DNA of 64,000 nucleotides. Source: Podarcis melisellensis (lineage: Eukaryota). Within the stretch, counting starts at the first letter, position 1. Each line of letters begins with the position of its first letter. The position numbers and the translations under genes were made by a program. Of this stretch, positions 1 through 64,000 are shown in pieces. The stretch lies in the NCBI GenBank assembly GCA_964234715.1, contig OZ174284.1, one strand, 5' to 3'. The notes beneath the pieces were generated by a model. It was given only the letters and a program-made list of their open reading frames with translations. It did no database searches and was not told the origin of the DNA.

Positions 1-765
1 GTGTCATATGTGTGGCAGGTAAGAACATGGCTGCAAAGGAACAGTCTGGAGATTAAAGTGCATTACTGATGGGCGCTGGCAGCACGCCCTGCTTCCTGAT
101 CAGTGCTGAAAGCACATCTCATTGAAGTTATTTATTTATATTTTATTGATATTATTATAGTAAATTAAAGTAAATAAACAAATAAAAAAGAATAGAAAAA
201 GGAGAGGATACATCAGAAACATTTTTAAAAGCAGAGGAAAGCAGCAGAAACAAAATAAGCATACAATATAATTAAGATTACAAAACTATATAAGCTTATT
301 GTTTCCCTCAAGTATATGTTGATTCATGTGTCACTATGGTTTCGACAAATGCAGTCCAAATATTTATTAAATTTGTCGCCTGTTGTCACAATGACATCAG
401 GTAAATGACAGGTAGGCAGCCCCACATACCTGACAAAGTGGCCTGCAGGGGGTGGGAAAGGTCAGTGTCCAGCCCATGGATCAGCAAAATGTCAAAATTA
501 AAAGATGTCAAAAGATGAAAAGCTACAAACATTTTGTTAAGTATCTCTGCCCCACCCATCATGCCCCTTAGAACAAATCTTCCAAGGTGGAAGCACTGCT
601 GTTGCTGTTATTTAACAAATGTATACCCCTCCTTTCCTCCCAAGGGAGCCCAGGGCAGCTGTTGCTTGTTCTCCGTAATCGCTTTACATTCTCTCCATAG
701 AAGGTCTGCAATTCACAGGAGGAAAAGTGTTTATGAAACCTGTTCTTCTCTTTGTTGGATTTCAG

Positions 766-981
766 GTGGAAATCCAGTTTCCAATATGGCTCAGTCGATT
801 CCTATCCCAGTCTAAAAGGGACGGGACAGGCAGTCTGTTTCTCCATCGTGAAGAATTAGAGGAACAGCTCCTGAACCTGGAGCAGAAGATCCTTGCCAAG
901 GTCTCCGAGGACCAGCGGCTCTCTGCGCGAGATGTCGGGGTGGTACTCCAAAGGGAGGGCGTCATAGGAGTAACAGAAGAG
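766..981 (+). CDS. SUN2: SUN2 coding exon (coiled coil, VEIQFPIWLS...GVIGVTEE)
   Basis: ttcag| acceptor, |gtgag donor, 216 nt. Confidence 0.93.
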
Positions 982-1260
982 GTGAGAATTTGCTTACCAA
1001 TTGGCTGAAGTGGTTCCTCACAAGGACATTTCCGAGAATGATGCTAAGATGGTGATGTAGAATGTTACCTGTGTGTGTGTATTTAGAGGTCTGGAATGTG
1101 AAAGTAATATTGAGGAGCAACAATGAAAAGGCTACCTCACCCCTGCTAAATTTGGCTGAAGAAATGAAGAAAGCTTTGTGGGAAACCAGGAGTGATTTTT
1201 TTGTCCAGTGGCATCCAGTTCTTAATTCTTAGTCTGTGTCCTTTCTTAGCATACTTAGTA

Positions 1261-1459
1261 CAGTAAGCCTGCAATTTGTGTGTTTTTAATTTGTGCGCAT
1301 TCACCTTTACGCACTTGGCAAATTAAAATAATTAAAGGGGGCAGGCGTCCGGGGGGAAAGACTCTGGCAACCCCCCACTCCATTGCACCCAGCGTGTTTA
1401 GACGATACGCGATTTTGGCTTTAGGCGCGATCACCGGAATGTAAGTTATGGGCTTACTG
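1261..1459. mobile_element. Tc1/mariner-type non-autonomous element (MITE)
   Basis: TA|cagtaagcc ... ggcttactg|TA: terminal inverted repeats (TIRs) plus TA target duplication. Confidence 0.75.
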
Positions 1460-2037
1460 TATACCTTAATTCTTAGCATATGTATTTGTATGTGAGTTTG
1501 GTTGCTGGACCTCAAGGTTCTAGTAAAAAAACAAAGTAGGTCTCCAATATCTAAAATGTCTCCAGCTCCACCTGCCTTAGCTGAGCCATAAACTCTGGCT
1601 CTCAACCCCCATGACTGTGATATGGGGCAAGTCTTTGTAAGAATGACATATGTGCAGGTAGCGCTGTGAACACTGCAAATGCTGTATAAATACCAATTAT
1701 CATCATGAAGGAGCCAGTGATCAGGCCTTCTATTCAGGGCTGAACCAGTCAGTCATGCTTGGTAAGGCTTTTCCCTGCCTCCCTTCTGCTCTCATGATTC
1801 TTCCAGGCCATTTCTCAACCCAGATGTCCTATGGCATCAGCACAGCCATGTCCAAACCTACTAGCCCAATGCTCCAAGCTTTGAAAATTCCCAGGGGTAC
1901 AAATTTTACCCTGGGTTTGGTTTTCTTTTCACGGCCACATTATACTTTTAAGCAGATTGCTTCCCCTCAAGTATCCTGGAAGCTGTAGTTCACCCCTCTC
2001 ACAGCTACAATTCCCAGCACCCTTAACAAAGTACAGT

Positions 2038-2667
<630 letters not shown>

Positions 2668-2944
2668 CCTTTGACAACAGTGCAAGCAATATTTTGAGTG
2701 GCATACCAGCAGCCATCCATTAGGTGGCACCCTCAGCCATCCCTTTGCTCCCTGACACAGTAATAACTCTTAACTTTGCTAATATATTTGCTGCTGGATA
2801 TTAAGCCTCAACTCTTATCCTAGGCAGTATCGATTATTGGCAAAATAGTGATCAGTTCTGCAGGGTTTGACAGTTCCTTATTTTTCAGGATGTCACTAAC
2901 AATGTAGTGTGTAAGGCAGGAAGGAATGGTTAAGTCACAATATA

Positions 2945-3072
2945 TGGGTAATATGCAACTAAGTTCACTCAGAATAGACCCACTGAAACTAATGAATATG
3001 ACTAAGTTGTGTCCATTAATTTCAGTGGGTCTACTCACTGAAATTAATGACACTAACTTTTAATATCACCCT
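2945..3072. mobile_element. Short palindromic MITE
   Basis: tagacccactgaaactaatg ... cattaatttcagtgggtcta inverted pair. Confidence 0.55.
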
Positions 3073-3358
3073 ATGCCTCTTCAACCGAGTAAAAATGTGG
3101 CATGATGTTCCCAGGCAAATTTTTGGCACAGCAGCCCCACCAGTCCATACAGTGCAGGTCTCATGTCTTAGTGGTCTGTTGATGCATCACTGATATGCAA
3201 CCGGTCTCAGGATTTGCACCAGCAGAGCTATACCTTAATTCCTCAGGTAGCCTTGCCATTTGCACGGTTTATCTCTAGCTTGACAGAATAGAACAAAACT
3301 GAAAAATAAGTTTTGGAATCCTGAGTTCCTTACATTCATTCCTTTTGTCTTGTTTCAG

Positions 3359-3443
3359 CAAGTTCACCACATTGTCAACCAGGCCCTGAAGCGCTACAGC
3401 GACGATCGCATTGGAATGGTTGATTATGCTCTTGAATCTGCAG
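3359..3443 (+). CDS. SUN2: SUN2 coding exon (QVHHIVNQALKRYSDDRIGMVDYALESA)
   Basis: tttcag| ... |gtatg, 85 nt; absent from the ORF track. Confidence 0.95.
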
Positions 3444-4000
3444 GTATGCAAACTCTGGCTAGGCTGGTCTTTCTGTCCTTATAGCTGTCAAAAAAGGTAG
3501 CCCATGAGCTAGAATTGGCATGATGTTGATTACAGGTACTGCTGCAGGAAGGAATTGTCTGAGAATCTTCTATTTCACGTTAAAAACAACAACAATCATG
3601 CTTCTAGCCCTCATAGTGGCAAAGAATAACCTAAAACTTTGTTGCCAGTTTCTGTTATAAACTGAAAAACCAGAAAGGATTCTTCTCCCTCTGCATATCC
3701 ACACCTATTTTTCTCAAATTTCAGCAATTTTTGTCTCTTCTGTCTCTCCCACAAGATTCAGCTTCTGCTCTCTCCCCAAAAAAGTCCCTAAACCCCAAAT
3801 TGCCCATTCAGAATAATGCATGCAAATATGCACTGAATAACCCAGTTGCAGTTTGGGAATATCTTATTGTTGGAGTGGGAAATGTTAAAGGAGTGTTCAA
3901 ATCTCTTAGATTTATCAGCTGTCTGCATGAGCTCTCTTACTGCTTTGAGCAGAGGGCAAAACGATGTCTCTCTCCTTCACCCATATCTTTTTAACTGCAG

Positions 4001-4116
4001 GGGCCAGTGTTATCAGCACCCGGTGCTCAGAAACCTACGAGACCAAGACTGCATTGCTTAGTCTCTTTGGGATCCCCCTGTGGTACCACTCCCAGTCTCC
4101 ACGAGTCATTCTGCAG
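4001..4116 (+). CDS. SUN2: SUN2 coding exon (GASVISTRCSETY...SPRVILQ)
   Basis: ctgcag| ... |gtagg, 116 nt; includes the KASH-lid region. Confidence 0.96.
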
Positions 4117-4529
4117 GTAGGTCTTATGGCCCTGCCCTACCTTTTCTTCGTTATTGTATTCTCCCCAAAGTGTCTGGTTCAAATCCACAATACCTCACCC
4201 AGCAGATTCTTTTTATTTAGACGTTCATCCTAGAAGGTTGGTATGTATTGAGAATATCCACAACTACTCTATAAAGTAAGCTGGGACAGAGAGTGTGTGT
4301 GACTGGCCCAGTAAACTTCATATGCAAGCAGGTATCAATATAGCGGTCTCAAATGTTGAGCTGGAGAAAATATGCTGTGTGTGCTATTACATGCTCAGAC
4401 AAAGCGTATCAAGGCTTTGCATAAACTCCCCACTAGACAGAATCTGGAACCTGGCAGTTTACCTTCCTGAGAAACTCTTCCTTTTTGCCTTGGGTTCTTT
4501 TGCAACTATTGCCCCGGTGTGTGGTCTGA

Positions 4530-4660
4530 AGGCACCTTGCTAAAGCTAAGCAGATCTGGCTCTGATCTATACCTGGATGGCTGACTGCCCAGAAACTACA
4601 TGTATGGCACTTTGGGTTCCAAGATGGAAGGAAAGCAGGATATTGATGTAAAAAATTAAA
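4530..4660 (+). mobile_element. 5S rRNA-derived SINE fragment
   Basis: aagctaagcagatctggctctgatctatacctggatggctgactgcc resembles the 5S rRNA internal control region (aagctaagcagggtcgggcctggttagtacttggatgggagaccgcc), followed by an A-rich LINE-like tail. Confidence 0.6.
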
Positions 4661-5195
4661 CAGAACTGTGGCAGTAAAAATAAAACCACCTTGTAGGAAG
4701 CAGAGAGGTAGTGAGTGCAGTAAGGAACAGGGGTCCACATGACTTCATCACAAGAATGCGCCATATTCTACATTATAAGGGGGAGAAAGCACGTGACAGA
4801 ACTGATTGCCATATTCAGCAGCATTCCCGTGTCAATTACAGCATGTCTTTCCACCTTGAACTCCTTGGAAATGAAGGCGAAATGTATGTTACAGATGGAG
4901 CAATCTGCTCCCTGACCTGCATGGAATTCCTAGTCACCTGCCAGGTGATTTGTTAAATACTTATTAACAAATGTTTAAAAGTCCCTTTGCCCTGTTTTAT
5001 ATGGAATACTATAACAGTACCACAAGGTGCGAAGGGTTGTGTTAAATTTGTGTACAAGTACCAACCCAGAGATCATTGTGTTTTCCCTCCTGGTCTTTGC
5101 ATATTGGAGCATCATCTCTGCTTTCAGATACAATGGTTAAGTCTAACATATGGCAGCCTCTTACCTAAAACTCTGTGTGTTTGATTTAATTTCAG

Positions 5196-5363
5196 CCAGA
5201 TGTCCACCCTGGGAACTGCTGGGCATTCCAAGGCTCCCAAGGCTTTGCTGTCATTCGCCTTTCGAGCAACATCAGTCCCACAGCTGTGACGCTAGAACAC
5301 ATCTCCAAAGCCCTCTCTCCCAAAGGGACCATTCCCAGCGCCCCCAAGGACTTTGCGGTCTAT
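5196..5363 (+). CDS. SUN2: SUN2 coding exon (PDVHPGNCWAFQG...SAPKDFAVY)
   Basis: ttcag| ... |gtaag, 168 nt. Confidence 0.96.
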
Positions 5364-6719
5364 GTAAGTCACTCTTTGGGACCTGGGGGGCGGGGGACGT
5401 CATAGATTGGACAAGTTTGAAAGAGGCACACAGGAGATAATTTCCCATTCTCAGTCAGAAGAGGGAGGCTTCTCCCACACTTTGCTAGCTGGGGTTCCAA
5501 TAGCATCCAGGGCTTTTCCACCAGAAGAGTCTCCTCAGATTTTTTTCTCTCTCTCCAAAGTACAGCAAGATGCCCTTCTTAAATTTGCCCAACTGGGTCG
5601 TCAGATGCACAATATACATTTAAACCAATATTATTCCACTTTACACAGTTATGGCTTCCCCCCAAAGACTCCTGGGAACTGTAGTTTGTGAAGTGTGCTG
5701 AGAGGAGGCCCCTACTAACCTTACAGAGCTACTGTTGACAGATTTCCCTGGAAAAAGGGACTGATTGTTGCTCAGCATCTTTAGCAAACGGTACTTCCCA
5801 GTAAGCTTCATGGCCTGGGGGATTTGAACCCTGGTTTCCCACGTCCTAGTCTGACGCTACACCACACTGGCTCTCAGTTCAATCATATACATCAGCTTTC
5901 ACCCACCTGGTGTCCTCCAAGTGTTTTGGACCACAACTGCCGTCAGTTGTGCTGGCTGAGGCTGATGGGAGTTGTAGTCCAAAGAGCCCCATGTTGGCCA
6001 AGGCTGATGTGCAGTGTGAATACAGATGCACCAGGCAACCCAAGAGTCTGGGGTGAAAGGAGCCATTTGTTAGAAACCTTGGGATCATTAATGATGAAGG
6101 TTGGATTGGTACAACCAAGACTGCAGGCATATGTATGATGCACACTGATGTTAGTCTTTGTCCAACTTACACTGCTGCAGCTCCCCCACCTCCCTAAGAA
6201 TCCTGGGAACTGTAGTATGAATGTCTTGAAATTTCATTTGGAGCCCGAGAACCATCCTGCAGAACTGCAATTCCCAGGGTATTCAAGAGGGAAAGAATGA
6301 ATTGAGACAGTATAAGGCACTGCATTCACATCAATCTTTTACAGCACATGGCTTTTCTCAAAAATCCTGGGGATCGTAGTTACCCCACTCTCAGCACCCT
6401 TAACAAATGACGGGTCCCAGGTATGGAGGTGTGAGATTCCAAAATTGCACCTCTCTTTGGGAAAGGAGGGAGAGGCATTCACGTTCATAACTACCATCAG
6501 CCTTCTTTCCCCACCCCTCTACTGCTCCCATTTGTCCCTTACCTCCTCATAGCCCTGTGTGTTTCATTTTGGCATGCAGCCACAAGACTGGCCTTTAACC
6601 GCACTTGTGTCCCTCTCCCCTCTCTGATCCTGCGGTTGCTCTGATCTCCCCACGGCCCTCCCCTCCCCATTCTCTCACCCCCTTCCCTCCTTCTCCCCAA
6701 CCTGTTTTTGTTTCCACAG

Positions 6720-6812
6720 GGCTTAACAGAAGAAGGGCAGCAAGAGGGCACCCTCCTTGGCCAGTTCACGTACAGCCAGGATGGGGATCCCATTCAAACA
6801 TTCCACTTGCAG
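6720..6812 (+). CDS. SUN2: SUN2 coding exon (GLTEEGQQEGTLLGQFTYSQDGDPIQTFHLQ)
   Basis: ccacag| ... |gtaag, 93 nt. Confidence 0.95.
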
Positions 6813-6896
6813 GTAAGCAAGGAAAAGGTGCAAGGTTTGAAGGGTGGCGGTGGGTCCAAACCCTAGCCAAGGTAGAACTGGAGAGTGTGGTAGCTT

Positions 6897-7075
6897 TTAG
6901 GAAGCTACCTCAGACTGAATCAGGCGACTTGGTCCATCTAGTTCAGTATTGTCTACACTGATGGGCAGCTGGTCTCCAGGGTTTCAGGTACGGCAGGGGC
7001 CCCCTCTCAGCCCTACATGAAGATGCCAGAGATTGAGCTTGGGACCTCATGCATGCAAATGCTATAACTCTTCCC
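6897..7075 (-). mobile_element. tRNA-derived squamate SINE
   Basis: Degenerate B-box (gagattgagcttgggacc on the + strand) and a body matching a common squamate SINE (ccatctagttcagtattgtctacactga). Confidence 0.55.
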
Positions 7076-7764
7076 CAAAGGAAGCTTTGGTTGGGTTTTA
7101 AGCCAGGGAAGCTGCAGCCCTCCAGTTGCTGCTGAACTCCTATCAGCTGCTGCATCAGGAAGGCCAGTGGGCAGGGATGGTTAGAGTTGTAGTCCAGCAG
7201 GACAACACCCCCCCCAAAAAAAGTATTGTATAAAATTATATATAAAAAGTTACAGGACATTAGCAGGAAGCAATGCAACATGTGCTGATTAGAAATGAAG
7301 CAGTAGTATAGGATCAGCATTACACTAGCCATAGCTGTATGTGTAATAAATAGGATCAAAAGAGACTGAAACAATTCATTTTTGTACCTCAAGTCATCAT
7401 AGGACTTGTTTGTTATTTAAATTGAATAAATTAATTGTATTGCAGCACATGCCTAATATTTGGTGATGCTAGGCGTGGAGTAGTCAGATAAATTTTACCT
7501 GTGGTTGCGGCAGGTATAAAGAGGGGTTATTGAAATACCCATCAACAACTCGGCTCAGGGCTGTACATCTTGTTAAGAGTGGGAAGGTGGTACCTGGGAT
7601 TGTGAGCAGTGCCAGAGCATCTCACAGAAGAGGGTGGTGGTGAAGACGGCGGCATGGCAGCCCTCTATCTCCAAAGAAACAAGCTTGATGCTTCTCTGGC
7701 CCTCAGTATTTCGCCTTTCTCTCTTCCCTTTTCCCTCCCCGCTTCCCCTTTTTTCCATCTTCAG

Positions 7765-7881
7765 GATGAAGGCAGGATTGCAGCTTTCCAGCTTATTGAG
7801 CTTAGAGTTCTCAGCAACTGGGGCCACCCGGAGTACACCTGTATTTATCGTTTCCGCGTGCATGGGGAGCCGGTCCCTTAA
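7765..7881 (+). CDS. SUN2: SUN2 last coding exon (DEGRIAAFQLIELRVLSNWGHPEYTCIYRFRVHGEPVP*)
   Basis: cttcag| acceptor, TAA stop; canonical SUN-domain C-terminus. Confidence 0.96.
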   Translation, partial: DEGRIAAFQLIELRVLSNWGHPEYTCIYRFRVHGEPVP

Positions 7882-10800
7882 CCCCTCCTGCATGCCGCAG
7901 CCTTGCTCACTGGCTACCTCAAGTTCTGCGCCTCAGACTGACAAAAGGCAGACGGAGAAAAGCAGTGTTGGAAAGGAGAGCAACTTGGGATGAGTGACGC
8001 TTCTATTTGTTACGAGGGGAAGCATGGAGGCTTCAAAATTCCTATCCTGGTCAATTGGTTCTCTCCTAAGGGCAGGGGGTGGGGGTACCTTTCAGTATGC
8101 AGAGGGAGAAAGAGGGCTTCTTGATTTTTGGTATTTTATATTCAGCTTTTTGGGGGGAAACCAAAAGCCTATGCAGTTCATCTCTTCCCTCTCCACCATC
8201 AAGGAAAAATAGTTTCTGGGTGTTCCTTTAGAAAGCTGTGCCATGATACTGTCATAGTTCTATCAGTGTTTATGTAATAATATTATATTGGGGGGGGAGT
8301 GTATCTATGGATTTTTTCTTTGATAAGGGTAGTAGGAGACCCCATGCTGTTGTTTTTCCCTTTCCTGGGTTGGAAAGGTTTAATTTTTCATTTATCACAC
8401 TGTAAAAAGTGGTTTGGCGTTGGCTGCAAAAGGAGCCTGCACAGTCGAAAAAGACAGAGGGGGAAATTGATGTTTATTTAAATGAGGCTGCAATCCTAAC
8501 CAAGCTTACTAGCAAGTAAGCCCCATTTTGCTTAGTGGGAATTACTTCAGCGTGAACATGCATGGGCTTGCCCTGTCAGGTTAAGTATTTAACAACAAAG
8601 GCTGCCGTGTTGAAAGATGGGAGAAGAGCCTACTTTACAGTGCTCAGAGTTGGTTTTCTAATGGAACTGCTTAGCTCTGCTAATATGTATCACTGTTGGA
8701 ACTCATTCCCATTCTACAACGCTTAATTTTCTAGAGGGAATGAATATTGTCTGGCCAGCACGGTCGTGCTTGCTTAGCCTAACTCCCAGGTGTGGCAGGG
8801 CTGCTTGTTAAGTGGCAAGGGAAAGCATTTTGTACATGTTCAGAGACACCCATTATCTCAGAGAAAGTGCCCCAATCTTAAAATAGAGCTTACAGGGCCT
8901 TGATGAGCCCTGCTTCAAATAAACTTCATTTTCTTCCATTGTAAAGCAAACAAGGGGTGCTTGGCTCTTGTTCTGCAGGTTTTAACTCACATGCTGCTGC
9001 AATGCCCAGTGGGTTCATATGGTCAAAAAGGGCGAGGAAAATCTTTCCACATTTCTGCACCTGATCCCCACATGCAGTAAGACAAGGTAGTATAAGCAGC
9101 TCAAGTTCTGAGGTGGTACAATGGACAGCCTTGCATTTTCCCATCCATACTGTTAGTAGAAAACTAGCAGAGGAATCAAGGTGGGATTTCTCTCCCTGCT
9201 ATGCCAGTTTTTATTCTAATTTGCAAAGGGCATTTTAAAAAATGGCATACATACCCATCTTTACTCTGAAGTGGTACGCTCTATGTGATTGCCTCATTCT
9301 TCTGCAATATATAGACTAGCCCATACGGGAAATCTCATGACTACTTGGGTAAGGTAATAGAGATCAGAATTTGTTACATTTGCCTAACATTAATATTTGC
9401 TGACTAGTTATTTATAGTAAATAGGTATCTGTAGTTGCCAGCAGTAACAGTTGTACTCTGGAGGGACAGCCTTCCTGGTATGAATACAGTATCTCATAAA
9501 ATAGTGCCTTCATCTAGGCTTTTACCAAACTTAAGGCTGAAAACACATGGGCAGTGCTGAGTACTGAAAATTTCTGAACTGAAATTAATGTAGGAGCAAT
9601 CAGGGTTTCTTTCCGACCTGCCTTTTATTTTCAGGGCAAGCTGGCTGTGCGGAGTTCCGATAAGCTAGTACTTAACATAAGCAGGAGGCTGTGTCCTTCC
9701 CACCTCCCTTCCAGCTATCTGTGGAGAGTGCTGATTGCCACAACAGCTGGCCCATTGTTCTTCATTTGGGCTTGGCCATAGCAATAATGTCCATTTAGGG
9801 ATGGCACCAAATAAACATTTAGAAATATAAGACATACAGGCATTTGGGGAACTGGCAAAAGCTAAGTTGTGCCCGAAAAGGGGAGCGAGAAGCTGCAAAA
9901 ATTCATACTGGCCGCAAATTTGTTATGTCAGTGGAGAAGTCAGTGTGGCAGGAGGAAAAACAGTGTTTGTCCCATAGCAGAAAAACCCACTCTCACTCCT
10001 GGAGGGGAAAGCATTTGTCTTCATCCTAAATCCCAAGAGGAGTGGGCTAATGCTGTGTCCAGCTTGAGGAGTTCCCCAAGCTATATAGAATACAGCTGGT
10101 TTCTCAACTATATTGAGGGGCCAAGTAGACTCTGAGTAAATATGATCAAGGGCACAGTTGCACACCTTTTGAGGATGCTATGACAGGAAAGTGGCATTAG
10201 TTATGTGTAGAAGCCACTTTGGCAGTATATAAATTAATTACATAATGACACATATGAAGTAGATAAGGGGTTGAACAGAAGACAAGCTTCTGTGCAATTC
10301 TAATAAGCAGAACATATCCATAAGGAAATAACAGTATTACATGGGTCTCACAGCTTCAGTGTTAAAAAAAAGTCATAAGGATTGATGAAGGTAGCTCAAA
10401 TGACAAGAGGGCAGCTTTCCTGTTTTAAACCTGAAACCATGAGTGGTAGTGGGATTTAGCATACACTCTCCTCCACCCCAACAACAGCTTTTGCCTGGAT
10501 GCTTCTGGTAACACATAATCCTGATTATAACTAAAGGGTCTAGCATTGCTAACACATATCTATCTATGCATTCTTGCTAAGCTACTGTGGAAGTACATCA
10601 ACACAGTTTATCTGCTAAGTATTTCACAGCTTTGGGGAGCACTCACCCTATGAGTGCTTTCCCCAGTCTGGTGCTGTTAGCTGCTCCAGCTAACACAGCC
10701 ATGCGGTTTGCAGGATCAGTTAAGATGACCTTCACTATTAGAAAAGGCACATCATTCTATCAGGGTCCAGTGATAACTGCTATGCTCTTTGGTCTATGGC

Positions 10801-11074
10801 AGAATCCTTGTGAAGTGTTTTATGCCCTTGCATGCAACAGGAGAATAAAGGCCAGTTCCAACAGTTTTTTTACTAGAAAACAAGTAGAAGGACCACATGG
10901 TCAAAAGCAACTCTTGCTTTGTATCCGGCAGGAGTTGCATAATCTGACATGCAAACATAGCAGCATTCTGGAAGGCGTTTGCGCGCGGTTTGTATTACAA
11001 AAATACACTGGCCAGGTTTCCCTGCTTTTTTCATCTGAAATACAGAATAAGGGCTAGGAAAAAACCCAGGCTGT

Positions 11075-11285
11075 TACAGGAGGGTGGATTGCAGTTAAAC
11101 CTTAGGAGAAACTTCTTTAAAGGTAAGAGCAATCTGACAGTGGAACCAATTGTCTTGAGGGGTGCTGGGCTTTTGCTTACTGGATGTCTTTGGGCAGATA
11201 GCTCTTTGCTGGGAGGGATACAGCTCCAGATTCTCTGCAGTGCTGGGGCAATGTTGGGCGAGGTAGCCTGAAGGACCCCAGCTGA
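11075..11285 (+). mobile_element. Degenerate CR1 3' fragment
   Basis: Similar to 2437-2640 (ttaggagaaacttcttt..ggtaagagc...cagtggaac). Confidence 0.65.
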
Positions 11286-12245
11286 TTGTGAAATTAGGCA
11301 GTTTTAGAGGCTTGCTTCAGCTCACCATGCTTGGTAGGCAACCTGTTGTGCTTCTATAAAGCACTAGGTCAACTTATGGGGGTGGGGTGGGGTGGGGTGA
11401 GGTGAGGTGGGAATTTCTAATAAAAACCTGTGTGTTTTTTGTAGGCTAAAGAAAATATAGGTAACTTACTCTTGTCTTTGTACTCTCCAAAAGATGGGGG
11501 TGTAATAAGCACTGATTTTTACCTGTTCTCTACTCCTCATAAAAGAGGTTGATGGCTAGGTTGTACTTGGGAGAGAATGGAGAGAAGTCTGTTTAGGGGT
11601 GTATAAATCCCATGTTGATCATTGTGGGGTAGTTTCCCGCAGTTGGGCTCCATTCAATAATTTATGTAGATAGGCTTCTCTGCTCTATTAGCTGCATGGA
11701 AAGAAAGGATGTGTTTAACAGACCCTAAGTGTAACAAAGTGATTAAAAATCTAGAGTGACCAAATGAACATTCAGTGAGCTTATGAATGAATGCATTTGG
11801 AAAAGCATGTAACTTTCCCGGTCCTAGGGTCTACTCAAAGCCACATCAAGCAAAGAGTAAACAGTTGAAGAATGCTGGTGAGTCATGCACATAATGGCTT
11901 CATGACAACTGTAGGCATTTCATGCTTGTGTCAGCTCCCTGACCAGTAGCAAGGTGCTCAGATGGCATTTGCAAGGCGAGAGCAAGTAGGCGGCACCTTC
12001 CAAAGCATGACTTCTTTGCCCGCTCCCTTTACTTTTGACCTGGCCTGTTGTACTCTGCAAAGCACCATGCACACTGATGGTGCTTTACAAATAATAATGC
12101 TTCTCCTACGAAAACAGTTATGTACAAAGTGTGCTTGGATTTGTATCTAAGACTGTATGTAGCCTGTTGCAAATGCTGCACTGTTCCGTTCCTTATTTTC
12201 TATCTCTGGATTGTAATTTATGCCTATGCAAAAGAAACTCGAGAC

Positions 12246-12251
12246 AATAAA
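12246..12251 (+). terminator. Candidate distal SUN2 polyadenylation signal (other AATAAA at 8918, 9810, 11419)
   Basis: AATAAA preceded by several TGTA elements and followed by a U-rich tract. Confidence 0.45.
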
Positions 12252-12367
12252 CAATTTTTTTTAAAAAAGGGTGAAGTTGACCATTGGTGAAGAGGGGACA
12301 CCTTTTGGCCAGGGTGAAGGCTAGAAGCATTAGCGAGAAATAAGTTGCATTGGAGCTGTTGTCACTG

Positions 12368-12573
12368 TCATCCACATTTCTGTTCCTTCTGCCTGAGGTT
12401 TTTCTTTAGTCCACTGCTTTCCCCGGGAAAACCCACTGTTTACTGCTGAATTGGAACAAGCCTCAATCTGCAAAAAATTTGATTGACATTTGTTCCAATT
12501 CAGTGATACACAGCAGGTTTTCCCAGGGAAAGCAGTGGGACTAAAGAAAAACCTCTCAGACAGTGTGGATGAG
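12368..12573. repeat. Long imperfect inverted repeat (palindromic MITE-like hairpin)
   Basis: Arms 12390-12468 and 12481-12562 are reverse complements at roughly 85% identity by eye, with a 12-nt loop; outer tcatccaca/tgtggatga pair. Confidence 0.85.
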
Positions 12574-13539
12574 CCCTCAGTCAGTGCAGGAACACACATT
12601 CAAACTCAACATTATGAAGCCAATGCGAGAGGGGGGGAAAGGAGAAATCGCCCCTTGTGTGTTGTTTACATTATAAGCCTGCAGGCAGAAACTGTCCTGT
12701 TTCAATTGATTGTATGTAAGCTGCTCTGGGAGCCGTTTTGACTGAAAAGTGGATACAAATGCTCTTGTAAAATTCAGCCAATGCCCTTATTTTTAATTGC
12801 AGCAATTTTAATCAACCAAACGATAGCCTGGCTCTTATCTGTGCCTAGATGGGAAACAGAACAGGGTTCATGACTGCAGAGACGTCTGCAGGTTCTAGCC
12901 CCTTTCCAACATAGTTGTATTTTGCAACTACTGCAAACCACTAACTTGGGAGACTTTGGTAATTTAAACACTATAAAAATGCCATAAATAAGCAAGTGGG
13001 ACAGCTGAGTTCCAACTGCATTGCTTCCTGGTCCAATGCAAACTACCATTCAATATATTTTACTACTTAAGTTTAAAGTGCAATTTAAGCCACTCTGAAA
13101 ACCACTCCACTTATAAGAGCAGGGTACAAGTACTGAAAATAGAAATGTAAAAAATTAAAACCTACTATTCCAACATATTTTCTATATGTTAAGTTCATTC
13201 TCTCCAGTTCCTATCATCTGAAAGATCACCAGCAAGGTTTGGAAATACTTAATCATTTTCCATGCCATGCGTTTGATGGGCTTAACAGACCAGCAGCATT
13301 TCTCCAGCAGATGCACCTTCTCACAAGGAGGGAGGATGCTACAACTAATGACATTTCCCCAGGTGTCACTATTAAAGTCCTTTCCTCCTTTTAAAAGTTT
13401 GGCAATACCTTTTGACTTTCGGCTTCTGCTTAGGTGCTGAAGTTCACTGGTATACTGCCCAGTTGCCAACTTTTATTCCTTTGCCTTTAACAGCTGCCCG
13501 AATAGCAGGAATTCAGCAGACAGGAGCTAGCATGATTGA

Positions 13540-13725
13540 AATGCAGTGGTTAGAATGTAGATAAGGACTAGGACTGGGGAAGACACTGGTTCAAACCCCC
13601 ACACTGCCATATAAAGCTTACCGAGTGACCTTTGGTCTCTGCACCTCACCTACTTCATAGTGTCATAGTGTACACTGCTCCCCAACCTTGAGCTGCTTGG
13701 AGAAAAAATGAGGGGGAAATGTAAA
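13540..13725 (+). mobile_element. tRNA-derived SINE (MIR/Squam3-like)
   Basis: A-box gcagtggttaga, B-box ggttcaaaccc, core cctcacctacttca, A-rich tail. Confidence 0.65.
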
Positions 13726-14199
13726 ATACCTATTGCCAATACAAGAGGGTACAAAGCTCACGTGCACTGGAATATGTGGGTGCTGTTCATCTGACTAGTA
13801 CACTGTGGCCCATTGTAGTCTTCCTGATAAACTACCTCCCCCCTTAAAGTTTTGTACTCTTGTCAATAATAGCAAAAATAATTAAATAAACAAAATGAAA
13901 GTAGGGGCTCATTTTGCATACAGTGTGCAAAATGACCCTTCTCTTGTGGTCAGCACTACTAACACCCCTAACTAGGCACAAAAACCAAGGTGTGTTCCTA
14001 GCCCAGGAGAGCAGCCAGCCCTGACCTCAAGGAGTAGCTTCAGCTTTGCATGATCCCTGCTTGAAAACATCTAAGCCTCCCCTCTGACACATGCAGATTC
14101 AGGGGTACCAAAGCAGTCACAGCTTCATCCCCTCTACAGTTGGAAGAACTGACAAACAACAAAGCCATTTAATTTTAAAACTTTAAACAAACCTTTCTT

Positions 14200-14205
14200 T
14201 TTATT
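14200..14205 (-). terminator. Candidate GTPBP1 polyadenylation signal (ATTAAA also at 14168-14173)
   Basis: AATAAA on the - strand about 1.9 kb past the stop codon, in AU-rich context. Confidence 0.5.
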
Positions 14206-16061
14206 ATTATTATTATTACATCATGCCAGCCTCAGTAGTCTTTAAATGCTGGTCACAAAACAGAACACAGCACCATGTGGCTTTTTTTTTTATAATGAAA
14301 ACTTCAGCACTGCACATTCCTCTTTCAGAACTAAGGAATGAAAGGAGAAGAAAAAATAAAAAGGACACCACACCAAGGTCTCCACTTCCCTTGGAAATAG
14401 AAGGCCATGAGGCAGATGTCGCTACTGGGCGCCCAAGGCACCAAGTGATACAGGCTGCCGTCTTCCTTTAGCCACAGCACGCTCCATTCTCTCCCCAAGG
14501 GTGCTATTAATACTGTCACTGCTTAAGATGCTGCCCACAAAGTTTCAGGCAAGAAAGTAGACCATAAACCATGCCTACCTACTCGTCAGTGTTGACTCTT
14601 AGCTTCCGGGAAACTCCAGCCATTCAAAAATGTTAGGATGATGTTGCAGACAGCAATATGAGAGACATGGGGAGAGACTTTAAAAGCTACAAACCAGTGA
14701 ACTACAAACCTGGTTTTTGTTTTTAAACAAAAACATGATGCCAGTTAAAAGTCAATTCAGAATAAGTGCCTCAAAAAGAAGCAGCAAATGTGTATCAAAG
14801 TTATAAAATCTTGAACATGTGTCCAAATTTAAAAGCACAGCTCAGAGCTGGCTCCAGTAAACCTCTTCCTGCTTTTACACAGTGAGTGTGTCTAAACCCA
14901 CGACAGTTATGATTCTGAGGAGAGGCTGAAATGAGGGGTGCAAGCTGGCTTCTAGACACTAAGAGGCCCATGCCCACTTACAGGCAGCAACACCCATTTC
15001 CCTAATGAGGAGAAATGAATTCTTGCATTACACAAATATGCAGGGAGAAGTCGCCCACTGTCAGTGTCAGTTCTTGAAGAGGGGAAGGAAACACTGCCTT
15101 TAAAGATACACTTGGATACCACGGGGAAGAAATGGGTGAGTCACGAGAAGCCAACTTGCAGTGTCTCTCCCTTTCCCCAATCTGACGTAGCTGGTTAGAA
15201 AAGCAGACATGGCAGGATTCAGAATATGCAGGCACCCATGACTGACTGCAAGAAAAATAGTACGTTTTGAACACAAGGCCCAAAAAGGATTGTGTGAAAT
15301 CAATTTGTTGACCTTCCACCAACAATTCCAAAGCCACCAGTGCTTTTGTGGCCTGCTCCACCTCCTCCCACAAGTCTCGCTTTTAAAGTAAGCTTACAAG
15401 TGCATAATTATGAGATCTAGGATCTCATATCAATCCAGCTTTTGGGATGCTGCTGGAGTGTGTGTGTTCCTTCATGTCGATTACCAATTGCAGGCATTGG
15501 TATTTAAAGGAGGCTGCCCAGGGCTCACGCAGTTTGACTGGTGTGAAAGGGGGGGGGGGAATTCCTACCTCTTCCGAACCAACTAGCATATTCATACTTG
15601 TATGAATGGGATTTCAGGAATTCTTGATTGCAGACCACAGACACAGGGTCAGTTTCAAAAATATATATATGAGAGGGTGGGGAAGAGAAGAGGAGGCAGT
15701 TACCTTACTCTGTATACCTAGATCCTCCCAATTCTTCATCCGCACGCATACCACACACAAACATCCACCATAATAAAAACTAATAAAAAATCATGACTAA
15801 GAGCTCACGATGTACAAAATGTTTGGGGGGGTTAAAAAGGGAGAAGGCGGCAGCTGGTCAGTCCCACATGTGCTTTTGTCACCTTCGTTAGCTTAAACTG
15901 TAAACCCTGCGTCCCCCCGGTGGCTCCTCTCCAGGAGGCGAGGAGGAGGAGGAGAAGTTCCACAGTAGCAGATCAGCTGGGATGGATTTTGGTTAGGCTG
16001 CTCCGGGTTTTTGGGTTGAAGAAGGGGAGGGTGCGAATTCCGCAGTGATTAAAAACGATGT

Positions 16062-16154
16062 TCAGCAGCCACCAGCAGGAGTCACAATAGCCCCTTGAGA
16101 CTTCACTTTATGGCGCTGCCCTCCACGTCGGCGGCCACCTCCTCCAGTCTTCAC
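16062..16154 (-). CDS. GTPBP1: GTPBP1 exon 12 ([30 protein letters not shown])
   Basis: ccccag| acceptor, TGA stop. Confidence 0.94.
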
Positions 16155-17611
16155 CTGGGGATAGAGAAGAAGAGTGCTCAGGTAAGGGCAAGGTGGGGAA
16201 GGCAGGATCTGAACCTCTCAGCCCTAAACTGAACAAGAGGAGTGGGAATGGACAGTGTCAACCAACCATATCCAGAAGTGAAAGGCAAGGGTGGGGAACC
16301 CGTGGTCCCCCAGGTGATGTTTGACTCATGGCAAAGGATGTTGGAAATTATAGTCCAACATCTGGAGTGCCACTGGTCTCCCATCCCTGGGGGAAAGGAA
16401 AGAACTGAAGTTGTCTTTGTCCTTTCAGGTCCTATAAGCACCTTTGAAATAGGCCAAACTTCTACCAAAGCAAGCAGGAATTCTAAAAGGAAAATTGTAA
16501 GACTTTGGAGGGGAGGGGAATGTCTTGCAAGGCTGGCCTTTTCTCCCCAAGGCAATCAAGTCAAAGCAACAGAGGATGCAGAAGTACCTTGCTGCCCTCT
16601 CGGTTGTGGGGCTCTTCATCCAGGGCAGGCTGAAGGAAAGCAGCAAGGAAAGAGAAGCATAGGTGAGCAGAAGGCAGCAGACATCCAAGATGTTGGACAA
16701 AGATCAGCAGAGGGGAGAGCAGTCCCTTAAAAACTGCCCCCAAGTGAGCACAGCAAGAGAGGAAACACAGCACCAGTGATATAAACAGAGGCTCTGGCAG
16801 ACTTTGCCCCCCACCCAAGACAAACTCTGGAGGAGAAGAGAATACAGCAAGGGCACCAAGAAGCCACATTTACACCCAAGATGCAAAGCAAGAAAGCAGC
16901 TCGGATTCTTTCAGTCCTATTCTTAGAGGGCACCCTGTAACATATGTATAAAAGAGCATTTCTTTGCTACAATTATCATCGTAGCTGATGCTTGCAATTG
17001 CAGCATTTAAACATCACCCCTCCAGTTTCAGGAGTCTCAGAATAATGCCAACACACACTTAAAATACAGCAAAGTGAAAAACAAAAGAGCAAAGGAACTG
17101 AGACTAAGATTTCACTTCAGCAGAAAGAACTTCATTTCAAAGGTTCAGCAGCCAGATGCCCCATGAAACAGAAGGCTGAGAGCTCCGTCATTGGTCAAGG
17201 AGGTCCTTCTACAGCCTGTGCACAACTGCGCAAGAGGTCCTTCTCTGAGCTCTGCATGCCCTTACCGCACACAGCACAGACATGCACAATGAAAGCCCAA
17301 CCGATAAGCTGCTGAACAGCAGCGGGGCTCCGATGGGGAAAGTTAACAATACAGTTATGGGCAAGCGAGGCAACTGCTCAGGGCCTCACGCCAGGCCAGG
17401 CCTGCTGTTTCTGCCCACTTGGCAAGGCTCTCACCCTCCTCCCTTCTTAGAGCCACTTCACAGCCACTAACTAGTATTCAGGCACAGGACTAGGAGGTAG
17501 CAGGTGAAATCTGGCTCACCTTAAAAGGTAGGCATGTTTACTACAAAAAGCTTAAGAAGCCATGAAAGATAACTTTGGAATAGGAGGGAGGGCACAGGCT
17601 GTTCTGCATAC

Positions 17612-17812
17612 CTGAGGCTGTTGGGCACTCGAAGGTGCTGAGGGGGCTGCTCCCAGCGAAACCGCATCATCTGCCACTGTGGGGCTCGCCGTCACCATGC
17701 CAGCCTGGGCTCCCCCTTCCTCTCGCTTGGTCAGGGGCCCCTTTTTCGTGGACTGCATCTTGATCTGCTGAGGCTTGGAGTTCATTGGAGAGTTATTTGT
17801 GGTCTGGAGTAA
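17612..17812 (-). CDS. GTPBP1: GTPBP1 exon 11 ([13 protein letters not shown]...SAQQPQ)
   Basis: ggcag| ... |gtatg. Confidence 0.94.
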
Positions 17813-17949
17813 CTGCCAGTCGAAAGGATGGTAGAGGCAAAAAACAGAATTGTGCCAGTGTTGTTGCTTTCATTTTAAGCACAGAGTTGGTTTAAGCAAA
17901 GTTCACCTTTGACATTAAACAGGACCTCAATATGTGGAAAGAAAATGCT

Positions 17950-18178
17950 CTTCCCCAGGGAGGCTCGCCTGGCATCTTCATTACACATATTTAGGCACTA
18001 GGGAAAACCATTCCTCTTCTCCCAGGCCTTTGGCTAATTAAACATTCTATGGCCTTTTGAACTGGTTTGTGTGTTTGTATTGTTTTGTTTCTTGCAATGT
18101 TGTATATTTTTGTGTTTTTATATTGTAAACTGCCCTGTGATCCCAAGATGAAGGGCGGTATAAATTTAATAAATAAAA
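17950..18178 (+). mobile_element. L2-like LINE 3' end
   Basis: T-rich tail ending tgtaaactgccctgtgatcc..gatgaagggcggtataaatttaataaataaa. Confidence 0.6.
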
Positions 18179-18433
18179 GGACTGGGAATGGTGCGCGCGC
18201 ACAGCAACACACCAAATCTCATTCACACCCGCACAGCTCTCTTATCTCCCACTTCCCCTGCAGTGGGAAGGAAAGTGACAACAATTTCCTCTCTGTTCTT
18301 TAAGCACTTTCTGTTTCATGTCTCTTATTCCCTGCAGTAGGGCAGGTAGGTAAAGCAGAGTTGTGATAACAGCATCTAAGCCTCGCTGGGCCATACGCCA
18401 AGTCAGGATGAAAATAGTCTCCTTTCATTAATA

Positions 18434-18953
18434 CAGTGGTGCCCTGCAAGACGAACGCCTCGCAAGACGAAAAACCCGCTAGACGAAAGGGTTTTCCGTT
18501 TTGGAGGCGCTTCGCAAAACGAATTTCCCTATGGGCTTGCTTCACAAGAAGAAAGCCCATAGGGAAATCTCCGGGGACCTCTTTTAAATGCTAGCGGTGG
18601 GGAGCAAAGCCTTTCCCCCCCCCCTCCGGCCTTCAGAAGAGGTCCAGGAAGGCCGGCGGGGGCCGAAAGGCTTTGCTCCCCACCGCCAGCATTTTAAAAG
18701 CAGTCCGGGATAGCAGGGAAGCGCTTCCCGCTATCCCGGATGGCTTTTGAAGGCAGGTGGGGGGGAGCAAAGACTTTTGCCCCCCGCCCGCCTTCAGAAG
18801 AGGTCGGGGGACAGACTGTCCCCGGACCTGGTCTGAAGGCGGTTTCCATAGGAACGCATTAATTGATTTTTAATGCATTCCTATGGAAAACCGTGCTTCG
18901 CAAGACGAAAAGACTTGCGGAACGAATTTATTTCGTCTTGCGAGGCACCACTG
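18434..18953. mobile_element. Tc1/mariner-type MITE, 520 bp
   Basis: TA|cagtggtgccctgcaagacgaa ... ttcgtcttgcgaggcaccactg|TA; CpG-rich, with internal repeats. Confidence 0.9.
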
Positions 18954-19472
18954 TATTTTTAACCCAGGTCATGCATGAAACTGCCTTCTGTCAACAACCA
19001 GGTCCCACAAAGTTCCCAAGATCTTTTTAAAAAGTAATTTATAGAGATGGGAAGAAAGCACTTGAAGGCCAAGCAACCTGCGCCTTTACCCAGAAAGGAA
19101 GCACAGACTAGGTGACTGGGCTGGCAGAAAAGTTCGTCAAGTATTAAAAAAACTTGCCCATTTGAGCAACATATGGTTTAAAGGGGGAGGGGCATAGATG
19201 GTCAAGAATCCCCCTTCAGCAAGGGAATACAGGAATTAGTGGAAGAAAAAGAAAGCTTGTTCTGTCTAGCAGGGTTATATGCAAGTCTGGGTTTAAGGTT
19301 GTTGTGTGTTTTTTTTTTTAATCAACTCACTCCTATCCTAAAGACAGGGGAAAATCAAAAGGAAAAGGAGAACAGTGCATATGACATGGTTTCAAGGAAG
19401 GTATGGAAATTCTGAGAAGCCAAGCAACTTCCCCATCATCATCTATCAAGAAGCTCGAGTTTTCAGTAACTA

Positions 19473-19754
<282 letters not shown>

Positions 19755-20314
19755 TTAAGATTCTCACTGGCACTCAAACTGCAACAAGTAGACAAATCTC
19801 AGTAGCACAGGATACCCTGAACTGCCACCAGCTATGCTGCTGCATGCAGATGCCGCTAAATTCACAATACAAACACCTTACGAATCCATGTTTGTCATCA
19901 GGTACTGTAAATTCAATTTCCAGCGGAGAGGCAATGTCAGAAGATAATCTACGTACATAGCACTGATCTGCTCAGCAAGCCAGCCCTACCACCATGCCTC
20001 ATAACTTCTATAGGGAAGGCTACAGAGGCCAAGTGCAATTCTTCTATAGCCATCCATTGAACCCATAGCTCAAGTGGGATTTTGATGAAAGTGCAAGTCA
20101 AGCACCCCTAGTGACAGATCCCATAAGAGCCTTCTATCACTTCCCAAATTTGATCCACAAGGAATCGCTTTCTCTTTCAGCCATCCTCTTGTGGTTGCTG
20201 CTCCTCGTAAATGTGTCGGTATCAGAAGTTAAATGACGCAACCATGAATTAATTCAATACCCAGGGCCAAGGCAGGAGGAGTGTGTAAGGGACACCAAAA
20301 AACCCTACACATAC

Positions 20315-20450
20315 CCATCGCCTGATATCGTGGACTGATGGTGGTAGGATGATGCAGAACCAGAATCTCAGCTTCAAATTCCCAAGATGCTTGAGGATTT
20401 AATCGGGGAGACACCATCACCATGCCTTTCCGGATAGAGGAGCGCTTGAT
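20315..20450 (-). CDS. GTPBP1: GTPBP1 exon 9 ([12 protein letters not shown]...PRYQAM)
   Basis: ttccag| ... |gtatg. Confidence 0.96.
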
Positions 20451-21441
20451 CTGGAAGTGCAACAATTTTAAAGCATAATTTAGCAGTAAATTCACTTAGG
20501 CTGATTTTTTTTTTTAATCTATATCTTTTCCTAGCATTTTACAAATGAAAGACTACATAAGCCTCTTTGGGGATGGAATTGGATGCCCATCCAGCCGAAC
20601 ATAGTGCTGAGCATGAGTTTTACAAAGGCGTTGGGAGAACTTCAGTCGCAAACACACTTATGTTGCCTAAATGGTGCAGAAATTACAAATGTCCATCTTT
20701 CATGGATGTAGAGAAGTTGGGATGCAATAGTGAAAGTATTCCTTTGGCTTTCTCTCTGCCAAACAAATGACCACAATGTCCACTGCTGCCTTTAGACAAG
20801 TTTAGTCCTAGCATGCATTTGCAATATTAGACCCTGCAAATAAAACCTGCTCTCAGCCCCATATATTAAGCCTGGCAAGTTGCAATCCTAAAAACAATGA
20901 CTAGGGAGAAAACCACATCTGAATGCAGCAGGACTTGGTTCCATTGCCCAAGGATGAAGACAGATGTGATTAACAGCTGGATTTCATATGTCCCAAACAT
21001 GAAGAATCAGCCACCAAATGTTTCTCCTCAGCAGTTCTGGGTGCAACAGGAAACCAGCCAAGCACCTAACAGAACCCCATCTGATTGTCCGCTATCTCCT
21101 CCCACATTCTACCTTAAAACTGTGACGAAATGACACCATTAAGGTGGCTCAAAAACCAGCCCTAATATTCTCTTTCCCCACAACCCTATTTTATTTCCCA
21201 TCTAGTCTGATGAAGATTTCTACAGAACTTAAAAGCTTGCATGTCATTTTATAGCATTAGGGATTGCCCTCATGTGGATTTTGGAATTTTTTCTTATGGG
21301 CCAACACAACTAGCTTTACTTTTTGTGCAGTCTCAGAGTAAACATTCTCATATCTGCACTGACAGTTTCCCCCCAAAACCCCTCATTTTCTCCCAACGGA
21401 AAAGCAATGGAATACCCTCGGCCAATGAAGTCCACACTCAC

Positions 21442-21624
21442 CTTCTTCAGAGCAAAGGAGGCAGTCTGTCCTCCTCGAACCTCTTTGACGGGCATGCGCT
21501 TGCGGTGGATGGACTTCACAGCAATGGGCAAGAAGTTACCCAGAGGGTCTGGGCCGAGCAGCAAGGTGTCATTTAACTTGATCAGGCCTCTTAGTGTTGT
21601 CCCAGACACCACTGTCCCTACACC
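21442..21624 (-). CDS. GTPBP1: GTPBP1 exon 8 (GVGTVVSGT...SFALKK)
   Basis: atgcag| ... |gtgag. Confidence 0.96.
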
Positions 21625-21765
21625 CTGCATCAGGGAGAAGTGCAAAAGGCAAATGGATTAGTCACAATGCTAGAGCAACAGCAGAATCAAGCCAACATCC
21701 CCATTCCTTCCTCCTCGTGGAAAAAAATTAGACTGAAGTGAGACACTCAGCACCAGTCTCCTTAC

Positions 21766-21910
21766 TGGAACAGAGTAAGTGTCATCTATCTGGAATTCTG
21801 CAGGTTCCTCTTCCCTGTAACTGGTCCTTGGAGACAGGAGATTGAGAAACATCTTAAGCAATTCCAGATTCTCACCGGTGACATTGGAAATCTGGAATAT
21901 TGGGCACATC
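21766..21910 (-). CDS. GTPBP1: GTPBP1 exon 7 ([12 protein letters not shown]...DDTYSVP)
   Basis: aattag| ... |gtaag. Confidence 0.96.
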
Positions 21911-22051
21911 CTAATTGGAACAGAGAGAGAGAGAGAATGAGAACATATGAGTTATTCACAGTTCTAAGTTAGGTTGATCTTAATACTTGCAAGACATCAC
22001 AGGTGCTGGTTGGCATGTTCAGTATCAGAAGGAAAATTCCCTACAGGAAAG

Positions 22052-22240
22052 TAATAATAATAATAATAATAATTTTTATTTATACCCCGCCCTCCCCAGC
22101 CAAGTCCGGGCTCAGGGCGGCTAACAAGCAATAATAATAACAAGTTGAATGAATACAACTTTAAAACAAGATTAAAATACAATTAAAATATTGAAACATT
22201 AAAATATTAAAATGCAGCCTCATCACAGGAGAAAGAAAAA
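22052..22240 (-). mobile_element. L2-like 3' tail with (TAA)n microsatellite
   Basis: (taa)n followed by tttatttataccccgccc...ctcagggcggctaaca. Confidence 0.55.
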
Positions 22241-23287
22241 AGAAAAAAGTACAAGCTGTACTACCCTTAACACTAGCAACATTCAGTTAAATAACTTTAT
22301 ATCTACTTCTGTTTTTTTCTGGGATGGCAGGAAAGTGCCCACTCAACTGGAGAGTCATCTTGCATGGTCAGCTTCCTTTCAAATCACACGCTCTAGTTAC
22401 ATCAGATGTAATATTTACATTTTTAGCTCCTACAATTTTACTCTCTTTCCCCCTCTCTCATCAGCAGTTGGGACCAAGCCATTAAGAGAATGGTCCAGCA
22501 GACATGCCAACCATCATCAGTTGTCCAGGATATTTCAAGAAGAGGACAGACCGAACACAATGCTAGCTGCCAACCTCATGCAACTGTTCACTTCATTGAT
22601 CCCAGCTTTCCAGTATGGCTTATCTTCTGTTCCATACATATGGCATCCACATTTTGCGGCAACGGCGGGGAGGGTGTCTCATGCAACAGATCAGCAGCAG
22701 ACTCCTGGCCATACTTCTTGCAAGGCCATTTGCTTCAGCCTCTACACACAAGCAGGGCCATTTCTTTTTCTGCTCCTAGCCATAACCCCCCATCCTCCCA
22801 AGTCCTCTGCTTGCTTTCATCCTTGCACCAACTGTGGATGCCAGAAATGGATTCAAAGCAACAGAGGCAACTCCACATGGTTTCATTAGAATTTGACCTT
22901 GGCATTTCCCACTCACTGGCAAGAAAAACAAACTAATATATGTGGCAAAAAGAAAGATGATTGCTGAAGTCCGCTTTAACTCCAGTCCTGGCCATTTCTA
23001 CCATCCATCTTCACCCTTTCGCATGCATTTCTTGCCCAGAAACCTGGATAATCTGTTTTGAACCTGCCCAACAGAACTAAAGGCGCAGATCCCACCAATT
23101 CAGGATCCTTGCTATTTAAGCCTGTAAACATATTCCACATCTCTGTTGCAAATTCCTTATACTGCAACTAGAAAAGGCCTGTTTGTGCTCCCAACCAATT
23201 ATCATCCCAGAAGAGTCTTGGGGTCAAAGTTCAAAGCCCATGTTCTAAGGAGACAAAGAGTGGTCCACTTTGTTTTCATTTCTGTCA

Positions 23288-23431
<144 letters not shown>

Positions 23432-25460
23432 TCAATATCCCTTTCTTGCATTCAACTTTATTGCCTTAGTTGTATATACCTAATTTTAAGACCTTCTAAA
23501 AAACTGATGGTTGTTATTATGTCCTCATATGTAAAACCACAGAATTCAAAGAGGGTGTACTTTCTTTTCCCCATGATTGTATGTATACGTGAGCAAGCTG
23601 GGATACTGTTACAGATGTCAGCTTCCCTAGGATTTTAAATTTAAAAAGAAAGCTATTTAAGTATCAAGAACATATAAGAGAACATGCAGGAGTCTTTGAT
23701 ACCAAAGGGTTAGTGAAATGGGGCTTTAGAGGTTGTAGTATAGGGCTTCTTGTGTTCTTAACAGATCTTTTCTCTCTCCATGTCCGGGTGTTGACCACAC
23801 TGACAAACCTTCCCCAGTCTGACACCTCCAGATTCTGAATTACCATCCCCCCCATTATGGACCATTGGCCATATCAACCAAGGATGATGGGAGTCACAGT
23901 AAATGGTTCTGGTGGGCACCTGGATATTGATCTGAAAAACAAGCCAGCTATTACAGCTAGTATGTATTGAATTTCCACTGCTATTCTAATTGTAGAAGTT
24001 GTCAAGCTAAGCCTCAGAGAGAGAAATAAATTCAGTATTGCTACTGAGAAGCTACCAAAACATTACATACGATCCAGAATTTTGCATAGGCTTTTCTGTA
24101 CTATGCATCCTGTGTCAATTTCAGGAAGCCTGCAGGGGACCATGGAATCTTATGACTGGAAAGCTATCGTTTTCACAAGAAAGACTAGGATGTGTTTTTT
24201 GCTTGAGAATTGGTGGTTTCATTTTGTTTGCTTACAAAGCTGGCAGTGCTACCAGAGCTTTGAAAAGATGTCCAATTCTAGCCAAACCCTTGTCTCAAAA
24301 TTTGCCCTGGCGGTGGATTCCATGTCTAATTGCTTGTTGTGCTAGATGCTCTTCTAAGACAAGAGCTTGTCTTTGCCAGAATAAACCGATTTCCCCACAA
24401 ATGCTTATGTTATGATGAGGAGTGAAAAACAAGATGTGCACATGAAAGATGGGTGCCAAGATGTATGCAACATCACATACACATTTTACAAGCACCTGCT
24501 TTGAAGTACACCGAATACTAGGTCCGCCTGACCAATTCTCAAATTTCCATTTTCTACCTCAGTGCTAGCTGCACATTGCAGAGGTTCCTCGGTCATCTTA
24601 TACAGCAAGTAACAGAAAAGCCAATAATTGCAGCACCAGAAGACCAGGGGTCTCTTGAACAGGAGCCCACACATTTTGAATGAGCTTGGTAGCAAACCAT
24701 TTGCTCTCTCGCTTTCCACTATGTAGTCCCAAAGTGCATTCCTTTTCTATTTGATGCCCAGCATCTGCCACTAGTGAACATCTTTGTGGACCTCTTCTCT
24801 TGGAAGTGCATAATTACATACAGGGGAGAAGGCAATAATATTTCCTAAGCAGTCATTTTGGTTGCACAGTTTATGCCTATTGGCCAGTTTATGCCTATTG
24901 GCCACGGTTTCTCAGTGTTCAGGGATACCGTGAAACTGAACATCAGTTGTGGGAGGGGAAACAGCAAGAAAGAGTTGCTGCTTTCGTTTCAGGAAGCACC
25001 GTGTTGGGCCCTGTGGGGAACAGGCTACACTAGTTGGTTCTTTCATGACCCTAAGAACCAGGAAGTGAACAGATGCAAAAGGTCTAAATCTCAGCTGCCT
25101 TCTCTTTCCCGTAAGCTTATTTACAGCAATGGGGGAAGAATACAAGTCAAAACATTGCTTCTGAGCAGCTTCACTGTTGCAAAACAATTGTTTTAGAACT
25201 GCTGATAAGACAGTTTTAAGAGACCAGCTACAGAGAAAAAACTGTACATCAAATAAGTCTCAACGCGTAAGAAGCAATGCAGGCCAGGAATTGGAGATGG
25301 TGAGAAAGAAGAGTTTGCTTAAACGGCTCCTTAGTAGAGTCTGAAGACACACTACCAAAACAGATGGCAAAGACTTCACAGGAGAGAGAAGCTGTTTGCG
25401 CCATCTTCAGTTTATTTTATTTAAATACCACCCTTCACTTCCCAATCACAGGGCAGTCTA

Positions 25461-25757
<297 letters not shown>

Positions 25758-26789
25758 CTATCTAATACTGTTGTCTCACTAGCGCAACAGACTTCTATTT
25801 GTGCAATGGAGCTTCTCTTTCCTCTCCTCCCAATTCAGCCCCCTTGTACAGCTTCAAAACCTGCTCCAGACGGTTGCTCACACAGCATTGGACAGAAACC
25901 CGGTGCTCTTACAATAAAGTAAGAGCTAATTCAGACATTAGCACTTGCCACTCTTGGAATAACGTTTCTGGTATGTTCCATGGTGTGCAAAGTAAACCAG
26001 AAAGGCTTATTTCCTGCTGCTTGACCAGGACAATGTCAAGAACAGATAGAAGAGGAATCCTGGGTCCTATTCCCAGAATCCTCTCAGAAAAAGCCACGGT
26101 GGAATAGGTTATCAATTAAACTTTTCCCAGTTCATGTCAATCACAAAATCACTTTAAAAAACCATTGCATTTGCAGGTGACATTGTGTCAGAGCTAGCCT
26201 TCTTGTGAGTGCATGCCCACAACCTCCTTCTCCTAGCATTGCCAAGAATGGCTAGTACAGTCTGCTCAAAATAAGTGTCATAACTGGAGCTCTACTTCTC
26301 TGTTTTGATGTAGGGAAGCCAGTGACACTGTTCAGATGATGTTCCCAGCCTCCCTGGCTTATGAAGTCAGGGACTAGCACTGGGGCCAAGCACTGCTCCC
26401 TAACTCTTCTTCCTCACATCACATGCCAGCTTCACCACAAAGCTCCTGGCTTGTATCAAGCCAGAATTCTCAATTACAGCCAACCCCCGATTTGTGGTGG
26501 GGTTATGTTCCGGGTCATTGCACGCTTGCATGAAATCACATGCAATGGAAACGCCCTGCCCCCCCCCATTTTGGTGACATCTTTCCTGGTCACTTCCAGG
26601 GCCAGCGCTGTGTGCATGTGCATGGTCGCACACATATTGGTCGTGCCTAAAATGGGTGTTCCCCATACCTCCAAAATGGGGAACTCTGGTTTAATGCCAA
26701 TTAACAAAACTGGAAAATAATCTAGCACCACAATCTAGAGATAGGAAACCTGTGACCAGATGCTCTTGAACAACTCTCATCATCACCAC

Positions 26790-27437
26790 TAGTGATGTCA
26801 AATTCTAGAGAATATTCTTTTGGAGAATATTCTTGATTAATGAGAATATTGTACCATTGAATGGAACTGCAAAAACCAGTTACTGGCACTGAATAAAAAT
26901 ATAGAAAAGTCAGCTGTTTAAATCAAGGCCACCTCACATGCTGTTACACATAATTGTATAGGCCTAGGTACTTTTAAGTGTAAAAAGCATTACAACTATT
27001 TTCTGGGGGGAAAAAAAATCACACTTATGGCCAAGAGTATAGAATTGCTAAGAATAAGGTCACACCTAAATAGGAAAAAGGCTATTACAAATAGTTGGAA
27101 TACATACAAATTCAAATGTTCATCAAATTAAATGAATAGCATTTTAAAAAATGGTTTTCTGTAGCTCACATTTCAGAACTGCCAATGGTGAATGACACAT
27201 GCCTAGTAATGTAACTGGATCAAAAAAATCATTATTCATTATTTACATTGGCAATATCACAGCTTGACTTATTATTTACAGTACTAGATTTTTTTAATGT
27301 GGGTTGTAAAACTGGTTCTTCAATTAGACTTTACAGTTCATGGAAAATATCCTCCAGATAATTTTCTAGCAGATAATATTGTCAAAAATATTCTCATTCT
27401 TGAGAATATTCTCACCTCACCTCACCTCACCTCACTA
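26790..27437. mobile_element. hAT-superfamily non-autonomous DNA transposon
   Basis: Perfect 8-bp TSD ATCACCAC (26782-26789 and 27438-27445), tagtga...tcacta termini, and subterminal GAGAATATT repeats at both ends. Confidence 0.85.
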
Positions 27438-28500
27438 ATCACCACCCACCAACCTTGTTGGCTGGGGCGAATGGACTTGGGAATCTAACAACATCTGGAG
27501 GGCCACAGGTTTTCCTTTTCTTGACATACACCACGGTTGATGAAGCTGGGAACAATGTCCCAACTGAGCCACTATCTCAGAGTGTATCAGCTACCCCTTA
27601 ATGTCATTCTGCAAGCATGTCATCAAGTGGCAGGCTGTGGCTCTTATTGATAAGAAAGGTTGATATGGGATACTGACCCATGAACAGAAAACTAAGCTAA
27701 AGAATTTCTATACCACTTCATCTCCTCACAAGGAAGCACCTGTCTGCAGTTTAGAATACCTGCCAATAAATCTGAGAATTCTTTGTTTATGTGACTGAAG
27801 CACACATACTCCAAAACCAACACAGGAATGTGCCACAGTGGGAGGAATAGTTTGCCTCTCATGGTTGCGGAAATAAATCCACTAATACAGATAGAACCTG
27901 AGACAAGTTGTGTTAAGCCACTATGGCAGAATTTTATGTTCTCACAGTGCAGAAAAATATTTGTTGTTGCTGCTGCTGCTGCAAGAGTGGGGGAGACCAG
28001 CAAGGACAAATGTCAAATTAAGTTCTGGAAACAGGTACCGAACCTTGAATGCTTTGCACACATGACAATATCTTTGACACCCTGACACATGGGCAGGGGG
28101 CACTTCAGAAAGAGCTTTTCTGAACTTCATGGTGTTTTTGCTTAGAGCATTTACTTATGTAGAAGCTTGCACCCGTATCTGATGCATGAGCATGAATGGA
28201 GAACTCAGTTCAATCCTTAACATAGGCCATAAATCACCCTCAGATAGGCAAAAGAGGAACATGGTGAACCGCAAGAAACAGTCCTCCAAGCAGTTTGTTC
28301 CCAACCTTGAAGCCTCCAACATTCTACAGTAGGAAATCACCACTTACTGAGAGTGACATGGCCCACGGCTCCAACTAAGTTTTGAGCTCCCGTTCACAAT
28401 AACAGTGAGACTTCTAGCCTATATTGTTTTCATTAATTCCTTAACTCTCCAACAAAAAAGATGGGAAAGTGCTGTGGATGTTAAGAGCCCCTTGCTGCTA

Positions 28501-28953
<453 letters not shown>

Positions 28954-28987
28954 TTAAAATGAGTAAAAGACAGGACGTATGGGGTTT

Positions 28988-29121
28988 CATAGACTAGAAT
29001 TTTAGAGCTGGAAGGGACCCTTATGGTCATCTAGTCCAACCCCCTGCAATGCAGGAATAGGAAGCTGTCCCGTACAGGGATCAAACTTGCCACCTTGGCA
29101 TTATCAGCATCATGCTCTCCA
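28988..29121 (-). mobile_element. tRNA-derived SINE with CR1-like 3' tail (POM-SINE type)
   Basis: Minus strand reads gagcatgatgctgataatgccaaggtggcaagtttgatccc (tRNA-like), then cctgcattgcagggggttggactagatgacc..cccttccagctcta, matching the CR1 3' UTR at 2600-2655. Confidence 0.75.
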
Positions 29122-29380
29122 GGTTTACACATAGCACATAGAGGGCAAAAACCTACACCAGCAATCATTTCATTCAGATACTGCTTGATCAGCCAAGTAT
29201 GTGCGCAAGATCCTAACCACTGGCTTGTATACAAAGCACAGAGGAAAGGAAAGTTAATTAGTAAGGAGAGGCAGAGTCACTCCCATAGCCAAACCAGAGT
29301 TTCCAGCTTCTCACCACTACGTGTGCAGGTTACAGGAGGGAGCTTCATGCTGACGAACACGCCTTCTACCTATCTCCTTA

Positions 29381-29617
<237 letters not shown>

Positions 29618-31059
29618 TCATTAATGTAACCTCACCAGGGTCTTGCCACAGAGGGGCCGGGCAAGGAAATGAAGAATCCATTTTAATTTCAAATGCTTAT
29701 GCAACACAATGCATTTAACTGTTCATTTAGCCCTATTTCTCCAGACTAAACAGCATCAATCTCAAAAGTTTGGAAGGAAAGGTGGGATGTATGAGAGTCA
29801 ATTGTGCTACCCTCTTCAAAACCTTGGCTCCATTAGTTGAAGACACAGCAAGGTCATTAACTAATCCCACACCCTACTCTAGAGGTAGCCAAGATGCCCT
29901 CCAGATGTTTTAGACCACTGTTGCCATCAGACTTGGCCACCATAGCCAATGGTCAGGGATGATGGGAGCTGTAGTTCACAAGATGTGGTTGACTCCTCCT
30001 ACCCTAACCCATTAAATGCTGATAACAGTTGAGAAACTTATGCTAGTGCAAATCTAACACTTGCTACACTTCTCCCCTCCCCCCACCCGTTTCTTTGAAG
30101 ACTGAGCAGACTGACATCACCTGAGCCAAGAACACAAATGCCAAAACCACCAGTCACTTCAAAGGCAGCAAACACCCTTTAATCTTTTACATTGAGTGGT
30201 GGAAGTAGAGAAAAGTAAATATGTAGCACTACCAAAAAAAAACCCAAAACCCCAATTAGAGGAAAAACATTAACTGCCCTAAACATTTTCAACTTGCTTT
30301 ACGGAAAAAACCCATGACCGCATGCAATGCTAAGCTAAACCAGGGATTAGCAACAACAACCAAACACGCAGCTACCCAGAGTGAAAACCGTGGCGGCTTT
30401 GCTCCTCCACTGGTCCTGCTGCTGTTTCACTACTCAGAGCCAAACCATTGGGCTTAGTGTTACATGCAAACCCAAGCTTGAGGTTTTCCTCACTCTCAAC
30501 AAACGGTGAACTTATTGTAACCAAGATTTGCTCTTGGTTTACCATTCACAGTTTGTTTGGGGAAAACAAACAATTCACTAGCTGCTAGAATTATGCTTAG
30601 ATCATTCATGGTTGAATTTAGCCATAACTGTACTGAGTCCACCCTGGGATTGTGAGAATAGTACACATCGGCAGCACACAGTAACCAAGGGATCTCTGTG
30701 CCAGCCTCTCTGGGAAAGTGGTGCTCTTGAGCATATGGTATGGAACAGATCATTCAAATTATGGTTTAATAGCAGACAAGCTAAAACATCCGTTCTTTAC
30801 CCCACATGTCATTTGAATGGGATTTACTTCTTCAAAACGCAAGTCAGAATTGTTTACTGAAAGCAAATAGTTACTACTAGGCATGTGTGGCCAACATGCA
30901 ACACAGCATTAGCTGCATGCAGGAATAATCCAATGAATGTATTTGTGTTATGGAAGAAAGGCTTTTAACTCTTGAGATCTAGTATACTAACTGTCCCATC
31001 CCACAAACACTATACTTCAAGCAATAGCTGTTTCTGTTGAAACCACTATGGCATCTTTA

Positions 31060-31233
<174 letters not shown>

Positions 31234-31486
31234 TTAAACATCCTGATATGGGGGAGGGGGCCAAAATCACTGGCACTAACTAGTAGATGATTTTCTAGAG
31301 GCCACATTCTCTCAAATTGTTTATGAACGGTTTTTCAAGGAGTTCATAATTATGAGACTCAGGGTTAATGACAGAGGAAATAAAGGGTTGATATGACACC
31401 AAGGAGCCACAAAGTAAAAAGGGAAATTCAGAAAGCTTAGCAAAAGCAGTGTGAAAAAGGCTGAAGTGTATATGTGTATATCTATA

Positions 31487-31517
<31 letters not shown>

Positions 31518-32099
31518 AAACATTCATTATAAAAACACTGTAGATCAAACAAATCCCTAATAATGAGTTAGATCACATGAAAAGCCATTCCACTTTTCCC
31601 TATGACTTCCATTTACCCACAACTGCAGAGGTCACACAAAAAATGTAAAGCACAGCAGCCCCAGATGCCTGAACTTAAAAAATGGCCCATCATCACTTTT
31701 CATGGCTACTCTGCTCTGAGATTTTGACCCTTTTGAGCACATCACATGATGCCCATCCAGCAGGTTAACTAACAGTCATGCAGGTATCTCTGCCCATTCT
31801 TTTGATTAAACATCACCCCTTATTCCACTTCAGGGTAGTTCTACAGAGCATAAAGGCTATCCCTTTACAGTACTTCACCCACAGCACCTGTTTAACAATT
31901 TCAACTTTACCCTTTTTTTAAAAAAGCAATGCCCTAAAAAGATAAACGAGGAGCTTGAACTTTGCACTTGGAAGGGCTGTATTAACACAGCACGAGGGTG
32001 TTGTTGTTGTTGTTTCCCCGTTTGTAGTTTCCTTAACAACTTCAGCTGAAACCCTACCTACGCTTAAACCGGGAGTAAGCCTCGCGGAAATGAATGGAA

Positions 32100-33560
32100 C
32101 TTATTTCTGAGCAGGCATTATTTACAGGGCTGGGCTGCCGGGCTGCAATCCTAAACGTGCCTAAACGTGGGGTAAGCCCCACTGAAAACGGAGGGCCTTA
32201 CTTGCGAGTAAGCCTGTTTACGCCCCCCCTCTTCTCGTCCCCGTCTGAATCCCTTCTCGCGTGCCACGTACACCAGTCCGTACCCTTGAAGCTGCCGCCG
32301 CCCGTTGGCGACACCCTCGCCCTACTTGTGCCTCAGGACTCGCAGTGGGGCAGCCGCCCGGCCTCTCGCCGCCTGAGGGGGGAGCGTCGGCAAGGGGCCG
32401 GGGGTACCTGCTCCGCGCTCCTTAAAGGGGGCTGGACGAAGTGCCCGGAAGGACAAGGGGAGGCACCGCCGCCAGACCGAATGGAGAGAGAGGGAAGTGC
32501 CGGAGCTGCCTGCGGGCGCCTGAGGGGGACCGGAGTCGCCAGGTATCGGGGTCTGGGCTGGCGGGGCCCCGGGTCTCCGCTGCCCCCCGGCCGCCGGGCC
32601 TACCTTGCTGGTGAGGTCGAGCTCGGGCTCCCCGTTGAGCACCTCGCCGTCCTCGCTGCAGTCCGAGTCCGCGACGCCGCGGTGGAACCTGGAAGAGGCC
32701 GCCACTGCCCCGCCGTGAGAGGCGGGCTCCGGGGCGAACATCGAGGCCGGCACCGGCGAGCCCCCCATCGGGGAGCGACTGCGCTCCGTCGCCATCTTGG
32801 CAGCCCCGGCCTCCTTCTCCGGCCTCATTAGCATAGGCCCCGCCCACCCCTCGCGTCGACCGAGCCGGAGGAGCCCGCCGAGCTCCGCCCCCCGAACGGG
32901 CCTGCTTAATAATTTAGTACCCTGCTGACCAATCGGGGAGCCGCGCTGTTAGAACAGTAATTGCTGTATTGCTATGACAACCCGCAGCTTATTAATATGG
33001 ATGAGCCGTGTCTCCTTCGAAGACCCTTTTTGCGGTTCCTCCGGTTCAGAAAATAAAAGCAGCGGCAGCAGCGCTACTGGGATTTTTATTTATCTCTATT
33101 CTGGAAACTCTGGGCGGGAGCGGGGCGGTGTTATGTTTCTACCTGCTCGCGGCCAATGGGAGGGAAGAATGCATGATAAACAAAGTTCCTCGCCAATCGT
33201 GGCAAACATTTAAGTAATAGGCGGGAGTGCAGCCTCCGCCAATCAGAGAACAAGATTATGGCCGAGGTGCGTAGGTGAGAAAAGAAGGCGGGAATTTTAT
33301 CGTGGCGGCCAATAAGAAGGAGTGTACATATGCCAAAGCCAATCAAATACCCCAACCCATTTTGTGATTGAATGGGGATCGCCTCTATTTACTTCTGTCT
33401 CTGAGACAGATTGTCTCGCCCGGGATAATCCCTGGCAAAAGCTGATGAAACGGGGTTGAAATAAATCGCTTTGAGCGGTGATAATCTTATGCAATCGAGC
33501 AGTTATACTTGCGTTCCGTGACTTTCGCCCAAGGCCAATAATGTTTTATTTCCTTGTTTT
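32100..33560 (-). promoter_or_regulatory. GTPBP1 CpG-island promoter
   Basis: High CpG density, GC boxes, YY1-type AAGATGGCG over the start codon, octamer-like ATGCTAAT, seven CCAAT boxes. Confidence 0.85.
32604..32795 (-). CDS. GTPBP1: GTPBP1 coding exon 1 (MATERSRSP...ELDLTSK)
   Basis: aagATGg Kozak context, |gtagg donor, CpG island. Confidence 0.95.
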
Positions 33561-34889
33561 TCAGCCTCATTTTGAGAGCGAGGAGGTGGCACTGAAACGT
33601 GTCTGGACTAATCTCCAAATGCTCAAAGCCTTCGTGTAAATCGGTGAAGCCTCACTCAGCCCAAGCGCTTTTGTTTTGGCACTGGTATTCCTGATTTCGC
33701 ATTTCTTATCCATTAGGAATAAATTGAACGGCCCCCGCAGGCTTCAGTGTTTTGAGAAGCCAGCAGACAAGCAATAATAATAATAATGCTACTGCTATTG
33801 TTATTACCTGTTCTTCACCAGCAGGTCCCAGGCCAGGTTAGGACAATCTAAAGTTCAAATTTAAAAATCACTTAAAATACATGACTACATTTCTTTTGAG
33901 GGGTTTTTTATCCAGTTATTTTAAGTTTCTTTAGATAGACAAATACTTTATATTGGTGTTCCATCTAGTCTGCACCTTTAGGAAAAGTAAGAAAGCTTTT
34001 TGGTATTTTAAAGATTAACTTGTTTTGTAGCATAAGCTTTCCTGGGCCTGTAGAATGTGCCAGTAACCAAGGTGGAAGAATCACTTATCTTCTGAAAATA
34101 CAAAATTCTTCCACAAAAAAATTCACATACTATGTAGACATGTATACATCTGGAATACATAAGGAAGAGAGGAAAATGCTATATCTTTGTAGCGTTGAGT
34201 CACAATATTTCAAGCACTGCAAGAGAGCTGTGTGTTACTGTACTATTCAGCACTCAGTAATGAAATTCAATCCAGTCAGTATGGGCGTTGTCAAAATCTG
34301 ACAATTAGTGGCCAGTTCCTAATAAAAAGAGCAAGGTAAAATTAATGATAATGTGAATACTAGGGTTTTTTTCTTACTGATGACATGAGGAAATACAATA
34401 AATCACAGGTCAAAGTGGTGACTGCTCAGTTGCATAAGATTACAACAGTTGAGAATTATTGTGTTTCAGACTTGTGTAATAAGCATTGTCTAAGGATTGA
34501 CCCAGACTTTTAAATCTCAGTGTGAGAGAAGTAAATAGAGGAAATCCCCATTCATTTATACAGTACACACAATATAAAGCTATAGGGAGCTGAGGGCCAC
34601 TTATTTTCATGGGTGAAAAAAATCTCAGAAAATATTAAAAGTATTGATGAAGACTTGGATTTTCATGACATTTGGAATGGCTGTATTTATCAGCATTTAG
34701 CCTACCTATACTCTGTCTCTTGTATAATATTAATTTGGTTGATGAGTTATCCTGTGGAATGATGATTGAATTGCCTATGTTAGCTGTTGAATTTGTTCCC
34801 ATTTTGAATTGGTAAGGACAGATGTGAATGACAGATGGAAGTGGAAAGATATTGGCCAGGCAACAGATAGCCTTGTCATTTTATATGCT

Positions 34890-35700
34890 GTTTAACATTA
34901 TAGTGGAATGATCTGGAGTCTCAGACTGTGCTGCCATCAATATGTTGACAACATGCAACTTGAATTCTTTGTTACAGCTAAAGCAGGTGTGAGGTGGATG
35001 TGCTGGATCAGTGCCTGGTTTCCCTAATGGACTGGGTGAGAGCCAACAAACTGAAGCTCAGTCAGCGTAACACTGTGACCCCATTATTGGGTGGTTCGTC
35101 TCTCTGGATGAGGTTACACTTCCCTTGATGTGTCGCTTGAAGAAACAAGTGTTGCTGTTGGGTTCACTTGGATTCAATCCAGTCATTTGGCACAAGGAGC
35201 CTCGGTGTGGCACAGAGTGCCTTCTACCAGCTTTGGCTGATAGCCCAGGTACAACCCTGTCTGGATAGGGATAGCCTGACCTTTCTTGTCTATTTTCTAG
35301 TAACCTCCAGTTTAAACTTTAAAGACTGTTTGGAAACTACAGCTAATACAGAATGTAGCTATTAAATTGTTAACTGGAACAAGAAGGTGTTAATACAAAG
35401 CATGGGACATGGCCAGTACAAATTGGCTGCCAGTTTGTTTCTGTACCCAGTTCAAAGTGCTGTTTTGACCTTGAAAATATATTTACATAAAAGACCGTCT
35501 TCATATGAATCTGTCTAGAACCAAAGATGGTTATCTGCAGTCCTCCTTTGTGTGCCCCCTCTGAAGGGTAAGGAGGGTGGCAAAGAGAGAGAAACCATTT
35601 ATAGTCACCTCATTCATAGAATGGTGTCCACAGGGTGCCAACCATGTCATTTTAGCACCAGGCAAATATTTATTTTCATGGGCATTTGGGCAACATATTA
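34890..35700 (+). mobile_element. Decayed L2-clade LINE ORF2 fragment
   Basis: Residual RT motifs: CHQYVDNMQL (YADD-like), DWVRANKLKL, AQSAFYQLWLIAQVQPCLDRDSL. Confidence 0.75.
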
Positions 35701-35760
35701 TTACTAAATCTGTTTTTGATATATTTCTGTTGCTTTATTAATGTTGTGGGGTTTTTTACA

Positions 35761-36116
35761 GTAAAGGTAAAGGTACCCCTGCCCGTACGGGCCAGTCTTG
35801 ACAGACTCTGGGGTTGTGCGCCCATCTCACTTAAGAGGCCAGGGGCCAGCGCTGTCCGGAGACACTTCCGGGTCACGTGGCCAGCGTGACATCGCTGCTC
35901 TGGTGAGCCAGAGCCGCACACGGAAACACCGTTTACCTTCCCGCTGGTAAGCGGTCCCTATTTATCTACTTGCACCCGGAGGTGCTTTCGAACTGCTAGG
36001 TTGGCAGGCGCTGGGACCGAGCAGCAGGAGCGCACCCCGCCGCAGGGATTCGAACCGCCGACCATGCGATCGGCAAGTCCTAGGCGCTGAGGCTTTAACC
36101 CACAGCGCCACCTGCG
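35761..36116 (-). mobile_element. Sauria SINE
   Basis: Minus strand: gtggcgctgtgggttaaa...ggttcgaatccc head, gccaacctagcagttcgaaagcac core, acctttaccttta tail. Confidence 0.92.
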
Positions 36117-37199
36117 CTGTAACTTAGCTGTAAATCATTTTGGCACATTTATTTTAGTAGTGATACATAAATTCAGCATATGTAACCTAACCTATATAAG
36201 CTTGCCTTCCTTATGGTCCTTAAATCTTAAAGACAGGCCATATAGTTGAGGAAGTATGCCGGTCTTCCCCAACTGGGCGTCCCCCATGTGATGTTGGACT
36301 AACATGCTAAACAGGCTTAGACATAGGAGCCAACTCCTAGGGGCCCTTGGGGTCTTCAGCCTCCCAATAAAATATTTGAGGGGGCCGCCCCCCCCCAGTT
36401 GATGGGCATTGTCATTCAAATGGTGTACATACACTGTGTGGTGTGATCAATTATGTGGGGTGGGGCTACACCAAGAGGCAGGAGGCTAACATTGGTTACT
36501 GGCTCCCAGTTCTAATTTTAAATACTGCACAATCGCAGCAACAGACTGAATAAATAACTCTCGTTTATAAATAAAATCAAGGCTACTTCAGCTTCATCCC
36601 TGAGAAAAGGTACATTCAGCAGCGCAGGGGTTCCCAAACTGTGGTCCTGCGTTGTGGGGGGGGGGGTAATATTTTGGGAATCACTGCAGTCGGGTAGGGG
36701 AGGATCTTTGCTGCTCCAGCACAAACGGGCAGCGGCTGTCATACATGCAAGCTGCTTGAAATACAGTGGTACCTCGGTTTAAGAACAGCCATGTTTACGA
36801 ATTATTCAGTATACGATGAATGATTGAAATGTTTACCAATGTCAGGCACCCAAACGGAGCGGATGAGGCGAGGCGCGTTAAAACCATGACTCTCTGACTC
36901 AAAGGCATGCATATCCTTAATTATATTTTTATCCCATGTGCCACGCGGCTTAGGAATGCCTACACCCGCCTTTTATGTCCTTAACAACACCTCCGTGAAG
37001 TGGGTCGGGGCTCAGAGGACGCCTGGCAGAGAATTCCGTCCGCGCCAGCCTTCATAGGCATGAGGAGGAATTGTGAACACGCGGTCCTCCTCCCGGCTCG
37101 TCACACCCAATCCTCAGCCCCACAACTCCGCACTGCCTATAATAAGGCACAGCTCAAGCCGCACGCACAGCCGAGGGTGCCTAGCTAGCTAGCAGGGTT

Positions 37200-37950
37200 A
37201 AGATTTCAGAAGAGATTGCAAAGGCAAACGTCTCCGGCGCCGTCTGAAAGGGAGGAGGGAAAGAGCGAGCGCCGCCTTCTCTGACGTCACGCGGAACCCT
37301 GCTCCATAGGCCCGCGCCGGGGGCGGGCTCAGCGCGCTCACAGGGGAAGGGCTCTGTTATGGTTGCGCATGCGCTGGCTCCTGGGTGGTTGTTGGGCTTC
37401 AGCAGGTTGGGGCCGCTAACGGGTGAGTAGCAGCGTGACGGGGGGACGGGGCGAGGGGTCGCGAAGGGAGAGAGGCGTTCCGTGTGTCCCCCCCCTCAAA
37501 AAAACACAAGAATGCGGGAGGGCCTGTGGGGTTGCCCCCCACCTGAGTATAGAGCTCTTTTCTCCCACACGTCACCCTGGACAGTCTCTCTTCCTCGCCC
37601 CCCCCAAAAGACTCTCCGGTTCCCTCTTCTCCCGAGTTGGCGAGTTCAACGCCTCCCCCCCCCCCTCTCCGCGCCCCACAATCCAGAGAAGGAGTTGCCC
37701 CCCCCCCCGAGCGGGCACAGGGGCCTGCTGACTGCATGACTGCGGTTCCCCAGGACAGGCCAGGATTGCTGTGATTGCAAGCACAAACTCTCGTTCCCTA
37801 CTCTTCCTCCCCCCCCCCCCAATTCCTGCACGCGCTTCTCCTGCCCGCACTTAACGGCGGGATATTGGCACCCTCCGCGACGCCGAGGAGGGCTGGGGAG
37901 GGCTTGTGAGGCAAAGGAAAACCCTTCTTTCCGGATGTGGGGGAACCCCG
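37200..37950 (+). promoter_or_regulatory. JOSD1 CpG-island promoter and probable non-coding exon 1 (donor after 37422)
   Basis: CRE TGACGTCA at 37282-37289, GC box at 37321, NRF1-type TGCGCATGCGC at 37364-37374, cgg|gtgagt donor. Confidence 0.75.
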
Positions 37951-38741
37951 GATCTCATCAGGCAGGCCTTCCTTGCACCTTCGTGGCTTTTTTGTTTTGT
38001 TTATGCAGAGCAGTTCTGGAAACCCTTTTCTGGAGTGCTGTTTTAAAAAGTCGGTAACCGGGCAGTGATAGTTCTGTGTTTCATTGGATCTCTTCTTTTC
38101 TCCCATCAGGAACACAAGAAGCCTTGGGCAAGGAATTTTGTACCTGGCGAAGTTGGAGGACCCCCACCTGGAAGAAAAAGTCTATTTCCCTGTCTCTCTG
38201 CATCTGTGTTTTGGGGACGCAGCCTCTCTGACAAGATTGCAAAAATGCAGTTGATGCCTCTCTGGGGGCCCTGTATTCCTTCTGGACAGCACCAACTTGG
38301 CCTTGCTTAATTACATGATTTTTGTCTTCCCCCACCCCTTTTTTGTTATTGTTGTTAGACTGTGGATCTTTGTCTTGGAGGCATCATTGACCAAAGGAAA
38401 TGGAGGAAAAAGAGCGATGTGATACATTCTGTCTGACACTCTGATGTTAAGGCCATATAAAACATTTTTCAAGGGGAGGCCGAGAAAAAGATGCAAATAT
38501 ACTAAGGACAGTTCCTTGCAGGCTAATGGAGGTGGGAGGGTGGGAGAAAAATGATTAAAATCTTTAAGTTATTTCTGCAGCCATCCAGTGAAGACAACTA
38601 TTAAAGTAACAGCAGGTGTTCCACTTGTGTGGGCTGGAGTTGTCTAGAAACGAAAGGCTGCTTGCTCTGCTTTTTGTGTGGTGGGGAGAAACTTCATAAA
38701 CTTTGTCATCTCCTATCTTCACGTCCTACACTACAAAAAAA

Positions 38742-38926
38742 ATGAGTTGTGTGCCATGGAAAGGTGACAAAATAAAATCGGAATCATCTGAAACACCACA
38801 GCCGATGCCAGTGCGTATTTATCATGAAAAACAGCGCAGGGAGTTATGTGCTCTCCATGCCCTCAATAATGTCTTCCAGGATGGCAATGCCTTTACCCGA
38901 GACACGTTACAGGAGATTTTTCAAAG
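38742..38926 (+). CDS. JOSD1: JOSD1 coding exon 1 ([10 protein letters not shown]...LQEIFQR)
   Basis: aaaATG start, |gtaag donor. Confidence 0.96.
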
Positions 38927-41062
38927 GTAAGAAGAACTTGGTTTGCCAGCATTATGTTAAGGGGGGGGGTGTTGTTTTGTTTTCTATATATGCATTCACT
39001 TCTATAGTTGTATTTAGTGCCTCAGAAACTCTGTGGGTTGGGTGAGGAAAAGAAGAGTTTCCAGAATTTTAATTCTGATTCTGAATGGTTTCTTGTTTCA
39101 TCATTCGCCACACATTTTACTAAGGAGACCACCAAGACAGTTTGCCTTTTTGTCCAGGGTTCTGCCTCTCTGTACCAGCTTCTGAAGCAGAAACAAAATC
39201 CTCTTAGAGCTGCGTTTTGCATAGGTTTTTTATTATGTAATTAAAAAGAAGGCACACAGGCAAAATGTAGCCAGGGGATCTCATGAGAACACTTATTTCC
39301 TGATGTTAAATACAATTCGTGCAGTCCTGGGTATAGTGGACTATCATCCCTCAGGCTACATCTGCCAGTCTTTCATCATATCTCTCTGTCTGCTCTCTGG
39401 GAACCAGTGTCTTCTGCAAGTCCTCCTGCTCTTAACTCTTCCATGCACCATACCATTCAACTACCCAAGTTGCTTCTGCTCCTTTGATTTACACATCAGT
39501 GCTCTCCATGCTTCCTCTTTTGTTATCCAACTAAACAGTAGCTGATATGGTCCCATTATTGTATCATGTGTGTTAGTAACTAGCTTGAAAACTGTGCTTG
39601 GAACTGAAAAAATAGGTGGTAGTCCTTGCGTGTATGCTTGATCCTTTATTTACTACAAATGTTTTGAGAAATGTGCTACTAAGCCATTTGCAAACTGGAA
39701 TTCTCCCAATCTCTTTATGGATAGGTTTGTTAACCTTAATAATGAGTAAATATAGCAGAGGGGCTTACTCTTTTGAGTAAAAATGCCTAGAATCATGCAT
39801 ATATTTTAAAGCTGGTAGTCTGAAGTTTTTGTTGAAAATTAAAATAGGTAATATAGTCAAGGCAATAGTTCCTGTGTTGTTTATGTAGTGTTTTCTTGTT
39901 CTTCTGGGAGTTCTCCATATTCCTTGAGACTCTTGAGAGGCTTAATTTAAGACACAGTACATTTAAGTGGATTCCCTTGAGTTTCCATCTTGAACTTATT
40001 GGATATGAAAAGTGAAGTTTGTGTAAATGTTCAGGAACATTTAGAAAAGTTCTTAACGTCTGGGTTCCTGACGAAGGATTCCGTGGCTTTGGTCTTTACA
40101 AATGTAATTGTTGAAGGATCATGGCTGTAATTAACAAACCCACAAAACTTGCCTATCACACACCAGAGCAAAGTGCAGTCCTAATTTGTTTAATACATCT
40201 TTGCCTGCTTTCTTTACTGTCTTAGATCATAGACTGTTGTATTGGTTACCGTGAGCATGTGAAATGGATCAAAGCAGATCTTCCTTGCCTATTTAAAAAG
40301 TGGCACTGTCTGTTGTTAACCTTTAGGGGAAAGGACAAGGTGCCCTTCATTCCTCCAGAGCAATTATGGATGAACAAATGTCATTTGGCTGTGGAGAGAT
40401 CATTTCATGGTAAATGTCTGAGGATTGCTCATTTCCAGATGCCAGTCATAATTACAGATTGAGCTTGTTGGGATACCACATATAGCTTGTTCATGTGATT
40501 GAAACCAGCATGACCTACTTGGCTTTGTTCAGACAATAGTTGATGTTTGAATCTTACAGGAGTGTCATGCTCTTTCAACACAGAGAGGTATCTGCCACTG
40601 TGAAATCAAGAATTTTACCAGTTTTTCAAAAGTGTAGAAATCATTGTACTGTAATTCTTCTGTTTTGGATGTAGTCTCTATCAGGGCCCAGTCAGGTTTA
40701 GTGTTGTGAAAGTTTATTCTTCTCACTCTTTGAAACTTTGCTGTCTTTTATTGTAGGTTCTATAATGGTTTATTGTAATCTTCTATATGTTAGCAATGAC
40801 TTTCATTTTCTTTTTTGAGGGATACAAAACCGGTGACAGAAAAACAATAGGTTTACTTTGAGAACACTTAATGGACTTCCCCACTCTCTGTCCATCCCAG
40901 CACCTATCTCTTCCTACAAATGTACAGACAGAGTAGTGGACTTAATTTATTAACCTTTTTGTCCATCTTCAGCTATCTTTCCCCCAAATGGTCAGCCTTG
41001 CTTCATCATCCACTTGGGACCAATGCTATCTTCATGTTTCTACAATGTGTTTTCATGTTCAG

Positions 41063-41191
41063 GTTGTCTCCCAACACCATGGTGACACCCCACAAGAAAA
41101 GCATGCTGGGAAACGGGAACTATGATGTGAACGTCATCATGGCAGCTCTTCAGACCAAAGGTTATGAAGCAGTTTGGTGGGATAAGCGCAG
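41063..41191 (+). CDS. JOSD1: JOSD1 coding exon 2 ([12 protein letters not shown]...WWDKRR)
   Basis: gttcag| ... |gtaaa. Confidence 0.96.
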
Positions 41192-41311
41192 GTAAAGAGA
41201 ACCAGACTATCAAGAGAGACTTGCCATCATTGGAACTGGCTTCTTCCTAGTTGGGTTTATAAATAACTGTAAGAGCCTAACAGTTTCTTTCTTCTATTAT
41301 TCTCTGTTCAG

Positions 41312-41506
41312 GGATGTCAGTGTAATTGCCCTCTCCAATGTGATGGGCTTCATTATGAATCTGCCATCAAGCCTCTGCTGGGGTCCATTGAAACTTCCTC
41401 TTAAAAGGCAACATTGGATCTGTGTCCGGGAAGTGGGAGGTATCTACTATAACCTTGACTCTAAACTCAAGATGCCTGAATCCATTGGAGGTGAAAGTGA
41501 GCTCAG
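41312..41506 (+). CDS. JOSD1: JOSD1 coding exon 3 ([12 protein letters not shown]...IGGESELR)
   Basis: gttcag| ... |gtagg. Confidence 0.96.
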
Positions 41507-42166
41507 GTAGGTTTTCTTCCATCCTAGCCAGTATAACCTAGGTGCCCATTCTCTGAACATATTGTAAATTGAAGTGCATAATCCGTAGTGTAGATTGGTT
41601 TTAATCTCCCAGAGATGAAGGGAGTAAAGTGTACCAACAATGGTGAAGAATGAAAACAAAAGCCTAGACTTTGTCCTTATCCTTCACTTTTTTGCAACAG
41701 AATTAGCTCAGGATGAAAAGTAGGCATTTGATGTTACTTAGTAATAGGAACCCATTTTCAGGGCAACATTACCCTGGTGGAAAGTTGTTGGGGGCTGCAT
41801 TCGACTGGCAGGTGCAACCAGAAGCATACACATACACACTCGTTTTTTCTCTTTTTAGTTTATTTAATACTTAATTCATAGTAAGGCTCAAGGCTCACCG
41901 GAAGGTGATTTTCTTCATAGACTTTTGAAACAAAGTTTGCTAAAGGGTGTTACTGTCTTCTGAACAGTAAGATTTTTTTAAAAAAAGTTCTAAGATCTCT
42001 GCAGTTCCAGCTGAAGAAAACCAATAAGATCAAATCATGGCTGACCTGCAAGTTCTTAAAGCTATTCAAACGGCAGAATGTAGGTGCATACCAAAAATTA
42101 CACTCAACAAAAAGATTGCATTTGAACTGTGCTTTCTTTTTCCCCTACCACCTTTAACTGCTACAG

Positions 42167-42266
42167 GAAGTTTTTGAGACACCAGCTGCGAGGAAAGAAC
42201 TGTGAACTTCTTCTAGTGGTGCCTGAAGAGGTGGAAGCACATCAGAGTTGGAAAGCGGATGCATGA
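42167..42266 (+). CDS. JOSD1: JOSD1 coding exon 4 ([32 protein letters not shown])
   Basis: ctacag| acceptor, TGA stop. Confidence 0.96.
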
Positions 42267-44608
42267 CCTGCAACTACCCTGTCCTCGCACTACAGTACTG
42301 GTCCTTCTCCCTCCACCAATTTCTAATGTCCTGTGATGTGGATAATGAGCACTCTTCTCCTCTTCCCTGGAACTTTGGCATTTCCCCCCGCATTATGAGG
42401 CCATAAGGCAACCACAAGGTATTGTCGGAGCCAACATGAAGAACAGAAGCTGGACATGTAGTAGGGGAAGAGAAGGAGGTGGACGTAACAGAACCAGATC
42501 TGTGCTCTTTAATTATAATGCATACTTTCATTTAGAAATGGGTGTTGGAATTCTCCCCTTTAATTTCCTGCTCCCTCCCCCCGCCCCAGTCTTAGAAGGA
42601 CTTCATACTGGGTTACACACAACTGTCTCCAGGAGTTCCTATAGCTCCTGTTTGGCTAGTGTGTGTCTCCTTCAGGGTAGGGCTGGGGCCAGGCATATTC
42701 TTCCCCCCCAAAGCCATGCCTGCCTCCCTCCAACCAACCAACCCAACCCTCATTGTGGAACTCCCTACAGGGGTTTTGGGCTTTTCCTGCCTCAATACTC
42801 TTCATTATGTGTGTCCTTTGTCTCCAACACCAAACTTTATGTTGAAGAAATTTGCAAACCATTTGGGTCTCTCAGGAAACTCTAGATACTCTTAGCAAAG
42901 GTATGGTGCTTGTGGATTCCCCTTTTGTAATAGTAATTGTGCCAAGAGTTAGAGGAGATGCAGACAAAATGGGACCATAATAATGGAACTCCTTACAGGA
43001 GTTTTCCTGTCTCATGCTCTTTTTAAGTGTGGTCTGAAAATGAAAGACTGAATAGTTTGGAAAAGTGGTAGCTAAATTGATGCTTATTTAAAAGCCTCAA
43101 GTATTTTTGTTAGGTGGTCCACATGTAGCCTGTGTTTATTTTTCTTATCTGTCTGTCCTGTAATTCAGGGAAATATTCACTGAGCAGGGAATAAAACTAC
43201 AGGCTGTTTGAGGATGAAATCATGAAACAAAAGGGAAGAGTAGCCAAGTTTCAGCAAGGTAGGAAGCTGGAAATGGAGCAAATGTTGATTTCCAAGTGGA
43301 ATTATGGGAAACAAGATCAAAGGGCTAGATTTCTGTTGCTCCTGTATAGCAACGGTCAGTTGTTGGGGTTGAGAATGTTTAAGCAAGTTTGCTGGGGATG
43401 AGGGAAGACTGTTTACAACAGGTAGGCTGAGCCACATTCTTCCATTATGATTGGCAGGTGACCCTCCTGAATTTAACTCTTCTCTCCTCACCAACTAAGT
43501 GAACAAGCTAAAGACCCTGGCAGGAGACTGAATTAGTTTTCCTTCTGATCCGATTCAGGTGTTTCACATCACTTCTTTGTGCTACTTAGTAGGTGAAATG
43601 GAGAAGGTGGCCTTTCACTCGATTTGACTTCTCCTTGAACCCCGTTTATTCTATTGTTGCATTTTTCATTATTAATGCTTTTTGCCAGCTTCATTTTCAG
43701 TAGTACTGGAACAGTGGAAGTAGAACCCACTTTTTTAATTTCATTCTATAGGAAAATGTAATGGTTAAGGAGGGCTGAAACCGACCCCTTACATCCTTGG
43801 AATCTGACCTGTCCATTCTAAGCATGAGCAAGATACATGCTTTCTAAGCCAGCATTCCAAGCCCTTCACAGTTGAATGCAGTGTGAATGGTATCAACATC
43901 TTGTTTATTGACCTCTGGACACCTTGCAGGCAATATACTGGGAACTTGTGTTGGCTATTCTCTGCATGTATTACAGTCATAGCCTAATAACTTCTATTTT
44001 TACAAATGCCCTCCCCTTTCTTCTGGACTACACATTCCAATAACCAAAGCCAGCTAGCAGAATTTGTACACACATACACACACTTCACAAGCAGAACATC
44101 AGGCTTGCAGTTCTGCTTCTGACTTGAAGCCATTCCCCCCCCCCAAAAAAAAAATCTCAAAGACATTATTTTGTCTGCTGGCTAAATAATAGCACTTTGG
44201 AGAGACCCCGTTTGCATGGAAGCCAATGGACCAGTGCACAATATGCAAATATCTTTTAAAGCATACAGCTGTTTCTTTCCGTCTGTGTGTATTTATGTCA
44301 TTGTTCTGTCCTTAGGGAAAAAGTGGTGTGATTCAGCAGCTCAGGAAAAGGGAACATGTGATCACCCACCCCTCTGGACCAGAGTTATGGCAGCAGAGGA
44401 AAGGAATCAGCCCATTCCCATTGCTTGGGAATGAAGAAGCCCTTAATTGTTTTCCTGCTTGTTTGGTTTTGTTATAGCCTTGTCTTGGGTTTGTTTACAG
44501 AGATGTATTTTGTTTAACCAAATATTAAAAATGAAAAAGCCTTCCTGTGTCCTGTCACTTCTGTGTGTTGAACTGAATTGTATTGTAATAATGTACATAA
44601 AGGAAAAA

Positions 44609-44614
44609 AATAAA
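44609..44614 (+). terminator. Candidate JOSD1 polyadenylation signal (second AATAAA at 44781-44786)
   Basis: AATAAA after multiple TGTA elements. Confidence 0.6.
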
Positions 44615-44814
44615 CACATGTTGGTATGAAGCTGTAGCCTAAGAAGAACTTATTACCCAGCTACTCTCCATTGGAGTTGAGAGGGTCCCTCCCTGCCATT
44701 ACTACCGAACACAAACGTGTAAAGCTAAGGGTTGACACTCCATTGGTAAGTTTTAGCATAATGTATGTAAAGCCTGAGATAATAAAGAAAATACTTCCAT
44801 GTTTGCACTGAAAC

Positions 44815-44820
44815 TTTAAT
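44815..44820 (-). terminator. Candidate TOMM22 polyadenylation signal ATTAAA
   Basis: Minus strand reads ttttgtATTAAAgttt, about 550 nt after the TOMM22 stop. Confidence 0.5.
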
Positions 44821-45370
44821 ACAAAAGTGCTCTAGCAAACTTTGATACTAATAGATTCAGCACAGATAAGACTTGGCAAAAATGACTTTTCCTGCTTCCC
44901 TTATTTTTCAAATATGTAACATTGTAGGGCAAATATCTTTCTTCAAGTAAGAGCTCACTGCATAGAGTCAAGTGCATTCTAGGTTCTTCTATATGCTGCA
45001 CATTCTGGCATATTTACTCCATTTCTTGCTGTTACTGCTCTGAAATACAGTTGGAGAAGAACGCAGGGCTATTTACACTGACAATTACAGGTTAAAGTCG
45101 ACCAAATATGACATGTCCTGAGGTGGTTTCCTGGAGGTAAGGCTACCAAAACAGAAGCTTCCAAAGTCTCCATAGTTACCTATAATGTTGCTTGAATGGA
45201 TGGAAAAGTCATGACTGCCTATAGATTGCAGGAGATCCAGATAGGGGTTCTGCCTTCATTAAGAATAGTTAATATCCCAAGGTTATGAGAAAAAAACGCT
45301 GGCCTAATCAAACAGTTCAAACAAATGATTTCAATATTTCATTCCACGATATGGGTCCAGTGTAGCTTCA

Positions 45371-45445
45371 TTAAATCTTTCCAGGAAGAGACGGCAGAGC
45401 ACCTGGCATCCCTCCAGACAATCCTGTGTTTGGTCCTAATAAAAT
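45371..45445 (-). CDS. TOMM22: TOMM22 exon 4 (ILLGPNTGLSGGMPGALPSLPGKI*)
   Basis: taacag| acceptor, TAA stop. Confidence 0.96.
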   Translation of the reverse strand: MLLGPNTGLSGGMPGALPSLPGKI

Positions 45446-45564
45446 CTGTTAAGAAATGTGAAAAAGTTTACAAATGCTTCAAAAGCAAGAGCAGCATTTT
45501 AACTACTTAGCCTACTGAAGGAAGGATTTTCACCTTCCGGTGAATAACCCTCCAGATCTTTTGT

Positions 45565-45743
45565 AACCATGCACGCGCAGAAGCGTTCCGCGCACTATGT
45601 GCAAAAGCGATCATGCTTTGCACATGCGCAGAAGTGCTCGATCGCGCTGTGCACATGTGTGGAAGAGGCGCTCTAGTTGCGGACTTTTCGGGGTGCAAAC
45701 AGCACCCTGGAACAGATCGTGTCCGCAACCAGAGGTACCACTG
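45565..45743. mobile_element. Truncated Tc1/mariner MITE (one TIR)
   Basis: gaggtaccactg|TA end related to the TIR of 18434-18953; internal gcgcatgcgc-like repeats. Confidence 0.6.
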
Positions 45744-46689
45744 TAATAGATTTCTATTTTCATATAAGTGGAAAAGACTGCCCTGATAAAATTAAGTGAA
45801 TGAAGTGTAAAGTACTTGAAAACACAGTATTTGTTACATCTGTCATGGTACCATGGTGGTGGTCATTCAGGCAGTGTGAGAAGTGTCAGGTATTTTGTAA
45901 TTCTAATATTTCAATATTTCCCCCTCCCCCCCCCCCCCGGTCAGGTGACCAAAGATGTTCTCTTATATCAATGGTGACATTTCTGATATGCAGCTTTAAA
46001 AAGTCTAACTTTTGCAGCCATAGTAAAGGAAGAAAACTAACCAGTCATAAATTCATGCCAATAAGAAAAGTAGGGCATGTGTTATTTGTAAATAAAGGAA
46101 CACATTGTTACTAATAAGGCCAGTCAAATGTCATCACTCAGAAGTTTTGCTGTGAGTGGACACAACCATCAGCCGACGTGCTTCTGAAGTCACAAAATAG
46201 TCAATACTCCAGCCAAATCTGGGAATGTGGTGTTTTGTACTCTTTCAGCTGGTTCGGTGCAATTATGGGAAGTACAAAAGCTAGAATTAACATAGAAAGG
46301 AAGAGACTATGCAGAAATCTACCCCATCTTGGGGTGACTGGAAAGTGTTAGGATGATGGAATGCCTGTAAAAGACACTGCGGGAAGTGATTCATCAGGAG
46401 AAAAAAAGTGAAAGAGGTCATGCGGTAAATGAGGGGGGCTATTAATTCATCATATAGGAAAGGTATATGCTACATGAGCAAATGTGCACAAAAAGATATA
46501 GATGAAGAACAGAATCAAATACAGTGAAACTGATCCACTAGATGCTTTGAGACAGGTAATTCTGCAAAGATTCAGGAATTAAATGTACTGCGTGGTGGAG
46601 GAAGATTCACAGATAAAAGGAGGAACATTCTGAAAAGGATAAGAATCACAGACTTAATAGGCCAAAAAATGCGGTAATTCAGTTCTCAC

Positions 46690-46807
46690 CTGTCGCTGTT
46701 GCATCTGCTGTTGCTGCTCCATTTGCAGTTTCTCAGTTTCAAAAACAACAGGAAGAACTAGGATCATGAAGGAAGTGGTCCCAATCCACAAAGCTGCCCT
46801 GGAGAAT
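46690..46807 (-). CDS. TOMM22: TOMM22 exon 3 (FSRAALWIGTTSF...QQRQ)
   Basis: aaaaaag| atypical acceptor ... |gtgag. Confidence 0.94.
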
Positions 46808-48835
46808 CTTTTTTGGGGGGTAGGAGGAGGGGACAGAAGGTAATCAGTAAAGCTAATGTTTCCAACTTCACTACAATGGAAATGACTTATCCTAAAGATC
46901 TCACTGTTAGATTGCATTAGACTATTATTCCAGTTTCAGTACAATCCTATTCATATATACTCCAAGATAAGCTCCACTTATCTAAACTTATAGGACTTAC
47001 TCCCTAGTAAACGGTTATGGGATTGCAGCCTTAAATCCCCTTCCTATGGCAACATTAGTGTGTGTGAACCTTATAACATGTCTCATCACAATCATATTTT
47101 TGCTTCCAAATATAAATACACTCCCTATAAATATCCATCACAATCTGAAATACCTCCAAGTTTTCTCCCTTAAAACTACCAAGATTCCATTAAAAGACTA
47201 AATGCATAAATAGTGTATAAAGTTTTGTTTTATACCATAATGAAGTTTCCTTAAAGATCATAGGCAACCTGAGTGAAATCCAACATCACACAAACAGCCT
47301 TCTACTCATGTGATGCAGCTTTCTGTCATCCACAGCACACTTTAGATCCCAAATCTGTTCTGAAAAGCTCCCCAACCCTCCAGAGCAAACTTGAGCATGC
47401 AGAGACTACAACAGGAATGGGAAATCCTCTTCTGCTCACAGAAGTTTGTTCATGAGTGGACATAACTGGATATCGCTTCAAAAGAAAAACCTTTCCTCCT
47501 CAACTCACTAAGAATGTGTGTTTTTTTGGGGGGGGAGTTAAATACATGGATTGATCTTTGTGGGAACATTAGGATACTGTGTCATGCAAGCTTAGAAATT
47601 AAACAAAAGAAAGCTATGCTTTCCAATCCTCACAAAATTTGAAACACCTGGAAGAGCAACATTTTAATTTTAATCATTAGCAGCCAAAAGCGGTTAGTTA
47701 TATATACCTATCTCAGGATAATGCTTCATACATCTGACAAAATGAACTTTAGTCCCTGAAAGTTTTGGCTATAAAAAGCTTGTTATTTTTTAAAGCATCA
47801 TAGGATTCTTTGTTTTTGCTGCAAAGACTTACAAGGATATTCCTCTGGAAATTATTTTACTCGAGGTCTTAAAAGAATATAATTATATTTCAAGCAAATC
47901 ACTGATTCACAATCTTTTATTAGCAATAATTTTGGTTTCTTCTGAATGGAAACTTCTTAGTATGTATTCTATTTCAGAATGATTAAGAAAATATGATCAT
48001 GACTACATTAAAAAAGAGCAAAATGAGAATATAAATTCTATTTAACAGGGTTATTTTGTGTCCACAACCTGAGAAATTTATATTTATATTTGATGACAAA
48101 TTGTTTGGTGTAGTACAGCCTTGCATTTATTATTCATGTCTATATGGAGTATGTGTGTGTAATACGAGAGTTTAAAGAGCGAACAAAAGGGAAATTACCA
48201 TTTCATGGAATAAAGGGCCCAAGCCATTTGACTACAAGGTCTCTGTTTAGTTGAACTACTATAACTGAATTATGAGTGCTATATTTCTGAGCATACTCAA
48301 AACAGTTCTCTAGAACTTCATTCTCACAAGTAAATATAGAACCCCTTTTCTCTCCAACTACAGATATCACAATTATCTCAATTATTTATGATCAATTCCA
48401 TGTCAATGGCTCCTTGCAGGCAAAGGGTATTTTTTTATATTTAATTTACATTCATTTCTCAGCCTTTTCTTCATTAAAGCTTGAATATGCATGGTACATT
48501 CTCAACTGCTTGACCATCATTATCCAAACAGCGTACAACGGATCATTTCTATCCGCACACTAAAAACACACACATCTAGAGTTCTGAATTAAGAAGTCTA
48601 AGTATTCTCAATGGCTGTCTGCCCAACTTAAGAAACGCAAAACACCACCAACTCCCTAACAATTCTCCATCCCCTTGGTGGCTGAAGGAGCCAGCCACTT
48701 CACTGAGAAGGGCTACCTTAACCACCCACAAACCACAAGTCTTGTGAGGCATAGCTAAGTGGCCACCTGCCCATGGTATCTGAGGACCAGGGACCAAGGG
48801 GCTTGGGTCCTCACCTCCCATTTCCCCCTCCTCAC

Positions 48836-48954
48836 CTGTACATTTTCTGGGCTACAGAAAGAGACACGCCGAAGGTAGCTCCAGCCGCCGATCGGACGCT
48901 TTCCGGGAACATCTCTGTCAAGCCCCAGAGCCTCTCTGCTAGCGTCTCGTCCAG
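48836..48954 (-). CDS. TOMM22: TOMM22 exon 2 (LDETLAERLWGLTEMFPE...AQKMYR)
   Basis: ttgcag| ... |gtgag. Confidence 0.96.
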
Positions 48955-49045
48955 CTGCAAACATGGAAAGGAGAGATGAGGGCGGGAGCCCCACAAAACA
49001 AGACCTGCCCCCTAAACCCGGACCCCGTTAACACTGAAAGAGCCC

Positions 49046-49446
49046 TTAGAATGTTCAGTTCACACTGAGTTCAGGACAACATTGTCCTTTGACCTGTTCT
49101 TATATGCATAGTTGATCACATCTACGGAACATGCTTGTTATGCTCTTTTAAGTTTCCTATATCAAACATTAGTAATTGTTTTAAGTCTTACTATATTAAT
49201 CATTGGTTATAATTTAATTAGGAGGTTCTCATGCTTGTCTAGTTCTGTGCTCCCTTTCCCAGCCCTTGATCTGGGTGATTAATGCCTATACGCAACCCTT
49301 TGCTTTGTACTTGTGTTGACCAATCAGCAATAAGCACATATGTGGCAATGTTGTAATAATCAATAAAAGAGGCTCCTTGGGACTTGCTCGAGGAGATGCC
49401 TCCCAGATGACACCTACTACTCGTCTGTCGTTATTTCAACCCAACA
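49046..49446 (+). mobile_element. Candidate solo LTR in TOMM22 intron 1
   Basis: AT-rich ~400-bp insert flanked by direct repeat (A)GAGCCC(T) at 49039-49046 and 49446-49453; CCAAT at 49320, AATAAAA at 49362; ends ...CA. Confidence 0.6.
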
Positions 49447-49479
49447 GAGCCCTGCTGAATGGGAACAAAGGCCGATCTA

Positions 49480-50200
49480 GTCCGGAGCTTCGTTCTCAGC
49501 AGCGGCCAGCCAGATGCCTATTATTATTATTATTACCCGGGGAGCCCTCCTGCAAAGAGAAACCTCAGCAGGCACCAATCCACGCTCCCAGCAGCACCGC
49601 CCCTCCGTCGAGCCCCCTCCCCCTCCCGGCTCGCGCAAGGCCCCCTCCAGAAAACACACAGAGGAGACGCTTCCCGCGCTGCTCCTCCTCCTCCTCCTCC
49701 CGCGTCTCCTGGCCGGGCCTTCAGCTCACTCGAGCTCCCCGCCTGGGCCCAAGGCAGGGCCGACTCCAGAGAGGGGTCACCTCGCACATGGCCGCCCGGC
49801 CAAGCTCCGGCAGGGCCTGGCTTTACCTCGTCGTCGTCGTCCTCCACCTCCTCTTCCAGCTCTTCGGCCTTGCCCGCCGCGGACTTGGGCAGCAGCAGGT
49901 CCTCCGGGGAAAGGGGCATCGCAGCGGCCATGACTGCAACGAGGGGAGGGCAGGCAACGACGAGGCAGGCTGCCGGCAGCGGAGAGCGAACGTCGCCGGA
50001 AGCGGAAGGAGAGGGAGAGCGGAAGCGCGTGGGCTGTGCTCTGCCGCTGCGCAGCGACACCCAGCGGACGGGAGGAAGAGGTTGAAAAGGCAACGGGGGG
50101 CTCGCTCGTTGTCGCGCAAAGGCAGCTCCTTCTTCTCTGAGCTGAATTGTATTTATTTGTGGGATGTTGCAGTGTATCCTCGCCTTACGGCCAGAGTGGT
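49480..50200 (-). promoter_or_regulatory. TOMM22 CpG-island promoter with tandem ETS/GABP sites
   Basis: CCGGAAGCGGAAG at 49996-50008 and another CGGAAG at about 50020; GABP/NRF-2 sites are typical of nuclear-encoded mitochondrial genes. Confidence 0.75.
49827..49931 (-). CDS. TOMM22: TOMM22 exon 1 (MAAAMPLSPEDLLLPK...EDDDDE)
   Basis: gtcATGg start, |gtaaa donor. Confidence 0.92.
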
Positions 50201-50942
50201 TCTGCTTATGGTGCTGGTCAGCCAGCCCACGCCCCCTCGGCAGGAAATTTTAAGGCAGGGACATTGTCAGATGTGGTGGCCCCCTCCAGATGTTGATGCA
50301 CTACAAATCCCATCATCCCTGACTATGGGCCTGTGTTGGCTGGGGCTGAGTCCAGCAACATCTGGAGGCCACCTCAATGGCCGCCTCTGCAACAAGATGC
50401 GAAGAGATCTGGAAGGGGATTTCCCTCTTTCCGACAGTCCGACTCCATCTCTCTTTCATTTTTCCAATGACATTCAGGATCCCGTGCTCAGTCTTCTTGG
50501 GCAGATGTGTTTGTTTTTCTGACCTCTGAGGCTCTGGTGCTTTTTAAGTTGAAGAGCTCCCGTCCGCCCACCAGCAAAGCAGGCCCTTTTATTCAGGCAC
50601 AGAGAGAACACAAAATTCCAGAAGGCAAACGAAGATTTATTCTAAAGAGAGTAAATTCTGAAGAATGGGGCTTTGCATTTCCAAAGGGGTAAATAATATG
50701 GTAGGCAAACGTGTGTGTGTGCATGTAAATATATATAGCATCCATGTTTTCAGGGTGCTTTTTAAAAATTATTATTATTTATATAGGATTAATACTTTTC
50801 TGAGGAGTTAATCTTGAGGAGGGCCAGATTTCTCTTGAACTTGGACGATGTCCCTTAAAACGCCACCCAGAGTAGAGTAATGGGCTATGTAATAAAACAA
50901 ATACACAAGTCAACACTGCAGCAATAGAAACACTGTAATGAC

Positions 50943-50948
50943 TTTATT
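50943..50948 (-). terminator. Candidate CBY1 polyadenylation signal
   Basis: AATAAA on the - strand in AU-rich context, followed by a GU-rich tract. Confidence 0.55.
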
Positions 50949-52121
50949 TTTAAAGTATAAAAATAGATTTATACAACAATTCAACTCAACATTTAACTTA
51001 CAGTGGCCTGAATGGAACTGGTGGGTGTACAAAGAATTGCCTGAAGATTTGTTTTTTACCAAGACAAGGAAGAAGGTAGAATGCACGTGGAATTCATAGA
51101 GTGTTAAAGAACTCGGATACATCATGAAGGAGAGGGATAAAAATGGAAGAGAACCAGTTGTTCAATGTGGAGTTTTGCCATACTAATAAATCAATACAGC
51201 ACATCACTGGGCTGGCGTGGGAAAGGAAGAGATGAAAGAACATATGGGACAGAGGTCTCATACTTCCCGGGACACTACTGTACTGTGGCTGTGAACTCAA
51301 GCTACTCTGCAAAGGAAAAATAGGTCACCTCAAAACACGGTGACATCAGGTGATTGACATGTGGGTGAACTAAGGATCTGAACCACTATGCTGAAAAGGT
51401 CCCTCCCCCCGTGGTGTGTCAGTCAGCTTTAGAGTATAGGCCATTGCTATTCAGAATGACTGTGAGCCAACTAAAACATGTAACTTCCCACATTGTTCAA
51501 TGTCATCTCCAATTATCAAAGGTATTCCTCACTAACATATATTGCAGTTCTATAAGGGTAAGGGCCCTGAATGCTGCCTATCACCAGTGGTGTCTCTGTA
51601 TCAGCTCACTGGCTCAAGTTCAGGACCTTACTTTTCCAGAGAATTCTGAGTCCCAAAGATAAGAAACAGCCAATTGAAAAGCATTTCTGAAACATGTTAA
51701 GAGAGAGACAGCAAGAGTATGTAAGTATATGTTGCAAGCAGTTTCTCCCTTTTTCTTTTGCTCTCCCCACACCCCACGATCTTGATTGCCTTCTTGGGTG
51801 GGTGGGAAGAGACGCTTATTAACTACAAACCACTACCTGCTACTGATTAAATTAAATGTATATTGCGGAAATATGTTAAGAGCACTTGGATAGAAGCTCC
51901 ATTAGGGAAGAAGAAAAGTAGGACAGCTGCTTTCTGACAGCACTGTAGAACTTAATAGTATTTCACATTTGGAGTCCTGGCTAGATATCCAGCAACATAA
52001 GGTCACAACAACAAATGTCTTCCAAGGCAGGTGTGGCTTCCTAAGTTCCTTGCAGTGGATGGTTTTAACCATATCCTCTTGCTCTTCCCTCTTCCACCTT
52101 CTAGAGGCCTTCACATCCAGT

Positions 52122-52202
52122 TCACTTCCTCTTTCGGCTATAATTTTTCAGTTCCTCCATCTCTTTCTGCATGAGGTGAGACTCTGCAGTCGTCTCAGAG
52201 AG
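52122..52202 (-). CDS. CBY1: CBY1 coding exon 4
   Basis: ttgtag| acceptor, TGA stop. Confidence 0.95.
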   Translation of the reverse strand, partial: LSETTAESHLMQKEMEELKNYSRKRK

Positions 52203-52737
52203 CTACAAATAAAAGGAAGAAATGGCAAACAATGGCATTTGTTTTCCCATGTTGTTTTAGTGCTGGTAACCCTTAAAAACAAGTACATTTGTTTGTTTCT
52301 CTCTAAAGCAGTGGATTTCAAACTACAAATCCAGAGGGAATTCCTTCTACATCATATCATCTTCCATTAACTTCTGCCTATTGCAGATGATTCTGGGACT
52401 TGTTATGAGGCACATTCACGATGAATGGCAAGCACTAGTCCTCTGGAATGCATTTCATATTCCTTATGAACCTGGGCTTTGTGGGGGAAATCAATAGAAT
52501 AATATTGGAAAAGCTCTTTTCTGGGCAACCATGCTGCCACTGCCTATCTTCTCGTAAAAGGAACCCAGGATTCTCAATAAGATCATGAAGTGTTCTGGAG
52601 CCTGGTTTGAATCCCACGAGACATTGACCTACTGTGTCACCATTGTCATTCCCCTGGTTTTGTATCAAGTAGAAAAATTAATGCAGATATCAAAGACATA
52701 TTGATGCACAGAGGTGAGTGAATCACCTCATTCTCAC

Positions 52738-52853
52738 CATATCCAACAAAATGTCAATTTTCAGCTGTAGGAGATTGTTCTCTTCCTCCAGCTGCTGGAT
52801 CCGTTTCCGAAGGCGGTTTGTCTCCCTGCGGTCCCCGGTGTCCCCAAATGATT
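52738..52853 (-). CDS. CBY1: CBY1 coding exon 3 (coiled coil)
   Basis: tcctag| ... |gtgag. Confidence 0.95.
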
Positions 52854-52929
52854 CTAGGAGAGAGAAAGTGGTCAGTAATAGAATCACCTTGCACTCACAG
52901 AAAAGTGTCAAAACTTCACAACTATAGCC

Positions 52930-53469
52930 TGCTCCTTGGGAGAAAGGCGATGGCAAACCTAGACAGCATCTTAAAAAGCAGAGACATCACCTTGCCAACA
53001 AAGGTCCGTATAGTAAAAGCTATGGCTTTCCCAGTAGTGATGTATGGAAGTGAGAGCTGGACCATAAAGAAGGCTGATCGCCGAAGAATTGATGCTTTTT
53101 AATTATGGTGCTGGAGGAGACTCTTGAGAGTCCCATGGACTGCAAGAAGATCAAACGCATCCATTCTTAAGGAAATCAGCCCTGAGTGCTCACTGGAAGG
53201 ACAGATCGTGAAGCTGAGGCTCCAATACTTTGGCCACCTCATGAGAAGAGAAGAGAAGACTCCCTGGAAAAGACCCTGATGCTAGGAAAGACTGAGGGCA
53301 CAAGGAGAAGGGGACGACAGAGGACGAGATGGTTGGACAGTGTTCTCGAAGCTACCAACATGAGTTTGACCAAACTGCGGGAGGCAGTGGAAGACAGGAG
53401 TGCCCGGCGTGCTCTGGTCCATGGGGTCACAAAGAGTCGGACACGACTAAACGACTAAACAACAACAAC
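52930..53469 (+). mobile_element. Bov-B (RTE) LINE 3' fragment
   Basis: LLLGRKAMANLDSILKSRDITLPTKVRIVKAM.FPVVMYGSESWTIKKA and DSLEKTLMLGK.EG.RRRGRQR.RWLD; (caa)n tail; ATAGCC TSD at 52924-52929 and 53470-53475. Confidence 0.95.
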
Positions 53470-53918
53470 ATAGCCCTCTAGCAGCTCTGAGAAACAATTG
53501 CATTAGCTAAATGGAATCCAACACGGTCAATGTGTTGACATCTTGGTGTACCTTTAAGATGCCCTATTAAATGTCCTCCCCAAGAAGAGTGTCAGTAGCC
53601 TTGTGATATGAATGACCATTGGTGAACCATGCACACCTACCCACTGAAGCTGGCATCTTCACCTAGTCAGACCCAGACTACAGCACAAATACCACTCCTG
53701 ACACAAGGCCGGAAACCAGAACCAACATCAACACTACAGTACTAATATTTGCCAGAATAAATCAAATAAGGGGGTATGGAGGACAATGGGAGTACAGACT
53801 CAGTATGGCTGGGGATTATTGCAAGAGTTGTATCTTCTGAGGAACAGGATGAGGCCACTGAGAACCTGATAAGGATTGCTTTTGGATTATGGCCAATGGG
53901 ATTAGTGTTCTCTCTCAC

Positions 53919-54024
53919 CTGCTATCCACTGGCCATTCTCAAACCTCATACTCTGTCCAGTAAGGGTCATGACAGGAGTGCCATACTCCAGGCCTAGCTC
54001 AATCTCCCGGCTTGATCTATCCAG
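53919..54024 (-). CDS. CBY1: CBY1 coding exon 2
   Basis: ctacag| ... |gtgag. Confidence 0.95.
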
Positions 54025-54586
54025 CTGTAGGAGGAAAATGGACACATTTTGTTTTCATTCTTCTCAACTCAACTATACAAAAGATAAGAGTCATATTCAT
54101 TGTTCTGTCCACTTTGACTCTTATCTTGCCAATAACTGGCATGTTTCCCTCCAAAGGTTCCCCACAGGGGCCCTTGGGTTGAATAATATTCCCCAACCCT
54201 GGTTTTGTCAATCCAAGATTTTATCTGCTAAAACAGTGGTGCGGGGGACAGACACACAGTGTAACAAAGATGCATGGTTTATTGTTTTTACAGACAATTG
54301 GAAGCCTTTAAAATTAATCAACACAAACACTGATGATTCAGACCTTCCACTCAGAAAAAATCAGAGCAAGAATCTGAATCAGAACCCTTTTTCCTTCTAG
54401 GAGTGGATGAGCTATTCTAAGTGTTGGTACTCCTCGCTTGTAAATTAGAGGTATTAATAAGTTGCATGTGTATTTATTCCTGTTGTGCAGCTGCTTAAAA
54501 GTTTTGTTTCAGAATTGATGGGGTTGTATCCAATGCTAGTCCTGCTCAAAACAGACCTTTTGAGGTGAGTGGCAATGACTTACTTA

Positions 54587-54844
54587 CCATATTTTTTGCT
54601 CTATAAGACTCACTTTTCCCCTCCTAAAAAGTAAGGGGAAATGTGTGTGCGTCTTATGGAGCAAATGCAGGCTGCGCAGCTATCCCAGAAGCCAGAACAG
54701 CAAGAGGGATTGCTGCTTTCACTGTGCAGCGATCCCTCTTGCTGTTCTGGCTTCTGAGATTCAGAATTTTTTTTTCTTGTTTTCCTCCTCCAAAAACTAG
54801 GTACGTCTTGTGGTCTGGTGTGTCTTATAGAGCGAAAAATACGG
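54587..54844. mobile_element. Tc1/mariner-type MITE
   Basis: TA|ccatattttttgctctataagac ... gtcttatagagcgaaaaatacgg|TA. Confidence 0.85.
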
Positions 54845-55090
54845 TAATTTCAAATCTACACTGAGCACGACTGTATAAAACCCATGGTCTGTAGTATTTA
54901 TGGATTTCTATGAGCAGCACACTCCAGTTTATGATACATTCCGTGTGCAGCATATGGCTGTGACTGGCTCTGCCTCTCTAGTTTCCAAGGCACTATTTTG
55001 TGATTGATTGTAGCTGGGGGACCCTGGGACTCTATTTTAAAAAAGGGGAGAATTAGGTCCCAGAAACCTGTTTTAGGTTCCAGAACTTAC

Positions 55091-55168
55091 CATGTGCAAA
55101 TTGGAAAGTGAGGCTGATTTCCTGGGTGGGGTTTTCTTTGGACTGAATGTGTTTCCAAAGAGCGGCAT
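55091..55168 (-). CDS. CBY1: CBY1 coding exon 1 (acceptor at 55209)
   Basis: gccATG start, |gtaag donor. Confidence 0.95.
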
Positions 55169-56599
55169 GGCTTCCTCGCTTAAAAGCTTGTTAGAATTGT
55201 TCTGGTTGCCTGAAATAAGAAGGAAGCAAAAGAAACAAAAGACCATTACCTCATGACCTCATCACTGTGCACAACATTAAGAGGCTGTGAGTCAGAGCAG
55301 ATTGGCCTACTTAGTGCCATCAAAATAGTGAGAACAATAACTGTCCTTTTCCAGAAACAAGTTTCTAGTTCGCGTGGATCTGGAGACAGTTAAAACATTT
55401 ACAGCTCCCCCAGCCTAACCTTTTTTAAAGAAAAATGGTTGGTAATTTTTTTAAAAAAGAACATTTCTACTATGGGCTTCATGTTAGGCTACTAAATACA
55501 CTAAGTATTTTGTGTGGAATTGCCACCCTATTCCATATTGTAATTTGTTTTAACTGTTTTTAATAATGAATTTTAAATGGTTGTAACCAGTCCTGGGATC
55601 TAATTATGAAAGGTGGGTAATGAATTATTATAAATAATAATAATACCTTATGCACTCATATTTTTAGGAGGGATTACAGTGTTGTCATCCATATGTAATC
55701 CTCCCTTTATTCCAATCACAAAAAATAAAATAAAAAATGCAAGAGGGAATAGGGGATACTGAATGGTAGCACATTCTCCACAGGTCTGGTGGATCTTAGC
55801 ACTAATATTCTGTCTGTTTAACTTAGTTTCATTGGGCTGAGGGGAAACATCCCATTTAAGAGAACATAAAGTGACAGGATAACAAATGCTATCTGCAAAC
55901 CCAAAATTAGACTAATCCATCACCATCTTTCACATATTTGAAATCGTCAGGTCAGGTCATTCAATCTGCTTTTGTGTATGCATGGTTTGGGAAATATCAA
56001 TTGTAGCAAAAGATTAGATACAGTACTTGAAAAATTAAAAGGGGTATCATATATCCTATCCCTTTTGCTGCTCATTACTGCCCTTAACAACAAGTCTGCA
56101 AAGTGCCATTCCTCAAAATTATCTCAATACTGGAACTAATATTGAAACAATGAAAAATGTTGTCATTGCTTCACCAAAGTCAGGCTTGGAGGTTTAGCTG
56201 CACAATGAGTGTGATCAAGCACAATATCTTAAATTGAATATTGTAAAAGGTGGCTCTTCATTATTTATGCAAATATGTGAGAGACCCATGCCTAGCACTG
56301 CTGGATTCATCTAAAGAGAGTGTGGAAATGAATCACTTACCACGTAGCTTGGAATACAAGTATTTTCCACCCACCTCTTACACACACTCACACAACTTTA
56401 GCAGATGTGCCGCTATGCAAAAAATCAACAGGTGCAGCTCCATCTTTGGGAAAGCTGCACCTGTTGAATATCTGCCTGAACTACAGCTTTAAAAGCTCTC
56501 TCGGGCCGGCAAGTGGCAACCTTAGCGGCACCTTAAGTGCCGAGACCCCTAACTAACCCCAACAAAATCCTGATTCTGGTTATAGTGGGAGCTTAATAC

Positions 56600-57600
56600 T
56601 CTGCATCCCATTGTTCAGAGGGCAGATCGAGACCGCAGCAAATAAAGCAACGGGGGAGGGGGAGGGAGTCGAGAGTCGCTGCCGCCCTAAACCCGCCAAA
56701 TGCCTTCACCCCAGCATCGCGCACCGACAACCGTGGAGCTCCTCACCCAACAGATGCACAACACACCTCCGCACCCTGGTTGTAGCCACCGAGATCAATT
56801 GCGCATGCGCACTCTTTGATGCTTCGCGACTTGCGGTAGCCGAGAAACGCACAGCGGGCGGAACCACCCCAGGAAAGAAATCGAAAATTCCACAGGACAG
56901 AGGAGGGGGCACACGCATTTCATTTTAAATACATAGAGTGGCGGATTTTTTTTAAAAAATGGCTCAAAATAAGTAAAATGCCTGCGTCTGGAGGAAGCTT
57001 GTGAGAATATCAGAAAATGCACCCCTTCTCTTTTCGTATCATGGTTGTATCCCAAACCGCCGGGAAACGCGGAGCAAACGGCAGCCTCGCGGATGGGACC
57101 GTACCATTGTTTATAAAAGGCGGGGGGGAAGAGAAAATAGTTTTGGTCGAGTTCTAAAATTACGTTAACAGTGTTATCCCTCGGGAACAGAGCTCGTGAG
57201 TGAATTGCATCTCACACGCAGATTCGCCAGTCGTAGTCGGCATCTAATGCTACCTTTTAGAGACGCATAAAGGTTCAAGAAATAAATGGTTTGCTCCGAG
57301 TAGTTGCCACGGTGACGGAAGAACGCTCAGGGAGGAGGACATAAAAGGGCCCGTTGTGGGCGTGGTCGGCAGAGAATCAGGGGTGATTGGAGGGGCAAGG
57401 AGCGTTTCTGATATTGGTCCTCTTGGGGTCCGGAAGAAAGAAACAGGGTCCCACAGCTGCGTGGGCAAGGAGGCGCCTCTTCCCGCCCTTTCACTCCGGT
57501 GCGTATGGGCGCCCCTGTGTTACTTTGAAGCTATGTAACACCCGAATAAGTTGGGAACGTCGTTTTTTCACGTCGACCATCAACGTCTTTTTTTCTGATG
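56600..57600. promoter_or_regulatory. Divergent CBY1/FAM227A CpG-island promoter
   Basis: CpG-rich; perfect NRF1 palindrome TGCGCATGCGCA at 56800-56811; RFX X-box-like GTTGCCACGGTGAC at 57303-57316; ETS CCGGAAG at about 57430. Confidence 0.75.
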
Positions 57601-58974
57601 AGCCTCTATAAGCTTCCCAAAGGAAAGGCGGGGAAGATCATCATACATGGACTATTATTGTTCACTTTGTTGCTCTCATTTTGCTGGCATTTTCTTCACA
57701 GTCTTAATCTGGCGACCAGTCTGGGAGATCTGCATCGGCAAAGCTCTGCATGCCTGGTGGACAGTTCTTCCCTTAATTCAGCCTGGGCCATATCAACACC
57801 CATGACTGTGAAAAGTGGTCTTGTGCTTTAAATGCCTGGTGCAGATGTGGTGTAAACTGGTAGTTTTCTTATCGACAGTTTTATGTTGCTACTGATTAAT
57901 TTTGAAATAGTCGGACATTTCCTTGTAGGAAAAGTTCTCCCAAGCCCTTGGTTATTTTGTCTGCCCCTTTCCCAGTTCTACATTGTTCTTTTTGAGATGG
58001 GGCAATCAATTTTATACCATGCAGTAGCTGCAGCATTGGCATATATAGAAGGTCATTAAGGTATTTCAGTTTCATGTTTTAATTTCCTGGTGATCACCAT
58101 CATGGAATTTACAGTTTGTTTTTCTAAGAGTGTGCAGAAGTGATTAAAACATAACAAACCTCTTCCTCTCACCCTATCCTGACCCATTTCACCTTTGGAT
58201 AAACATGCACAGGATCGGGCTGCACATTGATATACAAAGCACTCCAGTACTGGACACGTTTTCTTGGAAATAAAGTTGCCAAATTGTGTAGAGAATACAC
58301 CTGTGCAATGTAATGATACTTTTAGGCTGATTAGAATTTGCACATTTTTACTCAGAAGGAAGTGTATGTAATGTAGCCTCAGAATGCTAAAATACACATT
58401 TTTTTATATTTGAAAAAATTATAATCAAAGGTAATACAAATTTATGTGTCTCTTCACAGTTTGAATGAAAAAGTAACACTAGCAAGAAAACTAATGTGTG
58501 TGACAGAACAAGAAACAAAATTCTGGTAGCTTCATAAAATCGTGATACTTTGCTATTCCTCCGTGCAGTGGAGAACAATGTAGTTGTGATTTTCAGGCTT
58601 GAAATTTCTTCTGGGAATACCTAACTACAGCTAGAATTCCAAATTGCTGCCTCTGAGTTGGCAGCTGTAATTACTACAAATTAAGGAAGACAAATTAGAA
58701 TAATTTTCCCCATGGGACCCTTTCTTACTAAGCTATATTTGGTGGAGAGGAGTGGGGCAGAAGTGTTATATTTATAAAGTAACCCTTTTGGTATCCACAT
58801 GAGGAACCCTAAAATAGCACTCTAGGTTAAATCAGCTCAAGCCAATAATTGGAAAAGTTAATTTAAGTGTGATCATGCTTTGGGAACAAAATAGCAAGCA
58901 AGTTTGTGGGGAAATGTGTGTTTAATATAAATGTGTTGTCTCCACTTTATTTTTTAGGATTTAGTAATTTCAAG

Positions 58975-59095
58975 ATGCAATTTGTAACTATTAAATCATT
59001 TGTGAGCCCTTTAAAGGGATTCTTGATATTGCCATCAGCAACCCAAGACAAAAAAAGAGACGCCGTCACTTGCACATTAGATGACAAACCACGAT
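58975..59095 (+). CDS. FAM227A: FAM227A first coding exon (MQFVTIKSF...LDDKPR; acceptor at 58958)
   Basis: tttttag| acceptor, aagATG start, U12-type donor |GTATCCTTT. Confidence 0.75.
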
Positions 59096-59715
59096 GTATC
59101 CTTTGTTCCTATAGTTAACAATGTATGTGTAAATAAATATATAGCTTGTTTCATATATATCTGTTTTACTTTTGCTTTAAAGTGTTTGGGTAATACTTAT
59201 TTGGTACTTGAACCTCATTTTTTTGAGGTTTGGAGAAATCTTGAGTCATCATTGGGGTTGCCATATTTCAAAGAGTAAAATTCCTGACACCCACAAAGTT
59301 GTGGAACTTTTTTTGGAGAACAAACCTACATTGTTGAGCTTTTTTGGGGAAACCTAAACCAAAAACAGTTATTTTAAGCTTTTTGAGCTGTTTCCATTGC
59401 TTTTTCCATCATGTTGCCATACATCTGGGTTTTCCCTGACATTCAACAAAATTCACCTCCGACGCCATTTTTACACCCTAAAAACCAGGACATGTCAGGA
59501 ATTTTCCTGATGTATGACAAACTTGTTCATCATCCCCAAACCTAGATACTTTGTCATGAAAAAAAAGAAATATAATTGCATTCAGTCTTACATGATAGTT
59601 GTGTGAGTTGAAATAAGGAAATACTATTATTTGTCTTGCATCTAGTGGGGCAGCAAGCAGCATGTGGTCAAAATCAGGCAGTCAGTTGAACACTTGTTGA
59701 CTCAGCATACACATA

Positions 59716-60072
59716 AAAAGGTAAAGGTACCCCTGCCTGTACGGGCCAGTCTTGACAGACTCTAGGGTTGTGCGCTCATCTCACTCTATAGGCTGGGAGC
59801 CAGCGCTGTCCACAGACACTTCCAGGTCATGTGGCCAACGTGACAAGCTGCATCTGGCGAGCCAGCACAGCACACGGAATGCCATTTACCTTCCCACTGG
59901 TAAGCGGTCCCTATTTATCTACTTGCACCCGGGGGTGCTTTCGAACTGCTAGGTTGGCAGGCGCTGGGACCGAACGACGGGAGCGCACCCCGCCGCGGGG
60001 ATTCAAACCGCCGACCATGCGATCAGCAGGTCCTAGGCGCTGAGGTTTTACCCACAGCGCCACCCACGTTCC
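59716..60072 (-). mobile_element. Sauria SINE
   Basis: Near-copy of 35761-36116; flanking catacaca repeat (59706 and 60078) is a probable TSD. Confidence 0.92.
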
Positions 60073-60248
60073 GCCAACATACACAAAACACATTGCTTAA
60101 AAAGTTGGGCTCCACCTTCACACTCTGCCGAGCAGTAGCAACATTCCTTTAGAAGACATCTGAAGGTAGCCCTGTATAGGGAAGTTTATTAATATTTCAT
60201 GTTCTGTTATGTTTTTATATATGCTGGAAGCCCCAAGAGTGGCTGGTT

Positions 60249-60889
60249 TGTGGGGGGGCTAGATTTCCCTAAATTCCGGTGTGCCAGATCCTCCCAATAA
60301 TTCCTGGATGTAGTAAAAGTCAGAATTAATCAAGATTTGATTAAATTTTGCCAAACATAGAAATCTCCTGGATTTAGCTATGCTAAGGAGCCAAGCCAGC
60401 TTTGCAGAGCTAGCTAGATGGGCCATTAGCAGAGGACACAGACCAGTCATGGACCATCAAGGAAACAATCAGAGGTCAAGACTGCCAGGCAAGGAGGAGT
60501 GGGTATTCTTTGTTGAGTGCTAGTGGGCTAGAATTAGGGTTTCAACTTTGAATGATGTAGACTGTGGGGAGGTCCTTTGAGTCAATTAGCAGCAAGAAGG
60601 AGAAGGAGGGGCAGAACTCCATGTGAGTTGGGGATAACAAGCTGGAACTAAGAATCACAGAAGGTGGCTGTCCTTTGAAACTAATGCTGCACTTAAGGGG
60701 GAAGTCAGACCCTCATAGGATGTGAATGCCCTGCAATCGCTCCATCTAGGTCCAGGTTGTATATGTGTAAGAAAACCATATATCATAAAGACACCACAGT
60801 CTCTGTTGTGCCTCAAAAGGCAATACAGACCCTAGTCTGCAACCCCTGGAATTTCATACCATTCAGGGAGATCGGGGTGGTGTATAGCA
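60249..60889 (+). mobile_element. Candidate solo LTR interrupting an L2-like tail
   Basis: TG...CA bounded ~640-bp block that splits the ggaagcccc..gagtggctgg / tataaaataaat L2-type 3' end; TSD imperfect. Confidence 0.45.
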
Positions 60890-61009
60890 GTTTATAAAAT
60901 AAATATAGCATTTAAGTGATGGCATTAGGAGGTTTAACAAAAAGGAGGAGGAAGAATTTTGCATATGCTTTGAAGGTTTTCAAAATGTTCCTTAACAAAT
61001 ATCTGGTAG

Positions 61010-61095
61010 TGTACGTCATTGGCAGCATAGGACAAGTGAACCAGAAAATTTCTCACTTAGAACTGGGTCTGAAAAGATATGACAGTAGTGAAGGA
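61010..61095 (+). CDS. FAM227A: FAM227A coding exon 2 (LYVIGSIGQVNQKISHLELGLKRYDSSEG)
   Basis: U12 acceptor, |gtgagt donor. Confidence 0.85.
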
Positions 61096-61639
61096 GTGAG
61101 TAAAGAAATCTTATCAGCACTTTATACAAGAAATCCCACTGTGTTTTTCTGATGCTATTTCTAAATAATAGATGCTTGGTCAAAGTATATATCTTAGCCT
61201 TTTGGATGACAAACTGAAAATCAGTTGTTGCTGCTGCTGTTGTTTTTTTAAAGCGGAGTTGAAGTCCTAGATCAGCACTAATATAACTGTGTTGAACCAG
61301 AGAATAGGAGACATCAGGTACAATGATGCTATCGCACCAGCTAGGTCTAAATGTTGCAAGTTTTTGAATCCTCATATTTTTCATGCACATATATTTATTG
61401 ACAAGATCTTCTAGTTGTCAAATATTTTATTTTACTCACATTTCTAATCCTAATTTCAAATACATTTCTTAGGTTCCTGAAGAATGTTCAGGTTTTAACT
61501 GAAACTCAGTGTTAAAAGAATTACAAGATAGTGAGGGAATCAATAATGCCTCTCTTATTGAATACAAAGAAGGTAAATTCCAGGACCTTGTAGGAAGTTA
61601 GTGCCTAACCACCATTTTCCATTATTTTTCTCATTGAAG

Positions 61640-61709
61640 GTGATTGGGGAAATGGGGCTCAAGAGACGCAAGACATCCAGAAAAGTATCGAGATCAGTTA
61701 GGGCAAAAG
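61640..61709 (+). CDS. FAM227A: FAM227A coding exon 3 (VIGEMGLKRRKTSRKVSRSVRAK)
   Basis: ttgaag| ... |gtatg; phase-compatible, low sequence similarity. Confidence 0.6.
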
Positions 61710-62677
61710 GTATGCATTAATACTACCAAATATGAAATGGAGGCTCTAACCCCTTAAAAATGATGTTATTGTTAGAACATATTTATTCGAGTAAATTAGT
61801 ATTTTGTCCTGTAGTTCAGACATGCCAAACCATGATTTGTGCTCCACACTGCCATCACCATTTTATTCTCTCTTTGTGTCCCAAAATACTGAACAACTTG
61901 AGACTGTGAGAATAATCTGGTTATAGAGGAAAAAATTATCAGTGAGCGTTAGCCTGAATTTGTAAAGGGTTTTTTCCCCTGATGTCCAGGGACAGACATG
62001 GATAAGATTTAGTAATAACAAAAACAGGTCATGAGATGTCATGAGTCGCAACAATTAGGTTTCCCAGTGCAGAGTTGCAGTAGAATCAGTAGAGCATCTT
62101 AGCCAGTCAAAGTACATTTAAGAAAGTAACTGTGTTCCTGGCATGGACTGAGCTTAGATATATTGGAAAATACAAAAGAAGGTGCTGAATTTAATTAGGG
62201 AAGAGGATGCTTACTGGAGGGAAGCTATTACTTGCAGAGGATAATTTATGGTCAAATCAGGGCTTTGAACTAGGCACTGGGGATTTCATTAAGCAAATAC
62301 AAGCATAATACTGGTCACTGCAGGGAAATTCCCCTTTATGGTAGGCCGCTTGGGGAACTTTGGTGGGAAGCTTTGGGAGCCCCGCTCAATAAATGATAAT
62401 TAATTCAATTTGAGTTTTCTCTGATTACTTATGTTAGTGTTATGCTCTTTGCTCAGAGCAAAACCCTAGCGAATATACTTAGTCTCAAGGCCTGTTTAGA
62501 GTTCCAGTTTAACCAAGCATTGGTTCAGCATGCTGTCCACTATACCACTCTGGCTCCTGGTCATCTGTATGGGCTCACTTCGTTCTGGGGTGGCCACAGT
62601 ACCCACACAAACCACTGACAAATAACAAACCTCCCTTTGCTTGGAATCCATTTGCTACCTACTATAGTCCCATTGGC

Positions 62678-62768
62678 CGGCTCCCTCGACTAATAAAGCG
62701 GGATGAGTGCCGCAACCCCAGAGTCGGTCACAACTGGACCTAATGGTCAGGGGTCCCTTTACCTTTTA
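62678..62768 (+). mobile_element. Sauria SINE 3' fragment
   Basis: gccgcaaccccagagtcggtcacaactggacctaatggtcaggggtccctttaccttt. Confidence 0.75.
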
Positions 62769-62982
62769 TAGTACCATTAAAAACTGGCACAGGCATGTGG
62801 TGGAGTGCAGTGGAAAGGGGAAAATATGCTACTTCATTTTTCTGGTGGAGCAAAAATATTTGCAAACCACAACCCCAAATCCAGTGCTCTTATTTAACCA
62901 ATTCATGCGAAAAGGTTGTCCATTTTGTCCTAAAATGCTCTTCAGATGCTAAGGGTGGCCATTTTTTTTCCTTATGCTGTAG

Positions 62983-63047
62983 AGAGAGACCAGAAGGTGA
63001 CACAGAAGTTTGGGAAGCATGCTACAGAGAAAATAGCTCAGAAAAAG
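62983..63047 (+). CDS. FAM227A: FAM227A coding exon 4 (ERDQKVTQKFGKHATEKIAQKK)
   Basis: ctgtag| ... aag|gtatg; phase 1 to 0. Confidence 0.6.
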
Positions 63048-63533
63048 GTATGATGGCATGTGAGGGATCAGGAGTCATTGATTCCTGTGCATATTAGAAA
63101 GATGCAGAATCCTAGATGTGACACAAGTGCCTAGGAAGGTCTCATGATGAATCAGATAGTTGGTCTTTTTAATCCATTATACACTCCTATAATAATTGTT
63201 TCATTTATATAACACTAGTCGTTAGTATTTGTACAGTACAGTGCTTTTGAATGTTCAAAGGTTTTTTTCCACATCCTTTTACTCGCCACAGTCCTGAAAA
63301 CAAGCTAAGATATTATTAGTACCTAATTCTAGAGGGAGAGCTAAGGTTGAATATGGCACTAGATTTGTTAATAGTTAACCATTGCTGTGTATGAAGGTGA
63401 TTTTTGTCAGGACTCTGGTGAGTCCCAGAAACTGTGGAATGTCAACAGACTGTCCTTAGAGTGCTCACTGGGTTGAATTTTGGGCTGAGTGTCTTCTTGA
63501 TTTCTCATGTATTATTTTTTTTCTAACCCCTAG

Positions 63534-63680
63534 ATGGTAACAGAAAAGGATAAACTTGTGGAATTATATCAATACCCAGGATACTGTAAGGAGAAACCTA
63601 CACCATTGCCAAATGGAATAGAGCTGAGAGAAATTTTGGAGAAGGTGATTCGTGCCCAGGGTAAAACACCAGTTGGTAAG
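63534..63680 (+). CDS. FAM227A: FAM227A coding exon 5 (MVTEKDKLVELYQYPGY...KTPVGK)
   Basis: ccctag| ... aag|gtacg; clear FAM227 similarity. Confidence 0.85.
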
Positions 63681-64000
63681 GTACGCTGCATATCTCAAAC
63701 ATTCAGAAGCTGATAGCAGGCTGGACGAGGGAGGTAGTAGGGGTGAATTGATAATGTAGGGCCATACATACTTTTTTGATGTGTATTTATGTGGCGCAAG
63801 ATAGTATAGCTGGGGCAGTGTCAGCACCAGGTACCTTCAGGCAGTTGCTAGGGCCACAACATCCTGGCAGGGGTCACATCTGATGACTTCCCTCGCCCTC
63901 CCCTTTGTTGGTTTTCCTGGTCTATCACTCTAAACAGCCCCAGGTGGCTCAACCTAGCATCACCCTTGCGGCATTGTAGGCAGTTAAAACAGTGGTTAGC

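What the first reader, a model, noticed from the sequence alone, without database searches (positions are those of the whole stretch)
59096..61009. Perfect-consensus minor-spliceosome (U12) intron hidden in FAM227A
Seen: the donor is T|GTATCCTTT, a 9/9 match to the U12 GT-AG 5' consensus. The branch site TTCCTTAAC (60988-60996) is also a 9/9 match. The first downstream AG is at 61008-61009, and there is no polypyrimidine tract. Splicing joins ...DDKPR-L-YVIGSIGQVNQK in frame (phase 1), which aligns to recalled human ...ENNPP-S-CLIGSMHQVNQK. Established: these are the defining signals of U11/U12-dependent introns, which are rare, phase-1 biased and often rate-limiting for expression; minor-spliceosome defects have been linked to ciliary phenotypes. 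Inference: this poorly characterised gene is throttled by the minor spliceosome at its first coding intron. U2-trained gene finders may mis-annotate it.
Basis: partly seen in the sequence, partly recalled or inferred. Interest (0 to 1): 0.8.

Follow-up and report, generated by a model that had tools for sequence, protein, structure and literature searches.

The report
Known, conserved U12 intron in FAM227A
The first coding intron of this lizard's FAM227A gene is a genuine minor-spliceosome (U12-type) intron, but the same intron is conserved from ray-finned fishes to mammals and is already listed for human and mouse in the Minor Intron Database, so it is an ordinary, known feature.

Summary
GTATCCTTT sits at 59096-59104, directly after an ATG-started 40-codon exon. 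TTCCTTAAC sits at 60988-60996. The first AG after it is 61008-61009, 14 nt past the branch A. Pyrimidine content before the acceptor is 0.55, against 0.80 in the four neighbouring introns.

Assembled contigs from two related organisms in two studies carry exactly the joint 59095^61010, together with the three downstream U2 joints.

The gene is FAM227A. Its 49-aa exon is 83% identical to Pogona "protein FAM227A". Josephin-like and Tom22-like ORFs lie upstream, as expected from synteny.

In eight other vertebrates the intron at this position and phase 1 also carries U12 signals: Pogona, cobra, alligator, platypus, opossum, goat, bowfin and paddlefish.

The intron is not hidden. MIDB (Olthof 2019) lists two minor introns each in human FAM227A and mouse Fam227a. 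The human 5'ss 12-mer in MIDB is identical to the goat orthologue of this intron. NCBI lizard gene models already splice it correctly. "Throttling" of expression was not testable here, and the contigs gave no intron-specific retention signal.

Verdict: real, well supported, already known, low interest.

The parts
57358..57498 (+). Non-coding first exon (5' UTR) of FAM227A. The start is approximate.
   Evidence: The X3 spliced contig has 141 further letters before 58957. Their 3' end matches 57479-57497 exactly. A GT donor follows at 57499.
57499..58957 (+). U2-type GT-AG intron in the 5' UTR
   Evidence: Pyrimidine fraction before the AG is 0.80.
58958..59095 (+). First coding exon: ATG at 58975, 40 codons plus 1 base
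   Evidence: Translation. It is 26/40 identical to the Pogona FAM227A N-terminus. Contig pieces end at 59095.
59096..61009 (+). U12-type GT-AG intron, 1914 nt, phase 1
   Evidence: The joint 59095^61010 is present in contigs of X3 and X6. The signals are shown. The orthologous introns are U12-like in 8 species.
59096..59104 (+). U12 5' splice site GTATCCTTT
   Evidence: It is the only exact copy in the window.
60988..60996 (+). U12 branch-point sequence TTCCTTAAC. The branch A at 60995 lies 14 nt before the intron's last base.
61008..61009 (+). 3' splice-site AG, the first AG after the branch site, with no polypyrimidine tract
61010..61095 (+). Second coding exon (TG, then 28 codons)
   Evidence: Translation. 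It is 22/28 identical to Pogona. Contig pieces cover 61010-61095.
61640..61709 (+). Third coding exon, flanked by U2-type GT-AG introns 61096-61639 and 61710-62982
   Evidence: Joints; splice signals
62983..63047 (+). Fourth coding exon
   Evidence: Joints; splice signals
63534..63680 (+). Fifth coding exon (49 codons), where the FWWh domain begins. The gene runs on past the end of the window.
   Evidence: Joint. Weak Pfam PF14922 match. It is 83% identical to Pogona FAM227A.
59716..60187 (.). Interspersed SINE-like repeat inside the U12 intron. It is not part of the splicing signals.
   Evidence: Very high summed contig depth. An inverted partial copy lies at 62713-62767. No Rfam match.

Best explanation
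Window 59096-61009 is the first coding intron of the FAM227A orthologue of a squamate reptile, and it is a U12-type (minor-spliceosome) GT-AG intron. From the established mechanism, U11 snRNP should pair with the 5' splice site GTATCCTTT. U12 snRNP should pair with TTCCTTAAC, bulging the branch adenosine 14 nt before the 3' AG, with no help from a polypyrimidine tract. Splicing joins T to TG to make a Leu codon (phase 1). The intron is ancient: it keeps its position, phase and U12 signals across bony vertebrates. It is one of two minor introns of this gene that are already catalogued in mammals. The second is an AT-AC intron near the 3' end, beyond this window. The sequence signals, the splice junction and the conservation are shown here. 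Actual dependence on U11/U12/U6atac is inferred.
For: The signals are at the stated coordinates. There is no pyrimidine tract: 0.55 against 0.80 in four neighbouring introns. The exact joint 59095^61010 (GT..AG, skipping 1914) appears in a 1116-nt multi-exon contig of X3 (organism B, study P2) and a 342-nt contig of X6 (organism A, study P4). Both also carry the downstream joints. Gene identity rests on the exon-5 peptide, which hits proteins named FAM227A in Pogona (83%), Eublepharis, Anolis, Naja, platypus, Amia, Polypterus and Polyodon. There are also Josephin-like and Tom22-like ORFs upstream. The orthologous phase-1 intron carries [G/A]TATC/T(C/T)TT plus a (T)YCYTTAAC box 9-18 nt from the AG in Pogona, Naja, Alligator, platypus, Monodelphis, Capra, Amia and Polyodon. 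Only one other intron in each gene looks U12-like. MIDB Table S1 lists two minor introns each in human FAM227A and mouse Fam227a. Table S2 marks the gene as a MIG in both species.
Against: No experiment here shows minor-spliceosome dependence. The runs laid are only guessed to be RNA and are from related organisms, not necessarily this species. Contigs cannot show how efficient splicing is. That the 5'-proximal MIDB introns (human 4381 nt, mouse 805 nt) are orthologous to this one is inferred. The inference rests on their position and on the identity of the human 5'ss 12-mer with goat, not on an alignment of human or mouse DNA.
Confidence: 0.94

Rival explanations
1. The intron is removed by the major (U2-type) spliceosome and only resembles a U12 intron by chance.
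For: The termini are GT-AG, which the major spliceosome also uses. Each 9-mer alone occurs about 0.76 times by chance in the window.
Against: Both motifs sit at the ends of the same confirmed intron, with the correct branch-to-AG spacing and no pyrimidine tract. The same signals persist in 8 distant orthologues whose intron sequence and length otherwise differ, from 236 to 2101 nt. The alligator copy is AT-AG, which the major spliceosome does not handle. MIDB classes the human and mouse gene as minor-intron-containing.
Confidence: 0.02
2. The joined form comes from a processed (retro-copied) pseudogene in DNA, or from a mis-assembly, not from mRNA of this locus.
For: The library type of the runs is not on record ('RNA?' is a guess). 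Contigs alone cannot tell mRNA from a retro-copy.
Against: Two organisms in two studies show the same joints. The X3 contig spans the 5' UTR exon and at least five coding exons. Its word depth is 192 in a run of only 76 million letters, which fits a transcriptome. NCBI protein models of several lizards carry the same junction peptide.
Confidence: 0.02
3. Beyond being a U12 intron, it acts as a rate-limiting, regulated step that throttles FAM227A output. It adds to the best explanation and does not exclude it.
For: General knowledge holds that some minor introns are spliced slowly and retained. The gene keeps two minor introns over more than 400 million years, which could reflect selection. MIDB Table S7 has an alternative-splicing entry for the other human FAM227A minor intron.
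Against: Nothing measured here supports it. In X3 only the spliced form was assembled. In X1 unspliced contigs cover all introns at similar low depth, not this one in particular. Conservation of minor introns is the rule and needs no regulatory role.
Confidence: 0.15

Closest known systems
Minor introns of human FAM227A and mouse Fam227a in the Minor Intron Database (Olthof et al. 2019, PMC6717393, Tables S1 and S2)
   Same: It is the same gene. The 5'-proximal minor intron has a GT-AG 5'ss of the form GTATCCTT and a TTTCCTTA(A/G)C branch box. The human 12-mer CCTGTATCCTTC equals the goat orthologue of the intron studied here.
   Different: This is a different species (a squamate), and its signals match the consensus even more closely (9/9 and 9/9). 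Intron length is 1914 nt, against 4381 nt in human and 805 nt in mouse for the 5'-proximal entries.
Canonical U12-type GT-AG introns (U11/U12-dependent class)
   Same: It has the 5'ss /GTATCCTTT, the branch site TTCCTTAAC 14 nt from the 3' AG, no polypyrimidine tract, phase 1, and deep positional conservation.
   Different: Nothing differs in sequence. Dependence on the minor spliceosome was not assayed.
Second, AT-AC minor intron of FAM227A (and the AT-AC minor intron that MIDB lists in human FAM227B)
   Same: It is in the same gene family and is also U12-type and conserved: Pogona, alligator, platypus, opossum, goat and paddlefish.
   Different: It has AT-AC termini, is phase 2, lies near the 3' end (…EI.K.I^P…), and is outside this window.

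Membership tests
U12-type (minor-spliceosome) intron | 5' splice site matching /[AG]TATCCTT | tested here: met
   GTATCCTTT at 59096-59104
U12-type (minor-spliceosome) intron | Branch-point sequence TCCTTAAC-like, about 10-20 nt upstream of the 3' splice site | tested here: met
   TTCCTTAAC at 60988-60996, with the branch A 14 nt before the last intron base. The distance range is from my own knowledge of the literature.
U12-type (minor-spliceosome) intron | No polypyrimidine tract between the branch site and the 3' splice site | tested here: met
   Pyrimidine fraction 0.55, against 0.80 in four neighbouring U2-type introns
U12-type (minor-spliceosome) intron | The predicted boundaries are the ones actually used | tested here: met
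   Joint 59095^61010 in contigs of two runs, two organisms and two studies. Caveat: these are contigs of relatives, and the library type is only a guess.
U12-type (minor-spliceosome) intron | Conservation of the U12 signals at the orthologous position | tested here: met
   8 of 8 orthologues from fish to mammals
U12-type (minor-spliceosome) intron | Splicing depends on U11, U12, U4atac and U6atac snRNPs | not testable with these tools
   This needs knock-down or suppressor-snRNA experiments.
FAM227A (FWWh-domain protein family) | Sequence orthology to proteins named FAM227A | tested here: met
   Exon 5 (49 aa): E 6.6e-17 and 83% identity to Pogona FAM227A. All named hits are FAM227A or FAM227A-like. 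Exons 1 and 2 are 26/40 and 22/28 identical to Pogona.
FAM227A (FWWh-domain protein family) | FWWh domain (Pfam PF14922) | tested here: inconclusive
   Only the first 23 profile positions lie in the window (E 0.093, below the cut-off). The orthologues' full products carry PF14922.
FAM227A (FWWh-domain protein family) | Conserved neighbourhood (JOSD1 - TOMM22 - CBY1 - FAM227A, human order recalled from memory) | tested here: inconclusive
   Single-exon ORFs give sub-threshold Josephin (40920-41192 +, E 0.0014) and Tom22 (46657-46917 -, E 0.002) matches, in the expected order. CBY1 was not looked for.

The most novel reading that the evidence does not exclude
FAM227A is one of the few genes that have kept two minor introns since before the split of ray-finned fishes and tetrapods: a GT-AG intron at the first coding junction and an AT-AC intron near the 3' end. 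If both are slow, regulated steps, output of this testis- and ciliated-tissue gene would be doubly gated by minor-spliceosome activity. That would give a concrete target linking minor-spliceosome defects to ciliary phenotypes.
Probability: 0.1. Interest if true: 0.4.

Novelty: already known. Interest (0 to 1): 0.12.

Why it matters
It matters little beyond correct annotation. The intron is a textbook U12-type intron in a gene already listed as minor-intron-containing in human and mouse. The work here adds three modest points. The intron, and a second AT-AC one, are conserved at the same positions from paddlefish and bowfin to mammals. The alligator copy has switched to the rare AT-AG subtype. 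Current evidence-based gene models already handle the junction.

Tried and rejected
- **Pfam on single exons:** Only a weak match to the start of FWWh in exon 5. A first try failed on a one-base coordinate slip, which I corrected.
- **Paper search:** 'FAM227A' together with 'minor intron' in main texts found 0 papers. The listing is only in the MIDB supplementary tables. PMC7507305 holds no supplements as text.
- **Earlier findings:** Nothing lies near this place. They were not used here.
- **The look-up of encoding contigs:** Nothing was on record for P0012, P0011, P0041 and P0125. These may not be the longest product of their gene, which is the only one kept on record. As a result no rodent locus could be read, and the mouse 805-nt intron could not be matched directly.
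- **Rfam on 57000-64000:** No family matched.
- **Spliced model:** It was searched exon by exon, by reference.
- **Human sequence:** No human contig or human sequence was fetched or compared. What is said of human comes from the tables of PMC6717393.
- **Chance alone:** Rejected. Each 9-mer is common enough by itself, but not the pair at a confirmed junction that is conserved in 8 species.

Full report
**Observation.** Reading 58900-61200 shows the claimed letters at the claimed places.
- T|GTATCCTTT sits at 59095|59096-59104.
- TTCCTTAAC sits at 60988-60996.
- The next AG is at 61008-61009, with no AG in between.

The exon before the donor opens with ATG at 58975 and reads 40 codons ending in DDKPR, plus one base, T. 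The exon after the acceptor gives TG and then YVIGSIGQVNQKISHLELGLKRYDSSEG. The split codon is therefore Leu and the intron is phase 1.

Each 9-mer by itself is not remarkable. About 0.76 chance copies are expected in the window on both strands, and 1 and 3 are observed. What counts is their placement.

Pyrimidine content at -23..-4 is 0.55, against 0.80 for each of the four neighbouring introns. The branch A lies 14 nt from the intron's end.

**Is the junction used?** One look-up of public runs found no run on record as RNA. It did find small runs of two related organisms that hold 6-16% of the sampled words, about the exon share of the stretch. I laid four of them on 58900-63720.
- **X3** (organism B, study P2): a 1116-nt contig.
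- **X6** (organism A, study P4): a 342-nt contig.

Both skip exactly 59096-61009 (GT..AG, 1914 nt). Both also carry the downstream joints 61095^61640, about 61709^62983 and about 63047^63534. X4 (study P3) shows the downstream joints only.

The X3 contig continues 141 letters upstream of 58957. Their end matches 57479-57497, followed by a GT donor. So there is a non-coding first exon, and the U12 intron is the first coding intron.

Caveats apply. These are contigs of relatives, and the library type is a guess. A fourth run, X1, has unspliced contigs over nearly all introns at similar low depth. It therefore says nothing specific about retention of this intron.

**Which gene?** Single exons gave nothing in Pfam except a weak match of exon 5 to the first 23 positions of FWWh, PF14922.

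The word-based protein search only sees proteins of similar length to the query, so a 49-aa exon could not find full-length relatives there. I therefore sent exon 5 (window:63534-63680) to the exhaustive representative search.

The named hits are all FAM227A or FAM227A-like: Pogona vitticeps (83% identity), Eublepharis, Anolis, Ophiophagus/Naja, Gopherus, platypus, Amia, Polypterus and Polyodon. Exons 1 and 2 are 26/40 and 22/28 identical to the Pogona protein.

Upstream single-exon ORFs give sub-threshold Josephin and Tom22 matches. Their order is the one I recall from the human JOSD1-TOMM22-CBY1-FAM227A neighbourhood. The spliced model itself was never joined; each exon was searched by reference.

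**Conservation.** I fetched eight annotated FAM227A loci. With a script, I placed each annotated protein on its own locus, checking only the split codon at each boundary. In every one, the intron between the residues aligned to ...DDKPR and LYVIGS... is phase 1 and U12-like.

| Species | 5' splice site | Branch box |
|---|---|---|
| Pogona | GTATCCTTT | TTCCTTAAC |
| Naja | GTATCCTTT | AACCTTAAC |
| Alligator sinensis | ATATCTTTT (AT-AG intron) | TTCCTTAAC |
| Platypus | GTATCTTTT | CTCTTTAAC |
| Monodelphis | GTATCTTCT | TTCTTTAAC |
| Capra | GTATCCTTC | TTCCTTAAC |
| Amia | GTATCCTTT | TCCCTTAAC |
| Polyodon | GTATTCTTT | ATCCTTAAC |

Intron lengths run from 236 to 2101 nt, and the rest of the intron sequence is unrelated.

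By my simple match counts, only one other intron per gene is U12-like. It is an AT-AC, phase-2 intron near the 3' end (…EI.K.I^P…), seen in Pogona, alligator, platypus, opossum, goat and paddlefish. It lies beyond this window.

**What is known.** The Minor Intron Database paper (Olthof et al. 2019, PMC6717393) lists two minor introns per species in Table S1.

| Species (transcript) | 5'-proximal intron | 3'-part intron |
|---|---|---|
| Human FAM227A (ENST00000355830) | chr22:38645646-38650026, 4381 nt | chr22:38597357-38599763, 2407 nt |
| Mouse Fam227a (ENSMUST00000187519) | chr15:79648832-79649636, 805 nt | chr15:79620856-79623454, 2599 nt |

Table S2 marks the gene as a minor-intron gene in both species.
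- **Human signals:** 5'ss CCTGTATCCTTC and branch box GTTTCCTTAGCA.
- **Mouse signals:** 5'ss CCCATATCCTTG and branch box CTTTCCTTGACA.

The human 5'ss 12-mer is identical to the goat first coding intron, and the human branch 12-mer differs from goat by one base. The mouse pair matches the goat second, AT-AC intron 11/12 and 11/12. So the intron found here is the orthologue of one already catalogued.

NCBI protein models of lizards read straight across the junction, so it is not being mis-annotated. No paper's main text holds both FAM227A and 'minor intron'. The 46 papers that mention the gene are mostly association studies, so "poorly characterised" is fair.

**Mechanism.** Shown: the signals, the junction, and conservation of position, phase and signals. 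Inferred from the established U12 pathway: U11 pairs with the 5'ss, U12 pairs with the branch box, and the nearby AG is chosen by distance, not by a pyrimidine tract. The further idea that the intron throttles expression is untested. The contigs give no intron-specific retention signal.

**Verdict.** This is a real U12-type intron, correctly spotted from sequence alone, but it is already known for this gene and ordinary for its class. Interest is low.

Noticed in passing
L001:16199-16612; L006:28989-30178; L005:23891-26263; L007:25787-27391; L008:36005-37842; L003:20482-20608: FAM227A has a second conserved minor intron. It is AT-AC and phase 2, with ATATCCTT and a TTCCTT(T/G/A)AC-like box 13-14 nt before the AC. 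It lies at …EI.K.I^P… near the 3' end, beyond this window. It matches the second MIDB entries for human and mouse. It also resembles the AT-AC intron that MIDB lists in human FAM227B (ACC|ATATCCTTT), so it may predate the A/B duplication.
   Followed up: partly
L006:1116-2477: In Alligator sinensis the orthologue of the intron studied here has AT-AG termini (caa|ATATCTTTT … TTCCTTAAC … AG). This is a rare U12 subtype, or else a sequence or annotation error in that draft assembly.
   Followed up: no
L004:2638-9266 and L004:17026-22977: The Naja naja model (678 aa) repeats exons 3-7, with introns of identical length (511, 2249, 1303 and 1372 nt) and identical splice-site sequence. This is most likely an assembly duplication, not a real tandem exon duplication.
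   Followed up: no
window 59716-60187 and 62603-62767: There are two copies, in opposite orientation, of an interspersed SINE-like repeat. One is inside the U12 intron and one is in the intron between the third and fourth coding exons. Their arms are 80% complementary over 55 nt. Summed contig depth in the runs is enormous, and there is no Rfam match.
   Followed up: partly
window 40920-41192 (+) and 46657-46917 (-): Single-exon ORFs give sub-threshold Josephin (JOSD1-like) and Tom22 (TOMM22-like) Pfam matches. Their order is the one expected upstream of FAM227A.
   Followed up: partly
window 36911-36996 (+): ATATCCTTA lies 66 nt upstream of GTCCTTAAC, with an AG 16 nt after the branch A, in a G+C-rich promoter-like stretch. 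It would make a U12-like AT-AG mini-intron of about 85 nt. No coding context was seen, so it is probably chance.
   Followed up: no
window 49377-50522 (+): A 381-codon stop-free stretch has long ORFs in other frames and on the other strand as well. The only Pfam match is a weak DUF1180 hit (E 0.0048). It looks like biased or repetitive sequence rather than a gene.
   Followed up: no
PMC6717393 Table S2, Fam227a/FAM227A row: Judged against the goat introns, the row seems to pair the mouse second (AT-AC) intron with the human first (GT-AG) intron. The two columns would then not be orthologous introns.
   Followed up: partly
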